Position numbers and translations under genes: made by a program. From NCBI GenBank assembly GCA_964627095.1, contig CAZVKH010000004.1, positions 2,886 through 66,885 of the forward strand: 64,000 nt of DNA, in the 5' to 3' direction. Of this stretch, positions 1 to 64,000 are shown piece by piece. A model generated the notes under the pieces. The model was given only the letters and a program-made list of their open reading frames with translations, made no database searches and was not told the DNA's origin. This DNA is from an uncultured Candidatus Saccharibacteria bacterium (GTDB lineage: Bacteria; Patescibacteriota; Saccharimonadia; Saccharimonadales; JAUPVS01). Positions within the stretch are counted from its first letter, which is position 1, and each line of letters begins with the position of its first letter.

Positions 1-690
1 GGCTTTGACGACATCGCCGACGGTAAAGAGTCGTGGCAGAAGATGCTAGACGACTTTTATAAGAAGTTTCACCCCTTGGTCGAAGCCTCCGCCAACGTCA
101 GCCGCGAAGAAACCTCGCAAGCCCGCAAGCTCGGCACCGACCCCAAGAGCGGTAAACCCGTAATTGCCCGCTACGGTCGCTACGGCCCAATGCTGCAAAT
201 CGGCGAGGCCGAAGACGACGAAAAACCGCGTTTCGCTCCAATGCCAGCCAACGCCACCCTAGAAGATGTCACCTTCGAGCAGGCCATGGAGATGTTTAAG
301 CTACCACGCACTGTTGGCACCACGCCCGACGGCCAAGAAATCAAAGCCAACATCGGCCGCTTTGGCCCCTATATTCAAGTCGGCAAACTGTTTGTATCAA
401 TTAAAGACCACGACCCGCTAACTATCTCCGAAAAAGACGCTCAAGCCGCCTACGCCGAAAAACTCCAGAAAGAGGCCGACAAATACATCCAGCGCTTCAA
501 GGGTGGCATCGATGTCATCAACGGCCCTTATGGCCCCTATATTACTGATGGTAAGAAGAATGCCAAGATCCCCAAAGACCAAGAACCAGCCAAGCTCACC
601 GAAGCCGAATGCAAGCAGTTACTAGCCGACGCTCCCGCCAAAGGCAAGGGCCGCCGCAACTTCAAACGCAAACCTGCCAAGAAGAAATAA
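1..690 (+). CDS. topA: DNA topoisomerase I, C-terminal part (5' end lies upstream of window)
   Basis: Frame 1 is open from base 1 into ORF 43..690. It carries repeated topo I C-terminal repeat motifs (ARYGRYGPMLQ, IGRFGPYIQ, NGPYGPYITDG) and a Lys-rich tail. Stop TAA at 688-690. Confidence 0.7.
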   Translation, partial: GFDDIADGKESWQKMLDDFYKKFHPLVEASANVSREETSQARKLGTDPKSGKPVIARYGRYGPMLQIGEAEDDEKPRFAPMPANATLEDVTFEQAMEMFKLPRTVGTTPDGQEIKANIGRFGPYIQVGKLFVSIKDHDPLTISEKDAQAAYAEKLQKEADKYIQRFKGGIDVINGPYGPYITDGKKNAKIPKDQEPAKLTEAECKQLLADAPAKGKGRRNFKRKPAKKK

Positions 691-695
691 GTTAT

Positions 696-727
696 CCCCA
701 GCTTGCTATCTGGGGGAGTTATTATCT
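696..727 (+). terminator. weak terminator-like hairpin after topA
   Basis: CCCCAG (696-701) pairs with CTGGGG (710-715). It is followed only by a poor T tract (GAGTTATTAT). Confidence 0.4.
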
Positions 728-800
728 CGCAATATTCTACAACATTTTTTCTGCAGAACTGTCCATTTACTGCTACAATAAGTTCATAGCAACACTATGT

Positions 801-829
801 TTGACTTTTAAAAACTTTCGTTTTATAAT
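801..829 (+). promoter_or_regulatory. sigma-70 type promoter TTGACT-N17-TATAAT
   Basis: TTGACT at 801-806 and TATAAT at 824-829. It lies about 65 nt upstream of ATG 898, which has an SD. Confidence 0.7.
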
Positions 830-897
830 CATAGTAATGTCTTCGGTGGAACAGACAATCACTTACCCATAAAACTTGTAAGAAGAAGGAAGAGACC

Positions 898-1932
898 ATG
901 CCAGAACAAAACCCGACCGCCCTCGAGATTGAACAGATTATCAACGATATTCTGGCTACCATTGAGCGCGAACGTGAACGCGAAATTATCTCGCGTCGTT
1001 TTGGCCTGTTCGACCGCAAAGAAACCCTTGAACAAATTGGGGAACTCCTAGGCATTACCCGCGAACGGGTGCGCCAACTCGAAAAGTCGGTAATTACTCG
1101 CCTCAAGGCCACTGCCGAAAAAGACCTGCCGCACATCAATGATGTCCAAAGTCGCTTTGTCAGTGAACTCGAGCAAACCGGTGGCGTCAGCCGCGTTAGC
1201 GACCTTAGCGCCCGCCTCACCAAAGACAATAGCCGCACCGATCAGGCCCGCGTGTCATTTCTTACCCAATTGTGCCCCAGCCTGGCCGTTATCGACGAAA
1301 ACGATCACTTCCACCACGCTGTTGGCCTAGCCAAACTGCACACCGAAAAGCAAATGAAAGACCAAGTCACCAAGATTATCGACGCCATTAAAAAGATCGC
1401 CGAACCAACCACTATCGACAAGGTAGCCACCGCCGTTAAAGACAGTGATCAAGCCCACGTGGCCGCTCTGGCCAGCACCAGCAAAAAACTAGCTACCCTC
1501 AACGGTCGCTGGGGTCTAATTAAGTGGCCAATGGTCAACCCCAAGAACATCCGCGACAAAATCTACGTCATCCTCTACGAAAAAGGGAAGCCCCTCCACT
1601 TTAACGACATCTCCGAAGCCATCAAGAAGTCCGAATTCAAGCGCAAAGATGTTACCACCCAAGCCATCCACAACGAGCTGATCAAAGACGGCCGTTTCGT
1701 TCTAATTGGTCGTGGCATCTACGCACTCAAGGAATGGGGCTACGAGAAGGGAACTGTGGCCGACATCATCACCGAAGTTCTTAAGAAGGCCGGTGAACCA
1801 CTGCACCGTGACGAAATCGTCAAGCGTGTCCTTAAAAGCCGTCACGTCAAAGAAACCACCATCTTGCTGAACCTCCAGGGCAAACCCCAATTCAAGCGCG
1901 TCGCCAAAGCCACCTACGCCTTAGCCGACTAG
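898..1932 (+). CDS. sigma-70 region-4-like HTH protein with C-terminal HARE-HTH-like winged-helix modules
   Basis: N-terminal ISRRFGL..TLEQIGELLGITRERVRQLEKSVITRLK matches a sigma-70 region 4 HTH. The C-terminal segments PLHFNDISEAIKK..IGRGIYALKEWGY and PLHRDEIVKRV look HARE-HTH-like. AAGGAAGAG SD lies just upstream and a consensus promoter sits at 801-829. Confidence 0.6.
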   Translation: MPEQNPTALEIEQIINDILATIEREREREIISRRFGLFDRKETLEQIGELLGITRERVRQLEKSVITRLKATAEKDLPHINDVQSRFVSELEQTGGVSRVSDLSARLTKDNSRTDQARVSFLTQLCPSLAVIDENDHFHHAVGLAKLHTEKQMKDQVTKIIDAIKKIAEPTTIDKVATAVKDSDQAHVAALASTSKKLATLNGRWGLIKWPMVNPKNIRDKIYVILYEKGKPLHFNDISEAIKKSEFKRKDVTTQAIHNELIKDGRFVLIGRGIYALKEWGYEKGTVADIITEVLKKAGEPLHRDEIVKRVLKSRHVKETTILLNLQGKPQFKRVAKATYALAD

Positions 1933-1942
1933 GGTAGCTCAA

Positions 1943-2602
1943 ATGGGAACCCCAAAACGCCCCGAACAAGCCCGCCCCGGCATGCTGCGTTCATCATCAT
2001 ATCGTGTCGAGCAGGGTGGTGTTGCCACGACATTATTTGCACCTGATTTATCTTTGTTCGATCTTTTTCACCCCGATATTGACACTACCTTTACCGGTCA
2101 GATGGAACAGGTAACAACTACCCCTGATGCCATACATCCTGACCTACAGACATCGCCCGACCTATATCTGTTTACAGCCTACTCTGCCGTACCGGTTGCT
2201 GATGCCGTGCGCGGGTTCCATGAAGCCGCCGGCTGGTCGACTCCAGACCTTGGCTACATACAAGCCGACAGTCGGCTGTCGAAATGGTTCAGTGACGGTA
2301 GGGCTAAATCCGTCAGTGCCGCCGAATCAGAGCGCCTAGCCGCGCTCACTGACGGCAAGGAACATGTCTGTGTCGTTGATCAACACGTTTCTAGCGGCAT
2401 GACACTGGTTTACGCCGGCCACCTCCTTCAAAACGCTGGTGTCGAGGCAGCCTCGGCAATTCGGGGCTACGGCTGGTATCAAGATGCCCACTCTTGGGGT
2501 GTCGACCTCCAAGGCGTCACCTCGCATTGGCATGACTCAATGAACGAAATCGGCCACGACGCCTACCAGCAAACTAACCAAGGAGCCACCACCAATGCCT
2601 GA
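1943..2602 (+). CDS. hypothetical protein, phosphoribosyltransferase-like core
   Basis: EHVCVVDQHVSSGMTLVYAG resembles the type I PRTase PRPP loop (hydrophobic x4, acidic, xx, SGxT), but the second acidic residue is Gln. It starts 10 nt after the previous stop. Confidence 0.4.
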   Translation: MGTPKRPEQARPGMLRSSSYRVEQGGVATTLFAPDLSLFDLFHPDIDTTFTGQMEQVTTTPDAIHPDLQTSPDLYLFTAYSAVPVADAVRGFHEAAGWSTPDLGYIQADSRLSKWFSDGRAKSVSAAESERLAALTDGKEHVCVVDQHVSSGMTLVYAGHLLQNAGVEAASAIRGYGWYQDAHSWGVDLQGVTSHWHDSMNEIGHDAYQQTNQGATTNA

Positions 2603-3011
2603 AGCCTATCCCGAGCCAATCACCGACATGGTCATCGATATCGATGACTTTATGTGGTCTACCCAAGACCACGCCCGTGACCATCTTGCACTGTTTTATG
2701 ATTTAGACGAGTTACCCGAAAACCCCGATCATCCCGACAGGATTTACTGGTCGGCCGTCATAGAAGCGGTTGCCAGTTGCGCCAGTAAAGGCCCCAACGG
2801 AGAGGTTGACCTTTTATCTGCCGAGACAATCGAACAACTGCTTAGCACTGCCGAACACTCCGAAGTCGACACAACCGTCTTTCTGCAAACATTAGCAATG
2901 TATTGTAAGCGACGGGCACAGCAACGCAAAAGGGGACGACCCCTGCTTAGTCCAGAAGAGCAGCTAGAAAGGGCTTTGGATCACTTCGAACCCGAAAAGT
3001 GGTATCACTAA
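2595..3011 (+). CDS. hypothetical acidic protein, translationally coupled to 1943..2602
   Basis: The ATG at 2595 overlaps the upstream stop (ATGCCTGA). The 138-aa product is acidic and has no motif I can name. Confidence 0.4.
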   Translation: MPEAYPEPITDMVIDIDDFMWSTQDHARDHLALFYDLDELPENPDHPDRIYWSAVIEAVASCASKGPNGEVDLLSAETIEQLLSTAEHSEVDTTVFLQTLAMYCKRRAQQRKRGRPLLSPEEQLERALDHFEPEKWYH

Positions 3012-3241
3012 GCATCGTCTCTGCCGCCAAACCCCAAAATAACCGTTCACACAAAAACTGAACATTTTGCGAACACGCAATAGTACTAGGTAGTAGTGGA
3101 GTATTGAACAGACTCGCATAATTTAGCGCCATAGTGGGGGGTGCCAGGGAAATAATAAAAACAAATTTTTAAATTCGAAATAATAGTGGCAGAAATGGCG
3201 CAGAGTGTGGGTGTAGTAGAACCAATCCAGTCACATACTTC

Positions 3242-3269
3242 ATGTCGCACAATGTATATTTTACGACTA
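3242..3269. other. candidate dif-like recombination site (11-6-11 imperfect palindrome)
   Basis: ATGTCGCACAA TGTATA TTTTACGACTA. The inner arms GTCGCACAA and TTTTACGAC are 7/9 symmetric. The central hexamer and the CGCAxAATGTATATT core match E. coli dif as I recall it. It lies in the AT-rich spacer where + and - genes converge. Confidence 0.35.
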
Positions 3270-3667
3270 ATATATTGGGTTATAGAATGGTTGGCTATAC
3301 CTCTTCTATAGGGGAGTTATTCGGTAATTACGCTGCTAACGTCAAGTCTTAGCGTGCACGCGCCTGTCACGACCTGACAGTTCCTTTATCTTGCTAACCT
3401 GACTGCTACTGTGCGCTTTATCACTCCCAAGTTATCCACACATAATTCGTACAACGATTTGACTTTTCCACAGCTCTATTTGCAAATATTTGCTTTTTCT
3501 TCTATTCCATATTTTTACTAGCTTTCCCCCGCTCTGCCGCAAAATACAGTAAATTTGACTTATTACCTTTTGTGCAGTGTGGTATAGTTTTTTTCACAAA
3601 CGAGTCATGGAACGGTATGTGAACAAAAAGCGAACTAGAAGAGTGGTGGACTAGGGGGGCACAGCAG

Positions 3668-4561
3668 CTACAGATAATAAGCTCGGCCCGGTATCCTAAC
3701 GTCAATGTACTGAGCCGGTGTGACCTTGGTTTCTTCTAACTTCTTCTTGGTTGCCAAAAAGGTGCCTACTGCTTCCCTAGCCTGCGAATTAACACTGAAC
3801 TTTACATAATAGGGCTGGCCGGCAATCTTAACGTCGATCTGTTGGGCAACCTTGGGCAGAGTAATACTTTCGATGGCAATTTGTTTAGCTTTTAGCTGGG
3901 CAACCACCTCTGTTATAAACTGCACATCCTCGGCCGGCAAGACGGTCTTACCGGTGGCAACTTCTAGGCCACTTTGATCATTAACCACTGGCAAGGTGGC
4001 CCGTACAGTGGAGCTCAACTCCTTAGCTGGCATTATCACCGTACCACGCTTATCCAACACATAGGCCTGGCTGTTTGCCGTGAGGATAATCTGCGGCTGG
4101 GCAATACTGAGCGTTACAATTGGCCGGCGACTTACTAGTGGTAGCGTCAATGAAACTTGATCGACTTCGGGAAATTCGGCTCGAAAGGCTTTTTCGAAAC
4201 TACCGGTGTTAACAGTGAACTTAGTCCGGTTAAGTAGCGATTGGCTAAGAATCTTCTGGGCACCAACTTCGTAGTCGACTTTGTCGCGCAGCACAATGGC
4301 TTGTGGGCTATTGGCCGAAACAACCACCTTGGGGTTGGTGGTCAGACCCAAACAATACAGCACACTCACCGTAACGGCGACTAGGGCGACTATCGAAGGA
4401 AAGTTACGAACCCAGGTCTTGTCCCAAAACGAACCACCCTTGGAGCTCTTTTTGGCCGGTTGTGGCCGTGAAGTATCAGTTGCCCGGATAGTCTGATTAG
4501 TGTTGTAAGAAAATACACGTTTCTTAGGCTGACCGGGGTTACGTTCTTGTCGTCCCGACAT
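3668..4561 (-). CDS. ftsQ: cell division protein FtsQ/DivIB-like
   Basis: Basic cytoplasmic N-terminus, a single TM (FPSIVALVAVTVSVLYCLGL) and a POTRA/FtsQ-like external part. It is the last gene of the dcw cluster, 4 nt after murG. Confidence 0.55.
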   Translation of the reverse strand: MSGRQERNPGQPKKRVFSYNTNQTIRATDTSRPQPAKKSSKGGSFWDKTWVRNFPSIVALVAVTVSVLYCLGLTTNPKVVVSANSPQAIVLRDKVDYEVGAQKILSQSLLNRTKFTVNTGSFEKAFRAEFPEVDQVSLTLPLVSRRPIVTLSIAQPQIILTANSQAYVLDKRGTVIMPAKELSSTVRATLPVVNDQSGLEVATGKTVLPAEDVQFITEVVAQLKAKQIAIESITLPKVAQQIDVKIAGQPYYVKFSVNSQAREAVGTFLATKKKLEETKVTPAQYIDVRIPGRAYYL

Positions 4562-4565
4562 CGGC

Positions 4566-5732
4566 CTACTTCTCCCCTGCCCGCTTGCTAGCGACCGCGA
4601 CTAGTAATTGCGCCAAGCTTAGTGCCGCCTCTGGCACGGCCAAGCGGTGCAACTTTTGCCCCAATTCGTGACGCTTTTTTTGGTCACTTAACAGATCGGT
4701 GATGGCTTCTTTTAAGGCGTGCCCATGGTTAGACACCAGCTGGTCTTGGTCCAAAATCAGAGCGGCACCTTCTTCCTTTAGATACTGAGCATTCTTGGTT
4801 TGATGACCACCGGTTAGTAAGGGATTAGGAACAATGATGCAGGCTTTGGCTTGAATGCCAAACTCGGCAATGGTGTTGGCACCAGCCCGCGTTACGATCA
4901 CATCGGCGGCACCACTGTACTTATAAAGGTCGCCGTAAGGCATTAAACCGTGGACCTGCAGACGTTTGTTAGTGTAATCACCATAAACAGTTTCGTTGCC
5001 AACGCCAACCTGATGAATAATATGAAGTTTGGGCATGGCTTTGAACAGATCGGCGGCAAAATCAGCCAGGGCTAAGTTAATGCTTTGGGCACCATTACTG
5101 CCACCGGTGATCATCAACACCTGCGCGTCCGCCGGCAAATCCAGGTCACGACGGTATTGTTGTAGGAGCTTACCGGTTACTTTTTGGTAGTTATCGCTGA
5201 CAATAACACCGGTGTAGCGCATTTTTTGGACTGGATATTTGTAGTATTGCGGCGGCATACCAGTAGCATGGTAGGTCGCCCAGCGACTCACCAAACGGTT
5301 TGCCATGCCCGGTATGGCATCGGAATCGTGCGTTACCAGCGGATACTTATGTCGGCAGGCCAAGCCAATCGGAACACCCACAAAACCACCCTTCAGCAAG
5401 ATAACATCCGGTTTTAGACGTCTTAACAAGAACCAGCTCTCTATTACGCCCAAAAAGACATAAACCAGATCACGCAGGTTGCGTAGGTTGGTTTTAACAT
5501 CCAATAAACGTTTCAACCACGATTCACCATGATAACGGCGGAATTTACCGGCGTACACCTTATACTGGCGGTCAAACACCACCTGACCCTTGGTCATGCT
5601 ACTAAACCGACTGCCCCGTTCACCAACGTAGATAATCTCGGTGGTCGGGTCGAGCTCTTTAAGCTTGTGAGCGACGGCCAACAACGGGGTTATGTGACCC
5701 CCCGTTCCGCCGCCAGTGAGGAGCACTTTCAT
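4566..5732 (-). CDS. murG: UDP-GlcNAc:lipid I N-acetylglucosaminyltransferase MurG
   Basis: N-terminal LTGGGTGGHITPLLAV G-loop and C-terminal ITGGSNGA and TGGHQTKNA motifs, in the conserved dcw position. Confidence 0.9.
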   Translation of the reverse strand: MKVLLTGGGTGGHITPLLAVAHKLKELDPTTEIIYVGERGSRFSSMTKGQVVFDRQYKVYAGKFRRYHGESWLKRLLDVKTNLRNLRDLVYVFLGVIESWFLLRRLKPDVILLKGGFVGVPIGLACRHKYPLVTHDSDAIPGMANRLVSRWATYHATGMPPQYYKYPVQKMRYTGVIVSDNYQKVTGKLLQQYRRDLDLPADAQVLMITGGSNGAQSINLALADFAADLFKAMPKLHIIHQVGVGNETVYGDYTNKRLQVHGLMPYGDLYKYSGAADVIVTRAGANTIAEFGIQAKACIIVPNPLLTGGHQTKNAQYLKEEGAALILDQDQLVSNHGHALKEAITDLLSDQKKRHELGQKLHRLAVPEAALSLAQLLVAVASKRAGEK

Positions 5733-6939
5733 TGGCTCTTCCCTCCCTTGTTGTTTGACCAGTTTGCGAGCTAACCGCCGCCGTTCGATATACCGTATAA
5801 CGTGAAATCTGGAAGACTAAACCAACTGCTCCCAATACAAATACCAAGCTGGTTCCACCGTAACTAATAAATGGCAGCGTAATACCCTTAAGTGGCAGCA
5901 GCCCAAGCATGGCACCGACGTTAATTAGCACCTGGGTGCTAAGCCAAGCTAAGATGCCTACCACCAGTAAGCGGCTGTAGTCGTCGGGCGCCCGCTCGGC
6001 GATGCGGAATAACCTCCTAAAGAAGGTTATGAACAACGCCACCAGCGCGGTGACACCAATAAAGCCAAACTTCTCGGCCAGAATCGCAAAGATTGAGTCG
6101 TTGGCAGCTTCGGGCAAGTAACCATAGGCTTGCACGCTGTTAGCCACACCTAGGCCAAACATACCGCCGGAGCCAACTGTTATCAGAGCTTGGCAAACCT
6201 GGTAGCCAGCATTCTGACAATCTTGCTCAGGGTGCATAAAGGTCATTAAGCGGTCGCGGCGATAACTACTGCCAGCGATCAACAGCAAGCCACCAATGGC
6301 CACAATTGCGCCCACCATCATAACGCGTTTCATCGGCATGCCGGCCACAAAGGCCATCGAGCCAATCATCGCCACCATAACCGCCGTCGAACCAAAGTCG
6401 CTCTGTACCTTACCGACCACTAAGCCAATCGCCACCATGGCTATAACCAAGGGTTGTAAGGTCTTCTTAACATCACCCAGGCTGCCCTCTTGGATTCTTT
6501 CTACCAAAAAACAGGCTAGCCAAATTAACAAAGCAAATTTAATTAGTTCAGCCGCCTGAAAAGACATGCCGCCAACTTGAATCCAGCGATAAGCGCCATT
6601 CACCCGCTCACCAAACAAGCGTACTGCTATGGCGGCCAGAGCAGCCGTAATTAACAGTGGTCGCTGCAGATGCCGCCAAAAGTTTACCGGTATATTGGCC
6701 ATGGCCACAAAGGCCACAATACCTAGGGCAATGGCAATCATCTGTTTATTCACAAAATAATTGTCACCGACCTGTTTTTGAATGGCTAGCCCGGGGCTAA
6801 TGGCATAGAGTACGATCAGGCCAATCACAATCAAGGCAGTGGCAATTAGCAAAAGCCAGTAATCTGGTCGATGGCGCCGCTGGCGGGGACCGTCTAGGTC
6901 GGTCGGCTGCTGGCGCGTTTTTACACTACCTATAGCCAT
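5659..6939 (-). CDS. ftsW: SEDS family peptidoglycan polymerase FtsW
   Basis: Multi-TM protein with RWIQVGGMSFQAAELIKF and LPLKGITLPFISYGGTS motifs. I set the start at ATG 6939 (MAIGSV) because the longer ORF overlaps mraY. The 3' tail overlaps the murG start by 74 nt. Confidence 0.85.
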   Translation of the reverse strand: MAIGSVKTRQQPTDLDGPRQRRHRPDYWLLLIATALIVIGLIVLYAISPGLAIQKQVGDNYFVNKQMIAIALGIVAFVAMANIPVNFWRHLQRPLLITAALAAIAVRLFGERVNGAYRWIQVGGMSFQAAELIKFALLIWLACFLVERIQEGSLGDVKKTLQPLVIAMVAIGLVVGKVQSDFGSTAVMVAMIGSMAFVAGMPMKRVMMVGAIVAIGGLLLIAGSSYRRDRLMTFMHPEQDCQNAGYQVCQALITVGSGGMFGLGVANSVQAYGYLPEAANDSIFAILAEKFGFIGVTALVALFITFFRRLFRIAERAPDDYSRLLVVGILAWLSTQVLINVGAMLGLLPLKGITLPFISYGGTSLVFVLGAVGLVFQISRYTVYRTAAVSSQTGQTTREGRANESAPHWRRNGGSHNPVVGRRSQA

Positions 6940-7970
6940 TTTCCGACCACAAACAGGATTAAGCCCACCACGCCTGCTACTTGGCCGATAATCCAGAACC
7001 GCATGGTCACCTTGGCTTCGGGCCAACCACTGGCCTGAAAATGGAAGTGCACCGGAGAAATCTTAAAAATCTTTTTGCCATGTCGCAGCTTCTTAGAGGT
7101 CAGCTGCAGTATGACCGAGCCGGTCTCGGCCACAAACACAATACCAATAATCGGTAGTAAGATTACCGTATCTGTTAACATCGCCACTACGCCCAACGCC
7201 GTCCCTAACGAAAACGAGCCGATATCACCCATAAAGAAACGCGCCGGGAAAATATTAAACCAAGTGTAACTGAGTAATCCGCCCACTACCGCCATACAAA
7301 AACCGGCCACACCAAAGCGGCCCTGCAAAACGGCGATAATGGCGTAGGTTGCAAAGGCAATCGCACACAAGCCACCGGCCAGACCATCCAGACCATCGGT
7401 GATATTAACGGCGTTGGCAGTGGCCACCACCACCAAGACAAACAATGGGATAATCAACCAGCCCAGCTGTAGCGATCCGCCTGGTATGTGCATGCTAGAA
7501 ACATCAAGCTTAAAGTGAAAGAACAATCCGCCCACCAAGGCAATTAAGGTAATCAGTAGCAATTTTAATTTAGAAGGTAGCCCAGCCACACCTAAGCCGC
7601 TACCACGGACATTAATAATATCGTCAATTAAACCCACAAAGCCAGCCCCTAAAAAGGCGGCTAGCGGTAGCCAGGTTTCACCCCGGCTCAGGTTAAACAG
7701 AACTGTCACAATACCAACGGCCACCACAAAAATAATGCCGGCCATGGTTGGAATTAGACGTTTGTGTTTTTCGCCATGTAGCTTGGTTAGCATCGGTGTG
7801 GGTGCGCCGGTGACAGTTTTGGTGCGCGGCTTCTTCCACCACTGCCCTCTATAGGCCAAGGTGGTGTACAACGGGGTTATCGCCATGCTAATAAAGAAGC
7901 TTAAAAAGCCCAGGGACAAAATGCGTACCAGCGTGTTGGTGTCGATGATGAGGTTGATGGTGGAGTTCAT
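6930..7970 (-). CDS. mraY: phospho-N-acetylmuramoyl-pentapeptide transferase MraY
   Basis: Motifs NAVNITDGLDGLAGG, FMGDIGSFSLG and PVHFHF in a 10-TM architecture. Confidence 0.9.
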   Translation of the reverse strand: MNSTINLIIDTNTLVRILSLGFLSFFISMAITPLYTTLAYRGQWWKKPRTKTVTGAPTPMLTKLHGEKHKRLIPTMAGIIFVVAVGIVTVLFNLSRGETWLPLAAFLGAGFVGLIDDIINVRGSGLGVAGLPSKLKLLLITLIALVGGLFFHFKLDVSSMHIPGGSLQLGWLIIPLFVLVVVATANAVNITDGLDGLAGGLCAIAFATYAIIAVLQGRFGVAGFCMAVVGGLLSYTWFNIFPARFFMGDIGSFSLGTALGVVAMLTDTVILLPIIGIVFVAETGSVILQLTSKKLRHGKKIFKISPVHFHFQASGWPEAKVTMRFWIIGQVAGVVGLILFVVGKWL

Positions 7971-7997
7971 TTGGATTCCTTCTATTATACCTGTTTA

Positions 7998-9773
7998 TTA
8001 GCTTTTTGGCGTCACGTTAAAGTTATTAATTAGCATGTTGGTCATGTCAACAAACATCGGTGCGGCCGCCTTAGAACCGGCATAACCGGGTATCTTGGGC
8101 TCGTTAACTCTGGTAACAATTATATACTGCGGTTTATCGCCGCCCACAAAACCGGTAAAGGTACCGTTAAACTTATCTTCGTAGTAGCCACCACCGGGCT
8201 TGGCTATCTGAGCCGTACCAGTTTTACCACCAATGCTATAACCGGCCGGCAAACGCGGCATGCCATAGCCAACATGATTCTTTTCAAAACTGTACTGCAT
8301 AATTTCTTTAATTGTCTGGCTAACATCTGGCTTGACCACGCCAGCCTTTACCACCGTAGGCTTTTGCTGCACCAGCTGATTATCTTTATTCATGTAGCCA
8401 TCGACCAAGTGTGGCTTGTAGTAGGTGCCGCCGTTAACCACACTGGCCAGAGCGCCAGCCATCTGTAGTGGCGTCGCCGTCATACCCTGCCCAAAGGCGG
8501 TGTTAGCATATTGCAAGTTTAAGCCGTAACCATCGTTTGGATCAGGTATTGTGCCGGCTGTTTCGTAACCCTGCTCAATACCGGTCTGCTTACCAAACTG
8601 GTAGCGATCAACCATGTAACCGTGCCAGGTCTGACGTGCCTTTTGGTTAACTTGGCCCCCACCCATCTGCATCAAAAGCCACGTCGCACCGGTGTTAAGC
8701 GACAGTTGGATAATGTCAGAAACCGACCGCGTGCCAGCCCCACCGTCTTCTTCGATATTAGTAATCTTATAGCCGTCGATGTCGTAAAAACTGGGGTCAA
8801 AATAGGTCGTCTCGCGCTTAACCACACCCTGATCCAGGGCGGCGGCAGCGGTTAGCGGCTTCATACTAGAGCCCACCTCCAGCGCCGAACTAACCGATGC
8901 ATTAGTAAAGACGTTGGCATCTTCGACCTTAGAAAAATCGGCCGGGCTGTAAGTTGGGAAGCTAGCCATGGCTAAGATGGCGCCGGTATTAGGATCCATT
9001 ATCATGGCATCACCCGACTTCGACTTAGCCCGCTCTAAACCAGCCTTGAGGTTGTCCTCGAGTTGTTTTTGCATGGCGATATCAATGCTCAGCACCACCC
9101 GCTTACCGGCTTGGGCTTCTTTAACAATATTATCTTTATTGGCCACCAATGGAATGCCTCGGGCGTCGGTTATGGCTCGCAATTCGCCCGCCTGGCCTTT
9201 CAGCTGGCTATCTAAGGCCTGTTCTAGCCCGTACTTGCCTTCTCCTTCGTCATTCACAAAACCAAGCAGCTGAGCGGCTAATTGGCCCTGCGGATAAGTC
9301 CGATAGGTCGTCTCGCGCGTGCCAACACCTTTGAGCTTGAGCTTCTCTACCTTGGCGCGCTGTTCTTTATTAAGTTTTTTAGCCAGAACTGAGTAACGGC
9401 TGTTTACCTTCATCTGTTTCTCGTAATAACTGGCGTCGCCACCGATGGCATCAGCAATCTGGTGAGCATCTTTCCAGGCATCTTTCACGTACTTGGGGTC
9501 AGCAAACAAAGTATAGAGTTTTTGGTTCAAGACAACCGGCACTACCGTATCGCCGTCGTGGGCGGCAATCACTCCCCGCTCGGCCGGGATTTGGTACTCC
9601 TTTAACTGGCTGTTCATAGCCAATTGGCGATAGTAGTCGTGTCGAATGACCTGTAAGTAAAAGGCTCTTAAGATAAAGACCGCCGCCACAAGCAAAAAAA
9701 CGCTATACCATAAACGTAAGCGTTGCACGGCAGGATTGCTACCGGTGGAAGGCATGGGGCTGCGTGGATGCAT
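7998..9773 (-). CDS. ftsI: class B penicillin-binding protein (FtsI-type transpeptidase)
   Basis: N-terminal TM followed by transpeptidase motifs SSMKP (SxxK), SLN (SxN) and KTGTA (KTG), in the dcw position after ftsL. Confidence 0.85.
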   Translation of the reverse strand: MHPRSPMPSTGSNPAVQRLRLWYSVFLLVAAVFILRAFYLQVIRHDYYRQLAMNSQLKEYQIPAERGVIAAHDGDTVVPVVLNQKLYTLFADPKYVKDAWKDAHQIADAIGGDASYYEKQMKVNSRYSVLAKKLNKEQRAKVEKLKLKGVGTRETTYRTYPQGQLAAQLLGFVNDEGEGKYGLEQALDSQLKGQAGELRAITDARGIPLVANKDNIVKEAQAGKRVVLSIDIAMQKQLEDNLKAGLERAKSKSGDAMIMDPNTGAILAMASFPTYSPADFSKVEDANVFTNASVSSALEVGSSMKPLTAAAALDQGVVKRETTYFDPSFYDIDGYKITNIEEDGGAGTRSVSDIIQLSLNTGATWLLMQMGGGQVNQKARQTWHGYMVDRYQFGKQTGIEQGYETAGTIPDPNDGYGLNLQYANTAFGQGMTATPLQMAGALASVVNGGTYYKPHLVDGYMNKDNQLVQQKPTVVKAGVVKPDVSQTIKEIMQYSFEKNHVGYGMPRLPAGYSIGGKTGTAQIAKPGGGYYEDKFNGTFTGFVGGDKPQYIIVTRVNEPKIPGYAGSKAAAPMFVDMTNMLINNFNVTPKS

Positions 9774-9785
9774 AGGCTAAAGGGT

Positions 9786-10133
9786 CTAGTTTTGTACGGT
9801 AGCAGATGGAGCGACCGAAACCAAGTTCTTGGCAGCTTCGCTGGCCTGAACGCGGTCCAAGGCCTGCAAACGAGCGGCGGCCACTTCTAGGTCATCGTGC
9901 TCTTCTTTTAACTGTGACTGCTGATCCTGAAGGTTGTTGATCTTATAACCGTAGGCGTTGGTCTTGGTTACCTGGGTCAGGTACAACAAGCCCAAAACAC
10001 AGGCCAAAACAATCAAAATAATGGTGTTGCTAACCGGACCAATCGTGCGGCCCTTCTGCTGAAAACTAGTGCTGTTTTGGTTGCGTTGACCAAACCGTTG
10101 TCGGTTAGTCGCCAAAGTACTGGAGTATGTCAT
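9786..10133 (-). CDS. ftsL: FtsL/DivIC-like septum formation protein
   Basis: 115 aa with one TM (IILIVLACVLGLLYL) followed by a coiled-coil segment (NNLQDQQSQLKEEHDDLEVAAARLQ). It lies between rsmH and ftsI. Confidence 0.5.
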   Translation of the reverse strand: MTYSSTLATNRQRFGQRNQNSTSFQQKGRTIGPVSNTIILIVLACVLGLLYLTQVTKTNAYGYKINNLQDQQSQLKEEHDDLEVAAARLQALDRVQASEAAKNLVSVAPSATVQN

Positions 10134-10178
10134 GTTTTATCTTTTGTTTTAGTTTTTAGTATTTCGAAGTTTTATTTT

Positions 10179-10247
10179 GGAAGCCCGGGCGAACCCGGGA
10201 CTTCCGCTACAAAGCGTTGTTAAAGAACTTTAACGCGGACTTTGTAG
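10179..10247 (-). promoter_or_regulatory. two adjacent stable hairpins in the rsmH-ftsL intercistronic spacer
   Basis: The first hairpin spans 10179-10205 and reads GGAAG(U)CCCGGG-UUCG-CCCGGGCUUCC on the mRNA strand. The second spans 10207-10247, with CUACAAAG..CUUUGUAG enclosing GUUAAAG-UU-CUUUAAC. Confidence 0.55.
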
Positions 10248-10298
10248 GCTCGGGAGCTACTTTTTACCTGGATTGGCATGTATTTCCCTTTCTTTTTT

Positions 10299-11180
10299 TT
10301 ATTTTTTCGCTGCGGCTCGGAGTTTTGCACTCCGGGCGCGCGGATTAATAACAATTTCGGCGTCGCTGCCACTTACCGGCTTCTTGGTAAGCAACTCAAT
10401 TCGAGCTTCGTAGCCTTCAGCGTATTCGGCCAGGGTGCGCTTAACGACGCGATCCTCTAGGCTATGAAAACTGATGACGGCCAATCGGCCTCCTGGCTTA
10501 AGCAGGTCTATCCACAGTGGTAACGCTTGTTCCAGTAAGTTCAGTTCGTCATTAACGACGATCCGAATAGCCTGAAAACTGCGCGTTGCCGGATGAACCT
10601 TACTGTGGCCCGGCCAGGCCTTGGCGACAACCTTGGCGAGCTCGGTGGTGGTGCGGAACGGTCGGTTCTGCACAATCAACCGGGCAATCTGACGCGATTT
10701 GGGTTCTTCCCCAAAGCGCCACAAGATGTCGGCCAGCTCAACTTCGCTATAGCTGTTGACGACGTCGGCAGCAGACAAGGCTTGGCTTTGATCCATGCGC
10801 ATGTCTAAGGCTGCTTCGTTGACAAAGCTAAAGCCGCGACTAGTGATGTTAAGGTGCGGCGACGATACGCCCAGATCGGCCAGTACCATGTCGTACTGTT
10901 CGTCAGCGTCGGCTAGTTGTTGACTGGCCTGCAGAAAATCGCTGTGGATTACCTTGGCGCCCTGTTTAACCAGTGGCTCTAAGGCGGCGATTGCCTGGCT
11001 GTCGCGATCGACCAAGCACATCCCTGCTGGGTTGCCCGTTTTTTCTAACACGGCTTTAGCGTGCCCACCGTAACCGGCGGTCATGTCTACGTAGCTGTCA
11101 CCGGCCTGGGGAGCCAGATATTGCAGCACCGCGTCTAACAAGACGGGTATATGTTCTTGGTTGTTTGGATCGTCTACCAT
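10299..11180 (-). CDS. rsmH: 16S rRNA (cytosine1402-N4)-methyltransferase RsmH
   Basis: Motifs HIPVLLDAVL, DMTAGYGGHA, DLGVSSPHL and ISFHSLEDRVVK. Confidence 0.9.
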   Translation of the reverse strand: MVDDPNNQEHIPVLLDAVLQYLAPQAGDSYVDMTAGYGGHAKAVLEKTGNPAGMCLVDRDSQAIAALEPLVKQGAKVIHSDFLQASQQLADADEQYDMVLADLGVSSPHLNITSRGFSFVNEAALDMRMDQSQALSAADVVNSYSEVELADILWRFGEEPKSRQIARLIVQNRPFRTTTELAKVVAKAWPGHSKVHPATRSFQAIRIVVNDELNLLEQALPLWIDLLKPGGRLAVISFHSLEDRVVKRTLAEYAEGYEARIELLTKKPVSGSDAEIVINPRARSAKLRAAAKK

Positions 11181-11218
11181 TTTGTTTTTGTTTTGGTGTT
11201 TGTTGTTAACAAGGTCAC

Positions 11219-11432
11219 CTAATTGGTAATCAGCTTTTTGTTTTTTGTTTGGAACGTTTTTGTTTTTTTAGCTGTTATTTGAAAGACGTGTGGTGTAGGT
11301 TGCCCTACGTACTTCTTCTAAATAACCGTTTTGAGAGAGACTTATGTGTGAGGTGGAGTTTTGGGAGGTGTTTTGATAAAGGTGCGAGGATTTATTTGAG
11401 TGAATCCCGGATCACTGCTGATTACCAATTAG
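11219..11432. repeat. 16-bp perfect inverted repeat enclosing 182 bp in the mraZ-rsmH spacer
   Basis: CTAATTGGTAATCAGC at 11219-11234 and its reverse complement GCTGATTACCAATTAG at 11417-11432. The interior holds further nested hairpins (GTTATTT..AAATAAC, GTAGG-TTGC-CCTAC, GGATT..AATCC). Confidence 0.8.
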
Positions 11433-11498
11433 CTAACCTCGAGACTTATGCTCGATGTCATTTGAATGCTATTTGTTAAAGAACTGAACAGCGGCCGC

Positions 11499-11849
11499 TT
11501 AGGCTGCTTTCAAACGCCAATACTTGCCGGCCCGCACTGCCACTACTTTCTGGGTAATCCCAGCGTAGTCCAGTAAATGCTGTTCAAGCGTGATGCGGCC
11601 CTGCTTTTGATCGAGCTCGTTATCACACTTTCCCATCCTGAACTGCACGTTCAGATCGGCGGTTCGCTCATCCAGGATATTACCTTGGAGTTGCGGTTCA
11701 ACTTCTTCATCCCATACCTTTTTGGGGTACAGGTGCAGGTACTTCTGGAAACCTTGGGTAATGACTACTCCGGTTAAAAACTCGTGACGCAATTCGGCTG
11801 GAATAGTCAGCCTCCGCTTGTCATCAAGTTTCCTTTCGAAATAATCCAC
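11499..11849 (-). CDS. mraZ: transcriptional regulator MraZ
   Basis: Two SpoVT/AbrB-like half motifs, LDDKRRLTIPAELR and DQKQGRITLEQHLLDYAGI. GTG start preceded by an AAGAGGAA SD. First gene of the dcw cluster. Confidence 0.8.
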   Translation of the reverse strand: MDYFERKLDDKRRLTIPAELRHEFLTGVVITQGFQKYLHLYPKKVWDEEVEPQLQGNILDERTADLNVQFRMGKCDNELDQKQGRITLEQHLLDYAGITQKVVAVRAGKYWRLKAA

Positions 11850-11923
11850 CGTGGTTCCTCTTTTACCTGAACGTTGAACATAAATTGTGTGTTTGTTTTG
11901 TGGAGCGATAACCAGCTTTTTGG

Positions 11924-11978
11924 TTACCCACTTTTACCCACTGACCTGAATATACTACCCACCCTTACCCACACGCAA
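11924..11978 (-). promoter_or_regulatory. predicted MraZ operator (4 phased GTGGGTA boxes) overlapping the mraZ promoter
   Basis: The plus strand carries TTACCCAC at 11924, 11934 and 11965, and CTACCCAC at 11955, giving spacing of 10/21/10 bp. A TTGCGT (-35, 11978..11973) and TATATT/TAGTAT (-10, 11957..11949) flank or overlap the boxes. Confidence 0.65.
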
Positions 11979-12034
11979 CCCCTTTCCTTCCTTTTTATAG
12001 ATAAAGTACCTAAAGTTATCCACAGTTGTGTCAT

Positions 12035-12064
12035 CAAACAAAAACACCACACTAGGTGTGGTGT
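12035..12064 (-). terminator. rho-independent terminator after the LysM-like gene
   Basis: On the minus strand, ACACCACAC-CTA-GTGTGGTGT is followed by TTTTGTTTG. Confidence 0.7.
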
Positions 12065-12085
12065 CTATCGGACTTTTTTTGAACT

Positions 12086-12484
12086 TTATCGCTTTTCGGG
12101 CGGAACAGTCGTGGCTGGCGCCATAAGTGTGTCGCCGGCCATTAAGTCACCTTTAATCTGGTCGTCAAAGTTATGGGCACCAGCTCGGTAATCATGACCC
12201 TTTGGTGTATAGTCCATGGCAAGACTGTTAAAGGTGTCCCCAGGGTTAGCAGTGATTTCCACAAAAGCGTCTGGGTTCTCTCTGGCTTCTTCGGCTGTAG
12301 GAACTTCGGTTTGGCGAGCCTCGTTGATATCACCAACTCGGTTCGCTACAACGCCGGTAGCAGCAGCTACTGCACTGGCCATCAAGACTGCGTTCCAGAC
12401 TTTGCGACCACGGCTAATGTCTTCACTGACGCGTGAGCTACGTGCGTTTGGGTTGTTGGCTGGGTTTTCGTGTGATGCGATCAT
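12086..12484 (-). CDS. membrane-anchored LysM-like protein
   Basis: One TM (VWNAVLMASAVAAATGVVA) and a C-terminal LysM-like pattern, PGDTFNSLAMDY...LMAGDTLMAP. Start set at ATG 12484, 7 nt after the -10 box TAGTAT. A terminator follows at 12035-12064. Confidence 0.45.
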   Translation of the reverse strand: MIASHENPANNPNARSSRVSEDISRGRKVWNAVLMASAVAAATGVVANRVGDINEARQTEVPTAEEARENPDAFVEITANPGDTFNSLAMDYTPKGHDYRAGAHNFDDQIKGDLMAGDTLMAPATTVPPEKR

Positions 12485-12491
12485 AGCCAAC

Positions 12492-12520
12492 ATACTAGCA
12501 TAAGCTTTGTTATTTGTCAA
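12492..12520 (-). promoter_or_regulatory. promoter TTGACA-N17-TAGTAT, leaderless (N7 to ATG 12484)
   Basis: The minus strand reads TTGACAAATAACAAAGCTTATGCTAGTAT GTTGGCT ATG. It shares a 16-mer with the promoter at 27253-27281. Confidence 0.7.
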
Positions 12521-12555
12521 TAATGTTGGCTGGGCTAACAGAGGCTAAGCTGGGA

Positions 12556-13806
12556 CTAACGTAATTGCTTGATAAGTTCACCAAACCACTTGGCGCTGGG
12601 GCGCAAGCTACGCTTCATGCCATTTTTGCGGTCCACCGCTACTAGGCCAAATTTGGGCCACCAACCGGCTTCCCATTCAAAGTTGTCTAATAAACTCCAG
12701 TGGAAGTAGCCGCGCAGGTCAACACCTTCGCTCAGAGCCCGTTCCATGGCCACGACAGTTTCTTCGATCCACCAACGGCGGAATTGGTCGTGAGCGTCGG
12801 CCACACCGTTTTCGGTAATAAAGATGGGCTTTTTGTAGCGCGCCCAGGCCCTTAATAGTAACGGGTAGACTCCCTCGGGCTCCATGTACCAGCCCAGGTC
12901 ATTCAGCGGTACCTTGGGGTTATTGGGCTTAAAGTGCTGGTAGTAGTCGGTAAAGTAGTAGTTAATGCCAATAAAGTCCTGCTGGTGGCGAGTGCGCCGC
13001 AAGAACCACCAGTTCCAGGCATAGCGCATCACCTTGGTAGTTGATTCGTCGATAATGTTATGCGGTCGCTTAGCCTGAATATTACCTAGTTGGGCGGCAA
13101 TGCCAACCTGCAGGTGTGGGTGGGCCTTCTTGAGTAATTTATAAGACTGTTTGTGCGCCAGGTGCAGGTTCCTGTAACTGGTAAAGGCCTTCCAGAAGTT
13201 CTTTTCTTGTGGTGGCCGGGTGGCCGTTACGAAACCGAGGCTCATGTAGACATTGGGTTCGTTCAGGGTAACTATGTAACCCAGGTCAGCACCATATTCA
13301 TCGGATATTTTTTGGACGAACCTTAAAAAGTACTTGAGGTTGGCGCGTTTGGCAAAGGCGCCTTTGTCCTGGAACCAAGTTGGCACCGTCCAGTGCCAGA
13401 TATTTAAGAAAGGTTCGATCTTGCGACGGCGCAGTTCGGCCAAGTAGTCGCGGTAATGCGCCACGGCGGCTTCGTCCCACACCCCTTCTTCGGGTTCCAA
13501 GCGGGCCCATTCGATGCTAAAGCGGAAGGCATTCATGTTCATGCTCTCCAGTAGATCAAAATCTTCTTTGTAACGGCTGTAGTGATCGACACCCTTACCA
13601 GAGACATAGTTGTCGGGTTCGGTGGCCTGAGACTTGATGTCGTCCCAATTGGGCAGCCAGTTCAGACGCTTGGGGGCGGTGCCAGCCAGTTCCTTGGCGT
13701 GAGCCAGTTCCCACACCGTCCAGTCGTCGTGCAAGCCACCTTCGACCTGGTGTCCAGCCGTGCTGGCGCCCCAGTAAAAGGATTTTGGAAAGATCGGTTT
13801 AGGCAT
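12556..13806 (-). CDS. glycoside hydrolase family 1 beta-glucosidase
   Basis: N-terminal signature FPKSFYWGASTAGHQVEGG, acid/base TLNEPN and nucleophile ITENG. Confidence 0.85.
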   Translation of the reverse strand: MPKPIFPKSFYWGASTAGHQVEGGLHDDWTVWELAHAKELAGTAPKRLNWLPNWDDIKSQATEPDNYVSGKGVDHYSRYKEDFDLLESMNMNAFRFSIEWARLEPEEGVWDEAAVAHYRDYLAELRRRKIEPFLNIWHWTVPTWFQDKGAFAKRANLKYFLRFVQKISDEYGADLGYIVTLNEPNVYMSLGFVTATRPPQEKNFWKAFTSYRNLHLAHKQSYKLLKKAHPHLQVGIAAQLGNIQAKRPHNIIDESTTKVMRYAWNWWFLRRTRHQQDFIGINYYFTDYYQHFKPNNPKVPLNDLGWYMEPEGVYPLLLRAWARYKKPIFITENGVADAHDQFRRWWIEETVVAMERALSEGVDLRGYFHWSLLDNFEWEAGWWPKFGLVAVDRKNGMKRSLRPSAKWFGELIKQLR

Positions 13807-13811
13807 GGTTC

Positions 13812-14531
13812 TTACTTTACACCAGATGGCCGGAGCTTCATATAATAGTCACGCTCCTCTGGCGCCAAGCGTTCCAAGGCGTAGCGCAGCGCTGTTCGTG
13901 GCATGGTAGCACCGTACTGATCCAAGAAGTCACGCAGGGCGTCTTGGTTCTTTTTTCCAGCCTCGCGCAGCATCCAACCAACCGCCTTGTGCATCAGGTC
14001 GTGCTCGTCGCCCAACAGGATTTCGGCAAGCGCAAAGGTGTCGTCCAGCTGCCCGACCCGAATAAATTGCCAGGTGCTGACCATGGCAATACGCCTCTCC
14101 CATAAACTTTTGGAACGAGCCAGTTTGTACAGCGGGTCACGCGGCTTGTCCATCAGGTAGCCACCAACCACTTGGCGGCAGCTGACATCTACCAAGTCCC
14201 AGTTGTTGATGCGGTCGGTGCGGCGCAAATACAGGTTGTACAGATCTTGCTGTAGAACCGGATCCTTGGCGCGCCTGGCTTGCTCGGTCATGATAATAAC
14301 GGCCGCCAGGCGGTGCTCGTGGATGGGGCTTTCCAGCACTGTTTCGATTTCTTTCAGGTTTAAACCCCTAAAGTCAGCCGCCACTTTGCGTGTTACGGGA
14401 ACGGTGATGCCAATAAAGATGTCGCCTTCGCCGTACTGCCCCTTCCCCGTCTTAAAAAAGCGCTGGGCAAACTGGGCGGCGTGCGGATCGCCGCGCTTAT
14501 CGAGTTCGATCATAAGCAGAGTGGCTGTCAT
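13812..14531 (-). CDS. DNA alkylation repair protein (AlkD-like HEAT repeat family)
   Basis: FAQRFFKTGKGQYGEGDIFIGITVP, NNWDLVD and GWMLRE patterns typical of the DNA_alkylation family. Start set at ATG 14531, 6 nt after the TACAAT box. Confidence 0.7.
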   Translation of the reverse strand: MTATLLMIELDKRGDPHAAQFAQRFFKTGKGQYGEGDIFIGITVPVTRKVAADFRGLNLKEIETVLESPIHEHRLAAVIIMTEQARRAKDPVLQQDLYNLYLRRTDRINNWDLVDVSCRQVVGGYLMDKPRDPLYKLARSKSLWERRIAMVSTWQFIRVGQLDDTFALAEILLGDEHDLMHKAVGWMLREAGKKNQDALRDFLDQYGATMPRTALRYALERLAPEERDYYMKLRPSGVK

Positions 14532-14537
14532 GCAGCT

Positions 14538-14552
14538 ATTGTACGCTATAAT
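14538..14552. promoter_or_regulatory. back-to-back divergent leaderless promoters (AlkD-like / DUF1345)
   Basis: On the minus strand, TACAAT (14543..14538) lies N6 before ATG 14531. On the plus strand, TATAAT (14547-14552) lies N7 before ATG 14560. Confidence 0.6.
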
Positions 14553-14559
14553 GCTTATG

Positions 14560-15213
14560 ATGAAACTGGCGCGCATTCACCGCAAAACCGAACCAATCTG
14601 GCACGTTCAACTGGCCATAGGTGTGGCCATTGCCGTGCAACTCCTTCTTAACAAAAGTTTTGCGGTTGGCCCTCAGAACCTGTTAGCCGGCATTGAGCTA
14701 TTGTTGCTGATTGCGATTAGTATTCCGGGGCGCAAACTTCATAAACACAAGCCTTTGGTAATCCGTCATCTTCTGGCAATTATACTATTGGGAATTATCA
14801 CTGTTTCTAACATTTTGTCGCTGGTGTTGGTTAGCATCGACCTGATTAACGGGTCGTCGGCCGACGGCCACGACTTAATCTTTTCGGCGGTGGTAATATT
14901 TGCCACCAATATTGTTATTTTTGGCTTACTCTACTGGGAGCTCGACGAAGATACTGGTGACGAAGACCCCGACACCACCCGTGATTTCTTGTTTCATCAA
15001 CTCGTCTTGCCTGCCAGCATCACCAAACAACCCTACTGGAACCCAACCTTCTTTGACTACTTGTATGTTTCCATTACCAACGCCACCGCTTTCAGCCCGT
15101 CCGACACCTTCCCGCTAACTCACCGGGCCAAGTTACTTATGGCAATCCAGTCCTTAACTTCGCTCACAACCGTGGTACTGGTGGCATCACGAGCCATTGC
15201 CATTCTGCGCTAG
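14560..15213 (+). CDS. DUF1345-like integral membrane protein
   Basis: 4-5 TM helices and YLYVSITNATAFSPSDT resembling the DUF1345 signature. The track ORF 14203.. is an antisense extension over the AlkD-like gene. Start set at ATG 14560, 7 nt after TATAAT (14547-14552). Confidence 0.55.
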   Translation: MKLARIHRKTEPIWHVQLAIGVAIAVQLLLNKSFAVGPQNLLAGIELLLLIAISIPGRKLHKHKPLVIRHLLAIILLGIITVSNILSLVLVSIDLINGSSADGHDLIFSAVVIFATNIVIFGLLYWELDEDTGDEDPDTTRDFLFHQLVLPASITKQPYWNPTFFDYLYVSITNATAFSPSDTFPLTHRAKLLMAIQSLTSLTTVVLVASRAIAILR

Positions 15214-15654
15214 CTAGAGCTGTCGACTATCGTAAGCCCAGTGCAATAAGGCCTGCCGTTGCTTGGTATGACAAGTGGCATCACCGGGGTGGCAAGCTTT
15301 TTTAACTTGCCCAACATGGCGGCGCATCGCCTTCCAGCGTTTAATTTGGCGTTCGTCCTCTTGAGGCAGCCGGCGACCCATGGTGTAGCGACAATACCAT
15401 TGGAACCAGCCCAAAGGATCTTCGTCGCTCAACCAGCCCTTCTCGGCCCAGACTTGATGTGACTGGCTGGCCATGACCCCAAAGTAGTTATAGTCCTTGG
15501 TCGGGCCTGCGGTACTCAGGCGGGCTTTGGCAAACCATTCTTTTGGGAATTCAGCCCGCTCTTCTTCGTTAAAATAGGCGCCGCCAAAGACGCCCAGCTC
15601 CAGCATCTGCTGGGGCGTGAGATCAGGTTTAAATTCATCGTAGATGGTCGGCAT
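15214..15654 (-). CDS. conserved hypothetical protein
   Basis: The 147-aa product has GVFGGAYF and PLGWFQWYCRYTMGRR..DERQIKRW motifs that I recognise as a recurring uncharacterised family but cannot name. Start set at ATG 15654. Confidence 0.5.
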   Translation of the reverse strand: MPTIYDEFKPDLTPQQMLELGVFGGAYFNEEERAEFPKEWFAKARLSTAGPTKDYNYFGVMASQSHQVWAEKGWLSDEDPLGWFQWYCRYTMGRRLPQEDERQIKRWKAMRRHVGQVKKACHPGDATCHTKQRQALLHWAYDSRQL

Positions 15655-15659
15655 ACTGT

Positions 15660-15672
15660 CAGTATGATAACA
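15660..15672. promoter_or_regulatory. divergent -10 elements for 15654(-) and the NUDIX gene 15680(+)
   Basis: On the minus strand, TGTTATCATACT lies 6-9 nt before ATG 15654. On the plus strand, TATGAT (15663-15668) lies 11 nt before ATG 15680. Confidence 0.5.
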
Positions 15673-15679
15673 TTTCAGC

Positions 15680-16123
15680 ATGAATCGACGCGTCGCCGCT
15701 CGCGGCATTATTGTGCACAATGGCCGTTTGCTATGCGCCCAGCTTAAAGCCTACGACGACAAGCCTGCTCAGGATTTTTGGTCGACACCAGGTGGTGGCG
15801 TTAACCCCGGCGAAGCCCTCATCCCTGCCCTGGAACGTGAAATCATCGAAGAAACTGGCATTAAGCCAAAGGTTGGTCGGTTACTATACATCCAACAGTT
15901 CGTCTGGCATGCCAATGAGCAGATGGAATTCTTTTTCTACATAGAAAATGCCAGCGACTACCTAAATATCGACATCACCCAAACCAGCCATGGTGCAGCC
16001 GAAATTGACCGCATCGAGTTCGTTGACCCCAAAGCAGTTACCGTGCTCCCCAAATTCTTGAAAGATGAAGACATGAATACTGTTGCAGCGCAGACTCAAC
16101 CCAAGATATTTAACTATCTGTAG
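15680..16123 (+). CDS. NUDIX hydrolase
   Basis: Nudix box GGGVNPGEALIPALEREIIEETGI. Confidence 0.85.
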   Translation: MNRRVAARGIIVHNGRLLCAQLKAYDDKPAQDFWSTPGGGVNPGEALIPALEREIIEETGIKPKVGRLLYIQQFVWHANEQMEFFFYIENASDYLNIDITQTSHGAAEIDRIEFVDPKAVTVLPKFLKDEDMNTVAAQTQPKIFNYL

Positions 16124-16186
16124 GCGGGCAGTGTTGTTGCAGCCAGCTGGCGATGGCGGGCACATCAAGACGGTCTAGCTTGTCGT

Positions 16187-16864
16187 TTATTTAATGATGT
16201 TTAATCGTTCCAGAACGGAGTAAATTTGGACTTGTTCTTGTTGATCAAACGAACGGGACAGCCATTCCTCAAAATCATGTAAACAGCTATCCTCGGCTTC
16301 GTTGTCGCTTAATTGCTGGTCACTGCTGCCTACACCGCCCAGTGCATCTATCTCCTCTAGAACTTCACCACACTCGTCAACATACTGATATATCAGTTCC
16401 CTAATGGGTATGTAGTCCTCGTCGTCTATATAAAAGCGATGGACTTCGTTACAAACGTCTCCTTGTTCTGCCAATGTGATACCTTCGAAGTCAACTACAC
16501 CGTCATCGGACTCTTCTTCGGCATCTTCGCCTTGCGAGAAGTCTGGAATCGGCCAGTAGGCATTATAGTCACGCGGTCGTTGGCGGGTAATTTCCACAGT
16601 ATATTTTACATACTGCGTCGAAGCGTCGTCTAGATCATTAAACTTGGCCGCGCTAAAAAGTATTGTCAGCGACGATTCATCATCATAATGAAAGGTCTTC
16701 TCGCCAACGACACGTTTTAAACCCTCGGCTTCTTTAAAGTTTTGCTCCGCCACAACATCGGCGGCCGAAGCAAAAACATACTCGCACAAACGAATTGCCT
16801 CGGGGCTAGCCTGAGTTATTGCCTCGAAAGGGTCCTGGGGTGGTCTTGGGTCTGGAATATCCAC
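16187..16864 (-). CDS. hypothetical, extremely acidic protein
   Basis: GTG start with an AGGGAG SD 6 nt upstream. The 225-aa product is very rich in D/E (runs such as GEDAEEESDDG and DDEDY). No TM and no known motif. Confidence 0.5.
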   Translation of the reverse strand: MDIPDPRPPQDPFEAITQASPEAIRLCEYVFASAADVVAEQNFKEAEGLKRVVGEKTFHYDDESSLTILFSAAKFNDLDDASTQYVKYTVEITRQRPRDYNAYWPIPDFSQGEDAEEESDDGVVDFEGITLAEQGDVCNEVHRFYIDDEDYIPIRELIYQYVDECGEVLEEIDALGGVGSSDQQLSDNEAEDSCLHDFEEWLSRSFDQQEQVQIYSVLERLNIIK

Positions 16865-16944
16865 GTCGTACTCCCTTATGTGCCTGCTTCTTGCTTTAGC
16901 CTGTCAAAGCCGCGGCATTTTTGCAAGCACAAGGGTTTTGTGGC

Positions 16945-17643
16945 TTAAAGTTTCACCTCGTCCAGGCTAGTAACCACGGCGACGTGGTCTCGCCAGCCGT
17001 CGTCGAGCAGATGGGAGTGCATATATTCGGGGCCGTCGCGGCAGACGATTACCGCCTTGGCGCCCAGGTTTAGGGCAAATTGGGCGTCAACGTGTTGATC
17101 GCCAATCACCAACAGCTTAGTTGCATCAACCTGCCAGCGTTCCAGCAGGTCACCCAATACAGCTGGGTCGGGCTTGCGAAAGCCGTTGCCTTCGTCGCCA
17201 CAGATGATTTCGTCGATGTGATCCACTAAACCACTATTACTTACTATGCTCCGTGGACTGCCCAGGCCACGACCCTCGTGATCGCGGTTGGTCACAATTA
17301 CCTGCGGAATACCTAAAGCAGCTGCCTGCGCCGATAAGCGGACGGCATCTTTAAGCAAATGCTGTTCGACCTCAATAAAATGATCACTCTGCTTTTCTAG
17401 AAAATGCTCGATGTATTCGTCGATGTCGGTGTCACCAAAGTTGTTGCCGTAGGCGGCGCGGATTGAGTCTCCAAGTAGTCCATGATAATTCTTTCGAGCC
17501 AGTTCTTCGCTGGGTTCTTCCAAACCAAAAGTCTTAGCAACATCACGGTTAACGTCCATGTAGATTTTAAAACTATCTAGAATCGTGCCATCCAAGTCCC
17601 AGGCGATGGCTTGCGGGGTGAATCCTTCTAATGGGTTGGGCAT
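16945..17643 (-). CDS. HAD family hydrolase
   Basis: Motif I WDLDGTILDS, motif II VTNR and a late GDQHVD. Confidence 0.75.
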   Translation of the reverse strand: MPNPLEGFTPQAIAWDLDGTILDSFKIYMDVNRDVAKTFGLEEPSEELARKNYHGLLGDSIRAAYGNNFGDTDIDEYIEHFLEKQSDHFIEVEQHLLKDAVRLSAQAAALGIPQVIVTNRDHEGRGLGSPRSIVSNSGLVDHIDEIICGDEGNGFRKPDPAVLGDLLERWQVDATKLLVIGDQHVDAQFALNLGAKAVIVCRDGPEYMHSHLLDDGWRDHVAVVTSLDEVKL

Positions 17644-17645
17644 GT

Positions 17646-18998
<1,353 letters not shown>

Positions 18999-19006
18999 TG
19001 CGCCGT

Positions 19007-19015
19007 ATTATAACA
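19007..19015 (-). promoter_or_regulatory. extended -10 promoter TGTTATAAT, leaderless glyQS
   Basis: TGT+TATAAT (19015..19007), then 8 nt, then ATG 18998. Confidence 0.65.
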
Positions 19016-19017
19016 GA

Positions 19018-19527
19018 TTAAGTGCGGCTACGGTTTTCTAAAACTTCTAGACAGACCCCAATAAAGGCATCGGCTTCGTCGGAGTTGGTTGGCGCAACTG
19101 GAATACGCCCAGCCGCCACCAGGCCAAATAGCCGGCTTTCATCTTCTGCTAAATCCGCCTGAAAGCCATCAAAGCCGTCAATTGCTGGGTGGACATCAAT
19201 TGCCATACCGCTGGCTGCCGGGAATACAATCGTTGGTGATTGTACTGCCCTTCCTTGGGCATCTAGTATATGATCAACCCTCAACGTCGCTCCTGCAGCA
19301 CAACGGGCCACAAAAAAACGGGCGGTGTACTCTTTTAAGAAATCTGGCCGGGGGTTAACTTCGTTGTCATGTTCAATACTCACGCAACCGCTCAGAAGCG
19401 GAAACCTCAGAAGAGTCGTTTCGTACTGCTCACTTCCGGGCGCCAGCACAGCCAGCGAAGCATCGATTCGATGCAGCGAACTTCGATTCAGAAACAACTC
19501 AACAGGTTCAATGCTATGCAAACTCAT
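19018..19527 (-). CDS. hypothetical protein
   Basis: ORF with no recognisable motif. Start set at ATG 19527 (MSLHS), 9 nt after TACAAT (19542..19537). The upstream TTG/ATG codons overlap the -10 box. Confidence 0.4.
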   Translation of the reverse strand: MSLHSIEPVELFLNRSSLHRIDASLAVLAPGSEQYETTLLRFPLLSGCVSIEHDNEVNPRPDFLKEYTARFFVARCAAGATLRVDHILDAQGRAVQSPTIVFPAASGMAIDVHPAIDGFDGFQADLAEDESRLFGLVAAGRIPVAPTNSDEADAFIGVCLEVLENRSRT

Positions 19528-19572
19528 AATCGGCATATTGTACAACTTTTTTACTCTAAATGCTAGGATTGT

Positions 19573-20274
19573 TTAGACGCGGATGTACTGTTGGCGAATG
19601 CTTTGAACCAACTGGCGGCACGGCCCTACTACCTTTTCGGCGTCAGCCAAGACGCTCAGGCGAGCGGGGTCGCGCAAACCAAACACCAGACGCAACAGTT
19701 TAATATGGTCGGCGCCCAGTAAGCCTTGGTCGGCCGGCGCAAAGCACATGCTGTCAAAATCAAAACTGTAACGCTGGTCGGCCACCAACTTAACACCGGC
19801 GGCATCACTGGTTAAATTGGGCTGCAAGCCGGCGATCTGTAGCAGCTGGGCGTCAAACCACAACTCCAGCAAGCCTTCCGACAATCCCCCATCCAAGGTC
19901 TGCAAGGTTCTTTCTAGCAATTCAAAATACTCGTTCTCGGTGGCATCTTCGGTGGCCCGGTTGATACGCTTAAGTAGCTCGTAGCCCAGCATGGTACGAC
20001 CAATGTCGTGCACGATGTTGCCGTAGTGTTTTTGCAGACGCGACGAAATTAAGGTGTGAATTTCGCTCTTGCCCGGCAAGTATGTAATCTGGCTGACACT
20101 AAATAGTTCAATGCCGCCGGCCAGTTTGCTCTTGATCTTACGCACCCCCTTGGCAATTAGGCGAACCTTGCCGTGATCGGGAGTCAGCATGGTAATAATG
20201 CGGTCGGCTTCGCCAAAATTGGTCCGAGCCAACACGATACCTTGGGTCACGATCTGGTTACGGCTGGGGTTCAT
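19573..20274 (-). CDS. recO: DNA repair protein RecO
   Basis: OB-fold N-terminus GIVLARTNFGEADRIITMLTPDHGKVRLIAKGVRK. Its start overlaps the upstream receiver gene stop by 4 nt. Confidence 0.8.
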   Translation of the reverse strand: MNPSRNQIVTQGIVLARTNFGEADRIITMLTPDHGKVRLIAKGVRKIKSKLAGGIELFSVSQITYLPGKSEIHTLISSRLQKHYGNIVHDIGRTMLGYELLKRINRATEDATENEYFELLERTLQTLDGGLSEGLLELWFDAQLLQIAGLQPNLTSDAAGVKLVADQRYSFDFDSMCFAPADQGLLGADHIKLLRLVFGLRDPARLSVLADAEKVVGPCRQLVQSIRQQYIRV

Positions 20275-20657
20275 ACGCGAGCCGGAGACATCAGGCCGAG
20301 TGCTCGCTTAACCAGTTCGTCCAAGCTGGTTTCGGGCTTGTATAAGTAGTCATGAATGCCCAGCTGCGGCCAGTAGTCGCGGCCAATGCCAGGGTGGTCT
20401 TGAGGTACATTGGTATGCAGTAGCACTGGTATATCGTCGCAGTCCGGGTAGGATCTAATTTCGTACAAAAACTCCACGCCATTATGTTTGGGCAGGTGTA
20501 ATTCTAGCACCACTAAAGCCGGTGCATGGTCGTCGATCACCGCCAAGGCCGCCTGGGCGTCGGTCCGCCAAAATACCTGATGGTCAGCCGCCGCAAAGGC
20601 CTGCGCGTAGCTGTCTGCCAGCCCTGCATCCGGTTCTAACAATAATATATTGGCCAT
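20271..20657 (-). CDS. stand-alone receiver-domain protein, atypical (Glu at phospho-acceptor position)
   Basis: CheY-like fold pattern with LLLEPD, VVLELHLPKHNG, LLHTN and YLYKP. The residue aligned with CheY D57 is Glu. Confidence 0.7.
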   Translation of the reverse strand: MANILLLEPDAGLADSYAQAFAAADHQVFWRTDAQAALAVIDDHAPALVVLELHLPKHNGVEFLYEIRSYPDCDDIPVLLHTNVPQDHPGIGRDYWPQLGIHDYLYKPETSLDELVKRALGLMSPARV

Positions 20658-20701
20658 ACCCCTCTTACCCGCCTTACTTGCAGGTAGTATAGCAAAAACT
20701 T

Positions 20702-21373
20702 TTACTGGCTGAACTTATAATTGGGCAAAATATGAGTATCGAGGTCTTTTACAAAGTCGGGCGATTCTACCCAAATCTTAAGCGTTTTGTCACGAATCGG
20801 CAGCAGAATCATGGCGCCCTTCTTGTTCGGCACAATGTCGCCCTCTAAGCGCACTCCAGTTATAGTGGGAGCCTGGGGCGGGACATAAGCGGCGGCCGTG
20901 ACCTTGCCCGATTTTACAAATGAATCAAATGACTTCAGAACCGTGGCGTAAGACTGATCAACCACCTGAATGCGTAAGGCGTAAGCCGGGTTGCCATCAA
21001 CCGCTGGCACAAAACCCGGGTGGAAGAAAGCATCAAGCGGTGTCGAACCAGTCGTCTTTTCGCTAATATAAGCGCTCCAGGTTTTTGGATAACTGACAAC
21101 TAAGCTACCGTAGGCACTCGGCCCTTCATACAGCTTGTAGGGTTGCTTTTCTTTTTCTAAAAACTCATTATCTTTTTTGCTAGATGTCTTTTCTTCGGCC
21201 ACTACCACCGCGGCGGCGGCTTTTTGGTCACTGTTATTCTTGTAATCCTGGCGACTAATAAAGGCCCAGATACCAAAACTGCCGGCCGCTACAAAGAAGA
21301 TCACAGCAATAATAAGAGGAATCAAAAGTGGGTCCATATGACCACGTTGATTGAGTTGTTTCATACCGCTCAT
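20702..21373 (-). CDS. hypothetical membrane-anchored protein
   Basis: N-terminal TM (LLIPLIIAVIFFVAAGSFGIWAFI) and an external domain with no known motif. Confidence 0.45.
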   Translation of the reverse strand: MSGMKQLNQRGHMDPLLIPLIIAVIFFVAAGSFGIWAFISRQDYKNNSDQKAAAAVVVAEEKTSSKKDNEFLEKEKQPYKLYEGPSAYGSLVVSYPKTWSAYISEKTTGSTPLDAFFHPGFVPAVDGNPAYALRIQVVDQSYATVLKSFDSFVKSGKVTAAAYVPPQAPTITGVRLEGDIVPNKKGAMILLPIRDKTLKIWVESPDFVKDLDTHILPNYKFSQ

Positions 21374-21385
21374 GTTAAACGAGAA

Positions 21386-21880
21386 TTAGTATTTATACAA
21401 GAATAAAGCGCCCTTTTGAGCGCTTGTTTGGCGCCCTGGCACCAAAAAGGTGTAGCTTAAAAGCCGAATTGGCTTACCCTGCGCCTGCTTTTTTTGGACA
21501 ATTTTTTTATCCAACTTTTTCATATATTTATCAAGCAAGAAGACGAATATCCCGTCGCAGTCGGGCCAGTCCCGTCGCCAATAATTGCCCCACACAATTT
21601 TTACCTGACCCCTGTATTTTAAGGTCTGCAGCCAGGCGACCAGGGCTAAAATCGGGTTTAGCTCGTACCCCACCACCTTTAGTCCGCGCCGCGCCGCTGC
21701 CTTGGCCACTCGCCCATCGCCACAGCCCAGTTCGAGCATGGTCTGGCCTGGCTTCAACGCTAACATATCCAAGGCCTCTTCGGCCTGCTTCTTCATGGTT
21801 GGCAAATAGGGCGCCCCAAACAAAATCACAAAGGCAAAAATGAAGAAGATAACCGTGGCCGTCAGGACAACCGGATTCAT
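21386..21880 (-). CDS. class I SAM-dependent methyltransferase with N-terminal TM
   Basis: Motif I LELGCGDGRVAKAAARRG and motif II VVGYELNP. Confidence 0.7.
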   Translation of the reverse strand: MNPVVLTATVIFFIFAFVILFGAPYLPTMKKQAEEALDMLALKPGQTMLELGCGDGRVAKAAARRGLKVVGYELNPILALVAWLQTLKYRGQVKIVWGNYWRRDWPDCDGIFVFLLDKYMKKLDKKIVQKKQAQGKPIRLLSYTFLVPGRQTSAQKGALFLYKY

Positions 21881-22083
21881 GAGGCGGCTGGCGTCGTCCA
21901 GTCGGCCTTAATCTTCTGAACTTTGTTTTCGGCCGTCTTTAAATAGCCCTCAAGCTCAGCCAGTATCTTCTGCCCGTCGGCGTATAACTCCAGTGCCCGT
22001 TCGACATCAATGTCGTCGGACTGCATTTCGGTTAAAACTGCGTCTAGTTGGGCTTGCAGGGTTTTATAAGATTTTTTAGCCAT
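21877..22083 (-). CDS. xseB: exodeoxyribonuclease VII small subunit
   Basis: 68-aa helical protein with an ERALELYADGQKILAELEGYLKTAE pattern. It lies directly after xseA. Confidence 0.75.
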   Translation of the reverse strand: MAKKSYKTLQAQLDAVLTEMQSDDIDVERALELYADGQKILAELEGYLKTAENKVQKIKADWTTPAAS

Positions 22084-22088
22084 AACTA

Positions 22089-23201
22089 TTAGATAGTACC
22101 AGAAACCGTGGCGTCTGTGTCGCCATCCCTAAACTGGATGGTGATTTTGTCGGCTGGTTTTAATTGCTTGGCAGTTGTTACTGGCTTGCCTTCCCGACGC
22201 ACCACGGCATAGCCGCGTCGTAAGACCTGCTGCGGACTCAGGGCTTGTAGTAGCTGGCGGCGAGACGCTAAATCTTGTTCGGCTTGCTCAAACAGCTGTA
22301 AAAGTCGTTTGCGCAGCCAGTCTTGGTTAGCCAACACCTGTTGGCGACCGTCCACCAGTGGCTGCTGCAACAAGTAGCCCAGCTGCTCGGCCTTGGCTTT
22401 TAGGTGGGTTCTTTCCTGCTTTTTGTCGGGCACCAACAACTGGGCAGCATTACTAGGTGTACTGGCGCGTTGATCGGCCGCTAGTTCGGCCAAACTCAAG
22501 TCAACTTCGTGACCGATTGCCACCAAGGTAGGAATCCGGCTAGCCGCTACCGCTCTGGTAACTTGTTCGGTGCTAAAAGCTGCCAAATCTTCGGCCGAAC
22601 CACCGCCACGAGTGATGATCAGCACCTCGGGCGGTTGGGTATGGGCATTAAAGTACTCAATCGCTCGCACAATCTGCTCCACGGCCGGCTCGCCCTGTAC
22701 CTGAACATCAGCCAGTTGCATGTCTACCCCGCCCCAGCGTTCGTTCATAATCTTTACAAAATCGGCATAGGCCGCTGACTCGCCCGAAGTAATTAGGCCA
22801 ACGCGTTCCGGTAAGTACGGCAACGGCCGCTTACGGCTGTCGTCAAACAAACCCTCGGCCGTCAGCTTGGCCTGCAACAGCGCCGCCGCCTTCTTTAAAG
22901 AACCCTCGCCGACCGGCTGCAAATTCACAATCGTCACACTAAAACCAAACTGCGGATGCAAACGCGGGTTGCCGCGGACCTGCAACATCATGCCATCTTC
23001 TAGCGGCCCTGGCAGCTGGTATACCGTTCCAAAAAAGCGCACGCTGGCATATTCATCTTTTAGGTCAAAGTACACCCAACGGTTCTTACTAACCTTAAAG
23101 TTGGCCAACTCGCCTACTATCACCACATTCGGGTAGGCATTCTCCAGGGTCTGGTTCAACACCCCTACAAAATCGGACACACTTAAGATGACGTCGGTCA
23201 T
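22089..23201 (-). CDS. xseA: exodeoxyribonuclease VII large subunit
   Basis: N-terminal OB fold (SVSDFVGVLNQTLE..VVIVGELANF) and a catalytic core with ITRGGGSAEDL and IGHEVD. Confidence 0.85.
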   Translation of the reverse strand: MTDVILSVSDFVGVLNQTLENAYPNVVIVGELANFKVSKNRWVYFDLKDEYASVRFFGTVYQLPGPLEDGMMLQVRGNPRLHPQFGFSVTIVNLQPVGEGSLKKAAALLQAKLTAEGLFDDSRKRPLPYLPERVGLITSGESAAYADFVKIMNERWGGVDMQLADVQVQGEPAVEQIVRAIEYFNAHTQPPEVLIITRGGGSAEDLAAFSTEQVTRAVAASRIPTLVAIGHEVDLSLAELAADQRASTPSNAAQLLVPDKKQERTHLKAKAEQLGYLLQQPLVDGRQQVLANQDWLRKRLLQLFEQAEQDLASRRQLLQALSPQQVLRRGYAVVRREGKPVTTAKQLKPADKITIQFRDGDTDATVSGTI

Positions 23202-24244
23202 GCCGGTTTGGGCGGGCCCTCGTGTCGGAGCGCCTTATGGTAGAAGTAATAACCAGGGATTAACTGCAAGGTAATGTTGATTACGCGGTACATCACGGTT
23301 ACCGGAATGCTGACCGAGGCCGGCACACCAGCCGCTGCCAAGGTACCGGTCATCAAAGCTTCGTAGATACCAACACCGCCTGGCAACACCGAAATCATGC
23401 CGGCAAAGTTAGCCACGGCGTAAGCCAAAATGACCGCCCCCGGGTTCACCCATTGCCCAAAGGCGATGTAAACCACGTAAATCGCCGCGATCTCGGTGGT
23501 GTTAGCCAGCAAGGCGCACAGCGCCGGGCCCAGCAATTGGCGCGGTTGCTGACGGATTATCACATAGTTTTCGTGCAAGTCCTTAAAAGTTGCTTGAACT
23601 CGTGCCACATTAATTGTTTCGGGATGCTTAGGCCGCACTACATGGATGACCCGGTTCACTACCCTAGTTATATAGGTAAAGAAACTGTTGATACGGCGTT
23701 CACTACCAATAATAAAGGCCGCGCCCAACGTGCCGATAAACAAAAAGGTGGCGATCGAACCGCCAATTAACAGCACAAAGTTATTAGCCTGGCCGCCAAT
23801 TGCCAGCATAATCAAACCAACGATAATCAGTACTTCAAAACTAGTAAACAACAGGATGAACTTCATAGTCTGCACTAGCGTGGCCTTACCGGTCGACACC
23901 TCAAGCTGCTTCATGCGCACCCCAAAGTAAGAAAAACCGGACACACCACCGCTTGGGAAGACGTTGTTGACCATATTTAGCTCCAGCGCCACCTTGTACA
24001 TCTCACGGTAACGGACCTTGGTACCCAATATACCGAACAAGTAGCGATACATTCGGGCGTAGGCATCATAGTTCCAAAGCTCAATTGGGATAATCAGCAG
24101 CAAGGCGTAGGCATTTACCCGGGTGGCGTTCTGAATGGTTTCCAGAATTTGGTCGCGCAAAACATAACATAACCCCAGCAAGGCCCCAACTGTTACCAGG
24201 TTGAGAATCAGTTTCCAGCGCTTCTTATTGTCAGCTTCGCTCAT
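23198..24244 (-). CDS. flippase-like / LPG-synthase-TM (UPF0104-like) membrane protein
   Basis: About 8 TM helices. The family is assigned from overall pattern only. Start set at ATG 24244, 8 nt after TATAAT. The track start at 24250 is a TTG. Confidence 0.5.
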   Translation of the reverse strand: MSEADNKKRWKLILNLVTVGALLGLCYVLRDQILETIQNATRVNAYALLLIIPIELWNYDAYARMYRYLFGILGTKVRYREMYKVALELNMVNNVFPSGGVSGFSYFGVRMKQLEVSTGKATLVQTMKFILLFTSFEVLIIVGLIMLAIGGQANNFVLLIGGSIATFLFIGTLGAAFIIGSERRINSFFTYITRVVNRVIHVVRPKHPETINVARVQATFKDLHENYVIIRQQPRQLLGPALCALLANTTEIAAIYVVYIAFGQWVNPGAVILAYAVANFAGMISVLPGGVGIYEALMTGTLAAAGVPASVSIPVTVMYRVINITLQLIPGYYFYHKALRHEGPPKPA

Positions 24245-24252
24245 TTGCAATC

Positions 24253-24280
24253 ATTATACCCCACAAAAACGCGCTATACT
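24253..24280. promoter_or_regulatory. back-to-back divergent leaderless promoters
   Basis: On the minus strand, TATAAT (24258..24253) lies N8 before ATG 24244. On the plus strand, TATACT (24275-24280) lies N8 before ATG 24289. Confidence 0.6.
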
Positions 24281-24288
24281 GTAGCTAA

Positions 24289-25455
24289 ATGAATCAGTCA
24301 GTTGTAATTTTAGGCCGCCAGCCTGCCTTAGGCCTGGCCGAACTCGAAAGCCTCTACGGCGCTCCCGCCCTGCACCCAGTTAGCGCCCAGGTGGCTCTGC
24401 TTGACGTCGACCCGGCCACTGTTAACTTTGACCGCCTCGGTGGCACTGTTAAGCTTGCCAAGCTACTAACCCGCCTCAATAACACTTCTTGGCAATCAGT
24501 CGTACGCTACATCGCCAAAACCATTCCCGACCATCTGCAATATATTCCCGAAGGAAAAATCCGCCTTGGTTTTAACGTCTACGGCCTAGATGCCAGCGTC
24601 GCCGAAATCAACCGCAGCGCCCTAGAAGTTAAAAAAGCCATCAAAAAAGCCGGCCGCTCGGTGCGCGTCGTACCCAACACCACGCCCGACCTTAACAGCG
24701 CCCAAACCCTGCACAATCAGCTAACCGGCCCGACCGGGCTAGAATTCATTGTGGCCAAAGATGGCACCGGTGTTTTGCTGGCTCAAGTAACCCATGTGCA
24801 AGATATCAACGCCTACGCCGCTCGCGACCAGGCCCGCCCCAAACGTGACGCCCGGGTTGGCATGCTCCCACCCAAACTAGCCCAGATCATCGTTAACCTA
24901 GCCGCTACCGATACTGGCACCGTCTTAGATCCCTTCTGCGGTACCGGTGTAATTTTGCAAGAAGCCTTACTCGACGGCCATAATGCCTACGGCAGCGACT
25001 TAGAACCACGCATGATCGACTATTCACGCACCAACCTCGACTGGCTAGCCCAAAAATACACTCTGGCGGGCACAGTAGCTCTTGAAGTTGGCGATGCCAC
25101 CGACCACCATTGGTCCGAACCGTTTGACGTAGTCGCTGGTGAGACCTACCTGGGGCGCCCTTTCTCGGCCGAACCGACGGGTGAAATCCTCGGTCAAGTG
25201 CGGCGTGACGTCGATACAATTCACCGTAAATTCCTTAAAAACCTGGCTCGCCAAACGCAGCCCGGCTTTCGAGCCTGCCTAGCGGTTCCAGCCTGGATTA
25301 CCAAAAATGGCATTTTGCACCTCCCTACCCTTGATTCTCTCGAGGATTTAGGGTATACTCGGATGAGTTTTGTTCACGCAGGCAATACAGACCTAGTCTA
25401 TTATCGCCCAGGCCAAGTGGTTGGCCGTGAACTCGTAGTACTAATAAGGAAGTAG
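24289..25455 (+). CDS. SAM-dependent RNA/DNA methyltransferase (TRM11/RlmL-like)
   Basis: Motif I VLDPFCGTGVILQEA and the acidic loop GSDLEP. The N-terminal domain is of unknown type. Confidence 0.6.
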   Translation: MNQSVVILGRQPALGLAELESLYGAPALHPVSAQVALLDVDPATVNFDRLGGTVKLAKLLTRLNNTSWQSVVRYIAKTIPDHLQYIPEGKIRLGFNVYGLDASVAEINRSALEVKKAIKKAGRSVRVVPNTTPDLNSAQTLHNQLTGPTGLEFIVAKDGTGVLLAQVTHVQDINAYAARDQARPKRDARVGMLPPKLAQIIVNLAATDTGTVLDPFCGTGVILQEALLDGHNAYGSDLEPRMIDYSRTNLDWLAQKYTLAGTVALEVGDATDHHWSEPFDVVAGETYLGRPFSAEPTGEILGQVRRDVDTIHRKFLKNLARQTQPGFRACLAVPAWITKNGILHLPTLDSLEDLGYTRMSFVHAGNTDLVYYRPGQVVGRELVVLIRK

Positions 25456-25468
25456 AAGAAGTAGCCCA

Positions 25469-25741
25469 ATGTCACACGTCAAAGCCGGTGGAGCAGCCAA
25501 AAACGTTCATGATAGCCCAGGTCAACGCCTTGGCGTTAAACTATTTGGTGGCGAAAAAGTAAAAGTTGGTCAAGTTATCGTTCGCCAGGTTGGTCTAACC
25601 AAGCGTGCCGGCGAAGGCACCAAACTAAGCCGCAACTTCACTATCCACGCCGACCGTGACGGCATCGTTACCTACCGCACCCGCAAGATCCGCCGTTTCA
25701 CCGGCAAAACCGTCAAGCGCACCGAAGTCACCGTTCAATAA
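25469..25741 (+). CDS. rpmA: 50S ribosomal protein L27
   Basis: MSHVKAGGAAKNVHDSPGQRLGVKLFGGE..VIVRQVG. Confidence 0.9.
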   Translation: MSHVKAGGAAKNVHDSPGQRLGVKLFGGEKVKVGQVIVRQVGLTKRAGEGTKLSRNFTIHADRDGIVTYRTRKIRRFTGKTVKRTEVTVQ

Positions 25742-25745
25742 CGGC

Positions 25746-27227
25746 CTACTTTATATAGCCCTTCTCTTTGGCAATTTCACGATACATGTTTGTCATGTAA
25801 ACAAGTCCATGCATGGACTCACGGTAGCCAAGAAAGTCATCTATGCCTAGGACAGAATCACTCGTTAAACCTTTATAGTGCTCAACTCGCTCTTCGGTGC
25901 GTTGCCTGATACCATCTGGCCCACCATCTAATTGGATTTGCCGGTCCATTAGGCGTTTCTCTACGCCATCAAAGCCACCAACATGAGACTGAATCGCCCT
26001 CAGAACAGGGCTGCGCTGTGGCTTTACATAGTTAGCCGGCATTACGGCAAGTATGTCGACTACACTCTCCAAACCATAGGCGTTAGCAAGACTAGTCATA
26101 AGTTCTGCCTGCTTGCCGCCCTTCTCCTGTCCCTCCCCGATAAGACTTCGCAAATCTACGCCTGTAATTACTCCTAGGTCGTTAGCAAAGTTCTTGGCGT
26201 CACCATAGCCTTGCTTATTTCGGCCGCCATATTCTGCCCGTAACTCTTCTACCGTCAGTCCAAACTCGTTGTCGCCGTCTACCAATAAGCCACCTTGAGT
26301 GTGTGTATACTCGTGTTCAATAAGCGCTAGCTCTCGATCACGCTCGCCTTCGCCATAATTATCAGCTGCTACGTCTTCAGCATCAAGAAAACGTTCGGCC
26401 AGCGTAGACGTAATACACAGCTGCTGTACGCCATCAATAGAAGTAACCCAAGCTAAAGCTTCAATTTCATCACGACCGAGGGCGTTAAAAAACTTCTGCC
26501 TTCGTTCAATTAGCCCTTCTTCCCATTGTTTTTTGGCAGCTATGTCAATTTCCCAATTATCGTAGGCTGTCTTTTTTTCGGCTGGACTCATCTTTTCTAA
26601 AGCTTCATCTGTTGGAAACTTCGGTAGTTTAAAGTTATAGACATCACTGCCATTCTCGTTGATAGAAAGCACCCTTAACTTATATGGGTCTTCGTTTTCA
26701 GCCGTAATACCCAGACGCTCTTTAACATCGTCGAGCAGACCATCGTCTATAGCCTGAGTCATGCGTTCTGTGAATTGTATGTCAGTAAACTTGTCATAGG
26801 CTTCTGCCCTAGCCTTTTCTGACAGCTGTGACTGGTTATGCTCATCCTCCAGAGCTTGTCGAATGTCATCAAAGCCAGTTACATGTTTTCGAGCCAACAC
26901 TAAGGTTGTATCAGCAATGTACTCGCGTTCCGCAAACTGCAAGCCACCTTCACGTTCCTTCTCCTTCACTGCGACCAATTTGGCGGCTATAGACAGGAAG
27001 ACTAAGCTTCTTTCGGGTGCATCAAAAAAGCTGTCATCAATTCCAAAGTCCTCGATAAGCTCCTGCGCCGCTGATTCAACACTTTCACGATTTGCTTCTA
27101 GCTCAGGTATCGAACCGGCAAATTGATCCATTATCTCAGCAGCAGCTTGCACAGACCGATTCATCTCTGGGGTTTGCTGTTCTGTAAGCGGCTCTGTTGG
27201 TGGTTTTTGTGTTTGTAGTTCTGTCAT
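25746..27227 (-). CDS. hypothetical protein with HExxH metalloprotease-like motif
   Basis: 494 aa with no signal peptide or TM. It has a single LIEHEYTHTQGG motif with a downstream EELRAEYGG. Start set at ATG 27227, downstream of the promoter at 27253-27281. Confidence 0.5.
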   Translation of the reverse strand: MTELQTQKPPTEPLTEQQTPEMNRSVQAAAEIMDQFAGSIPELEANRESVESAAQELIEDFGIDDSFFDAPERSLVFLSIAAKLVAVKEKEREGGLQFAEREYIADTTLVLARKHVTGFDDIRQALEDEHNQSQLSEKARAEAYDKFTDIQFTERMTQAIDDGLLDDVKERLGITAENEDPYKLRVLSINENGSDVYNFKLPKFPTDEALEKMSPAEKKTAYDNWEIDIAAKKQWEEGLIERRQKFFNALGRDEIEALAWVTSIDGVQQLCITSTLAERFLDAEDVAADNYGEGERDRELALIEHEYTHTQGGLLVDGDNEFGLTVEELRAEYGGRNKQGYGDAKNFANDLGVITGVDLRSLIGEGQEKGGKQAELMTSLANAYGLESVVDILAVMPANYVKPQRSPVLRAIQSHVGGFDGVEKRLMDRQIQLDGGPDGIRQRTEERVEHYKGLTSDSVLGIDDFLGYRESMHGLVYMTNMYREIAKEKGYIK

Positions 27228-27252
27228 GAAGAATAATGTATTAACAGATACA

Positions 27253-27281
27253 ATACTAGCATAAGCTTGATGTTTTGTCAA
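27253..27281 (-). promoter_or_regulatory. promoter TTGACA-N17-TAGTAT for the HExxH protein gene
   Basis: The minus strand reads TTGACAAAACATCAAGCTTATGCTAGTAT. A ~19-nt leader without an SD precedes ATG 27227. Confidence 0.65.
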
Positions 27282-27300
27282 TGAAGTTATACGGGGGTGA

Positions 27301-27328
27301 AACAAAAAACGCCCCTCTGGGGAGCGTT
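27301..27328 (-). terminator. terminator-like hairpin after the small Pro-rich gene
   Basis: The minus strand reads AACGCUCCCC-AGA-GGGGCGUU followed by UUUUGUUU. The stem has a 2-nt bulge. Confidence 0.5.
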
Positions 27329-27349
27329 CTTTGCAATGTAAAGCTATGT

Positions 27350-27532
27350 TTACTCTTGTGGAGCTAGCGGATCAACTGGTGCCTCGGGGGCAACAGGAGC
27401 TTCCGGAACCTGTGGTGCTTCTGGTGCCTCTGGCGGCATAGACGGCGCCGGTGGTACTGGATCAACTGGTGGTTGATCGGCTGGTGGCATATCTGGCACC
27501 ACTGGAGCTGGAGGGTTTTGATCTGGTTGCAT
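27350..27532 (-). CDS. small proline-rich protein
   Basis: 60 aa of PxxP/PEAP repeats. It has its own TTGACA-N17-TAAATT promoter, a GAGGA SD 7 nt before the ATG, and a terminator-like hairpin downstream. Confidence 0.45.
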   Translation of the reverse strand: MQPDQNPPAPVVPDMPPADQPPVDPVPPAPSMPPEAPEAPQVPEAPVAPEAPVDPLAPQE

Positions 27533-27568
27533 GTTTTTTCCTCTGTTTATTTTTGTATTAACAGTAAA

Positions 27569-27597
27569 AATTTACCATAAGCACAAAGGTATGTCAA
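27569..27597 (-). promoter_or_regulatory. promoter TTGACA-N17-(TGG)TAAATT for the small Pro-rich gene
   Basis: The minus strand reads TTGACATACCTTTGTGCTTATGGTAAATT. The downstream leader carries a GAGGA SD. Confidence 0.6.
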
Positions 27598-27608
27598 TTT
27601 ACTGGAAG

Positions 27609-28112
27609 CTAGTTGCCGAGGTGGTGGCGGATGCGGTCGACGACGTCGGCGATGACAACCTGGGATTTAACAAGGTAGTCATCGGCGCCAAGTTGGGTGG
27701 CGCGGTCTTTGTCACTGTCCTGGCTCAGGGCGGTCAGCATAATGACCTTAACATTGGCGGTTTCGGGAGTGTTGCGCAAGATGTCGAGGACATCGAAGCC
27801 ACTCACCTTTGGCATCATAACGTCGAGTAAAATAAGATCAGGCTTGTACTGTAAAGCAGTCGACAAGGCTTCTTCGCCGTTGGGAACGCGTTTAACATCA
27901 AAGCTCTCGGCCTGCAGGCGGGTAACGTATACGTTGGCCAGAGCGTCGTCGTCTTCTACTAGAAGGATTTTTTTAAGGGCTGGACCGGTATTGGCAGCTG
28001 GTGCGGCAATAGGTGCGGCAATAGGTGCGGCAGCTGGTGTCTGAACAGGTTCAGTCGTAGCTGGATTTTGTGGTTGTATAGGTGTTTGTGTATCTGTATC
28101 CATAGTGCTCAT
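27609..28112 (-). CDS. single-domain response regulator (CheY-like) with low-complexity N-terminus
   Basis: Canonical LLVEDDD, LILLDVMMPKVSG, IMLTA and YLVKS motifs. The N-terminal Pro/Ala repeat is APIAAPIAAPA. It starts 15 nt after the pyrG stop. Confidence 0.8.
   Translation of the reverse strand: MSTMDTDTQTPIQPQNPATTEPVQTPAAAPIAAPIAAPAANTGPALKKILLVEDDDALANVYVTRLQAESFDVKRVPNGEEALSTALQYKPDLILLDVMMPKVSGFDVLDILRNTPETANVKVIMLTALSQDSDKDRATQLGADDYLVKSQVVIADVVDRIRHHLGN
28000..28032 (-). repeat. 12-bp tandem repeat (2.75 copies) inside the response-regulator N-terminus
   Basis: GGTGCGGCAATA occurs at 28000-28011 and 28012-28023, with a partial third copy. It encodes the APIAAPIAAPA repeat. Confidence 0.8.
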
Positions 28113-28127
28113 GCTACAAGTTTTTGG

Positions 28128-29747
28128 CTATTTCTGCAAGAGCGATTTGATGAAGCCGTCGAACATTGGGTGGGCTCGGTTAGGACGTGATTTGAACTCG
28201 GGGTGGAATTGGCTGGCCATCATAAAGGGATGGTCAACAGCTTCGATGATTTCGACTAGTTTATCGTCGGGCGAGGTACCAACAGCGCGAATGCCCCACT
28301 TTTGGTACTGGTCACGGTAGTCGTTATTGCATTCGTAACGGTGGCGGTGGCGTTCGACGATGTCTTTTTTGCCATAGAGTTTAGCGGCTTGACTGTCTTT
28401 GGCCAGCACACATGGGTAATCGCCCAAGCGCATGGTGCCACCAGTGTTTTCCTTACCTTCTTGGCCGGCCATAAAGTCGATGACTTTGGTTGGACTGTCC
28501 GGATCGAGCTCACGACTAGTGGCGTCTTTTAGACCGGCATTACGAGCGGCGGCGATTACCGCCATCTGCAAGCCTAGGCAAAGACCTAGGTAAGACTTCT
28601 TCTTAGCCAAACAGTACTGAGCAGCGGCAATCTTGCCTTCTAGTCCACGGGTACCAAAACCACCGGGCACAACAATGCCATCAACTGCGTTAAGTAGCTT
28701 GGCGCGCTGGTCGGGACTGGCCTTTTCGACAGACTCGGCTTCGATCCATTCGATATCTACGGCGACATCGTTGGCCCAAGCGGCCGAGCGTAAGGCTTCG
28801 AACACCGACATGTAGGTGTCTTGGTTGTCCATGTATTTGGCCACCACACCGACTTTAACGCGCTTACTGCGCTGTTTGGTAGCGCTGTCGACAACTGAGC
28901 GCCATTCCTTTAAATGCGGCTTAGCGACCTTTAGATCAAGCCGTTTAGCAATTACATCAGCAATACCGGTATCTTCTAGGGTTAATGGCACTTGGTAGAT
29001 AGACGAAGCGTTGGGCAGCAAGGCAATTGCATCGGTAGCAACACCGCAGAATAAGCTTAGTTTTTCTTTGACGCTTTCGTTAGCCGGATTTTCGCTGCGT
29101 CCCACCAAAATATCCGGGGCGATACCCAGACCACGCAGGTCGCGCACCGAGTTCTGAGCCGGTTTAGTTTTGGTTTCTTGGCTGGCGCCTAAGTATGGCA
29201 AGTACACTACGTGAACATACAAACAGTTTTCGAGCCCAACCCGAATACCGAGTTCGCGAATCGCTTCGATAAAGCTAAGGCTTTCGTAGTCCCCTACCGT
29301 ACCACCAATTTCGACCAAGTGAACATCAAAACCTTGGCCAGCCTTTTGAATGTAATCGGCAATCAGGCCGGTTAAATGTGGAATAATTTGAACGTCTTCG
29401 CCAGCATACAGGCCAGCCCGTTCGTCTTGGATGATTTGCTGCAAGACCCGACCCGACATCAAGCTACTAGACTGGGTTAGTTCTTGGTCGATGAAACGTT
29501 CGTAGTGACCCAGGTCAAGATCGGTTTCGGCGCCGTCTTTGGTGACGAAGCATTCGCCGTGTTCACGCGGGTTAAGCGTACCGGCATCAACGTTAAGATA
29601 GGGGTCACATTTTTGGAGGTTAACTTTGAGGCCACGGGCCTTTAAGAGATTGCCGATTGAAGCGGCGGTGATGCCCTTGCCGAGCCCCGAAAGGACTCCG
29701 CCGGTTACAAATATAAACTTAGTTGGTCGCTTTTTAACGCTTACCAC
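28128..29747 (-). CDS. pyrG: CTP synthase
   Basis: FIFVTGGVLSGLGKG N-terminus and a glutamine amidotransferase domain with GLCLGLQ. GTG start. Confidence 0.95.
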   Translation of the reverse strand: MVSVKKRPTKFIFVTGGVLSGLGKGITAASIGNLLKARGLKVNLQKCDPYLNVDAGTLNPREHGECFVTKDGAETDLDLGHYERFIDQELTQSSSLMSGRVLQQIIQDERAGLYAGEDVQIIPHLTGLIADYIQKAGQGFDVHLVEIGGTVGDYESLSFIEAIRELGIRVGLENCLYVHVVYLPYLGASQETKTKPAQNSVRDLRGLGIAPDILVGRSENPANESVKEKLSLFCGVATDAIALLPNASSIYQVPLTLEDTGIADVIAKRLDLKVAKPHLKEWRSVVDSATKQRSKRVKVGVVAKYMDNQDTYMSVFEALRSAAWANDVAVDIEWIEAESVEKASPDQRAKLLNAVDGIVVPGGFGTRGLEGKIAAAQYCLAKKKSYLGLCLGLQMAVIAAARNAGLKDATSRELDPDSPTKVIDFMAGQEGKENTGGTMRLGDYPCVLAKDSQAAKLYGKKDIVERHRHRYECNNDYRDQYQKWGIRAVGTSPDDKLVEIIEAVDHPFMMASQFHPEFKSRPNRAHPMFDGFIKSLLQK

Positions 29748-29836
29748 CTCTTATATGCCCTCTTACAAATTATCCCTTTTATGCTACCGCATTCTTTAGC
29801 GAAAACCAAGTAATCCGAAGGTAATAATTACACTGT

Positions 29837-31081
29837 TTACTGAAGAGCTTGGAAAGCGGCGTCTTTTTGTGGGTCCTGTTGGCTCTTAATTTGCTCGGTG
29901 CTAATTTCGACGACTTTATCGGGTGTGATGCCGGCCTTGTCGATGTTCTTGCCATTGGGCGTAAACCAACGCGCAATCGTTACCTTAAGCACGCCACCAT
30001 CATTAAGCTTGATCAGTTGCTGCACACTTCCCTTACCGTATGACTTTTGGCCAATCAGCGTCGCCGCACCTTGGTCTTTGAGCGCTCCAGCGGTAATTTC
30101 ACTGGCGCTGGCACTGCCTTCGTCGATTAACACAACCGTTGGGATGCCTTGTAGCGGCGCGTCGCCACTGGCTTTAAAGGTACTGGTAATTACGCCGTCA
30201 CGCCGTTCGGTTAGAACGGTTTTGCCACTTGGTAGCCACAGACTGGAAACATCTACTGCCGAGTCGAGTAAACCGCCAGGGTTACTACGTACATCCAACA
30301 CTACGCCCTTAACGTTATTCTTTTTAAAGTCTTGAGCAGCTTTTTGGGCTAGAGCCGTAGTGTCTTCGCCGTAGCGGCTAATCTTTAGGTAACCGATGTT
30401 GTTGATGATCTTACTTTCGACACTAGGGATAGAAATATCTTGACGCGTAATGGTGACATCGGACACTTCGCCGTCGCGCACAATCTTAAGTTTTACAGTA
30501 GTATCTTTGGGCCCGCGAATTTTGTCGACCACCTCTGATACGCTCAAGCCATTAGTTGAAGTTCCATCGACTTCGGCGACGATGTCTTTAGGTTTCAGGC
30601 CGGCTTTTTCGGCCGGGAAACCAGCGATTGGCGCCAGCACGATAATGTTATCTTTGTCGTCTTTTGTTAATTCGGCCCCGATACCAGTAAATGAACCACT
30701 TAATTCATTATTGAAGTCTTGGTACTCCTTGGCCGTTAGATACTCGGTATAGGGGTTGCCGGCGGCCTTAACTAGGCCCCTCTTCATGCCATCATTGAGG
30801 GAGTTGGCGTCGAGTTCGCCGTCGAAGTTAGCTTTAAGCTGCTTATAAACTTCTTGAACAGCAGCAAAATCAAGGCTGGCCGGTAGGTTCTTTTGATTAG
30901 CGGTTTGGCCAGTAAAGGTAATTCGGCCACTGCCGACGTTCATGCCAAAAGCAAAAATGAATACCCCAACCAATACCAAACTAATACGTTTGATTCGCGT
31001 ACGACCACGTTTTGATAAACGTCGTTTATTATGGTTAGAAGGATCGTGGTCAGGGTCGGTTCGGGTCACGCTTTTACACAC
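29837..31081 (-). CDS. S41 family C-terminal processing peptidase with PDZ domain
   Basis: N-terminal TM, PDZ (GIGAEL..GFPAEKAGLKPKDIV), catalytic Ser context GSASASE and Lys context SYGKGSVQ. The start (GTG at 31081) is uncertain. Confidence 0.85.
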   Translation of the reverse strand: MCKSVTRTDPDHDPSNHNKRRLSKRGRTRIKRISLVLVGVFIFAFGMNVGSGRITFTGQTANQKNLPASLDFAAVQEVYKQLKANFDGELDANSLNDGMKRGLVKAAGNPYTEYLTAKEYQDFNNELSGSFTGIGAELTKDDKDNIIVLAPIAGFPAEKAGLKPKDIVAEVDGTSTNGLSVSEVVDKIRGPKDTTVKLKIVRDGEVSDVTITRQDISIPSVESKIINNIGYLKISRYGEDTTALAQKAAQDFKKNNVKGVVLDVRSNPGGLLDSAVDVSSLWLPSGKTVLTERRDGVITSTFKASGDAPLQGIPTVVLIDEGSASASEITAGALKDQGAATLIGQKSYGKGSVQQLIKLNDGGVLKVTIARWFTPNGKNIDKAGITPDKVVEISTEQIKSQQDPQKDAAFQALQ

Positions 31082-31145
31082 TCCACACTGGTTTTAAGAT
31101 TAATACGCTTCTGCTTGCCTGCCCTTTATTATGGCACATTAAGGT

Positions 31146-32336
31146 CTAGAAGTGTATGAAGACTAAGCCGCTAGCCGACACGTTGTAGGCCAACGAGAAA
31201 CGACCGTCTAAGCTAGCATTGTATTGGCTGATGTTGATTGTACCATTTGGATTGACGCTTTCGACATACATGGCATGTCCGTAGGGCTGTGAATTCTTAA
31301 TGGCCACATCACCAGCCCGTGGGCTACCGTCAACCGGTATGCCGGCGGCACGGGCGTTGTCGTCCCACTGATTGGCGTTACCAATACCACCCCAGTAAGG
31401 CATATAGCGACCACTCTCGTAAACCTTCCAGGCGGTGTAGCTAACGCATTCGCGGTTAAACATCCCCCAACGGTCAACTAGGCTGTCTTGAGCCGATGAG
31501 CACCACGGTGACGGATAGGTGTCGCCCCGACTAGTGTCACAAGCTGTACCCAGAACTAGATTAGAGCCACCAAACAAACGGGCGTTTTCGGCGGCTTGTT
31601 GGGCGCGCAGGGCGGCAATTTCTTTATTGTTAGACCGCGTTGCTTGATCGAACTGGTCTTTTTGCGATTGGGTATAGGCCAGCAAGCTGTTCTGCTCGTT
31701 GCGCTGCCCTGCCAAGGTAGCTTGCATGGTTTCTTGATCCTTTAAAAGCTTTTCGACTTCTTCCTTTTGGGCCGCCAATTGGTGACGCAATTCTGTTACA
31801 CGATCTAAGGTTGCCTTAATTTTAGCTTGAACCGAATTGCGGTACTGCTGCTTGTCGACGAACTGACTCAAGTCCTTGCTTGATGCCAACATCTCTAAGG
31901 TGCTGATCTCGCCTTCTAGGTACATCTGCCGGATATTATCGCCCAGGACTTTCTTTTGCTTGGCTAGCTCGGCTTCGGCGGCAGTAATTTGATTCTGTAG
32001 GTCGGCTTGCTTGGCTTTATTGGCATCAATCGAAACCTGCAACCCATTAATTTGAGCTTGGAGCTTATCAACCGCGTCCTGGTAACTACTAGCCTGCACC
32101 TGTAACTGACCGGCCTGGGCCTGGTTTTGTTCGTTTTGGGCGCGCAAGGCGTTAATGGCGTCTTCGAAACGATCGGCCCGCACCAGCGGTGTGCCAATAG
32201 TGCTAAAGGCAAAGCCAGCAATAAGCAGCCCAACTGCTAATGATTTAGCAATTCGGCTGCGCTGCATTATTCGGCCTGTTTTGTGAACTTTTTGTTTCAT
32301 ATTTTTTTGATTTTTAAGATGTAACATATGTATCAT
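31146..32336 (-). CDS. coiled-coil + CHAP domain peptidoglycan hydrolase (PcsB-like)
   Basis: Signal/TM segment AKSLAVGLLIAGFAF, a long Gln/Ala-rich coiled coil, and a C-terminal CHAP domain with catalytic Cys (NRECVSYTAWKV) and His (GHAMYVESV). The true start is probably ATG 32300 or 32267. Confidence 0.75.
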   Translation of the reverse strand: MIHMLHLKNQKNMKQKVHKTGRIMQRSRIAKSLAVGLLIAGFAFSTIGTPLVRADRFEDAINALRAQNEQNQAQAGQLQVQASSYQDAVDKLQAQINGLQVSIDANKAKQADLQNQITAAEAELAKQKKVLGDNIRQMYLEGEISTLEMLASSKDLSQFVDKQQYRNSVQAKIKATLDRVTELRHQLAAQKEEVEKLLKDQETMQATLAGQRNEQNSLLAYTQSQKDQFDQATRSNNKEIAALRAQQAAENARLFGGSNLVLGTACDTSRGDTYPSPWCSSAQDSLVDRWGMFNRECVSYTAWKVYESGRYMPYWGGIGNANQWDDNARAAGIPVDGSPRAGDVAIKNSQPYGHAMYVESVNPNGTINISQYNASLDGRFSLAYNVSASGLVFIHF

Positions 32337-32409
32337 AACATACCCCGCAATTCTTTTGAATCTACCCTACCAAGCTGTTGTAACCGTGCTGTTGGCCGAT
32401 TGAGTGGCC

Positions 32410-33363
32410 TTATTTTGTCGTTTTAAATTTGAGATACCGCCGGGTCGCAAAGTAAGAAGAAGCGGCTCCAATAACTATACCGATACCAATCTGTGCGGTC
32501 AAGATAATCCAGTAATGGTTAACAAAGTAGTCGTTTGCAAAACCAATGTCGAGCAGGCCAAGACTGCTGGCTTCGAAGGTGGTCGAAGAAACACTAAACA
32601 GCGCATTACAGATGAGCACCGACACTATGGCAGCTATCAGTCCATAAAGCATCGTTTCAACAATAAATGGACCCCTAATAAACCAGGTGCTGGCACCCAG
32701 TAAACGCATAATATTGAGCTCATCACGACGGTTAAATATGGCCATACGAATGGTGTTAAAGATAATCAACATCGAAATTACCGTAAAAATTATAATCCCC
32801 ACCAGGCCACCTTTCTGAATGAAGTTGGTGGCATTACTAATTTTGTCGATGGCTTCTTTGCGGTCACCCGAATATGAGGTTTCGTCGGATTGCAAAGCCT
32901 TGTTTTCCGGCTTTTCGAGGAAGAGCTTTAGTTCTTGTAGCTGGTTGGGGTCTTTGGGTTTAATCTTGAGACTGGCCGGCAAAGGGTTGTCGGTTTGCGA
33001 AATTGCCACCAGTAAATCAACATTATTTTGGTTGTCTTTTTTGTATTTCTCGAGAGCCTCTTGCTTAGAAATATAGACAACTGACTTTACAGTCGCTAAA
33101 TCACTGGCCTGTTTAACTAGTCGGTCTTTTTGCTGAGTTGGCACATCATCCTTAAGATAAACCGAAACATCGATCTTATCGTTAATCTGGGCAATGGTGT
33201 TATTAAAGGTCGCTCGGGCGATGACGGAAAATAGTACGATCGTTAAGGTAATGACCATAACGGCGATTGCCGCAGCCGATAGCCAAGCATTGCGCACAAA
33301 GTTTACGGCGCCGGCCTTAAAAATGCGCTCCATCACAATCAGTTTGCGGCGAAAGCTTTTCAT
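32410..33363 (-). CDS. ftsX: cell division permease FtsX
   Basis: TM1, a large external loop, then three C-terminal TMs. Its start overlaps the ftsE stop. Confidence 0.85.
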   Translation of the reverse strand: MKSFRRKLIVMERIFKAGAVNFVRNAWLSAAAIAVMVITLTIVLFSVIARATFNNTIAQINDKIDVSVYLKDDVPTQQKDRLVKQASDLATVKSVVYISKQEALEKYKKDNQNNVDLLVAISQTDNPLPASLKIKPKDPNQLQELKLFLEKPENKALQSDETSYSGDRKEAIDKISNATNFIQKGGLVGIIIFTVISMLIIFNTIRMAIFNRRDELNIMRLLGASTWFIRGPFIVETMLYGLIAAIVSVLICNALFSVSSTTFEASSLGLLDIGFANDYFVNHYWIILTAQIGIGIVIGAASSYFATRRYLKFKTTK

Positions 33364-34043
33364 CCTTTATAGGCTCCCTGAGCACGATCGCTGGCAATCT
33401 TACCGTCGTTAATTGTGATAACCCGACGCTTTAGTTTGTTAACAATTTCTTGGTTATGCGTGGTTAATAGAACGGTGGTGCCGTACTCATTAATCTTTTG
33501 TAGAACCTTAACTACGTCCCAAGCGTGCTTAGGGTCAAGGTTGCCAGTTGGTTCATCGGCAATTAAGATCTTAGGCTGTCGAGCGATGGCGCGAGCGATG
33601 GCAACACGCTGACGTTCACCACCAGATAATTCTAGCGGCATGCGTTTTTCTTTACCCTTTAGGCCAACGATGTCGAGCACGCGTGGTACGGTGTAGCGAA
33701 TTTCTTGCTTGCCGGTACCAACAATTTCTAACGCGAAGGCGACATTTTCGAAGACTGTTTTATTGGGCAACAACTTGAAGTCCTGAAAAACTGTTCCAAT
33801 ACGACGGCGCAGATATGGAATTTCCTTATCTTTAAGCTTGTCGTAATCGATGCCACCGACGATAATCTTGCCGCTAGTGGGCTTCTCTTCCCTAGTAAGT
33901 AACTTCAGCAAGGTAGACTTACCGGCACCGCTAGCACCAACTACAATCACAAACTCGCGCGGCTCAACGTGCAAACTTATGCGGTCTAGTGCCGGCGACA
34001 TACCCTTACCGTAGACTTTGGTTACTCGATCCAATAAAATCAT
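33360..34043 (-). CDS. ftsE: cell division ATP-binding protein FtsE
   Basis: Walker A GASGAGKST, signature LSGGERQR and Walker B ILIADEPTG. Start set at ATG 34043 (MILLDRVTKVYG), 7 nt after TGCTATAAT. Confidence 0.9.
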   Translation of the reverse strand: MILLDRVTKVYGKGMSPALDRISLHVEPREFVIVVGASGAGKSTLLKLLTREEKPTSGKIIVGGIDYDKLKDKEIPYLRRRIGTVFQDFKLLPNKTVFENVAFALEIVGTGKQEIRYTVPRVLDIVGLKGKEKRMPLELSGGERQRVAIARAIARQPKILIADEPTGNLDPKHAWDVVKVLQKINEYGTTVLLTTHNQEIVNKLKRRVITINDGKIASDRAQGAYKG

Positions 34044-34050
34044 TAGCTTT

Positions 34051-34059
34051 ATTATAGCA
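34051..34059 (-). promoter_or_regulatory. extended -10 promoter TGCTATAAT, leaderless ftsE
   Basis: TGC+TATAAT, then 7 nt (AAAGCTA), then ATG 34043. Confidence 0.7.
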
Positions 34060-34179
34060 GGTCGGGCAGCGAATAAAATGAGCTGTTTGGATTGCGTTGG
34101 CAAGCCAAGCCTGAACAAAGTGAAGGCCGACCTGCTTCCACCGAGCGCAACGAGGTGATTGCAGGTAATTACAAGCCAA

Positions 34180-34446
34180 TCAGTCAAAAGTCCAGTGAAA
34201 GTAGATTTCTTTGATGTCGTTTTCCACCGCCATCAGTCGTCCGTTGATTTCTTCTACCTTCTTCTTCACCATACTCATTTCAAAACCGAGATTGCGCACC
34301 AAGTGCTCTAGGCTACTCAAGCGCAGATCTTGCTGCTCCAGATGCTGGTCGATTACATCAAAACGTTTCTCCAGATTATAAACCCTAGCGCCAATGCTAC
34401 TGACGGCGTCTAGAATCGTCTTGTTGGTAATTATCTCCTCGGTCAT
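34180..34446 (-). CDS. small coiled-coil hypothetical protein
   Basis: 88 aa with a heptad-like pattern. It lies between prfB and the ftsE promoter. Confidence 0.4.
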   Translation of the reverse strand: MTEEIITNKTILDAVSSIGARVYNLEKRFDVIDQHLEQQDLRLSSLEHLVRNLGFEMSMVKKKVEEINGRLMAVENDIKEIYFHWTFD

Positions 34447-34502
34447 ACAAACAGGATATAAGCCAAAGATTAAATAGTTCTTAAGGTTGGCAAATATTAC
34501 AA

Positions 34503-35597
34503 CTAATCGGTTGGGTTGCCGAGCTGCTTCTCGAGGTAGGCGTCGATGAATGGGTTTAGGTCACCGCTTAGCACGCCGTCGACATCACTGGTTTCGTGGC
34601 GGGTGCGTAGGTCTTTGGCTTGTTTGTAAGGATGCAGGACATAGCTGCGAATCTGGTTGCCCCACTCGGCCGACTGGTTTGGCCCTTTTATTTCGGCGAG
34701 TTTTTCTTTGTGCTGTTCAAGCTGCAACTGGGCAAGACGTGACCGAATAATTGTTAAGGCTGTTTCTTTGTTCTGTAGTTGGGAGCGTTCATTCTGGATG
34801 GCTACGGTTATGCCCGATGGTATATGGGTAATCCGAACCGCTGAGTCGGTGGTGTTAACTGATTGGCCGCCGTGGCCGCCAGCGCGGTAGACGTCAATTT
34901 TTAGATCTTTTTCGTCGAGTGCCAAGTTGGCATCGGCCTCAACCTTAGGTAGAACTTCGACTTTGGCAAAACTGGTTTGGCGCAAGTTGTCAGAGTTAAA
35001 CGGACTAAGTCTAACTAAGCGATGAACACCGTGTTCGGACTGTAGCTTGCCATAGGCAAATGCGCCCGCAACATCGATGGTGACACTCTTGAGGCCGGCT
35101 TCTTCGCCGGGTGACTGTTCGATTGTTTCCACACTAAAGCCCTGCTGCTCAGCCCAACGAACATACATACGCAGCAACATCTGGGCCCAGTCTTGGGCAT
35201 CGGTGCCACCGGCACCGGCGTGGATTGAAACAATAGCACCAAGCTGGTCGTATGGCCCACTAAATTGCAGTTGCTTTTTGAGCTGATTCATTTGGCTCTG
35301 AGCACTTGCGAGCTGTTTTTCTAAATCAATTTTGACACTCAAGTCATTGAGCTGGGCTAACTCCAAAGCTTCATCAACCTGTTGCTGCAGATTTTGCCAA
35401 GGCTCAATCCTAGACTGCAAGCTGGCTAATTGTTTCATTACCTGCTGAGCCTGGTTTTGGTCATCCCAAAAGCCAGCGGTCTGACTAATAGTCGTTAGTT
35501 CGGCTTGTTCGGCCTGCAATTTTTCGATTCGTAACAGGGCAATGGCTTCTTGAAGCCGCGCCTTTAGTTCGGTAAATTGCGAAATGAGTTCCTGCAT
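34503..35597 (-). CDS. prfB: peptide chain release factor 2 (uninterrupted ORF, no +1 frameshift site)
   Basis: SPF motif (RLSPFNSDNLRQTSFA) and GGQ motif ([19 protein letters not shown]). Confidence 0.9.
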   Translation of the reverse strand: MQELISQFTELKARLQEAIALLRIEKLQAEQAELTTISQTAGFWDDQNQAQQVMKQLASLQSRIEPWQNLQQQVDEALELAQLNDLSVKIDLEKQLASAQSQMNQLKKQLQFSGPYDQLGAIVSIHAGAGGTDAQDWAQMLLRMYVRWAEQQGFSVETIEQSPGEEAGLKSVTIDVAGAFAYGKLQSEHGVHRLVRLSPFNSDNLRQTSFAKVEVLPKVEADANLALDEKDLKIDVYRAGGHGGQSVNTTDSAVRITHIPSGITVAIQNERSQLQNKETALTIIRSRLAQLQLEQHKEKLAEIKGPNQSAEWGNQIRSYVLHPYKQAKDLRTRHETSDVDGVLSGDLNPFIDAYLEKQLGNPTD

Positions 35598-35605
35598 TAC
35601 TGCAG

Positions 35606-35611
35606 ATTATA
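35606..35611 (-). promoter_or_regulatory. -10 box TATAAT, leaderless prfB
   Basis: TATAAT (35611..35606), then 8 nt, then ATG 35597. It lies within the 16-nt gap after the upstream gene. Confidence 0.55.
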
Positions 35612-35613
35612 AC

Positions 35614-36240
35614 CTACTCTTGAATAGTTGTGGTGGTGGTATCAGTGGTTTCGGTTGTAGTAGCGTCAGTTTCGGATGACGAGCCACCAATTACAACGAC
35701 TGCCAAAAGCATTATGCCGATAATAAGTACGCCTACAATCAAAGCGATCATCAAACCTTTTTTGCCACCCTTGTTGGCTTGCATAGGATGGAGTGGCATA
35801 CCGGCGTTATCACCAGGTGCCGGTACCGGGCTGGTTGGGTCGGTTGAAGCTAGCGGTGGTGTCATATTAGACGATGGTGCGGCTGGGCCCATTGAACCTT
35901 CGCCATAGGCATCGGCTGACGGGGCAGCAAAACTGTCAGTTGGAGCAGCTGATGGTGTGCTGGGCTGGGCGCCAAATGCAACCGTGTCATTAACTCCGGC
36001 CATGCTAGGATCGCTGGGAGCAGCTGGTGTTTCTGGTGTCATCGGGTTGTCAACTGGGGTGGTGTCAGTAAAGGGCGATGGCGTGGCTGGAGCCACAGGT
36101 GACTCAAAGGCTGGTGTTTCGCTAGGAGCCGGCGCGACACCACTGGTGACATTAATAGGCGTGCCACTATCAACCGGGTTTTCGGTTGGTGGTGGCGTTG
36201 TGTTTACGGTTGGATCATTAGTTGGTTCTTGTGGAGGCAT
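35614..36240 (-). CDS. Pro/Thr/Ala-rich low-complexity protein with C-terminal TM
   Basis: Low-complexity N-terminal 150 aa, one TM (LMIALIVGVLIIGIMLLAVVVIGG) and a Thr-rich tail. It has its own TGGTATGAT promoter. Confidence 0.45.
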   Translation of the reverse strand: MPPQEPTNDPTVNTTPPPTENPVDSGTPINVTSGVAPAPSETPAFESPVAPATPSPFTDTTPVDNPMTPETPAAPSDPSMAGVNDTVAFGAQPSTPSAAPTDSFAAPSADAYGEGSMGPAAPSSNMTPPLASTDPTSPVPAPGDNAGMPLHPMQANKGGKKGLMIALIVGVLIIGIMLLAVVVIGGSSSETDATTTETTDTTTTTIQE

Positions 36241-36290
36241 TGTTTAAGTTCTCGCTTATTTACATTATTGGTATCATACCATAAGCGTGA

Positions 36291-37577
36291 TTAGGGCCAC
36301 AATCGCGAGGCCTGCTTATAGAGGTTATCGGCAAACTCTGGCCCGGCATTGCTTAAACAGCCTAGGCCCCAGATATTATCTTCGAACATAGTGTTAGCGA
36401 CTTTAATGATGCGCTGTTTATTAATCGCCTTGATGCGCGTTGGTAGCTGGTAAAAGTCTTCGATAACTTCGTCAAAGAAGTAACGGTTGGCATAACCACT
36501 GGCCGTTCCGCCTACCGTCTGCGCACTGCGTTGGTAGCGTCCCACCGAATACTGCTTGGCGGCCTGGACATCTTCGTCAGCCAGATCACCACCAAACAAA
36601 GCCCCTAGCTCTTTAGTAATTATGTTGAAGAGCGGCTTGGCATTGGCGGGCGACACTTGGGCGCCGAACCACCAGTTACTACTGGACTCCAGAATTGAAT
36701 GGCCAGAACTCATACTATAAACCAAACCTTTTTCACGAGCCGTTCCCCAAATACGTGAATACAGCGTTTCGGTCAACATAGTGTTAAGCAGCCCTAAAGC
36801 ATCCCCTTCTGGGTCACTGATTTGACGTAACTTAAAAGTATCTAGGTAGAAGTAAATGTTATCGACAGATTTTTTAGGAACATACAACGGCTTATTGAGT
36901 CGGTGCGGCACCTCAACAGGCAAAGGCGTGCGACCATCCCCTTCTGGTAACTCAATGGAACCAATCACCGCCTTAATTGCTGCCTTGCGTTCTGGAGTAA
37001 TGTTACCGGCAATAACGAAACGTAAATTACTACTGGTATGAGTCTGCTTGTAATGGCGGTTAATGTCATCGAGGGTGACATTCTTCATCAGGCGAACGCG
37101 CTCTTGGTCGGTTACAACCTTAAAGCCATATTCTTCGCGCAGCGCTAAGCTCAGGTGGCGAAAATGACTATTGGAGCGCGAAATTAGCTCTTCGCGAACA
37201 TTACCAGATTCAGCCTGAAACTCTTCGGCTAAAAATAACGGCTTTGTAATTGAGGTGATCAGCAAACCTAGAATACGGTCCCATTCAAAATCGGCGCACT
37301 CGGCTTCGTAGGTTATTTCGTAAGTACCAGTTGAGGCATTAGAATAGGCACCATTTTTTTCGAACTCGGCCTGAAAAGCTCGTGCCTTAGGAATGAGCTG
37401 GTTGGCACCCAGCAGCATATGCTCCATAAGATGCGGTGTTTCCCAAATATTACGATCTACCAGATATTCGCCGGCCCGAAAGTTAAAGTCAAAGGTCATA
37501 ACAGTAGCATCAGGAATATGAACCAGCAAACCACGCGCCCCGTTCTTAGTTTTTATCTCTGATACTGAATGCTTCAT
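36291..37577 (-). CDS. M16 family (insulinase-like) zinc peptidase
   Basis: HLMEH (HxxEH) zinc motif near the N-terminus. Start set at ATG 37577, with a GGAGG SD 7 nt upstream. Confidence 0.8.
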   Translation of the reverse strand: MKHSVSEIKTKNGARGLLVHIPDATVMTFDFNFRAGEYLVDRNIWETPHLMEHMLLGANQLIPKARAFQAEFEKNGAYSNASTGTYEITYEAECADFEWDRILGLLITSITKPLFLAEEFQAESGNVREELISRSNSHFRHLSLALREEYGFKVVTDQERVRLMKNVTLDDINRHYKQTHTSSNLRFVIAGNITPERKAAIKAVIGSIELPEGDGRTPLPVEVPHRLNKPLYVPKKSVDNIYFYLDTFKLRQISDPEGDALGLLNTMLTETLYSRIWGTAREKGLVYSMSSGHSILESSSNWWFGAQVSPANAKPLFNIITKELGALFGGDLADEDVQAAKQYSVGRYQRSAQTVGGTASGYANRYFFDEVIEDFYQLPTRIKAINKQRIIKVANTMFEDNIWGLGCLSNAGPEFADNLYKQASRLWP

Positions 37578-37707
37578 TAAATTGCCTCCAGCCTTCCCTG
37601 CCACTGCATACCAAAGAAATTGACTTTGTTTACGAATAGCGAAAGGTTATCCGCAGACCGCCTTTGGCGGGCGAGGACTCTAACCTTGAGATATTTGTAT
37701 AACAAAG

Positions 37708-40323
37708 TTATTTCTTCCTCTTGGCTTTGTTCTTGCGCTTGCGCTCGGCCTTGCGAGCCTTTTTACGGGCATCGGTTGATACCACTTTCTTGGTACGACT
37801 GGCCGGTAAACTCCCCTGTGGAGCAACTTTAAAGTCGGTTTCGACAAACTCGTCTGACTCAATTACCTTGTCGGCGTTATCAATTGAGCGACGAGCTGCT
37901 CGGGTTAACTCAGTTTCGATTGGTTCGTCGTAGTCACTAGCAACAGGTTCGGCATGCAATAAGGTTCGGACGACGTCATGCCTTAGCGTGTCTTGCATGG
38001 TTTCAAACAAAATCTGACCTTGGCGGCGGTACTCGACCAGTGGGTCACGTTGACCAACACTAATCCAGCCAATTCCCTCGCGCAGGTGCTCCATGTTTTC
38101 GAGGTGCTGCATCCAAAGATTATCTAATACCTGCAAGTAAATGTCGCGCTCCACCTTGCGCATATTGTCCGTGCCAAAGGCGGCTGTGCGCGATTCATAC
38201 AAACTAATCGCTTCTTGCACCAAAACCTTCTCGAAACCACTGGCTTCGGTGTCGAACAAACGATCTAGGGTTGGGTCGTCAAAGGCAAAAGCCTCAACAA
38301 TTAAGGCTTCGTAGGTGTCGCTGGTAGCCAATGGTGAGGCCGCTAAAGCACGGGCTTCTTGTTCGATAAAAATACGGATGCGCTTTTCGATATCGGCGCG
38401 GTGCAAAATTTCTTTGCGCATAGTGTAAATCGCACGACGGTGACGGTTCATAACGTCGTCGTACTGCACAACGTTTTTACGCATATCAAAGTTGCGGCCT
38501 TCGACCTTCTTTTGCGCCGATTCTAGGCTGCGTGAAATAATCCGGTTCTCGATTGGCATGTCATCAGGTACATTCATGCGCTGCATAATCGAAGCGATTC
38601 GATCACCACCAAACACGCGCATCAAGTCATCATCGGTGCTAACAAAGAACTGGGTGATACCGGGATCGCCTTGGCGACCGGCCCGCCCACGCAGCTGGTT
38701 GTCGATGCGGCGCGACTCGTGTCGTTCCGAACCAAGAATGAACAAACCGCCTAGTTTCTTGACGTCTTCGTCGAGCATAATGTCGGTACCACGACCAGCA
38801 ATGTTAGTAGCCAGCGTTACGGCTCCCTTTTGGCCAGCCTTGGCAACAATGGCGGCTTCGCGTTCGTTGTTCTTGGCGTTCAGGATTTCGTGCTTGATGC
38901 CCGATTTCTTTAAGAGCTGTGCCAAACGTTCGTTTTTTTCGATCGAGGCCGATCCAATTAGAACTGGCTGCCCTTTCTGCTGCAAGACGCGAACTTCTTT
39001 GATAATGGCGGCAAACTTGCCTTCTTCGGATTTATAAATGCGGTCTGGTCGGTCTTCACGAACAACCTTTTTGTTAGAAGGAATCTGCAGCACATTTAGT
39101 TCGTAAATCTGGTGGAACTCTTCGCTCTCGGTTTCGGCCGTACCGGTCATACCCGACAACTTTTCGTACAAGCGGAAGTAGTTCTGGAAAGAAATTGTCG
39201 CCAGCGTCATTGATTCTTCTTGAACATCAACACTTTCTTTGGCTTCGATGGCTTGGTGTAAACCTTCGTTATAACGTCGGCCCTTCAGCAAACGGCCGGT
39301 GAACTCATCGACAATCACAACCTCGCCATCGGTGGTTACGACGTAGTCTTTATCGCGCTTAAACAGCGCTTCGGCGCGCAAGGCTTGTTCGAGGTGGTAG
39401 ATGGTACGGATATTATCAGTGGCATACAGGTTGTCGATGCCCAGGATCTTTTCGACCTGCTCAACACCTTCGTCGGTTAAGACAACGGCTTTGCGCTTTT
39501 CATCAATTTCGAAGTGATCATCCTTCTTGAGCTGACGGGCCACCTTACTAAACTGCAAGTAGGCGCTGGCGCTAGTGCTGGACGGTGCCGAAATAATCAA
39601 TGGCGTACGGGCTTCGTCAATTAAGATTGAGTCGACCTCGTCGACGATGGCAAAGTGCAGTTCGCGCTGGCGCAACTGGTCGACTTCGCGCACCATGTTG
39701 TCGCGCAGGTAGTCAAAACCAAACTCGTTGTTTGTGCCATAAGTAACGTCGGCGGCGTAAGCTTCTTGGCGCGAACATGGTTTAAGCGGATGCATGCGCT
39801 TGTCGAAATGATTCTTGTTGGTGAAGTTAGCATCATAAATATATGATTCTTCGGCAATAATAACGGCGGCGGTAAGGCCCAAGAAGGCGTAAACTTCGCC
39901 CATCCAACCAGCGTGGAGCTGAGCCAGATAGTCGTTAACGGTAACCACGTGAACACCTTTTTCGGTCAATGCGTTCAAGTAAACCGGTAAGGTAGCTACC
40001 AAAGTTTTACCTTCACCAGTTTTCATTTCGGCTACACTTCCCTCGTGTAAAGCCATACCGCCAATCAATTGCACATCGAAGTGACGTTGGCCAATCGTAC
40101 GATCAGCAACTTCGCGCACCAGTGCAAAAGCGTCGGGTAAAATTGCATCAAGGCTTTCTTTTTTAAGGCGCTTCTTGAGTTTAGTAGTCTGGTCTTTGAG
40201 CTGCGCGTCGGTCATTTTTTTATACTTTGGACCAAGGTTGTTGACAACCGCCACTCGTTTTTGCAAACGCTTTAGTGTTTTGGCCTGGGGGTCCCCGAGT
40301 ACTTTCTTAAAAATCTTCTTCAT
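37708..40323 (-). CDS. secA: preprotein translocase ATPase SecA
   Basis: MKTGEGKTLVATLP Walker A, DEVDSILIDEARTPLIIS and a basic C-terminal tail. Confidence 0.95.
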   Translation of the reverse strand: MKKIFKKVLGDPQAKTLKRLQKRVAVVNNLGPKYKKMTDAQLKDQTTKLKKRLKKESLDAILPDAFALVREVADRTIGQRHFDVQLIGGMALHEGSVAEMKTGEGKTLVATLPVYLNALTEKGVHVVTVNDYLAQLHAGWMGEVYAFLGLTAAVIIAEESYIYDANFTNKNHFDKRMHPLKPCSRQEAYAADVTYGTNNEFGFDYLRDNMVREVDQLRQRELHFAIVDEVDSILIDEARTPLIISAPSSTSASAYLQFSKVARQLKKDDHFEIDEKRKAVVLTDEGVEQVEKILGIDNLYATDNIRTIYHLEQALRAEALFKRDKDYVVTTDGEVVIVDEFTGRLLKGRRYNEGLHQAIEAKESVDVQEESMTLATISFQNYFRLYEKLSGMTGTAETESEEFHQIYELNVLQIPSNKKVVREDRPDRIYKSEEGKFAAIIKEVRVLQQKGQPVLIGSASIEKNERLAQLLKKSGIKHEILNAKNNEREAAIVAKAGQKGAVTLATNIAGRGTDIMLDEDVKKLGGLFILGSERHESRRIDNQLRGRAGRQGDPGITQFFVSTDDDLMRVFGGDRIASIMQRMNVPDDMPIENRIISRSLESAQKKVEGRNFDMRKNVVQYDDVMNRHRRAIYTMRKEILHRADIEKRIRIFIEQEARALAASPLATSDTYEALIVEAFAFDDPTLDRLFDTEASGFEKVLVQEAISLYESRTAAFGTDNMRKVERDIYLQVLDNLWMQHLENMEHLREGIGWISVGQRDPLVEYRRQGQILFETMQDTLRHDVVRTLLHAEPVASDYDEPIETELTRAARRSIDNADKVIESDEFVETDFKVAPQGSLPASRTKKVVSTDARKKARKAERKRKNKAKRKK

Positions 40324-40402
40324 GCGCGCAGTTTTTCCTCATTGTTATTAAGCAACCGTACCCACCCGGTGGAGCTATCTGTCTATTGTAGCTTAGTCCG
40401 AA

Positions 40403-40762
40403 CTATAATTCACGCCGAAATCGACGAATCACGCGTTGGTGAAACTTGGCCGACTCTTGTGTGTCTTTATACTTCTTAATTTGGTTCTTGAGCTTGGCCT
40501 CGACGATGTCAACGGCCGCGTACATATTAATGGTCGTCTCTTTGACTAATAGGGTTTCTTTAGGTAGATGTAGGATCACCTCGCACTGGCACTGCTTCTT
40601 GTCCTTGGCCTTGCTCTCTTTAAGCTTAACCTCGGCATGGGCCGATACCTTGGCATGCTTAGACATATACTTATCTAGGTGGCCAATCTTGCGTTTGGTG
40701 TACTTTTCTAAATCTTCATCGACTTGGAAGTGAACGCCATTGATTTCGATTTTTTGAATCAT
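40403..40762 (-). CDS. hpf: ribosome hibernation promoting factor / RaiA family (short form)
   Basis: S30AE-type pattern with LEKYTKRKIGHLDKY and MYAAVDIVEAKLKNQIKKYK. Its start overlaps the serS stop (ATGA). Confidence 0.8.
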   Translation of the reverse strand: MIQKIEINGVHFQVDEDLEKYTKRKIGHLDKYMSKHAKVSAHAEVKLKESKAKDKKQCQCEVILHLPKETLLVKETTINMYAAVDIVEAKLKNQIKKYKDTQESAKFHQRVIRRFRREL

Positions 40763-42051
40763 GCCCTACCTCCTATGTATGGTTTTAATACTTTAGGAAC
40801 CCGAATCGTGCCATCGTCTTTTTGGTAATTCTCCATGATGGCCTTGAGAATCCTACCCATTGCGAACGCCGTGGCGTCATTGGTGTGCACCAGCTCGACC
40901 GTACCACTGGTACGGCGGACTCGAGTTTGTAAACGGCGGGCTTGGTAGTCGGTCATATAATCGGCAGTATGCGTTTCGCGGTACTGCTGTTGCGCGGGCA
41001 TCCAGGTATTGATATCGACACCCTGCGCGTTGGGCTTGCCAATATCGGCGGTACATTTTTGGATCAACTGATATGGTAATTCAAGTTGTTGGACTAGGTA
41101 TTCCTGAATGGCCACTAGCAACTTATGTTCATCCAGCCCGGTTTCGGCGGTGCTAAAAACTTCCATCTCCATCTTGTCGAACTGATGCATGCGGAAGATG
41201 CCTTCGGTGTCCTTACCGTAGCTACCAGCTTCGCGTCGGAAGCTAGTGGCATAGCCCAGGTAACGAATTGGCAGATCTTTTTCGTCGAGAATTTCGTTCA
41301 TGTACATCGTGCATAAGCTGTGTTCGGCGCTGGCATTCATCCACAGATCGTCTTGGGCCAGCTTATAGGTCACCTCTTCGGCATCAAGTCGAGCCGACGC
41401 TTCGTAGGGTTCGGTCTTGACCATGGCCGGCGGCAGAACTGGCGTGAATGGTTTACTACTTACTTTAAGATTATTTTCTTTCACCAAACGAGCGATCAGT
41501 TTCTCGTCGCCCAATGCGTCCATAACAAATTGCATAATGGCAAACTGCAAACGCACTACGTCGCCCTTTAAATAGGCAAAGCGCGCACCGGCCACTTTAG
41601 CAGCCCGCTCTTTGTCGATTGTGTCATGCAAGCTACCCAACTCGGCGTCACTCTTGGCTTTAAAGCTAAACTTGGCAGGTTCGCCCACCGTCTTAACGAC
41701 GACGTTGTCGTCTTCGGTGGCGCCAACCGGCACTGTGTCCAACGAAACATTCGGTACCTTTTTATACAGCTCGTTGAACTTGGTTTCGACGGCTTCTAGC
41801 TCGGTTTCGATTTTAGCCAGTTTAGTTTTTAGAACCTTACCCTGTTCGATCTGCTCAGGGCTAGGCTTCTGTCCTTTGGTGCTAGCGGCCTGCTGATTAC
41901 GCAACTGGCGCAGCAATTCGGCATCGCCCAATAGCTGACGTCTTTGAGCATCAACTTCGATCAGCTTAGGGATGTCGACTTTGACGTTTTTTTGTTTAGC
42001 CTTCTGGGCAACCACTTCTGGATTATCACGGATGTACTGAATATCTAACAT
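40759..42051 (-). CDS. serS: serine--tRNA ligase
   Basis: MLDIQYIRDNPE N-terminus, a coiled-coil tRNA-binding arm and a class II core with FRREAGSYGKDTEGIFRMHQF. Confidence 0.9.
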   Translation of the reverse strand: MLDIQYIRDNPEVVAQKAKQKNVKVDIPKLIEVDAQRRQLLGDAELLRQLRNQQAASTKGQKPSPEQIEQGKVLKTKLAKIETELEAVETKFNELYKKVPNVSLDTVPVGATEDDNVVVKTVGEPAKFSFKAKSDAELGSLHDTIDKERAAKVAGARFAYLKGDVVRLQFAIMQFVMDALGDEKLIARLVKENNLKVSSKPFTPVLPPAMVKTEPYEASARLDAEEVTYKLAQDDLWMNASAEHSLCTMYMNEILDEKDLPIRYLGYATSFRREAGSYGKDTEGIFRMHQFDKMEMEVFSTAETGLDEHKLLVAIQEYLVQQLELPYQLIQKCTADIGKPNAQGVDINTWMPAQQQYRETHTADYMTDYQARRLQTRVRRTSGTVELVHTNDATAFAMGRILKAIMENYQKDDGTIRVPKVLKPYIGGRA

Positions 42052-42056
42052 ACTTA

Positions 42057-42066
42057 TATTATACAG
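42057..42066 (-). promoter_or_regulatory. -10 region CTGTATAATA, leaderless serS
   Basis: TATAAT (42063..42058), then 6 nt, then ATG 42051. Confidence 0.6.
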
Positions 42067-42281
42067 CTATCTGGCTAGACCTTTAACATATCAAGCTGTT
42101 TGGCGAGGCTACTGGCTTGGTCGGCGACAACCAACATCTGATCGGTCGGTATATTCTGGCTAATTATAGCCACGTATAATTTTCTATCCTTAATTTCAAC
42201 ACAGGTATAAGGCATACTGCTGCAGACTGGCTCAAGTAGAGCGCGAACCTTGTCTAGTAGAGCCTGCGACGTACCAGCTGC

Positions 42282-42701
42282 TTAATAGACAGTATACTTG
42301 GCGGTAATATTTGGCGACGATACATTAACGACTGCGAGCTCCTTTGTGCTTCGTGGCATACCCATCTTTTTATCAAGAAAGAATAGATGGCTTGGCTGCT
42401 TGAAGCTGGCGAGATCATACGATAAGGTCACTGTATCAAGATAAATCTTGAAAGCCATGCGGTGCTCTACGATCTGCGCAATACCTGTTTGGTCGTTATG
42501 TAGTTCAAAATGCACAATTGATTTGTAGTCTTGCAGGAAAGGCGGACAAACAAATGCAGAGTTCGGCGTAGTTCTCCAGCTCTTGGCTTCAAAACTACTG
42601 CGTATACGTTCCATCCTACGCTTCCCGGCGCCCTGAATTAATATAGCCACGATCATAAGGGGCACAAATAGTAACATAAAAACAATCAGGAACTGTATCA
42701 T
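42282..42701 (-). CDS. hypothetical membrane protein coupled to the upstream nuclease
   Basis: N-terminal TM (FLIVFMLLFVPLMIVAILI). The ATG directly abuts the nuclease stop (TAGATG), with an AAAGGAG SD inside the nuclease 3' end. Confidence 0.45.
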   Translation of the reverse strand: MIQFLIVFMLLFVPLMIVAILIQGAGKRRMERIRSSFEAKSWRTTPNSAFVCPPFLQDYKSIVHFELHNDQTGIAQIVEHRMAFKIYLDTVTLSYDLASFKQPSHLFFLDKKMGMPRSTKELAVVNVSSPNITAKYTVY

Positions 42702-43502
42702 CTATTTCTCCTTTCTTTTCGACTTTGTTTGGTTATGGATATATTTTAGCGTCAGTTCAGTCCGTTGGCGAGCGTACAAACAAAAATCGCATTCGCCGCC
42801 CATGGCAGCCGTGCCCACGGCGGGCATGTCACCGTCCAGGCATTGCTTCATTTTTACCAAGGTTGGTTCGACCCAGGCATCACTTCCCTTGTATGGAATT
42901 AGTTTGGTGCGGAATTCTAGGTGATCATTAAAACCGTCAACATCAATCCGGGCATTGGTGTACACAAAATAGCCGGTGTCACTAACCGGCAGACCATTCT
43001 GGCGCAACAGCCATTGGTAGACTTCGAGCTGGCGTTTGTAGCTAATCTGCCAGTCAGAGTCAATCGATACTTCTTTATCTTTAGAAGTGGCTTTGTAATC
43101 GACCACGATGGCGTTACCTTGGTCGTCTACCCACAAGTCGTCGATAGCACCAAAGACGTGCAAGTTTGTCGGCTGGTGAACGGCCACTACGCCAGTGAAG
43201 TTATGACGCCACTGATCCAAATTATCGTGCTGCATTGGCACGGCCTTAATTTGGTTGTCGGCCATAATTTTATGCGGCGTGCCAGCCTGACGGTGGCGGT
43301 CGAATTCTTTCTTATAGAGTTCGTCGATAGTCTTATTGATGTTGAAGGGTGGCCCATTGGGGCGCTTAATCTTAAGCCGGGCGTCCAACCAAAAACAGCG
43401 CGGGCACTGCATAAACAGCTCAATCTTGCTGCGGCTAACTTTAAAAACCTCGGCTTGGCCGGGCTGATACGGTTTGTTTCGTTCTTGCCAGTAATTCCCC
43501 AT
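42702..43502 (-). CDS. PD-(D/E)XK nuclease, Cas4/RecB-like with Cys cluster
   Basis: GAIDDLWVD...IVVDYK (D..DxK) and YKRQLEVYQW (QxxxY) motifs. N-terminal CPRC plus C-terminal C..CDFC cysteines suggest an Fe-S or Zn site. Start set at ATG 43502. Confidence 0.65.
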   Translation of the reverse strand: MGNYWQERNKPYQPGQAEVFKVSRSKIELFMQCPRCFWLDARLKIKRPNGPPFNINKTIDELYKKEFDRHRQAGTPHKIMADNQIKAVPMQHDNLDQWRHNFTGVVAVHQPTNLHVFGAIDDLWVDDQGNAIVVDYKATSKDKEVSIDSDWQISYKRQLEVYQWLLRQNGLPVSDTGYFVYTNARIDVDGFNDHLEFRTKLIPYKGSDAWVEPTLVKMKQCLDGDMPAVGTAAMGGECDFCLYARQRTELTLKYIHNQTKSKRKEK

Positions 43503-43509
43503 GAGGGTC

Positions 43510-44202
43510 TTATTGTAGCAGTTTGGCGACGGCGGCAACAGCGGCAGTTTCGGCGCGCAGCGTAAAGTCGCCCAACGGCAGCCGGCCAATTTCTTGAGTC
43601 ACAAATAGTTGCTTCTCTTGATCACTCCAGCCACCTTCGGGCCCGATTAGCACACCAACCTCGCTATAATTTGGTTGTCGTTGCTTGGTTAGTTCGTGCT
43701 GTTCGCAGACAAACAACGGCACTTTGCCGGCAAATTCGTGCAAAGCGGTTTGCAACAACAGCGGCTGTCTAATAGATGGAATATCGCCACGGCCACATTG
43801 TTCAGCGGCTTCGATAACAATTTTTTGGGCGCGCTCCTCGTTAAAGCCAGTCTTTTCGGAGCGTTCGGCCAGCACCGGCACCAAGTGGCTGGCGCCCAGC
43901 TCGGTCGCCTTCTGCAACACCCAGTCGTTCTTATCTTTCTTAAGTAGCGACCAAAACAAGTAAACCTCTTTGCTTGGCAGCTTGGCCACAAAGTCAGTTA
44001 GTAGCTCCAACTTAGCATGATCCTGGGCTAGTTCGTTCAGGCTATAAAGCTTTTCATGACCTTGACCGTCGAACAGAACTACTTCTTGGCCAACCCGAAA
44101 GCGCAATACCTTGCGCCACTGATCAACTAAGCGCTGCTCGCGAACTTCAACATAGTGCCCCAGGTGCAACTCTGGACCAGTGTAAAAACGGTGCAACCTC
44201 AC
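43510..44202 (-). CDS. rsmE: 16S rRNA (uracil1498-N3)-methyltransferase RsmE
   Basis: MRLHRFY N-terminus (PUA-like) and a C-terminal SPOUT knot IGPEGGWS. Confidence 0.8.
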   Translation of the reverse strand: MRLHRFYTGPELHLGHYVEVREQRLVDQWRKVLRFRVGQEVVLFDGQGHEKLYSLNELAQDHAKLELLTDFVAKLPSKEVYLFWSLLKKDKNDWVLQKATELGASHLVPVLAERSEKTGFNEERAQKIVIEAAEQCGRGDIPSIRQPLLLQTALHEFAGKVPLFVCEQHELTKQRQPNYSEVGVLIGPEGGWSDQEKQLFVTQEIGRLPLGDFTLRAETAAVAAVAKLLQ

Positions 44203-44840
44203 TTCTGACTACCCCCAAAGGCCTGCTTAGTCAGAATACTTACTAGTTCCTGTGGGGTATGTGCCAAGTAGTCTGGCTGGTATTTCTTTAGAATGGTTTC
44301 ACCGTTGTAGCCCCAAGTCACTGACACCACCGGGATTTTGCTTTTGTGAGCAGCTTCGATATCGCGCACCTCGTCACCCACATAGATGGCATCGCTGGCC
44401 TTGGCCTTCTGGTCCTTTAAGACAACCTTAAAGACGCGCGACTTACTAAACAAACCGACGTTGCCGTAAACGCGGTCGACATATTGTTCAATTTTTTCAC
44501 GCCCTAAAACCTTGCGTATATTCTCTTCGCTATTCGAGCTAACCACCGAAATCTGAAAACCTTGGTCGTGCAGAGTTTTTACGACAGCATCTATGTCGGG
44601 GAAGGCCTTGAGCTCACCCAAACGCGCCCCTAGTAACTTCTTGCCTTTTATCATTAAACGCAACAGCTGCCAGTATGGTACGCCACTATATTTAATGATC
44701 TCACGCGCCGGCATCTCGCGGAATTTAGCCAACTCCTGGTCGCTCAGATCCAAGCCTGGCACCATCTGCCCGGCAATACTAACCGCCACTGGCAAACTGT
44801 CTACCAGCGTGCCGTCAAAGTCGAAGATGACATGCTTCAT
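44199..44840 (-). CDS. HAD family phosphatase (phosphoglycolate phosphatase-like)
   Basis: Motif I IFDFDGTLVDS, motif II VVSSN and motif IV VGDEVRD. It starts 9 nt after the heliorhodopsin stop, and its own stop overlaps the rsmE start. Confidence 0.7.
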   Translation of the reverse strand: MKHVIFDFDGTLVDSLPVAVSIAGQMVPGLDLSDQELAKFREMPAREIIKYSGVPYWQLLRLMIKGKKLLGARLGELKAFPDIDAVVKTLHDQGFQISVVSSNSEENIRKVLGREKIEQYVDRVYGNVGLFSKSRVFKVVLKDQKAKASDAIYVGDEVRDIEAAHKSKIPVVSVTWGYNGETILKKYQPDYLAHTPQELVSILTKQAFGGSQK

Positions 44841-44849
44841 GAGCCTGCC

Positions 44850-45701
44850 CTACGGTCGAAGCGTCCCAAAGAATACCTGCCAGGCTAAAGCCGACTTGGC
44901 CACCAAACTCAAAATCATATAAACTCGTTCGCCATACAAGTAATCGGCCCACTTGCCGACCTTCTTATACTGCAGATACATATTGACCGCAAAGCTCATA
45001 AAGAATAAGAACATGCTCAGGTAAATCCAGTAAACAAAGCTCGGGATCTGGCCGCTACCGTAGGCCGAAGCGCCGGCTACATAAATACCAAAGACGAACC
45101 ATGGCACTATGCCGGCCAGACAACCAATGTTGTAGCTAATCCAGCTGGTTTTTTTGGTAGTCTGGTTGTGAATCTCCATAACCAAGCCCATCATATTCAT
45201 AATAAAGTCGAGCACAAAGATCATCAGCAAGCTAGACAGATCATAAACACCACTCAACATGGCAATCGCCACCATCATGGTGCTGGCACTGATGCCATAC
45301 TCGAACCAACGCGCTTTGTTGATACCCTTCTTTAGGTCGGCTTCGTAGGTTTTACGATAAACCGTCGCGATTACCAAGTGTGCAATGGCTGACATAAAGA
45401 AGAAAGCCGCCACCAAGTAAGCCAAGTTAACATCAAACAGGTGCCGACTGGCGGCCACCAAAACCGGATTACCACTTTGCGATGCCAGCGTATCCAGCGT
45501 TAGATAGTTGGTTGTTACGGGGAAAGTTGAACTTTGGCTAAGCAGCAATACAGCCACTCCTTGCACAAAATGCAGACCGGCCATCACCAAGTTCCAGCTA
45601 TTCAAGCTAGCCAAACTAATCTTAGGTTTTTTGACCGCTTGCTTGGTTGTCTTGGTTGTTTTTGTAGTCTTTGCGTTCTTTGAGGTAGATTTTTTTGCCA
45701 T
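44850..45701 (-). CDS. heliorhodopsin (7-TM retinal protein, inverted topology family)
   Basis: Similar by eye along its full length to the heliorhodopsin prototype as I recall it. Matching segments are SLNSWNLVMAGLHFVQGVAVL, ARWFEYGISAS (Glu counterion position), GCLAGIVPW, and LQYKKVGKWADYLYGERVYMILSLVAKSALAWQVFFGTLRP (Schiff-base Lys in SLVAKS). Confidence 0.8.
   Translation of the reverse strand: MAKKSTSKNAKTTKTTKTTKQAVKKPKISLASLNSWNLVMAGLHFVQGVAVLLLSQSSTFPVTTNYLTLDTLASQSGNPVLVAASRHLFDVNLAYLVAAFFFMSAIAHLVIATVYRKTYEADLKKGINKARWFEYGISASTMMVAIAMLSGVYDLSSLLMIFVLDFIMNMMGLVMEIHNQTTKKTSWISYNIGCLAGIVPWFVFGIYVAGASAYGSGQIPSFVYWIYLSMFLFFMSFAVNMYLQYKKVGKWADYLYGERVYMILSLVAKSALAWQVFFGTLRP
45642..45668 (-). 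repeat. 9-bp tandem repeat encoding the (KTT)n N-terminal extension of the heliorhodopsin
   Basis: CTTGGTTGT occurs at 45642-45650 and 45651-45659, with a degenerate third copy at 45660-45668. Confidence 0.75.
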
Positions 45702-45707
45702 GCCTCT

Positions 45708-45716
45708 ACTTTAGCA
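45708..45716 (-). promoter_or_regulatory. extended -10 promoter TGCTAAAGT, leaderless heliorhodopsin
   Basis: TGC+TAAAGT (45716..45708), then 6 nt (AGAGGC), then ATG 45701. Confidence 0.55.
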
Positions 45717-45732
45717 CAAAAACAGAGAAGGT

Positions 45733-47052
45733 TTAGCGCTTGTGTCGACGAACGGCGGCGACAGCCACGCCCATACCGGCGACAGCCGTAACACCAGCGA
45801 CTTTAGCAGCTCGTATTACTTGACGGCGACGCTTTTCGTGAGAGTCGTTGGGTTTGACTTCTTCATCAACAGCTTTGTCAGCTGGGATTTGGGCAGCAGC
45901 TATCTCAGGAGCCACTTGTGGGGCGGCCGCAACTGACTCACCAAGCTCGGCTAATCGGCGTTCAACTGCCTGGTTGACGATGAAGTCGAAATCACCAAAC
46001 CTAGCATCGATTATTCTCTGGACGCTGGCCAATTTTTCTTTTACTTCTTGGGCAAATTCTTCTTCTTTTAGGGCGAAGTAGGCGTCAATACCTTCTTTAC
46101 TTAACACTTCGGGGGTGGCCCTAGCAGGAGCAGTTGCTTCAACTGGTTCAGCGGCTGGCTCATCGTCGCCTCTTAGAATTTTAGGAACCACCCTTGTAGG
46201 TGCCGTGCCAGGGATGCGGCGTTTACGGCGACGCAACACAGGCGTGTTGTCAGGGTAGACCATATCTTCTGGAAGTAATGCTGGTGGTAGTTTAACCTTT
46301 TTTCCACGTTTATCGCGGACCGTGTCTCGACGCCAGCCAAGTACGTTGTCACGCTCAGGTATAGCTATATATGAACCCGTCGATCGCTCTTCTGGGCTGT
46401 TCAAATATACCGGGTGAACGTCTTGGTATTCGGCCTTAAGATCGGGGTCAGCGGCTAAAGCATCGGCACCAAATAATTCCTTGAACCGTTCCTCTGTGAG
46501 AACCTTTTTATAGTGCATCGGCTTTGAAAAAAATACTTCGTCAGCTTTTTCACCTTTTAGAGTGTAGTACCTTGGCGCTTCAGTATCTGTTGCATGGCCG
46601 TCAGTTGGTTTGGCAAGATTGGGTGCTGGCGAAGTGGCCGGGCTAGCAGTTGGCCAGCTAATCTTCTTATATAGCGTGTTGGGAGGACTAGGAACGACGG
46701 GCATTGCCTGGGTCTCACCGTCATTAGCTCCTACCACGCGCTTCTTTACATCGCGGGTTGGCGCAGCCGGTTCTGCTGCGGGTGCTGAATCCTGAGCTCC
46801 CTGACCGAACCTGCCAACAAGACCAGTGCCTCGTACAAGACGAGGGGTTATTTCATCGCGTGGCACACCAGTTACTGCAGCTATTGCATCAATGTCTAAA
46901 TATCCTGCCAGTTTCACCTGATCTGGAGTTGGCTGTGCCGCTACCGGAGGTGCTGCGGGCATCTGAATTTCGCCCCAATCTACAATAGGCAAAGCTGGAC
47001 CAGCTTCGGGGCCAGGTGCGGGCACAGCTGAAGGAAAGCGTGGATTTGTCAT
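45733..47052 (-). CDS. hypothetical Pro/Ala-rich protein with C-terminal TM anchor
   Basis: 439 aa, with C-terminal VAGVTAVAGMGVAVAAV followed by RRHKR. No known motif. Start set at ATG 47052, 7 nt after TGTTAGTAT. Confidence 0.45.
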   Translation of the reverse strand: MTNPRFPSAVPAPGPEAGPALPIVDWGEIQMPAAPPVAAQPTPDQVKLAGYLDIDAIAAVTGVPRDEITPRLVRGTGLVGRFGQGAQDSAPAAEPAAPTRDVKKRVVGANDGETQAMPVVPSPPNTLYKKISWPTASPATSPAPNLAKPTDGHATDTEAPRYYTLKGEKADEVFFSKPMHYKKVLTEERFKELFGADALAADPDLKAEYQDVHPVYLNSPEERSTGSYIAIPERDNVLGWRRDTVRDKRGKKVKLPPALLPEDMVYPDNTPVLRRRKRRIPGTAPTRVVPKILRGDDEPAAEPVEATAPARATPEVLSKEGIDAYFALKEEEFAQEVKEKLASVQRIIDARFGDFDFIVNQAVERRLAELGESVAAAPQVAPEIAAAQIPADKAVDEEVKPNDSHEKRRRQVIRAAKVAGVTAVAGMGVAVAAVRRHKR

Positions 47053-47059
47053 AGGTGTT

Positions 47060-47068
47060 ATACTAACA
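47060..47068 (-). promoter_or_regulatory. extended -10 promoter TGTTAGTAT, leaderless 439-aa gene
   Basis: TGT+TAGTAT, then 7 nt (AACACCT), then ATG 47052. Confidence 0.6.
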
Positions 47069-47090
47069 TAAACGGGTTGTTTTTGCAACT

Positions 47091-47588
47091 TTATTTTTCT
47101 GTATGTTGGTCTACGGACTGGTATGGAATATGGCACATTCCCCTGCCGGTACGTTCGGCAAATTTCTGGTGATAGGCTTCGGCCGGGTAAAACTCACTTG
47201 CTGGTGAGATTTGGGTAACAATCGGTTCTGGCCAGTTATCTTGGGCTTCGGCTTTGGCGGCCTCGGCAGCCTTTTGCTGTGACTTGTCTTGGTAGAAAAT
47301 AGCACTGCGATAGCTGTCGCCGACATCGGGACCTTGGCGATTGAGCTGGGTTGGGTCATGCAGTCTAAAGAAGTGTTGCAGTAGAATTTGGTAACTGACT
47401 TGTTTAGGGTCAAAAGTGACCTGGACGGCTTCGGCGTGGCCGGTGTTATGGGTGCAAACCTCTTCGTAAGTGGGGTCTTGGGTATGGCCACCGGTGTAGC
47501 CAACAATTGTTTTGGTGACGCCGGGAATTTGGTCAAAATAGTATTGCACTCCCCAAAAACAGCCGGCCGCGAAAATTGCTTGTTCCAT
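47091..47588 (-). CDS. msrA: peptide-methionine (S)-S-oxide reductase MsrA
   Basis: AAGCFWGVQYYF catalytic Cys motif and GHAEAVQVTFDP. Confidence 0.9.
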   Translation of the reverse strand: MEQAIFAAGCFWGVQYYFDQIPGVTKTIVGYTGGHTQDPTYEEVCTHNTGHAEAVQVTFDPKQVSYQILLQHFFRLHDPTQLNRQGPDVGDSYRSAIFYQDKSQQKAAEAAKAEAQDNWPEPIVTQISPASEFYPAEAYHQKFAERTGRGMCHIPYQSVDQHTEK

Positions 47589-47595
47589 GTTAGTC

Positions 47596-47601
47596 AGTAT
47601 A
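47596..47601 (-). promoter_or_regulatory. -10 box TATACT, leaderless msrA
   Basis: TATACT (47601..47596), then 7 nt (GACTAAC), then ATG 47588. It sits immediately after the terminator at 47606-47637. Confidence 0.6.
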
Positions 47602-47605
47602 GCCT

Positions 47606-47637
47606 AAAAAGAAACCAGCCCTAGTGTGTAGGGCTGG
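47606..47637 (-). terminator. rho-independent terminator after the hdeD-like gene
   Basis: On the minus strand, CCAGCCCUA-CACAC-UAGGGCUGG (9-bp stem) is followed by UUUCUUUUU. Confidence 0.8.
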
Positions 47638-47675
47638 CGTTCTCGGCAAGAGACCGAATGGACTGAATTTTAGTA

Positions 47676-48230
47676 TTATTGTTCGAGTGTTTTTTTGACG
47701 TCTAGTGACAGTGCGATCATCAACGGACCAACAACCAAGGCGTATAGACCAAATAGCCATACGAATGCGACACCGCTAGCGGCAGGTTGGAAGAGCATGA
47801 TTACACCAACTAAGAATGATACCAAACCAGCTAGGATGGTAAGCATACGGCCAGTGGCACTGAGGCCATCTTCGGCGAAAGCCACAACGACTTCGAAGAT
47901 ACCGCGGGCGATGAAGGTCAAACCAACTACCAAAATGAAGGTGGCGAAGGTTACCTGTGGATGGCGTACCAAGTACAAACCAACGGCTGCTTCGATTACA
48001 CCAAGCAGTACAGTTAGTGGCCAGCCACGATGTTGACCCATCGACATAAGACCTTGGAATACGTTAATAACACCGGCGAGCATTACAAAGGCGCTAACCA
48101 GGTATACAAGTGAAACAAGTGTTAGGCCAGGCCAAAACACGGCTGTTACACCAAACATTAATACGGCGATGCCGCGGATTGTTAAAGCCCACCAATTTAC
48201 AGCGAGATTATCTGCTACTTTCTTTGCCAT
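47676..48230 (-). CDS. HdeD/DUF308 family membrane protein
   Basis: Repeated DUF308-type TM pairs (WWALTIRGIAVLMFGVTAVFWP). AAGGAGG SD 7 nt upstream, and a strong terminator downstream. Confidence 0.7.
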   Translation of the reverse strand: MAKKVADNLAVNWWALTIRGIAVLMFGVTAVFWPGLTLVSLVYLVSAFVMLAGVINVFQGLMSMGQHRGWPLTVLLGVIEAAVGLYLVRHPQVTFATFILVVGLTFIARGIFEVVVAFAEDGLSATGRMLTILAGLVSFLVGVIMLFQPAASGVAFVWLFGLYALVVGPLMIALSLDVKKTLEQ

Positions 48231-48318
48231 GAATGGTCCTCCTTATTTGGTCTCTATAAACCAATAATGCACCGCTTTAGGGGTAAATGCAAGCAGAAGC
48301 ATGTTGTAATTATTTTGC

Positions 48319-48621
48319 CTATTCTTGAACTTGAACGTCTTGCCAAAAAGCTACGTAATTACTGAAGTCTTTTTTGACGGCATCGATGGCACTTGGCAAT
48401 GGTTCTGGATAGCTCCAAGCATTGTCTTTGCTAGTCTTATCGCCTTCGACAACGTTGAAGTATTGGCAGACTCCCTTCCATGGACAGGTATAAGGCGTGT
48501 CACTTTTTTGTAAGAACTCGGTCTTGACGCTGGCTGGCGGAAAGTACCAGTTCCCTTCTATGTAGATTAAATCTTCTTTAGAGGCTTCGGCGATTGTTTG
48601 ATTGTTCCAAATTGCTTTCAT
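48319..48621 (-). CDS. DUF427 domain protein
   Basis: AIWNNQTIAEAS..IYIEGNWYFP..CPWKGVCQYFNV pattern. Start set at ATG 48621, 6 nt after TATACT. Confidence 0.7.
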   Translation of the reverse strand: MKAIWNNQTIAEASKEDLIYIEGNWYFPPASVKTEFLQKSDTPYTCPWKGVCQYFNVVEGDKTSKDNAWSYPEPLPSAIDAVKKDFSNYVAFWQDVQVQE

Positions 48622-48627
48622 GCTTTT

Positions 48628-48633
48628 AGTATA
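48628..48633 (-). promoter_or_regulatory. -10 box TATACT, leaderless DUF427 gene
   Basis: TATACT (48633..48628), then 6 nt, then ATG 48621. Confidence 0.55.
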
Positions 48634-48635
48634 CG

Positions 48636-49010
48636 CTATTCGAGCGCGTGGATTTGCGGGTGGTCGAGTCCAAAGTAATGCGCCATCTCGTGCCACAGGG
48701 TGTGGCGGACGTTTTCTTGCAACTCCTCAGGAGTGTTACTTTTATAGGCTAAGGGGTGCTTGAACAAGGTAATCTTGTCGGGCATCAGCTTAACCATGCC
48801 ACCACGGGCTGGCAGCGGGACGCCTTCGTATAAGCCAAGTAGGGTTTGGTCGTGACGCAGTTTGAGCTGGTAGTGTTGTTCCGGCGTCGGGTCATCGGCG
48901 TAGACAATGGCCACGTTGTCGAGTTTTTGGGTGTACTTTTTAGGTAAAGAATCGAGGGCGCGGCCAACAATTAAGTCAAACTCGTCGTCGGTAGGTATGG
49001 CGACGGACAT
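48636..49010 (-). CDS. small zincin-like metallopeptidase family protein (DUF1025-like)
   Basis: C-terminal HEMAHYFGLDH motif. 124 aa. Confidence 0.7.
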   Translation of the reverse strand: MSVAIPTDDEFDLIVGRALDSLPKKYTQKLDNVAIVYADDPTPEQHYQLKLRHDQTLLGLYEGVPLPARGGMVKLMPDKITLFKHPLAYKSNTPEELQENVRHTLWHEMAHYFGLDHPQIHALE

Positions 49011-49014
49011 GGCT

Positions 49015-50547
49015 TTAGGCTTCTAGTTTGAGACGTTTTATTAGCCAGTCGCGCGGCAGCATACTCAAGAACCAACCAGCGCGCGGTCCGGAGTCTTTGC
49101 CGATTAAGACTTGGTAGAGCGTAGTAAATAGCTCTTTGGGGGCAAGCTCGGTTTGGTCCTTGAATTCATAGATGGCTTGGTGGAACCATGCGCCGTCGGC
49201 GTCTTGAGGAGCATCGGCGACTTTTTGACCCAACTGCTGCAGGTAGGTTTTCTGGGCTTCGGATAACGAACTGGTTTGAAGTGTTTGTAGCGGCTCGAAC
49301 TTAACGTCCTCGGGAGCCCACAGCTTAAGCCACTCACTAATAAAAGCTAGTTCCCTAATAATAATGTCGCGATCTTCGCCGACCACCTTACCGTATTCGG
49401 TGCGGGCTAGGATTTCGAGTGTCTTTTGGGCATCTTTCAAAGCTGCCTGGTAGCTGGCGACTAAGTGAGAAAATGGCACACGGCTGACCGTTTTTTCTTG
49501 GCTGCCCCGGTTGCATACGTACAGTAGTTGCTGGTCCGACTCGGACAGGTCGGGCTGGCTACTGAGAGCAGCGTACTCATCAACCAGTTTAATAGTGCCC
49601 TCGGTTTGGTCAAAGTAGAGGCGTTTGGCTGGCGCGTAGCGCAACATGAAGAAGCGCGTTACTTCGGCTGGTAACACCTTAATAATTTCGGTAGCCTGGA
49701 TACCGGTGCCCCGGCTGGCACTCATCTTTTTATTGTCGCCGGCCAGGTTCACAAAATCGTATGGCACGGGGATCGGTGGATTGGCCTTATAAATTTGTTC
49801 CATCATGCCAACGCCGGTGTCAAATGAGCCACCCTTTGTAGCGTGATCACGGCCAAACGGCTCGGCGTTAACGCCAAGCAGCCACCAGCGACCCGGCCAG
49901 TCCAGTCGCCAATCCAACTTAACAGCGCCCTTATCGTAGGCAACGCTCTGAGTGTTACCTTCCTTATCTTCGTAACTAAGGGTCTTGGCTTTAGTATCAA
50001 TCCCCAAGAAGCGACGGTTCTTGAGATAGCCGTCTTCCATAATTTGGATCGGCGACCAGTGCTCATCGAGTTGACGGCCGGCCACAGTTTCGAGGGTTTG
50101 TTTGGCTTGAGCCATATGTTCAAGACAGCGCTCGATAGCCGGTACAAAAAAGCCTTGGCGATATTTTTGGTGACTATAAATAACTTCCATCTCGATACCA
50201 AGCGCCTTGGCACTGGCGATAAAGTCATCCAGAAAATAGTCGGCATAGGAACGATCGGTGCCGTCGGGTGCCGGAATGTCACAGAGTGGTTTGCCCAAAT
50301 ACTTTTCGTATTCGGCCGGTATGTTACCTGGTATCTTACGTAAGCCATCGAGGTCGTCGGCAAAGTGCACATGCCGAGCCTGGCGGCCACGGCGGCGTAG
50401 CTCCAACAGAATAGCGTCACTGGTAATAATCTCGCGCAGGTGCCCAACATGATAGGTACCCGACGGCGAAGCCCCAGATGACACCAGAATTTCACCATCT
50501 GGGTGTTTGGTAATCAACTCATCAACAAGCGTCTGAAGCCACTGCAT
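49015..50547 (-). CDS. lysK: lysine--tRNA ligase, class I
   Basis: Class I signature SGASPSGTYHVGHLRE (HIGH variant) and KMSASRG (KMSKS variant). 510 aa. Confidence 0.85.
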   Translation of the reverse strand: MQWLQTLVDELITKHPDGEILVSSGASPSGTYHVGHLREIITSDAILLELRRRGRQARHVHFADDLDGLRKIPGNIPAEYEKYLGKPLCDIPAPDGTDRSYADYFLDDFIASAKALGIEMEVIYSHQKYRQGFFVPAIERCLEHMAQAKQTLETVAGRQLDEHWSPIQIMEDGYLKNRRFLGIDTKAKTLSYEDKEGNTQSVAYDKGAVKLDWRLDWPGRWWLLGVNAEPFGRDHATKGGSFDTGVGMMEQIYKANPPIPVPYDFVNLAGDNKKMSASRGTGIQATEIIKVLPAEVTRFFMLRYAPAKRLYFDQTEGTIKLVDEYAALSSQPDLSESDQQLLYVCNRGSQEKTVSRVPFSHLVASYQAALKDAQKTLEILARTEYGKVVGEDRDIIIRELAFISEWLKLWAPEDVKFEPLQTLQTSSLSEAQKTYLQQLGQKVADAPQDADGAWFHQAIYEFKDQTELAPKELFTTLYQVLIGKDSGPRAGWFLSMLPRDWLIKRLKLEA

Positions 50548-50553
50548 AGATAT

Positions 50554-50559
50554 ATTGTA
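50554..50559 (-). promoter_or_regulatory. -10 box TACAAT, leaderless lysK
   Basis: TACAAT (50559..50554), then 6 nt (ATATCT), then ATG 50547. Confidence 0.6.
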
Positions 50560-50570
50560 CCTCTTGTTGC

Positions 50571-51029
50571 CTAGCCGATGGCGGCGACTTTGTAGGTTGC
50601 GGATTCGGCTGGGGTTTGGATTTCGACTTCGTCACCGACTTTTTTACCGAGCAAGGCTTGGCCAATTGGTGATTCGTCGGAGATCTTACCGTTAAGCGGG
50701 TCGGCTTCGACAGTGCCGACAACCTGGAATTCTTTGCTTTTGCCGTTGGCTTTAAGAGTAACGTGCGAGCCAAGCTGGACCTTGCTATCGCCCTTAGGTT
50801 TTTTGATGACTTCGACATTTTGCAGAATGTGCTCGATTTCGCCAATGCGGGTTTCGGCGCGTTCTTGTTCTTGGCGAGCTGAGCTATATTCGGCGTTTTC
50901 GGCCAGATCACCAAATTCACGAGCCGCTTTAATTCGTTCAGCGACGGGGCCGCGTTGGGCGACCAGTTCTTTATGTTCGGCTTTGAGTTCGGCAATGCCT
51001 TCGGCAGTCAGGTGGAATGATTTCTTCAT
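50571..51029 (-). CDS. greA: transcription elongation factor GreA
   Basis: AREFGDLAENAEYSSARQEQ coiled-coil finger and a C-terminal FKBP-like domain. Confidence 0.9.
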   Translation of the reverse strand: MKKSFHLTAEGIAELKAEHKELVAQRGPVAERIKAAREFGDLAENAEYSSARQEQERAETRIGEIEHILQNVEVIKKPKGDSKVQLGSHVTLKANGKSKEFQVVGTVEADPLNGKISDESPIGQALLGKKVGDEVEIQTPAESATYKVAAIG

Positions 51030-51089
51030 GGAGTTTTATCCTCTCTTTTCTTTACGGGCACACGTCTGTAGGCGCCTCATTATAACAAA

Positions 51090-52346
51090 CTATTTAGCCC
51101 TTCCGAGGCTTTTTACAACTTCTTCTACCCCTACCATCGTCACGTCACTAGAGGTGCGCTCCTTGAGCTCCACCTGGCCATTCTGCAACGACTTGGCGCT
51201 TACTACCAAACGGTATGGAATACCTAACAAATCGGCATCGGCAAACTTTTCGCCGGCCCGGACATCACGATCATCGTAAAGTGTCTCGATACCGGCATCC
51301 TGGAGGTCTTGGTAGAGCTTGTCGGCGGCCTTAACGACGGTTTCGTCTTCGCCCAGGCGAGCCAGGTAAACAGTAGCTGGTGCGATGTTGGCTGGCCACA
51401 CAATCCCCTTTTCGTCAGACAACACCTCAACTACAGTACCCATCAGTCTGGTAAGGCCAATCCCGTAGGAACCCATAAATACAAAGTGTTCGGCACCTTT
51501 TTCGTCGGTATAAGAAAGATTAAACGGTTCAGAAAACTTAGTACCCAACGAGAAGATGTTGCCGACTTCGATGGCCTTTTTTTCGACCAATTCATCCTTA
51601 GATAGACCAAGATCTTTTAAGGTCTTGTCGTTAAAGACTTCTTTGTTGACGGCGATACCCTTGGCTTCATCAATATAGATAATGTCTTCGCCAGCCTCCG
51701 ATACGGTCTGAAATTCGTGTGAGTAAGTCGAGAACGTGCCACCCGAGGCGAATGTAACGTAGGTGCTATCACCAATACCTAAGCGCTTGTATACATTGGT
51801 GTAAGCATCGGTAGCCTTCTTGTAAAAATCATCGTGCTCGGCTTTGTCTTTAGAAAAAGAATAAAGCGCCTTCCAGTAAAACTCACGACCGCGCATAATG
51901 CCCGACTTGCTACGAACTTCGTTCCTAAAAATGGTCTTAAAATCGTAGGCGTAGACTGGGAGGTCTTTGTATGAAGAAATAAAGTCCTTCATTAGGTTTG
52001 AGTAGGCCTCTTCGTTAGTGAACGACAAGCCAACTTCGGTACCATTCTTTAACTTGGTCTTAAACCAGTTATCAACGACCTTGTCGTCCCAACGGTCGGT
52101 TTTTTCCCAGACATCTTTTGTTTGCAAAGCCGATGTTTTCATTTCTACACCACCAATGTCATTCATCTCTTCGCGAATAATCGCCTGGATCTTCTCGAGC
52201 ACAACCATGCCGAGCGGCAATAAACTATACACGCCAGCCATTTCTTTATGGATGTAGCCGGCCTTAATAAGAAGCTGGGCGTTGCGGGCGACCTCGTCGG
52301 CTGGTGCCTGCTTGCGGGTTTTGGTAAATAGTTGTGTGACGCGCAT
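51090..52346 (-). CDS. proS: proline--tRNA ligase, bacterial-type N-terminus but lacking the INS editing domain
   Basis: MRVTQLFTKTRKQAPADEVARNAQLLIKAGYI and motif 2 FRNEVRSKSGIMRGREF. Only about 50 aa lie between motif 2 and the GNIFSLGTKFS region. 418 aa in total. Confidence 0.85.
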   Translation of the reverse strand: MRVTQLFTKTRKQAPADEVARNAQLLIKAGYIHKEMAGVYSLLPLGMVVLEKIQAIIREEMNDIGGVEMKTSALQTKDVWEKTDRWDDKVVDNWFKTKLKNGTEVGLSFTNEEAYSNLMKDFISSYKDLPVYAYDFKTIFRNEVRSKSGIMRGREFYWKALYSFSKDKAEHDDFYKKATDAYTNVYKRLGIGDSTYVTFASGGTFSTYSHEFQTVSEAGEDIIYIDEAKGIAVNKEVFNDKTLKDLGLSKDELVEKKAIEVGNIFSLGTKFSEPFNLSYTDEKGAEHFVFMGSYGIGLTRLMGTVVEVLSDEKGIVWPANIAPATVYLARLGEDETVVKAADKLYQDLQDAGIETLYDDRDVRAGEKFADADLLGIPYRLVVSAKSLQNGQVELKERTSSDVTMVGVEEVVKSLGRAK

Positions 52347-52358
52347 GTGATTCCTTTT

Positions 52359-52388
52359 ATTAAAAATCCCCTCGTTTGGAGCGAGGGG
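52359..52388 (-). terminator. rho-independent terminator 12 nt upstream of the proS start region
   Basis: On the minus strand, CCCCUCG-CUCCAAA-CGAGGGG is followed by AUUUUUAAU. It lies downstream of the CPBP gene and directly before the AAGGA SD of proS. Confidence 0.65.
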
Positions 52389-52503
52389 TGTTGTTTGCTT
52401 ATTTTACAATATAACTAAACATCAGCCCCTAAGCGTCGCGGCATCTTGGACTTGAGAGTAGTAATGCTTGTGTATTGTCGTTTCACACCCTCATGCTACT
52501 GCA

Positions 52504-53301
52504 TTATCTGACAAAAATAAAGAGCGCCGCAAAGGCAAGACCATTTTTGAGCATGTGTAAGCCAATTGGCGCCCACAGGCGTCCTGTTTTTTGACGCAAG
52601 AAGATAAGTACTAATGACAAAATAAAAGTGTCGATGGCAGCCGACCATAACAGCGGCGCGCCACTGCCAAACTGCAAGTGGGCCATCGCAAAAATAAGAC
52701 TAGTGATAGTTGCGGCCGCAAATAGTGGCAACTTGGACTTAAGTCCCAAGAACAAGAAGCCGCGCGTCACTATTTCTTCGGTCACCGGCGGCAAAATTAC
52801 CAGGCTAGCAAACACCAATATTAGAGCAGCGCCCCGAGCCGACTCAAAACCAATCTGCTGTTGCTGATCAAGATCAATCTGTGGGAACCATTGCTTCATG
52901 ACTAAGCTTGAGATTATGACGATCGGAAAATACATACCAAAACCGATTAGGGCGTAAGCCGCATCAACCCACTGCGGCTTAGTTAGTCCTAGGGTTTTAA
53001 AACTGGCGCGATGGGTTTTAAGGAATATGGCCAGTAGGCCAAGTGTGGTGGCTTCGACAATTAATACATAAAAGAACTGCACGTTGGTTTGGTCGACCCA
53101 CTGTTCGATTTGGTCGGCCGTCCAACCCTTGCCGTTGGCGATACCCAAGATAATTAAACTGCCTAGGAACTGCGACAAAAAGTACATTATTACCGTAAAG
53201 GCCACCGCCATCAGTGGTCCCCACGTAATTGGTCGGCCGTCCGGCAGGTCAATTACGTGGTCGAGTTGCTGGTCGGCCTTGGGGGTTTTAACTTGCGGCA
53301 T
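52504..53301 (-). CDS. CPBP family intramembrane glutamic endopeptidase
   Basis: EEIVTRGF (EExxxR) and FAMAHL (FxxxH) motifs in a multi-TM protein. Confidence 0.75.
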   Translation of the reverse strand: MPQVKTPKADQQLDHVIDLPDGRPITWGPLMAVAFTVIMYFLSQFLGSLIILGIANGKGWTADQIEQWVDQTNVQFFYVLIVEATTLGLLAIFLKTHRASFKTLGLTKPQWVDAAYALIGFGMYFPIVIISSLVMKQWFPQIDLDQQQQIGFESARGAALILVFASLVILPPVTEEIVTRGFLFLGLKSKLPLFAAATITSLIFAMAHLQFGSGAPLLWSAAIDTFILSLVLIFLRQKTGRLWAPIGLHMLKNGLAFAALFIFVR

Positions 53302-54428
53302 TAAAAGTTCCGCCTTACATCAACAATTGTTATCAGCACAAACAATACCATTAGGGCTATAAACCCAATGCTGTTAATCATGTCTTCGCGCTCGGGAGTT
53401 AAGGGCTTTTTAATAAGTTTGTAGAATAATAGAGTGAAGAGCCTACCGCCATCGAGGGCCGGGATTGGTAGTATGTTCATGATGGCCAAAGTTAATGAGA
53501 TAACGGCAATTATCAGCAGGATGAACTGATAACCTAGCAAGCTACCGTCTTTGATAAGCACGAAGATGCCAACCGGACCGGATACTTGGGCACTAGCCTG
53601 ACCGGCATTACCCTGCACCAAGTTACTGACGGCACTACCTAACCCTTTTAGAGTAGCTTCGGTTAGCTGGACAATCAGGCCGGCCGCCACCACTGGCGCC
53701 GACCAAGTTGAGCGCTGTAAAACATACTCGGTTGGGCTAACGCCTAGGTAGCCCTTGGGCTCGTCAGTATTTTGGCTGGCGTCGACTTCTTGTTGCGAAC
53801 GCAACACGACAGTTTTTTGACTAGTCTGACCATTCCTAACTATTTCTACTTGGGCCGATTGGCCAGCAAACTGCTTGGTAGCAGTTGGCAGTTGATCTTG
53901 GCTAGTTATGGCTACGGCCGACTTGCCCGGAGCACTAATTGCCACTAGCTGGTCACGCTGTTCCAAACCAGCTTTAGCGGCCGGCGAATCAGGTTGAACA
54001 TAACCGACTAGCACTTGCTGCTTAACAACTTTGGTATCGCTGTCGATTGTAAATTGATTATCGATTAGCTTAGGCATACCCACTATGGCTAAGAAAGTAA
54101 AAATCACAAACGCCGTGGCCAGGTTCATGCCGACACCGGCTACCATAACTTTGACCTTGGCACTCAAGCTGGCGGCACCAAAACTGCCTTTGGCAGTATC
54201 GGCATCGTGTTCACCTTTTAGTTTCACAAAACCACCCAGCGGCAGCCAGTTTAGGCTATAAATTGTACCCTTCTTTTTTGCTAAGACTGCCGCCCGCGGC
54301 GGAAAGCCGACGCCAAACTCTTCAACCTCAATATCGTTACGCCGAGCGGCAATAAAGTGGCCAAACTCGTGCACCACCACCAAGCCAACAAATAATAGCA
54401 AACCAAGTATTAGTAAGAATAATGACAT
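53301..54428 (-). CDS. rseP: RIP metalloprotease RseP (site-2 protease)
   Basis: HEFGHFIAAR HExxH motif in TM1, a central PDZ domain and a C-terminal NILPIPALDGG. Confidence 0.85.
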   Translation of the reverse strand: MSLFLLILGLLLFVGLVVVHEFGHFIAARRNDIEVEEFGVGFPPRAAVLAKKKGTIYSLNWLPLGGFVKLKGEHDADTAKGSFGAASLSAKVKVMVAGVGMNLATAFVIFTFLAIVGMPKLIDNQFTIDSDTKVVKQQVLVGYVQPDSPAAKAGLEQRDQLVAISAPGKSAVAITSQDQLPTATKQFAGQSAQVEIVRNGQTSQKTVVLRSQQEVDASQNTDEPKGYLGVSPTEYVLQRSTWSAPVVAAGLIVQLTEATLKGLGSAVSNLVQGNAGQASAQVSGPVGIFVLIKDGSLLGYQFILLIIAVISLTLAIMNILPIPALDGGRLFTLLFYKLIKKPLTPEREDMINSIGFIALMVLFVLITIVDVRRNF

Positions 54429-55114
54429 TACTGACCGTACCTCCGTTGTCGCTGTTGATATTCAGTTAGGGCTTGATCAAGGTCGGCCTCGCTAAAATCG
54501 GGCCACAGGGTACTCGTAAAATACAGTTCGCTATAAGCCGCCCGCCACAGCATAAAGTTACTAAGGCGCTGCTCCCCGGATGTGCGAATAATAAGATCAA
54601 CCGCTGGCAGATCTGGTTCGTATAAGTTTGCCTGTAGACTTTGGATGGTTACGGGCTGTCTAGCCGCTACAGCCCGGTTGGCAGCATCGACAATTTCTTG
54701 CTGGCCGCCATAGTTAAAACAAATTGCCAGCGTTCCTTTGGTGTTGTCCTTGGTGGCTTGAACGGCGCGATCAATGGTTTGCAATATTTTGGCATCTAAG
54801 CCGTCGCGACTACCCAACATAACTAGTCGAATGCCAGCCTCATGAAAAGTCGTCAGATGTTTCTCGACACCCTTAACTACCAATCTCATCAGGTATGACA
54901 CTTCTTCTTGGGTGCGCTGCCAATTCTCGGTCGAAAAAATATAGGCCGATACTACTTTGATACCACGGTCAAAACTAGCTAGGGCAACGTTTTTAAAGGC
55001 CTCTAGGCCCTGTCTGTGACCTTCTAGCGCCGGCTTGGCATGCTGTTTAGCCCAGCGCCGGTTGCCGTCCAGAATATAGCCAATATGGTTTGGAACCGTT
55101 GCGGCCTCCGTCAT
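54428..55114 (-). CDS. uppS: isoprenyl transferase (undecaprenyl diphosphate synthase)
   Basis: GYILDGNRRWA and IRTSGEQRLSNFMLW motifs. Confidence 0.9.
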   Translation of the reverse strand: MTEAATVPNHIGYILDGNRRWAKQHAKPALEGHRQGLEAFKNVALASFDRGIKVVSAYIFSTENWQRTQEEVSYLMRLVVKGVEKHLTTFHEAGIRLVMLGSRDGLDAKILQTIDRAVQATKDNTKGTLAICFNYGGQQEIVDAANRAVAARQPVTIQSLQANLYEPDLPAVDLIIRTSGEQRLSNFMLWRAAYSELYFTSTLWPDFSEADLDQALTEYQQRQRRYGQ

Positions 55115-55126
55115 ATACCCTTCCCC

Positions 55127-55690
55127 TTAAACAGTCATGATTTCTTGTTCTTTGGCCTTGGCGGTGGCTTCGGCCTGGTTCTTAGCCTGGGTCATAGCTT
55201 CTTCGACTTGCTGCCCAAGGCGCTTAGCCTCATCTTCGCTAATGTCTTTGTCTTTCTTGGCTTCGGCCAACGTATCCAACGCTTCGTGCCGGGTACCGCG
55301 CATGGCGATCATGCAGTCTTCGAGCTTGGCTCCAACCTGCTTGGTTATATCACGGCGACGTTCTTCGTTTAATGGCGGAATTGGAATGCGCACCACACGG
55401 CCATCATCACTAGGGTTCAAGCCCATGCTTTGATTATCACGAATAGCCGCCGAAATGGCTTCGATGTTACTGGGGTCAAACGGGGTAATCTGCAGCAACT
55501 GAGCCTCGGGCGCACTAACACTAGCCACCTGGTTAAGCGGCATCGGCGTACCGTAAGCCGTCACCATCAAACCATCAAGCATGCCGGCATGGGCGCGACC
55601 AGTCCGCAGTTTTTTTAACTCTTCTTCGTAGTGAGTAATAGTATTAGCGAACTTGGTTTTGGCTTGGTCAACGACTTGTGTTGGGCTCAA
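55127..55690 (-). CDS. frr: ribosome recycling factor
   Basis: LRTGRAHAGMLD and PIPPLNEERRRD motifs. TTG start with a GGGAG SD 6 nt upstream. Confidence 0.9.
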   Translation of the reverse strand: MSPTQVVDQAKTKFANTITHYEEELKKLRTGRAHAGMLDGLMVTAYGTPMPLNQVASVSAPEAQLLQITPFDPSNIEAISAAIRDNQSMGLNPSDDGRVVRIPIPPLNEERRRDITKQVGAKLEDCMIAMRGTRHEALDTLAEAKKDKDISEDEAKRLGQQVEEAMTQAKNQAEATAKAKEQEIMTV

Positions 55691-55755
55691 TGTTATCTCC
55701 CGTTAATTAGGTAGTCTTATTGTAGTACAAACAGCCGCCGAAAGTATAGGGCTCG

Positions 55756-56244
55756 CTACTCGGGTACGACCGAAATTCCCTGTCTGGAAATGTCGGTTAC
55801 CCACACATTCGGGTAAGCCGTCGACGGATCTAGCGCTATCAACATGTGTTCGGGTGCCACACCAAAGGTACTTTGCTCAATCGAATCTTCATCAATACCA
55901 CACTGTCTCATACTTTTACTAAGAATTTGCGAGCCAATACAAACTTCGGTACCGGGTCGGACTGGTCGTAACTCGTAACTATCAAACTGCTCAATCTGGG
56001 GCTTCCATGGCTCAACATCGCTACCCACCAGGGCTGTTTTGTTATCGAACTCTTGCATAAAGACGCTTAGGTGTAGCCGACCTAGCGTGCGGCTGGTCCG
56101 CAATCGAGCACTAGCATCAACACAAACTTCAGTCTGGCCTAGTCTAAAGGTTCGACCGTATTCCTGTCGGCCGGTAACATTATCGATTCTCGACACCAGA
56201 CCTACTCTGTGTCGATGCTGTTGTGGCAAGACAAGATTTCCCAT
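55756..56244 (-). CDS. hypothetical protein occupying the usual pyrH slot
   Basis: 162-aa ORF between tsf and frr with no UMP kinase motifs. There is only a weak, unconvincing FHA-like pattern (GQTEVCVD..GRLHLSV..VTDISRQG). Confidence 0.4.
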   Translation of the reverse strand: MGNLVLPQQHRHRVGLVSRIDNVTGRQEYGRTFRLGQTEVCVDASARLRTSRTLGRLHLSVFMQEFDNKTALVGSDVEPWKPQIEQFDSYELRPVRPGTEVCIGSQILSKSMRQCGIDEDSIEQSTFGVAPEHMLIALDPSTAYPNVWVTDISRQGISVVPE

Positions 56245-56258
56245 ATTTCTTTACTTGG

Positions 56259-56855
56259 TTAGGCGACTTCGCCCAAAGCGATGCGGCTAAAGCGGCGCAC
56301 CACAACATTTTCGCCCAGCTTGGCGGCGTTTTCTTTAACGTATTCACCAACTGTTAGATCAGGATTCTTAACGAATGGCTGGTCGAGCAAACAACGCTCG
56401 GCAAAGTACTTGGCCAACATGCCGTCGACAATTTTGTCGAGCATATTTTCGGGCTTGCCTTCGGCCTTGGCCTTATCAGCAAATTCGGCGGCAACCTTAG
56501 CGCGTTCGTCAGCTGGAACATCTTCGACCGAAACATACAATGGAGATGAGGCCGCAATATGCATGGCGACATCTTTAACAAAGTTCACAAACACGTCGTT
56601 GCGGGCCACAAAGTCGGTTTCGCAGTTTACTTCTACCAACACACCAATGCGATTGTCATGATTATAAGTACCGACGATGCCGGCGCGAGCTTCGCGTTCA
56701 CCACGCTTTTCGGCCTTGGTTAGACCCTTCTTGCGCATGGCGGCGAGAGCTTTGTCAAAGTCGCCGTTGGCTTCTTCTAAAGCCTTCTTAGCATCGGTTA
56801 GGCCAACGCCAGTTAGGTCTTTAAGTCGTTTTACTTCTTCGATTTTTACTGCCAT
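56259..56855 (-). CDS. tsf: elongation factor Ts (short form)
   Basis: UBA-like N-terminus VKRLKDLTGVGLTDAKKALEE. 198 aa, directly after rpsB. Confidence 0.85.
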   Translation of the reverse strand: MAVKIEEVKRLKDLTGVGLTDAKKALEEANGDFDKALAAMRKKGLTKAEKRGEREARAGIVGTYNHDNRIGVLVEVNCETDFVARNDVFVNFVKDVAMHIAASSPLYVSVEDVPADERAKVAAEFADKAKAEGKPENMLDKIVDGMLAKYFAERCLLDQPFVKNPDLTVGEYVKENAAKLGENVVVRRFSRIALGEVA

Positions 56856-57589
56856 TACTTGGTCTCCGTTTCGTCTTTATCCTTGTCGTCGACTGGCTTA
56901 GCCTTAGCTTTGCCGGCCTTGATAGCGGCTACTACGTAGTCGGTAATCAGCTGGATGGTTTTGAGGGCATCGTCGTTGGCTGGGATTGGATAATCGATTA
57001 GGCTGGGGTCAGTGTTAGTATCGACCACGGCCACGATTGGGATACCAAGTTTGCGAGCTTCGCGAACGGCGTTAACTTCTTCATTAATATCAATGATGAA
57101 GATGGCGCCGGGCTTGGCGTTGAGGTCTTTGATACCACTGTAGTTGTGGTTCATGTCATCGATTTCTTCTTGGAAACGTTGGACTTCGAGCTTGTTGTAC
57201 TTAGCTTCGAGCTGACCAGATTCCATTTTGGCTTCGAGGTCTTTGAGGTGCTTGATGCGGCCACCAATGGTTGCCTTGTTAGTGAGCATACCGCCAACCC
57301 AACGTTCGGTGACGTAAGGCATGTTAGTTTCAACGGCAGCGGCCTTAAGAATGTCCTTAGCCTGACGCTTAGTACCAGCAAAGATGATCTGCTTACCGTC
57401 TTGAGCAACGCGTTGCAAGAAACCTAGGGCGGTATCGAGTTCTTCGACCGTCTTGGTTAGGTCAATGATGTGGCTGCCGTTACGCTTGCTGTGAATGTAT
57501 GGCGCCATTTTAGGGTGCCACCGACTGCTTTTGTGACCAAAATGGGCACCAGCTTCTAATAGTTTTTTAATGTCTACATCTGTAGCCAT
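56855..57589 (-). CDS. rpsB: 30S ribosomal protein S2
   Basis: LLEAGAHFGHKSSRWHPKM and RWVGGMLTN motifs. Confidence 0.95.
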   Translation of the reverse strand: MATDVDIKKLLEAGAHFGHKSSRWHPKMAPYIHSKRNGSHIIDLTKTVEELDTALGFLQRVAQDGKQIIFAGTKRQAKDILKAAAVETNMPYVTERWVGGMLTNKATIGGRIKHLKDLEAKMESGQLEAKYNKLEVQRFQEEIDDMNHNYSGIKDLNAKPGAIFIIDINEEVNAVREARKLGIPIVAVVDTNTDPSLIDYPIPANDDALKTIQLITDYVVAAIKAGKAKAKPVDDKDKDETETK

Positions 57590-57710
57590 GATTTACTCCT
57601 GCTTTCTTGATCCTTGACCTTCGTTTGGGTGCCGCTGTTCGCCTTGGAGAGACTTACTTTGGAGGATCTAATCCCAAACTGCTTTAATTTATTACTCAGT
57701 TATTGTAACA
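57590..57710 (-). promoter_or_regulatory. rpsB promoter (TGTTACAAT) and ~110-nt structured 5' leader
   Basis: Extended -10 at 57710..57702. The leader contains GUUUGGG (57679..57673) pairing with CCCAAAC (57629..57623). AGGAG SD 8 nt before ATG 57589. Confidence 0.5.
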
Positions 57711-57747
57711 GATGTGAAGCAGTTTGCCAACTCCCCCGTTTCACCTC

Positions 57748-57776
57748 TTGACCAAAAGCTAACAGATGTGTATAAT
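57748..57776 (+). promoter_or_regulatory. promoter TTGACC-N17-TATAAT for rpmE
   Basis: TTGACC at 57748-57753 and TATAAT at 57771-57776. The ATG is 12 nt downstream. Confidence 0.65.
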
Positions 57777-57788
57777 TGCCACCTGACT

Positions 57789-58157
57789 ATGAAAAAAGAT
57801 TTACACCCTACCAATTACCGCCCGGTCGTCTTTGAGGACCTTAATAACGGTACCCGCTATTTGACCCGTTCAACCGTTGATGCCGAAGAAAACGTCACCA
57901 TTGATGGCGTCGAATACCCCTTGGTAAAGGTACACATTAGCAGCAGCTCACACCCCTTCTTTACTGGCGAAGAGCGCATTGTTGACATCGAAGGCCGCGT
58001 TGACAAGTTTAAGGCCCGCCGCGAAGCTGCTCAAAAAGCTTTGGACGCTCGCAAAAAAGCCGCCGGTAAGGTTCGCGTTCGTAAGTCTGACGACGAAGAC
58101 GAAGCTGTTGACGAAGTCGCCACCAAGAAACCCGAACCTGCTACCGCTGACAAATAA
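57789..58157 (+). CDS. rpmE: 50S ribosomal protein L31, type B (no Cys motif) with charged C-terminal extension
   Basis: MKKDLHPTNYRPVVF...SSSHPFFTG. Start set at ATG 57789, downstream of a TTGACC-N17-TATAAT promoter. The last ~40 aa are a K/E/D/A-rich extension. Confidence 0.8.
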   Translation: MKKDLHPTNYRPVVFEDLNNGTRYLTRSTVDAEENVTIDGVEYPLVKVHISSSSHPFFTGEERIVDIEGRVDKFKARREAAQKALDARKKAAGKVRVRKSDDEDEAVDEVATKKPEPATADK

Positions 58158-58172
58158 CTAAGTTAACCCATA

Positions 58173-58208
58173 AAGCCGCCTTTTCACTTGAACTAGGCGG
58201 TTTTTGTA
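58173..58208 (+). terminator. rho-independent terminator after rpmE
   Basis: AAGCCGCCU...AGGCGGUUU stem (core at 58176-58181 and 58195-58200) followed by a TTTTT run at 58201-58205. Confidence 0.75.
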
Positions 58209-58225
58209 TATACTAAAGGATAACT

Positions 58226-59284
58226 ATGGAAGAAAAAGAAGCCAGTCTCCGCCAAGAACACCAGGAACTGCAAGCCAAGCTGCAGGACCCGGCAATTTTT
58301 AGCGCGCCCGAATACCCCAAGCTGGCCCGTCGCCAGAGTCAGCTCGATAACCTGCTTGAACTGTTCGACCGCCGAGCGGTCGCCCTAAAGGCCCAGGCAT
58401 CTTCTAAAGAAATGGCAGCTGGTTCCGACGCCGAACTGGCTGACATGGCACGGGCCGAGCTAGACGAGCTCGAAGCCACCTTGACTGAAATTAACAGCGC
58501 GCTAGACGAAGCCCTCACCCCTAAAGATCCTAACGACGAACGCGATTGTATCATCGAAATTCGCGGTGCTGCCGGTGGCGACGAATCCAGCCTATTTGCC
58601 GGTGAACTGTACCGCATGTACGCCCGTTTGGCCGAACGCCGTGGCTATAAAATTGAGCTGCTAAACGAAAGCCCCAACGAAGTCGGTGGTTTTAAAGAAG
58701 TTGTCTTCGCCGTACGCGGGCTCGAAGCCTATCGCACTTTTAAATTCGAAGCCGGTGTCCACCGCGTCCAACGTGTTCCCGCCACCGAAAGCCAAGGCCG
58801 CATCCACACTTCTACCGTAACCGTGGCAGTGTTGCCCGAGGCCGAAGAATCGGATATCGAAATCAACCCTAGCGATCTACGTATTGATGTCTACCGCTCC
58901 GGGGGTCACGGTGGCCAGTCGGTTAACACCACCGACTCGGCGGTGCGCATTACCCACCTACCCTCTGGCTTAGTAGTTTCTAACCAAGACGAAAAGTCGC
59001 AGATTAAGAACAAGGCCAAGGCCATGAGCGTCCTGCGCTCCCGCCTGTTACAACTTAAGATCGACGAAGAGCAGAAAGAGCTATCTGACGCCCGTAAAAA
59101 ACTAATCGGCTCCGGTGACCGTTCCGAAAAGATTCGCACCTATAACTTCCCACAGGACCGCATTACCGACCATCGCATCAACTACAGCCGCAGCAACATA
59201 CCGGTGGCGCTGAACGGTGAAATCGACGACCTGGTCGAGCACCTGCAGGCCTACGAGCGTGAACTGATCAGTCATGACAGTTAA
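58226..59284 (+). CDS. prfA: peptide chain release factor 1
   Basis: PxT motif ([14 protein letters not shown]) and GGQ motif ([19 protein letters not shown]). Confidence 0.95.
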
Positions 59285-60071
59285 CGACTGGCTGCAGCAA
59301 ACCACCCAGCAACTAGATCAAGCCGGTATTGGCACCGCCCGCTTAGACGCATTGGTGCTACTAGGTGACCTACTGAATAAGAATAGTGCTCAACTGCTTG
59401 CCGAACCTAGCACCCAACTGACCCCTGAACAACTAAAGGAGTTGGCCGGTCGAGTTATCCGCCGCGCCCAACATGAGCCGCTGGCCTACATCCGTCAGAA
59501 ATGCGAGTTCTATGGCCGTGAATTTGTGATATCGGCGGCTGTTTTGGTACCCCGACCGGAGTCCGAGACTATGATTGAACTACTCTTAAAACTACCCGTT
59601 CAACACCAAAAAGCCGTCGTTGATGTTGGCACCGGTTCAGGAGCATTGGCCATCACTGCCGCTTGTGAACTGCATGAAATACAGGTAATTGCCACCGATA
59701 TTGATCCCAACTGTCTAAAAGTAGCCCGCCAAAATTGCCAGAAGCACCAAGCCACGGTTGACCTGAAACAAACTAATCTGTTAGAAGGTGTGAAACTCCC
59801 CAAGGAAGCCACTATACTGGCTAACCTCCCTTATGTGCCCGCTGACCACACCATTAACCGGGCGGCCTTGCACGAGCCGCCCCGAGCCATATTCGGTGGT
59901 GCTGACGGCTTAGATCTTTACCGCGAGCTATTCGAACAGCTAAAAGGCCATTCTGGCTACGTACTAACCGAGACACTGCCTTTCCAGCATACAGACCTAA
60001 CAGAGATTGCCAGGCAACACGGCTACAAGCTACAAACTAGCAACGACTTCATCCAAGTATTCTTGGCTTAG
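59274..60071 (+). CDS. prmC: release factor glutamine N5-methyltransferase PrmC
   Basis: SAM motif VDVGTGSGA and substrate motif NLPYV (an NPPY variant). It overlaps the prfA stop. Confidence 0.85.
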
Positions 60072-61249
60072 CTTTGCGGCGCGGCGGCCAAAGTAACACT
60101 TATATCCTGTGTTTTACCGTCGCGGATAACTGTTAATGTTACCTTTTCATCGACCGACAGACGTCCTAGCACCGTCGACAGGCTGTTATTTTCGTCGATT
60201 GGCTTGCCATTAACCTTAGTGATGATGTCACCTGGTTTAATGCCGGCACTAGCAGCCGGGCTACCGGCCACCACAGAGTCGGCACTGTCGAGCACAAAGG
60301 CTCCGCGTTTAGTGGGTAGGTTCTTGGTAGCGGCATAGTCATCAGTAATCGATATGTAACGCACACCTAGGTACGGACGCTCCAGCTTACCCTTGGCCAA
60401 GACGCTTTTAATCATACTGGTAACATCATTAATTGGAATCGAGAAGCCGATATTCTGAGCATCGCCCGCCACCGCTGTGTTAATGCCAATCACTTCGCCG
60501 TTAATATTAACCAATGGGCCACCAGAGTTGCCTTGGTTGATAGCAGCATCGGTCTGGAACAGATCTTGCAACTGTTCGGTGACGCCACTGCCCGAGCTAT
60601 CACCGGCTTCGACATCACGACCATAGCCCGAGATAATTCCCGATGTCACGGTGTTCTGGAACTGCCCCAGGGCATTACCAATCGCTACAACCTTATCGCC
60701 GACCTGCATCTTAGATGAGTCGCCCAGCTTGGCCGGAGTAAGTGTCTTACCTTGTTTGTCATTAACTTTTAAGAAAGCAATGTCCAGCGAGTCACTATCG
60801 TTGGTGCGACCGATGACCGAAACATTGGTTAACTTGGTGCCGTCCGACAGTACCACGTTAACCTTGGTAGTCCCAGCTGGTACAACGTGACGGTTGGTAA
60901 CAATTACACCGTCGGCACTAACAATAAAGCCGGTGCCAGCGCTTTCGGCTTCGCCGGCAGAACGGCCAAAATAATTATCCTCGGCGGTAGCGGCGGCTGA
61001 GCTGGTAACATTAACCGATACAACGCTCGGCCCCACATCTTTAGCAATTTGGCTAATCAAGTTACTTTCCGAAGAAATGACTTGCTTTTGCGTAGACGTA
61101 CTTAAGGTTCCACCATTGCGGTTTTGTATCCAACTACCGGTGTAGCCGGCCGCTAAACTGGCCATCAAAAATACACCCGCGCCCAATAATCCAAGACCCC
61201 GCCGCGACGGGCGCCAAGAGCGTTTTGGCTTAACTGTTTCTTCGTTCAC
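60068..61249 (-). CDS. HtrA/DegP-like serine protease with PDZ domain
   Basis: N-terminal TM and a trypsin fold with TNRHV (His) and GNSGGPL (Ser), plus a C-terminal PDZ. Confidence 0.85.
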   Translation of the reverse strand: MNEETVKPKRSWRPSRRGLGLLGAGVFLMASLAAGYTGSWIQNRNGGTLSTSTQKQVISSESNLISQIAKDVGPSVVSVNVTSSAAATAEDNYFGRSAGEAESAGTGFIVSADGVIVTNRHVVPAGTTKVNVVLSDGTKLTNVSVIGRTNDSDSLDIAFLKVNDKQGKTLTPAKLGDSSKMQVGDKVVAIGNALGQFQNTVTSGIISGYGRDVEAGDSSGSGVTEQLQDLFQTDAAINQGNSGGPLVNINGEVIGINTAVAGDAQNIGFSIPINDVTSMIKSVLAKGKLERPYLGVRYISITDDYAATKNLPTKRGAFVLDSADSVVAGSPAASAGIKPGDIITKVNGKPIDENNSLSTVLGRLSVDEKVTLTVIRDGKTQDISVTLAAAPQS

Positions 61250-61277
61250 TACGCACCCCTCTTTACCCTAGTTTGTT

Positions 61278-62039
61278 CTAAACAGTTTTATCACCCCAGT
61301 CTGAGAAAACAATGAGGATAACTACAATCGCCATCATAATAAACAGAATTTGCCGCTGGAAAAAGGTCGATAACCGATCGGTTTCGTGTAAGTAGTATAA
61401 GGTTGCCAAGCCAAAGCCGATTACCGATATCAGTAACGTGGGTTGCGCGATTGGGCCATAAAACAGTAGCCAGTGGCTCAATATCCAAACTAAAGCGGCG
61501 CCGAAGTAACCCCACAGGTAAGAAAAGAATCGAGTTTGTGGCTCATCAAAACTGGCCAAAAAGTGGCGCGCTGCTAGGTAGCAGATTGCCCAGCTGGCAA
61601 CGATCAAGCCCAGAGCGTTCATATCACCATAACGTAAGAATAAGGCGGTCATGCCAACAAACTGACCAATTAGTGCCTGGGCCGATACCGATATAACCTG
61701 CGAGCCGGGCTTAATAAATAACAACCAGATTGCATAGACGGCCGCCCAGATCAGTTGAAACAGTTGTGAGTCGGCCTGCACCATAAAGACCAGCAAGGAA
61801 ACACCGACGATGATGTCAATGGCATTAGCCCTTATATTAGCTGGCCAGTGGCGCGGCTTGACCGCCCACATTCGCCATTTGCTAAGCAGAATGAGCAATA
61901 ACGCCAATTGGGCAAAATGAATCCGCACCAAAATATACACCAGAATTGGCAAAAGTAACGTTAATAATAAGTGGAGCGCATGTGCCACGCCATTTTTGGG
62001 ACGAATTTTCTTAAACCGTTTAGTTGGCAACTTGGCCAT
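61278..62039 (-). CDS. hypothetical polytopic membrane protein
   Basis: About 8 TM helices and no known motif. It lies between the LCP and HtrA genes. Confidence 0.45.
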   Translation of the reverse strand: MAKLPTKRFKKIRPKNGVAHALHLLLTLLLPILVYILVRIHFAQLALLLILLSKWRMWAVKPRHWPANIRANAIDIIVGVSLLVFMVQADSQLFQLIWAAVYAIWLLFIKPGSQVISVSAQALIGQFVGMTALFLRYGDMNALGLIVASWAICYLAARHFLASFDEPQTRFFSYLWGYFGAALVWILSHWLLFYGPIAQPTLLISVIGFGLATLYYLHETDRLSTFFQRQILFIMMAIVVILIVFSDWGDKTV

Positions 62040-62048
62040 AAGTTCTAT

Positions 62049-63707
62049 TTACTCCGTTTGCTGCCCTAATATTATCACAAAATCAGCCGTACCGGGGGTA
62101 AGACCGGTTGGCAGCTTTGTGGTAGCATTAACACCCAAGCGCTTCTGCAAATAGTGCATGGTGTACTTATTTTTACCATCACGCAAATCAATGAGTTGAG
62201 TTTTGGTGTAGTCCTTAGTTGGTGCGTCGGCAACTTCGCCAACGTTATAACCATACGATTTCAGTAGATTGGCTTTGGTGGTAGCCAAGCCGGCTGTCGT
62301 GGTGCCGTTAAACACCAGGATGTTAGCATTCTCATCTTTAATATAGCTGTCCTTGAGGGTATTGCGAATGTAGTTTTGAATGGCGGCGTAGTCACCAATA
62401 CCAGCCTTAGGCACAACCACGGATTGGCCGGCCACCATATCAGTTGTAATAAAGTCGTTGGGCGGATCGGCTAGACCAACCGAGACAACCTTGTTCGAAG
62501 GAATTTGCTTGGCTATGTTATACAACTTCATGACTTCACCGCTTCCAAAGTTAGTCTCGACGTGATCACCAAAGGCATCCAATAATTGTGACACCTTCAC
62601 TGGATTACCAAAGGTACCTAGGCTCAGTACCTTGTCTTTTAAGGCTACCAGCATTTCGCGTTGGCGTTCGGCACGATCAAAATCACCCCTGGCACTACCA
62701 TGGCGCGAACGCACGTACAGCAACGCTTTTTTGCCATTAAAGTTCTGCTGCCCCACGGCGGCAATTAGCGGATTCCAGTTGTTTTCCCAGGCTACCGAAG
62801 GGTCATACAGCTGGTTTTTAACATTAATATCAACGCCTCCCACGGTATCAATAGACTTACGAAACGCCTCAAAGTCGACCATCACGTGGTAGTGAATCGG
62901 TATTCCCAAGGTGTCTTCGACGGTTTTTTCGATAGCAGCTTGGCCGGCCTTTTCAGCCTCTTGGTCTTGATTAGGAATTTTCTTACCGTCTTGAACGCGG
63001 TACTTTGCATTGGCGTAAACAGCATTAATTTTAGTATAGCTACCACCGGCCGGTTTGACCCACATGTCACGGGGGATACTTACTAAACCAGCTTCTTTAC
63101 TAACCGGGTCAATACTGGCCACTAATAAAGTGTCTGTTAAGTCTGGACCATCGTGACCGGTTCCACCACGCCCCAGAAGTAGAATATTGATTCGGCCGTC
63201 GCCTTCTACCTTAAGCTGCGATGGGTCAACATTGTCTTGCAAGGCCACCGCCGAGCCACCGCCCTGCAACACCTTACGTGACTTCATATAGGCTTTGGCG
63301 CCAACAAAGCCACCGCCCACAAGAACTAGCATCATTAGAGCTAGGCTGGTTCGTTTAGCAAATGTTCGCCACTTGTGCTGGCTACGATGAGCTTTGCGGT
63401 CGGCTTTACTACGCCGATGCAGACCACGCTTCTTCTTCTGAACTGGTGGTTCTTCGCTTAATTGTTGATCGACGGCCTTTTTAAAGGTTGTGGCCGATGG
63501 CAATGTCGGCTGAGCACTAGCCTTAAACCCTTCACTTTGCTTAAAGTTACCTAGCTGAGGGCGGCGTTCTGCATTCTGACGACGGGTGACCTTAGGAGCT
63601 GGTTTACGGTGAAAATCACCGACTCCACCAGATGGTCGTGGTGACCGCAGCATGCCATCTATGGCAAAACCGCGTTTGGAACGTTTGGGTCGTCTAAAAT
63701 TATCCAT
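62049..63707 (-). CDS. LytR-CpsA-Psr (LCP) family protein with C-terminal LytR_C-like domain
   Basis: Basic N-terminus, one TM, and an LCP core with INILLLGRGG, DTLLVASIDP and SIPRDMWV. Confidence 0.8.
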   Translation of the reverse strand: MDNFRRPKRSKRGFAIDGMLRSPRPSGGVGDFHRKPAPKVTRRQNAERRPQLGNFKQSEGFKASAQPTLPSATTFKKAVDQQLSEEPPVQKKKRGLHRRSKADRKAHRSQHKWRTFAKRTSLALMMLVLVGGGFVGAKAYMKSRKVLQGGGSAVALQDNVDPSQLKVEGDGRINILLLGRGGTGHDGPDLTDTLLVASIDPVSKEAGLVSIPRDMWVKPAGGSYTKINAVYANAKYRVQDGKKIPNQDQEAEKAGQAAIEKTVEDTLGIPIHYHVMVDFEAFRKSIDTVGGVDINVKNQLYDPSVAWENNWNPLIAAVGQQNFNGKKALLYVRSRHGSARGDFDRAERQREMLVALKDKVLSLGTFGNPVKVSQLLDAFGDHVETNFGSGEVMKLYNIAKQIPSNKVVSVGLADPPNDFITTDMVAGQSVVVPKAGIGDYAAIQNYIRNTLKDSYIKDENANILVFNGTTTAGLATTKANLLKSYGYNVGEVADAPTKDYTKTQLIDLRDGKNKYTMHYLQKRLGVNATTKLPTGLTPGTADFVIILGQQTE

Positions 63708-63801
63708 AGCAAGTGGTCTTAAGTATAGCGATTATAGTGTCGCACGTAAACCTATTCATAAGCTTAATAATAGGAGTGGTCGGTCGAATAGGATATAGTA
63801 A

Positions 63802-64000
63802 ATGGTGCAAATGGAACACACTAACCCCCACCACCACCCCGCACCAGTCCAACGTGACAATAAAGAAGGACTAAAGAGCATCTTAGCGACCTTGGGGTTA
63901 TTGATTCTTGCCCCCCTCTTAGCCATTTTTCTGACCAGCTTTATCTTTCAATCATACGAAGTTGATGGCCCAAGCATGGAAACAACATTATACAATCAAG
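63802..64000 (+). CDS. lepB: signal peptidase I, N-terminal part (runs off window)
   Basis: My own translation is MVQMEHTNPHHHPAPVQRDNKEGLKSILATLGLLILAPLLAIFLTSFIFQSYEVDGPSMETTLYNQ. It contains a TM and the catalytic Ser box GPSMxxTL. Confidence 0.7.
   Translation, partial: MVQMEHTNPHHHPAPVQRDNKEGLKSILATLGLLILAPLLAIFLTSFIFQSYEVDGPSMETTLYNQ

Follow-up and report, generated by a model that had tools for sequence, protein, structure and literature searches.

The minus-strand gene at positions 44850-45701 encodes a genuine, intact and full-length heliorhodopsin (HeR), a membrane protein of the light-sensing kind. It lies in a window, the whole stretch of 64,000 nucleotides that was analysed, whose genes and synteny point to a Saccharibacteria (CPR) chromosome, that of a tiny and probably host-dependent bacterium. 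On balance, the gene is probably a native and functional heliorhodopsin of freshwater-type Saccharimonadales, whose product captures external retinal, works as a sensor and not as a pump, and is expressed from a promoter of its own.

Identification of the heliorhodopsin

The open reading frame begins with ATG and encodes 283 amino acids. It matches the Pfam profile PF18761 with 311 bits (E 5e-93; cut-off 26.7 bits) over positions 1-242 of 242, and the NCBIfam heliorhodopsin equivalog NF038020 with 317 bits (cut-off 100 bits). Heliorhodopsins in the PDB match it at E values from 1e-45 to 1e-73. A full-length heliorhodopsin had been proposed in the first-pass annotation, together with a profile search and an alignment to characterised family members as checks. 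Both support the proposal: the profiles are matched over their whole length, and the lysine, the glutamate and both histidines stand at the aligned positions. The TM1, TM3 and GCLAGIVPW motifs quoted at that stage are all found in the translation. SLNSWNLVMAGLHFVQGVAVL includes His44, ARWFEYGISAS includes Glu134 (codon 45300-45302), and GCLAGIVPW occupies residues 193-201. The TM7 block carries SLVAK with Lys269 (codon 44895-44897). This lysine had been taken as the Schiff-base residue, and it aligns with K241 of the family prototype 48C12 and K238 of the archaeal TaHeR; the glutamate assigned to the counterion position aligns with 48C12 E107 and TaHeR E108.

The resemblance to 48C12 over the whole length, as first described, holds at the level of the family, but the closer relative is TaHeR from the Thermoplasmatales archaeon SG8-52-1 (PDB 6IS6, 7U55, 7CLJ). 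Identity to TaHeR is 52% over 247 aligned residues, against 42% to 48C12. The TM7 block was likewise called nearly identical to that of 48C12; it shares 30 of 41 residues with this protein and 34 of 41 with TaHeR. The exact protein sequence has already been deposited in NCBI. Its nearest relative among the deposits shares 94% identity, and close relatives are named 'heliorhodopsin HeR [Candidatus Saccharibacteria bacterium]' there. The clade comprises 178 related stretches in species-representative genomes and 4,689 proteins at E <= 1e-20. As it is both large and highly conserved, any member could substitute for another in expression studies.

Table 1. Features of the heliorhodopsin locus, with positions in the window
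Feature	Positions	Strand	Basis and remarks
Heliorhodopsin (HeR) CDS	44850..45701	minus	ORF, Pfam, NCBIfam, PDB alignments, AlphaFold, Foldseek
Predicted extended -10 element TGCTAAAGT	45708..45716	minus	6 nt before the HeR ATG; cross-locus conservation
Lys/Thr-rich disordered N-terminal tail of HeR, codons 1-29	45615..45701	minus	pLDDT, positive-inside count
9-bp tandem repeat (3.3 copies) inside the tail; codes for (Thr-Thr-Lys)3	45642..45671	minus	Tandem Repeats Finder
HeR residues His44, His108, Arg131, Glu134 (counterion), Ser138, Ser265, Lys269 (Schiff base)			Alignment to TaHeR (H23, H82, R105, E108, S112, S234, K238) and 48C12
HeR fenestration residues Tyr190, Cys194, Gly197, Phe234, Ala238			48C12 positions 162, 166, 169, 206, 210; Tyr190 = TaHeR Y164
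HAD-IA phosphatase, phosphoglycolate phosphatase-like	44199..44840	minus	Pfam HAD_2; 9 nt downstream of the HeR stop
RsmE 16S rRNA methyltransferase	43510..44202	minus	Pfam Methyltrans_RNA; NCBIfam TIGR00046, 145 bits
Pro/Ala-rich ORF with C-terminal hydrophobic anchor	45733..47136	minus	Directly upstream of HeR; lineage-specific
MsrA, peptide methionine-S-sulfoxide reductase	47091..47588	minus	Pfam PMSR E 1e-63; TIGR00401, 204 bits
Terminator-like hairpin, 10 pairs then T-run	47614..47638	minus	Between DUF308 and MsrA; consensus scan only

Active site, fold and membrane orientation

By alignment, every residue required for heliorhodopsin photochemistry is kept, as are the residues of the lateral fenestration. 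The single TM3 glutamate counterion and the histidine pair (H23, H80/H82) are represented by Glu134, His44 and His108. Ser265 and Lys269 form the SxxxK motif of TM7 (48C12 S237/K241; TaHeR S234/K238). Across 80 relatives, His44, His108, Arg131, Glu134, Ser265 and Lys269 are invariant, which indicates purifying selection. The definitions of the fenestration and carotenoid-site residues were taken from a preprint (10.1101/2025.11.27.691015). It calls the 48C12 position N207 conserved; this position (Asn204 in TaHeR) is occupied by Met235 here and by Ser in 45 of the 80 clade members. Because Met235 replaces a conserved asparagine, access of chromophore or carotenoid may differ from that in TaHeR.

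Structure prediction had also been proposed earlier as a check of the Lys, Glu and His positions. The AlphaFold2 model (pLDDT 89, pTM 0.84) has seven helices and a TM1-TM2 beta-hairpin with strands at 60-69 and 81-91, so that the heliorhodopsin fold with its hairpin is predicted to be kept. The best Foldseek match of the model is TaHeR, with a TM score of 0.91-0.92 and an rmsd of 1.9 Å. The top PDB matches are all heliorhodopsins (TM 0.85-0.92), and type-1 rhodopsins are found only at E >= 1e-3. 48C12 (PDB 6SU3, 6UH3) has the same fold, at TM 0.85-0.89, and shares the H23/H80/E107/S237/K241 residues and the SLVAKSALAWQ core. By its lower identity, it is more distant than TaHeR; it is of actinobacterial origin and its N-terminus is short. 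The present protein differs from TaHeR in being bacterial rather than archaeal, in a Lys/Thr-rich N-terminal extension of 21 residues, and in TM1-TM2 and TM5-TM6 loops that are 4-5 residues longer.

The loops on the N-terminal side contain 18 lysine and arginine residues (8 when the tail is left out), compared with 2 on the opposite side. By the positive-inside count, this indicates a cytoplasmic N-terminus and an external C-terminus, that is, the inverted topology. The first-pass annotation had noted that the N-terminal extension fits a cytoplasmic N-terminus, in agreement with this count. Residues 1-29 include 10 lysines and arginines and no acidic residue, and the AlphaFold pLDDT is about 50 across residues 1-20. 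Homologous tails in the clade range from 0 to 76 aa and contain 30% lysine; judged from these sequences, the Lys-rich tail is a variable trait of the whole clade. The 9-bp repeat said to encode the extension is real but weak, with 80% matches and a score of 39 in Tandem Repeats Finder.

Retinal supply and proposed mechanism

The Pfam scan covered all 74 window ORFs of at least 60 aa at E <= 1e-3, and ORFs without a match were scanned again at E <= 5. Among these 74 ORFs of the 64-kb window, no match was obtained to PF15461 (Blh), PF03055 (RPE65), PF00494 (SQS_PSY), PF01593 (Amino_oxidase), lycopene cyclase or PF00348 (polyprenyl synthase), in agreement with the earlier remark that the window holds no recognisable retinal or carotenoid gene. 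The only isoprenoid enzyme in the window is UppS, and a type-1 rhodopsin (Bac_rhodopsin) is not encoded in it by the same scan. A hidden, divergent Blh was sought among eight no-match ORFs and two further ones that encode multi-pass membrane proteins without annotation (61278-62039 and 14203-15213). It was rejected, since none gave a BCD or RPE65 signal at E <= 5.

Similar situations have been described before. Rhodopsin-bearing Saccharibacteria lack blh, and their retinal has been proposed to be host-derived (Jaffe et al. 2022, PMC9296517). The source of TaHeR has also been described as having no retinal synthesis pathway, and TaHeR itself takes up retinal rapidly (PMC9296517). Retinal binding through a lateral opening has been described for TaHeR. 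The type-1 rhodopsins of the Saccharibacteria (SacR) belong to the same host phylum and, since blh is absent, depend on external retinal; rapid uptake through an opening in the protein was proposed for them by analogy with TaHeR (PMC9296517). SacR differ from the present protein in their family, in their DTS motif and in lying the other way round in the membrane; outward proton pumping was demonstrated for them (PMC9296517).

External capture of retinal is probable here, because a retinal pathway is missing from the window and none was seen in rhodopsin-bearing Saccharibacteria by published surveys. In the proposed mechanism, the apoprotein would probably take up, through the fenestration, all-trans-retinal made by other cells, for example by an actinobacterial host. 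After photoisomerisation, the Schiff-base proton would probably move to the internal Glu/His cluster, with His44 and His108 as the likely proton-accepting pair, and would not be released. Retention of the proton inside the protein would make it a slow-cycling light sensor or regulator that alters how active a partner protein is, rather than a pump. That a pigment forms, passes through a photocycle and transports no ions is extrapolated from the 52% identity to TaHeR. Regulation of this kind has been shown for other heliorhodopsins, with glutamine synthetase (PMC9529153), photolyase (PMC9769723) and an ABC transporter (PMC11109279). The partner in the present case cannot be named from the locus. 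Known heliorhodopsin partners (glutamine synthetase, photolyase, MDR ABC transporter, MerR, TerC, SDR, DUF2177, DUF2238, DegV and DUF1295) are absent from the 64-kb window. As none of these ten frequent neighbour classes adjoins the gene, the locus points to no output for the sensor model.

Predicted promoter and transcription unit

The extended -10 element TGCTAAAGT reads from 45716 to 45708 and is followed by AGAGGC and the ATG. That the gene has such an element of its own, 6 nt before the start codon, had been claimed from this sequence, and the motif prediction is now joined by conservation across loci. The pattern TGnTAnnnT, followed by a 6-7 nt spacer and an in-frame start, is present at 47 of 80 heliorhodopsin loci and at 147 of 1289 control genes (11%), a difference with a Fisher p of 4.5e-22. 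On each strand, the bare pattern turns up roughly once per kb, and a chance match was considered on that basis; this explanation was dropped in view of the positional conservation among relatives. A generic sigma-70 scan returned no -35/-10 pair at the start of the gene. AGAGG was ruled out as a Shine-Dalgarno sequence, as the motif ends just 1 nt from the start codon. The genomes of these organisms are rich in -10 boxes of the leaderless type, which counts against the promoter prediction. The conservation of the box, compared with the control genes, suggests a dedicated promoter and a leaderless transcript whose first nucleotide would be the A of the start codon or one beside it. Such a promoter predicts independent and possibly regulated expression, for which existing freshwater metatranscriptomes offer a cheap test.

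The gene would probably head a short unit of HeR, HAD phosphatase and RsmE, situated just downstream of MsrA. The HAD gene is the first gene downstream of HeR in 17 related loci, with a gap of 6-9 nt in 9 of the 17, and it is probably co-transcribed with HeR. Its NCBIfam Gph-like matches fall below the equivalog cut-offs. RsmE probably belongs to the same transcription unit, because its gene and the end of the HAD gene share 4 nt; it recurs downstream of HeR in related loci. The ORF upstream of HeR is 467 aa long if the longest start is used, whereas the gene call on a Logan contig gives it 439 aa. It has no Pfam or NCBIfam family match, and its homologues among the related loci occur only in L001 and L003. 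The hairpin upstream of MsrA is a likely transcription-unit boundary for the MsrA-HeR block.

Possible partners among the neighbours

The position of the unit beside MsrA is compatible with the published idea that heliorhodopsins aid monoderm cells against light-induced oxidative damage. A more specific proposal is that HeR signals to, or modulates, MsrA and/or the HAD phosphatase, so that light pre-arms the repair of photo-oxidised proteins. This proposal is a variant of the sensor model that names its partner. In Saccharibacteria, MsrA is the commonest upstream neighbour of HeR (in 29 of 77 loci it shares the strand of HeR and takes position -1 or -2), and the close spacing of the HAD gene adds to the case. 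An oxidative-stress role of heliorhodopsins, including those of CPR bacteria, was put forward by Bulzu et al. 2021 and Chiriac et al. 2022 (PMC9166423). Nevertheless, the proposal is considered unlikely. All MsrA-linked loci are Saccharibacteria that share a block of ProRS, LysRS, DUF427, SerRS and SecA, so that common ancestry of the gene order suffices for the linkage. The MsrA and HAD neighbours occur only in Saccharibacteria loci that also share the remaining housekeeping block, and inherited gene order accounts for them as well as functional linkage does. In addition, the slot between MsrA and HeR is variable, with an opposite-strand sortase in 9 loci and unrelated ORFs in others, and MsrA carries a -10 box of its own. 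A full-text search found no paper that names heliorhodopsin and methionine sulfoxide reductase together. MsrA and the HAD phosphatase are, all the same, the sole recurrent neighbours worth testing as partners.

Possible roles in energy conversion and host sensing

A role in energy supply is judged improbable. In this alternative, light harvesting by retinal together with an external xanthophyll at the fenestration, or proton transport like that of the viral V2HeR3 (PMC9448325), would add to the energy supply of a fermentative cell. It draws on the presence of the carotenoid-binding-site residues, as defined in the preprint, and on the few means that CPR cells have of building a proton gradient (PMC9296517). 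However, TaHeR is the closest relative, the internal proton-accepting Glu/His cluster of both TaHeR and 48C12 is retained, and according to the preprint the proton-transporting heliorhodopsins form part of a mostly viral subfamily without the carotenoid site (10.1101/2025.11.27.691015). The antenna idea is founded on docking and sequence statistics, and the asparagine that, according to the preprint, positions the carotenoid is Met235 here.

A far more speculative proposal, with only a slim chance of being correct, is that HeR goes beyond general light sensing in these episymbiotic bacteria and acts as a gate for light plus chromophore. It would report contact with a retinal- or carotenoid-producing host. 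The Saccharibacteria clade has three traits in keeping with such a gate: the putative leaderless promoter of HeR-HAD-RsmE, the poly-Lys/Thr tail, and the change of the fenestration asparagine to Ser or Met. Taken together, they could be adaptations by which the capture of host-derived chromophore is tied to the maturation of ribosomes or to stress repair. Ribosomes, nucleic acid or acidic lipids could be docking sites for the rapidly evolving, repeat-generated cytoplasmic tail.

Relation to published heliorhodopsins

The preferred reading, a native sensor that captures external retinal, concerns a clade that has already been catalogued. About 80 heliorhodopsins in Saccharimonadia, with SLVAK among the commonest motifs, are reported by Chiriac et al. 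2022 (Microbiome 10:84, PMC9166423). They are of the same lineage, share the SLVAK motif and the inferred inverted topology, and show no categorical difference from the present protein. The significance attached to the gene in the first-pass annotation was overstated, since heliorhodopsins, SLVAK, the missing blh and host-derived retinal had all been published for this group (PMC9166423, PMC9296517). The combination of a heliorhodopsin with a lack of retinal genes in Saccharibacteria is, therefore, a correct call and not a discovery. The additions made here are small: the conserved -10 box, the clade-wide variable Lys-rich tail and the frequent MsrA and HAD neighbours. These promoter, tail and neighbourhood details were not encountered in the passages of PMC9166423 consulted. 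The function of heliorhodopsins is settled in few lineages, and a cell with a genome of about 0.7-1 Mb, in which candidate partners are few, suits a search for the signal output. This argument for CPR heliorhodopsins is already in the literature, and the gene is one more sequence in its clade.

Chromosomal context

The suggestion of a CPR-type genome is borne out by the 80 best genome matches. The titles of about 70 of them name Saccharibacteria, Saccharimonadales or Saccharimonas, and most of the remainder belong to other CPR bacteria or to unnamed MAGs. Gene order in the flanks is colinear with that of Saccharimonadales MAGs. The flanking genes are common to 20 to 47 of the 80 best loci, and L003 is colinear with the window for 93% of its own length, the DNA being 85% identical. 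A related HeR-bearing genome (L045) is a complete chromosome of 669,327 bp. The gene content of the window is that of a housekeeping region. Rfam and tRNA scans found no rRNA, tRNA or Rfam RNA in it, so the window offers no RNA-based taxonomy or riboswitch context. Synteny and composition argue that the host is a Saccharibacteria chromosome and that the gene is native to it.

Heliorhodopsins are common in freshwater Actinobacteria, the presumed hosts, and the GC content of the gene (46%) is slightly below the window mean (50%). Both points count towards a gene that is no working part of this organism, be it a relic in decay, a recent transfer, or a chimera with a co-occurring actinobacterium that arose in assembly or binning. 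Practically no weight is given to this reading. The ORF is unbroken, and its functional residues do not vary across 80 relatives. Chimera and recent transfer are rejected on GC3 (0.59 against 0.54 ± 0.06 in other genes, within 1 SD) and on synteny, since dozens of Saccharibacteria MAGs, assembled independently, carry the gene within this housekeeping block. Two more contigs, which come from other sequencing runs, also encode the identical protein, and on one of the two its neighbours are the same as well.

Identity, fold and topology

By family membership, functional residues, predicted fold and topology, the 283-aa product is a heliorhodopsin (HeR). A profile search bore out this identity, which the first-pass annotation had proposed from sequence: Pfam PF18761 (Heliorhodopsin) scores 311 bits against a cut-off of 26.7, with profile positions 1-242 of 242 covered, and the NCBIfam equivalog NF038020 ('heliorhodopsin HeR') scores 317 bits against a cut-off of 100. 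All motifs quoted there are found in the translation. The likeness to the family prototype 48C12 is real (42% identity; 6SU3, E 2.7e-50), but 48C12 ranks second among solved structures, and the closest reference is the heliorhodopsin of Thermoplasmatales archaeon SG8-52-1, TaHeR (52% identity; 6IS6/7U55, E 8.5e-74).

Residues were mapped to both references position by position in HMMER alignments (Table). The query carries the same His/Arg/Glu/Ser/Lys set as TaHeR, its nearest characterised relative, and in an alignment with 80 relatives (65-95% identity) no sequence departs from the query at H44, H108, R131, E134, S265 or K269. An AlphaFold2 model built on this alignment (mean pLDDT 89.1, pTM 0.84) contains seven long helices, the first two joined by a beta-hairpin. 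The N-terminal tail is disordered in the model, with pLDDT of about 50 for residues 1-20 and no predicted secondary structure ahead of residue 30. In a Foldseek search of the PDB, the top matches are exclusively heliorhodopsins (TaHeR, TM 0.91-0.92, rmsd 1.9 Å; 48C12, TM 0.85-0.89), while no type-1 rhodopsin scores better than E 1e-3 (TM about 0.55-0.6). The Lys, Glu and His positions singled out earlier align, and the predicted structure superposes on TaHeR. Lys and Arg residues number 18 in the N-terminal-side loops (8 without the tail) versus 2 in those on the opposite side, which by the positive-inside rule places the N-terminus in the cytoplasm, as had been suggested. This inverted orientation is a defining trait of the heliorhodopsin family.

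Table. Features of the heliorhodopsin locus and residue correspondence with characterised heliorhodopsins
Feature	Position in window	Strand	TaHeR	48C12	Remark
HeR ORF	44850..45701	-			ATG start, 283 codons
9-bp tandem repeat	45642-45671	-			3.3 copies, 80% matches; encodes (Thr-Thr-Lys)3
Pro/Ala-rich ORF	45733-47136	-			467 aa, C-terminal hydrophobic anchor; between MsrA and HeR
His44			H23	H23	proton-accepting pair
His108			H82	H80	proton-accepting pair
Arg131			R105	R104	
Glu134			E108	E107	counterion
Ser138			S112	S111	
Ser265			S234	S237	SxxxK motif
Lys269			K238	K241	Schiff base

The lateral fenestration is defined in 48C12 by F162, C166, G169, F206 and A210 (2025 preprint 10.1101/2025.11.27.691015), and these positions are retained in the query as Y190, C194, G197, F234 and A238. 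The adjoining N207 of 48C12, next to the carotenoid/retinal fenestration, is described as conserved in heliorhodopsins (same preprint). Met235 (codon 44997-44999) stands at this position in the query, and the 80 Saccharibacteria-clade sequences have Ser (45), Asn (20), Met (8), Ala (5) or Thr (1).

Relation to published work

The first-pass identification and its context are correct, and the situation is already documented, since heliorhodopsins of CPR bacteria and Saccharimonadia, the missing blh and the idea of host-derived retinal have been published and the protein is in NCBI. Chiriac et al. 2022 (PMC9166423) report 1,326 screened CPR genomes and 98 inferred heliorhodopsins, 80 of them in Saccharimonadia, list SLVAK among the commonest motifs and discuss an oxidative-stress role. 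Patescibacteria HeRs were covered in the neighbour analyses of Chazan et al. 2021 and Bulzu et al. 2021, and Jaffe et al. 2022 (PMC9296517) described rhodopsin-bearing Saccharibacteria without blh, for which host-derived retinal was proposed. The exact 283-aa protein is present in NCBI on an 83-kb contig, and close relatives carry the pipeline name 'heliorhodopsin HeR [Candidatus Saccharibacteria bacterium]'. The present analysis adds a few modest, purely predictive points: a conserved, putatively leaderless promoter, a variable Lys-rich tail, recurrent MsrA and HAD neighbours, and the Asn-to-Ser/Met change at the fenestration.

Predicted promoter and N-terminal tail

The region upstream of the HeR start reads ...TTTTTG TGCTAAAGT AGAGGC ATG, with no -35 element according to a generic promoter scan. 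Taken alone, the pattern TGnTAnnnT turns up roughly once in every kb of each strand. At 47 of the 80 related HeR loci, however, this extended -10 box stands exactly 6 nt (34 loci) or 7 nt (13 loci) ahead of an in-frame start codon, an arrangement seen in 147 of the 1,289 other genes at these loci (Fisher p = 4.5e-22). The element noticed earlier 6 nt before the ATG is both present and conserved. Because the -10 hexamer ends 6-7 nt before the ATG, transcription would be expected to start on the start codon; consequently, the HeR mRNA is probably leaderless and transcribed from its own promoter.

TAnnnT peaks at -12, -13 and -14 from starts (11.6%, 8.0% and 7.2% of 1,384 genes; background about 3%), and among the 64 window genes encoding 100 aa or more, 41 are without a Shine-Dalgarno-like motif. 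Judged from sequence, leaderless-type promoters look common in these Saccharibacteria (the window and related loci L003-L082). Examples in the window lie upstream of MsrA (47589-47608), SerRS (42052-42071) and LysRS (50548-50567).

The tandem repeat reported to encode a Lys/Thr-rich N-terminal extension was recovered (Table). In relatives, the first helix is preceded by Lys/Thr/Ala/Ser-rich tails of 0-76 residues with 30% Lys; the tail thus belongs to the clade as a whole, in variable form, and does not single out the query gene. Lys-rich low-complexity tails recur at the HeR N-terminus (45615-45701) and at the C-termini of a topoisomerase fragment (43-690) and SecA (37708-40323), and are possibly a general proteome trait of the lineage.

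Chromophore supply and function

Among the 74 window ORFs, Pfam searches found no Blh/Brp dioxygenase, RPE65-type oxygenase, phytoene synthase, phytoene desaturase, lycopene cyclase, polyprenyl synthase or type-1 rhodopsin. The sole isoprenoid enzyme is undecaprenyl-diphosphate synthase. Ten ORFs without a hit, including two multi-pass membrane proteins, gave no retinal- or carotenoid-type match when re-scanned at E <= 5, and the earlier remark that pathway genes are missing holds for the 64 kb. One of the membrane ORFs (61278-62039 (-), 253 aa) has no family match at E <= 5; the other (14203-15213 (+), 336 aa) has only a sub-threshold match to DUF1345 (E 0.016; 15 bits where the cut-off is 31.8), and its N-terminal part resembles an over-extended start.

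The best-supported reading is that HeR is a retinal-binding, slow-cycling photosensor or regulator, because both its photochemical core and its fenestration are complete and show purifying selection, and because TaHeR is its closest characterised relative. Retinal would reach the apoprotein from other organisms, as proposed for rhodopsin-bearing Saccharibacteria (PMC9296517); the TaHeR apoprotein binds retinal rapidly through an opening (PMC9296517). HeR would then act on a partner protein, and regulatory action on partner enzymes has been demonstrated for HeRs of other lineages (PMC9529153, PMC9769723, PMC11109279). For the query, we infer pigment formation, a photocycle, a lack of transport and the existence of a partner.

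Gene neighbourhood

In minus-strand transcription order, HeR is preceded by DUF427, DUF308, a terminator-like hairpin, MsrA and the Pro/Ala-rich ORF, and followed by an HAD-IA phosphatase, RsmE, a PD-(D/E)XK nuclease, SerRS, HPF and SecA. The phosphatase starts 9 nt downstream of HeR, and RsmE overlaps it by 4 nt. The first downstream gene is HAD in 17 related loci (gap 6-9 nt in 9 of the 17), an RlmD/TrmA-like methyltransferase in 12 and RsmE in 8. Of 77 related loci, 29 have MsrA on the HeR strand at position -1 or -2.

This recurrence would suit a rival reading in which HeR serves photoprotection and is specifically linked to MsrA or HAD. However, every MsrA-linked locus belongs to Saccharibacteria that also have the surrounding block, so inherited gene order explains the MsrA linkage as well as functional coupling does. 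What lies between MsrA and HeR varies, with an opposite-strand sortase in 9 related loci; the Pro/Ala-rich ORF has no Pfam or NCBIfam match, and its homologues are confined to L001 and L003, the nearest relatives of the window. Of the ten gene classes that the literature lists as frequent neighbours of HeR, none adjoins it here, and DegV and DUF1295 are absent too. A further rival to the photosensor or regulator reading would make HeR an antenna or a proton transporter (preprint 10.1101/2025.11.27.691015; PMC9448325).

An archaeal-type class-I LysRS lies upstream of HeR in the window (49015-50547 (-), TIGR00467, 360 bits) and in 15 related loci. At 28 other Saccharibacteria HeR loci a class-II LysRS (PF00152) is found instead (e.g. 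L005:6176-7693), and the LysRS class thus varies within one syntenic neighbourhood.

Host genome

Scanning one genome per species gave 178 stretches related to HeR; of the best 80, about 70 are titled Saccharibacteria, Saccharimonadales or Saccharimonas, the remainder being mostly other CPR or unnamed MAGs. The nearest relatives show 94% and 85% protein identity, and one HeR-bearing relative is a closed 669-kb chromosome. Homologues of the neighbouring genes occur in 20-47 of these loci, and 93% of the 20.8-kb locus L003 is colinear with the window, sharing 85% DNA identity. These shared flanks agree with the CPR-type host suggested earlier. With GC3 of 0.59 versus 0.54 ± 0.06 for other genes (less than 1 SD off), they identify HeR as a native Saccharimonadales chromosomal gene. 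A chimera or recent island was dismissed, given the typical GC3 and flanks colinear with Saccharibacteria MAGs, and a non-functional or foreign gene is essentially excluded by synteny and conservation.

The window has 49.8% G+C, is about 91% coding, and carries its genes mostly on the minus strand; no tRNA or rRNA genes were found in it. Annotated with Pfam, the 74 ORFs of 60 aa or more show ordinary housekeeping content, among it a division cluster (mraZ-rsmH-ftsL-PBP-ftsW), tRNA synthetases including Gly-, Ser-, Pro- and class-I Lys-, SecA, RF1, RF2, S2, EF-Ts, RRF, L27, L31, UppS, RseP, HtrA, an LCP protein and CTP synthase. No histidine kinase was detected within the window. Two stand-alone response-regulator receivers (27609-28112 (-) and 20271-20657 (-)) lie 17-24 kb from HeR, with nothing tying them to it. 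A GH1 beta-glucosidase (12556-13806 (-), 252 bits), among the window's few catabolic enzymes, stands amid the housekeeping genes.
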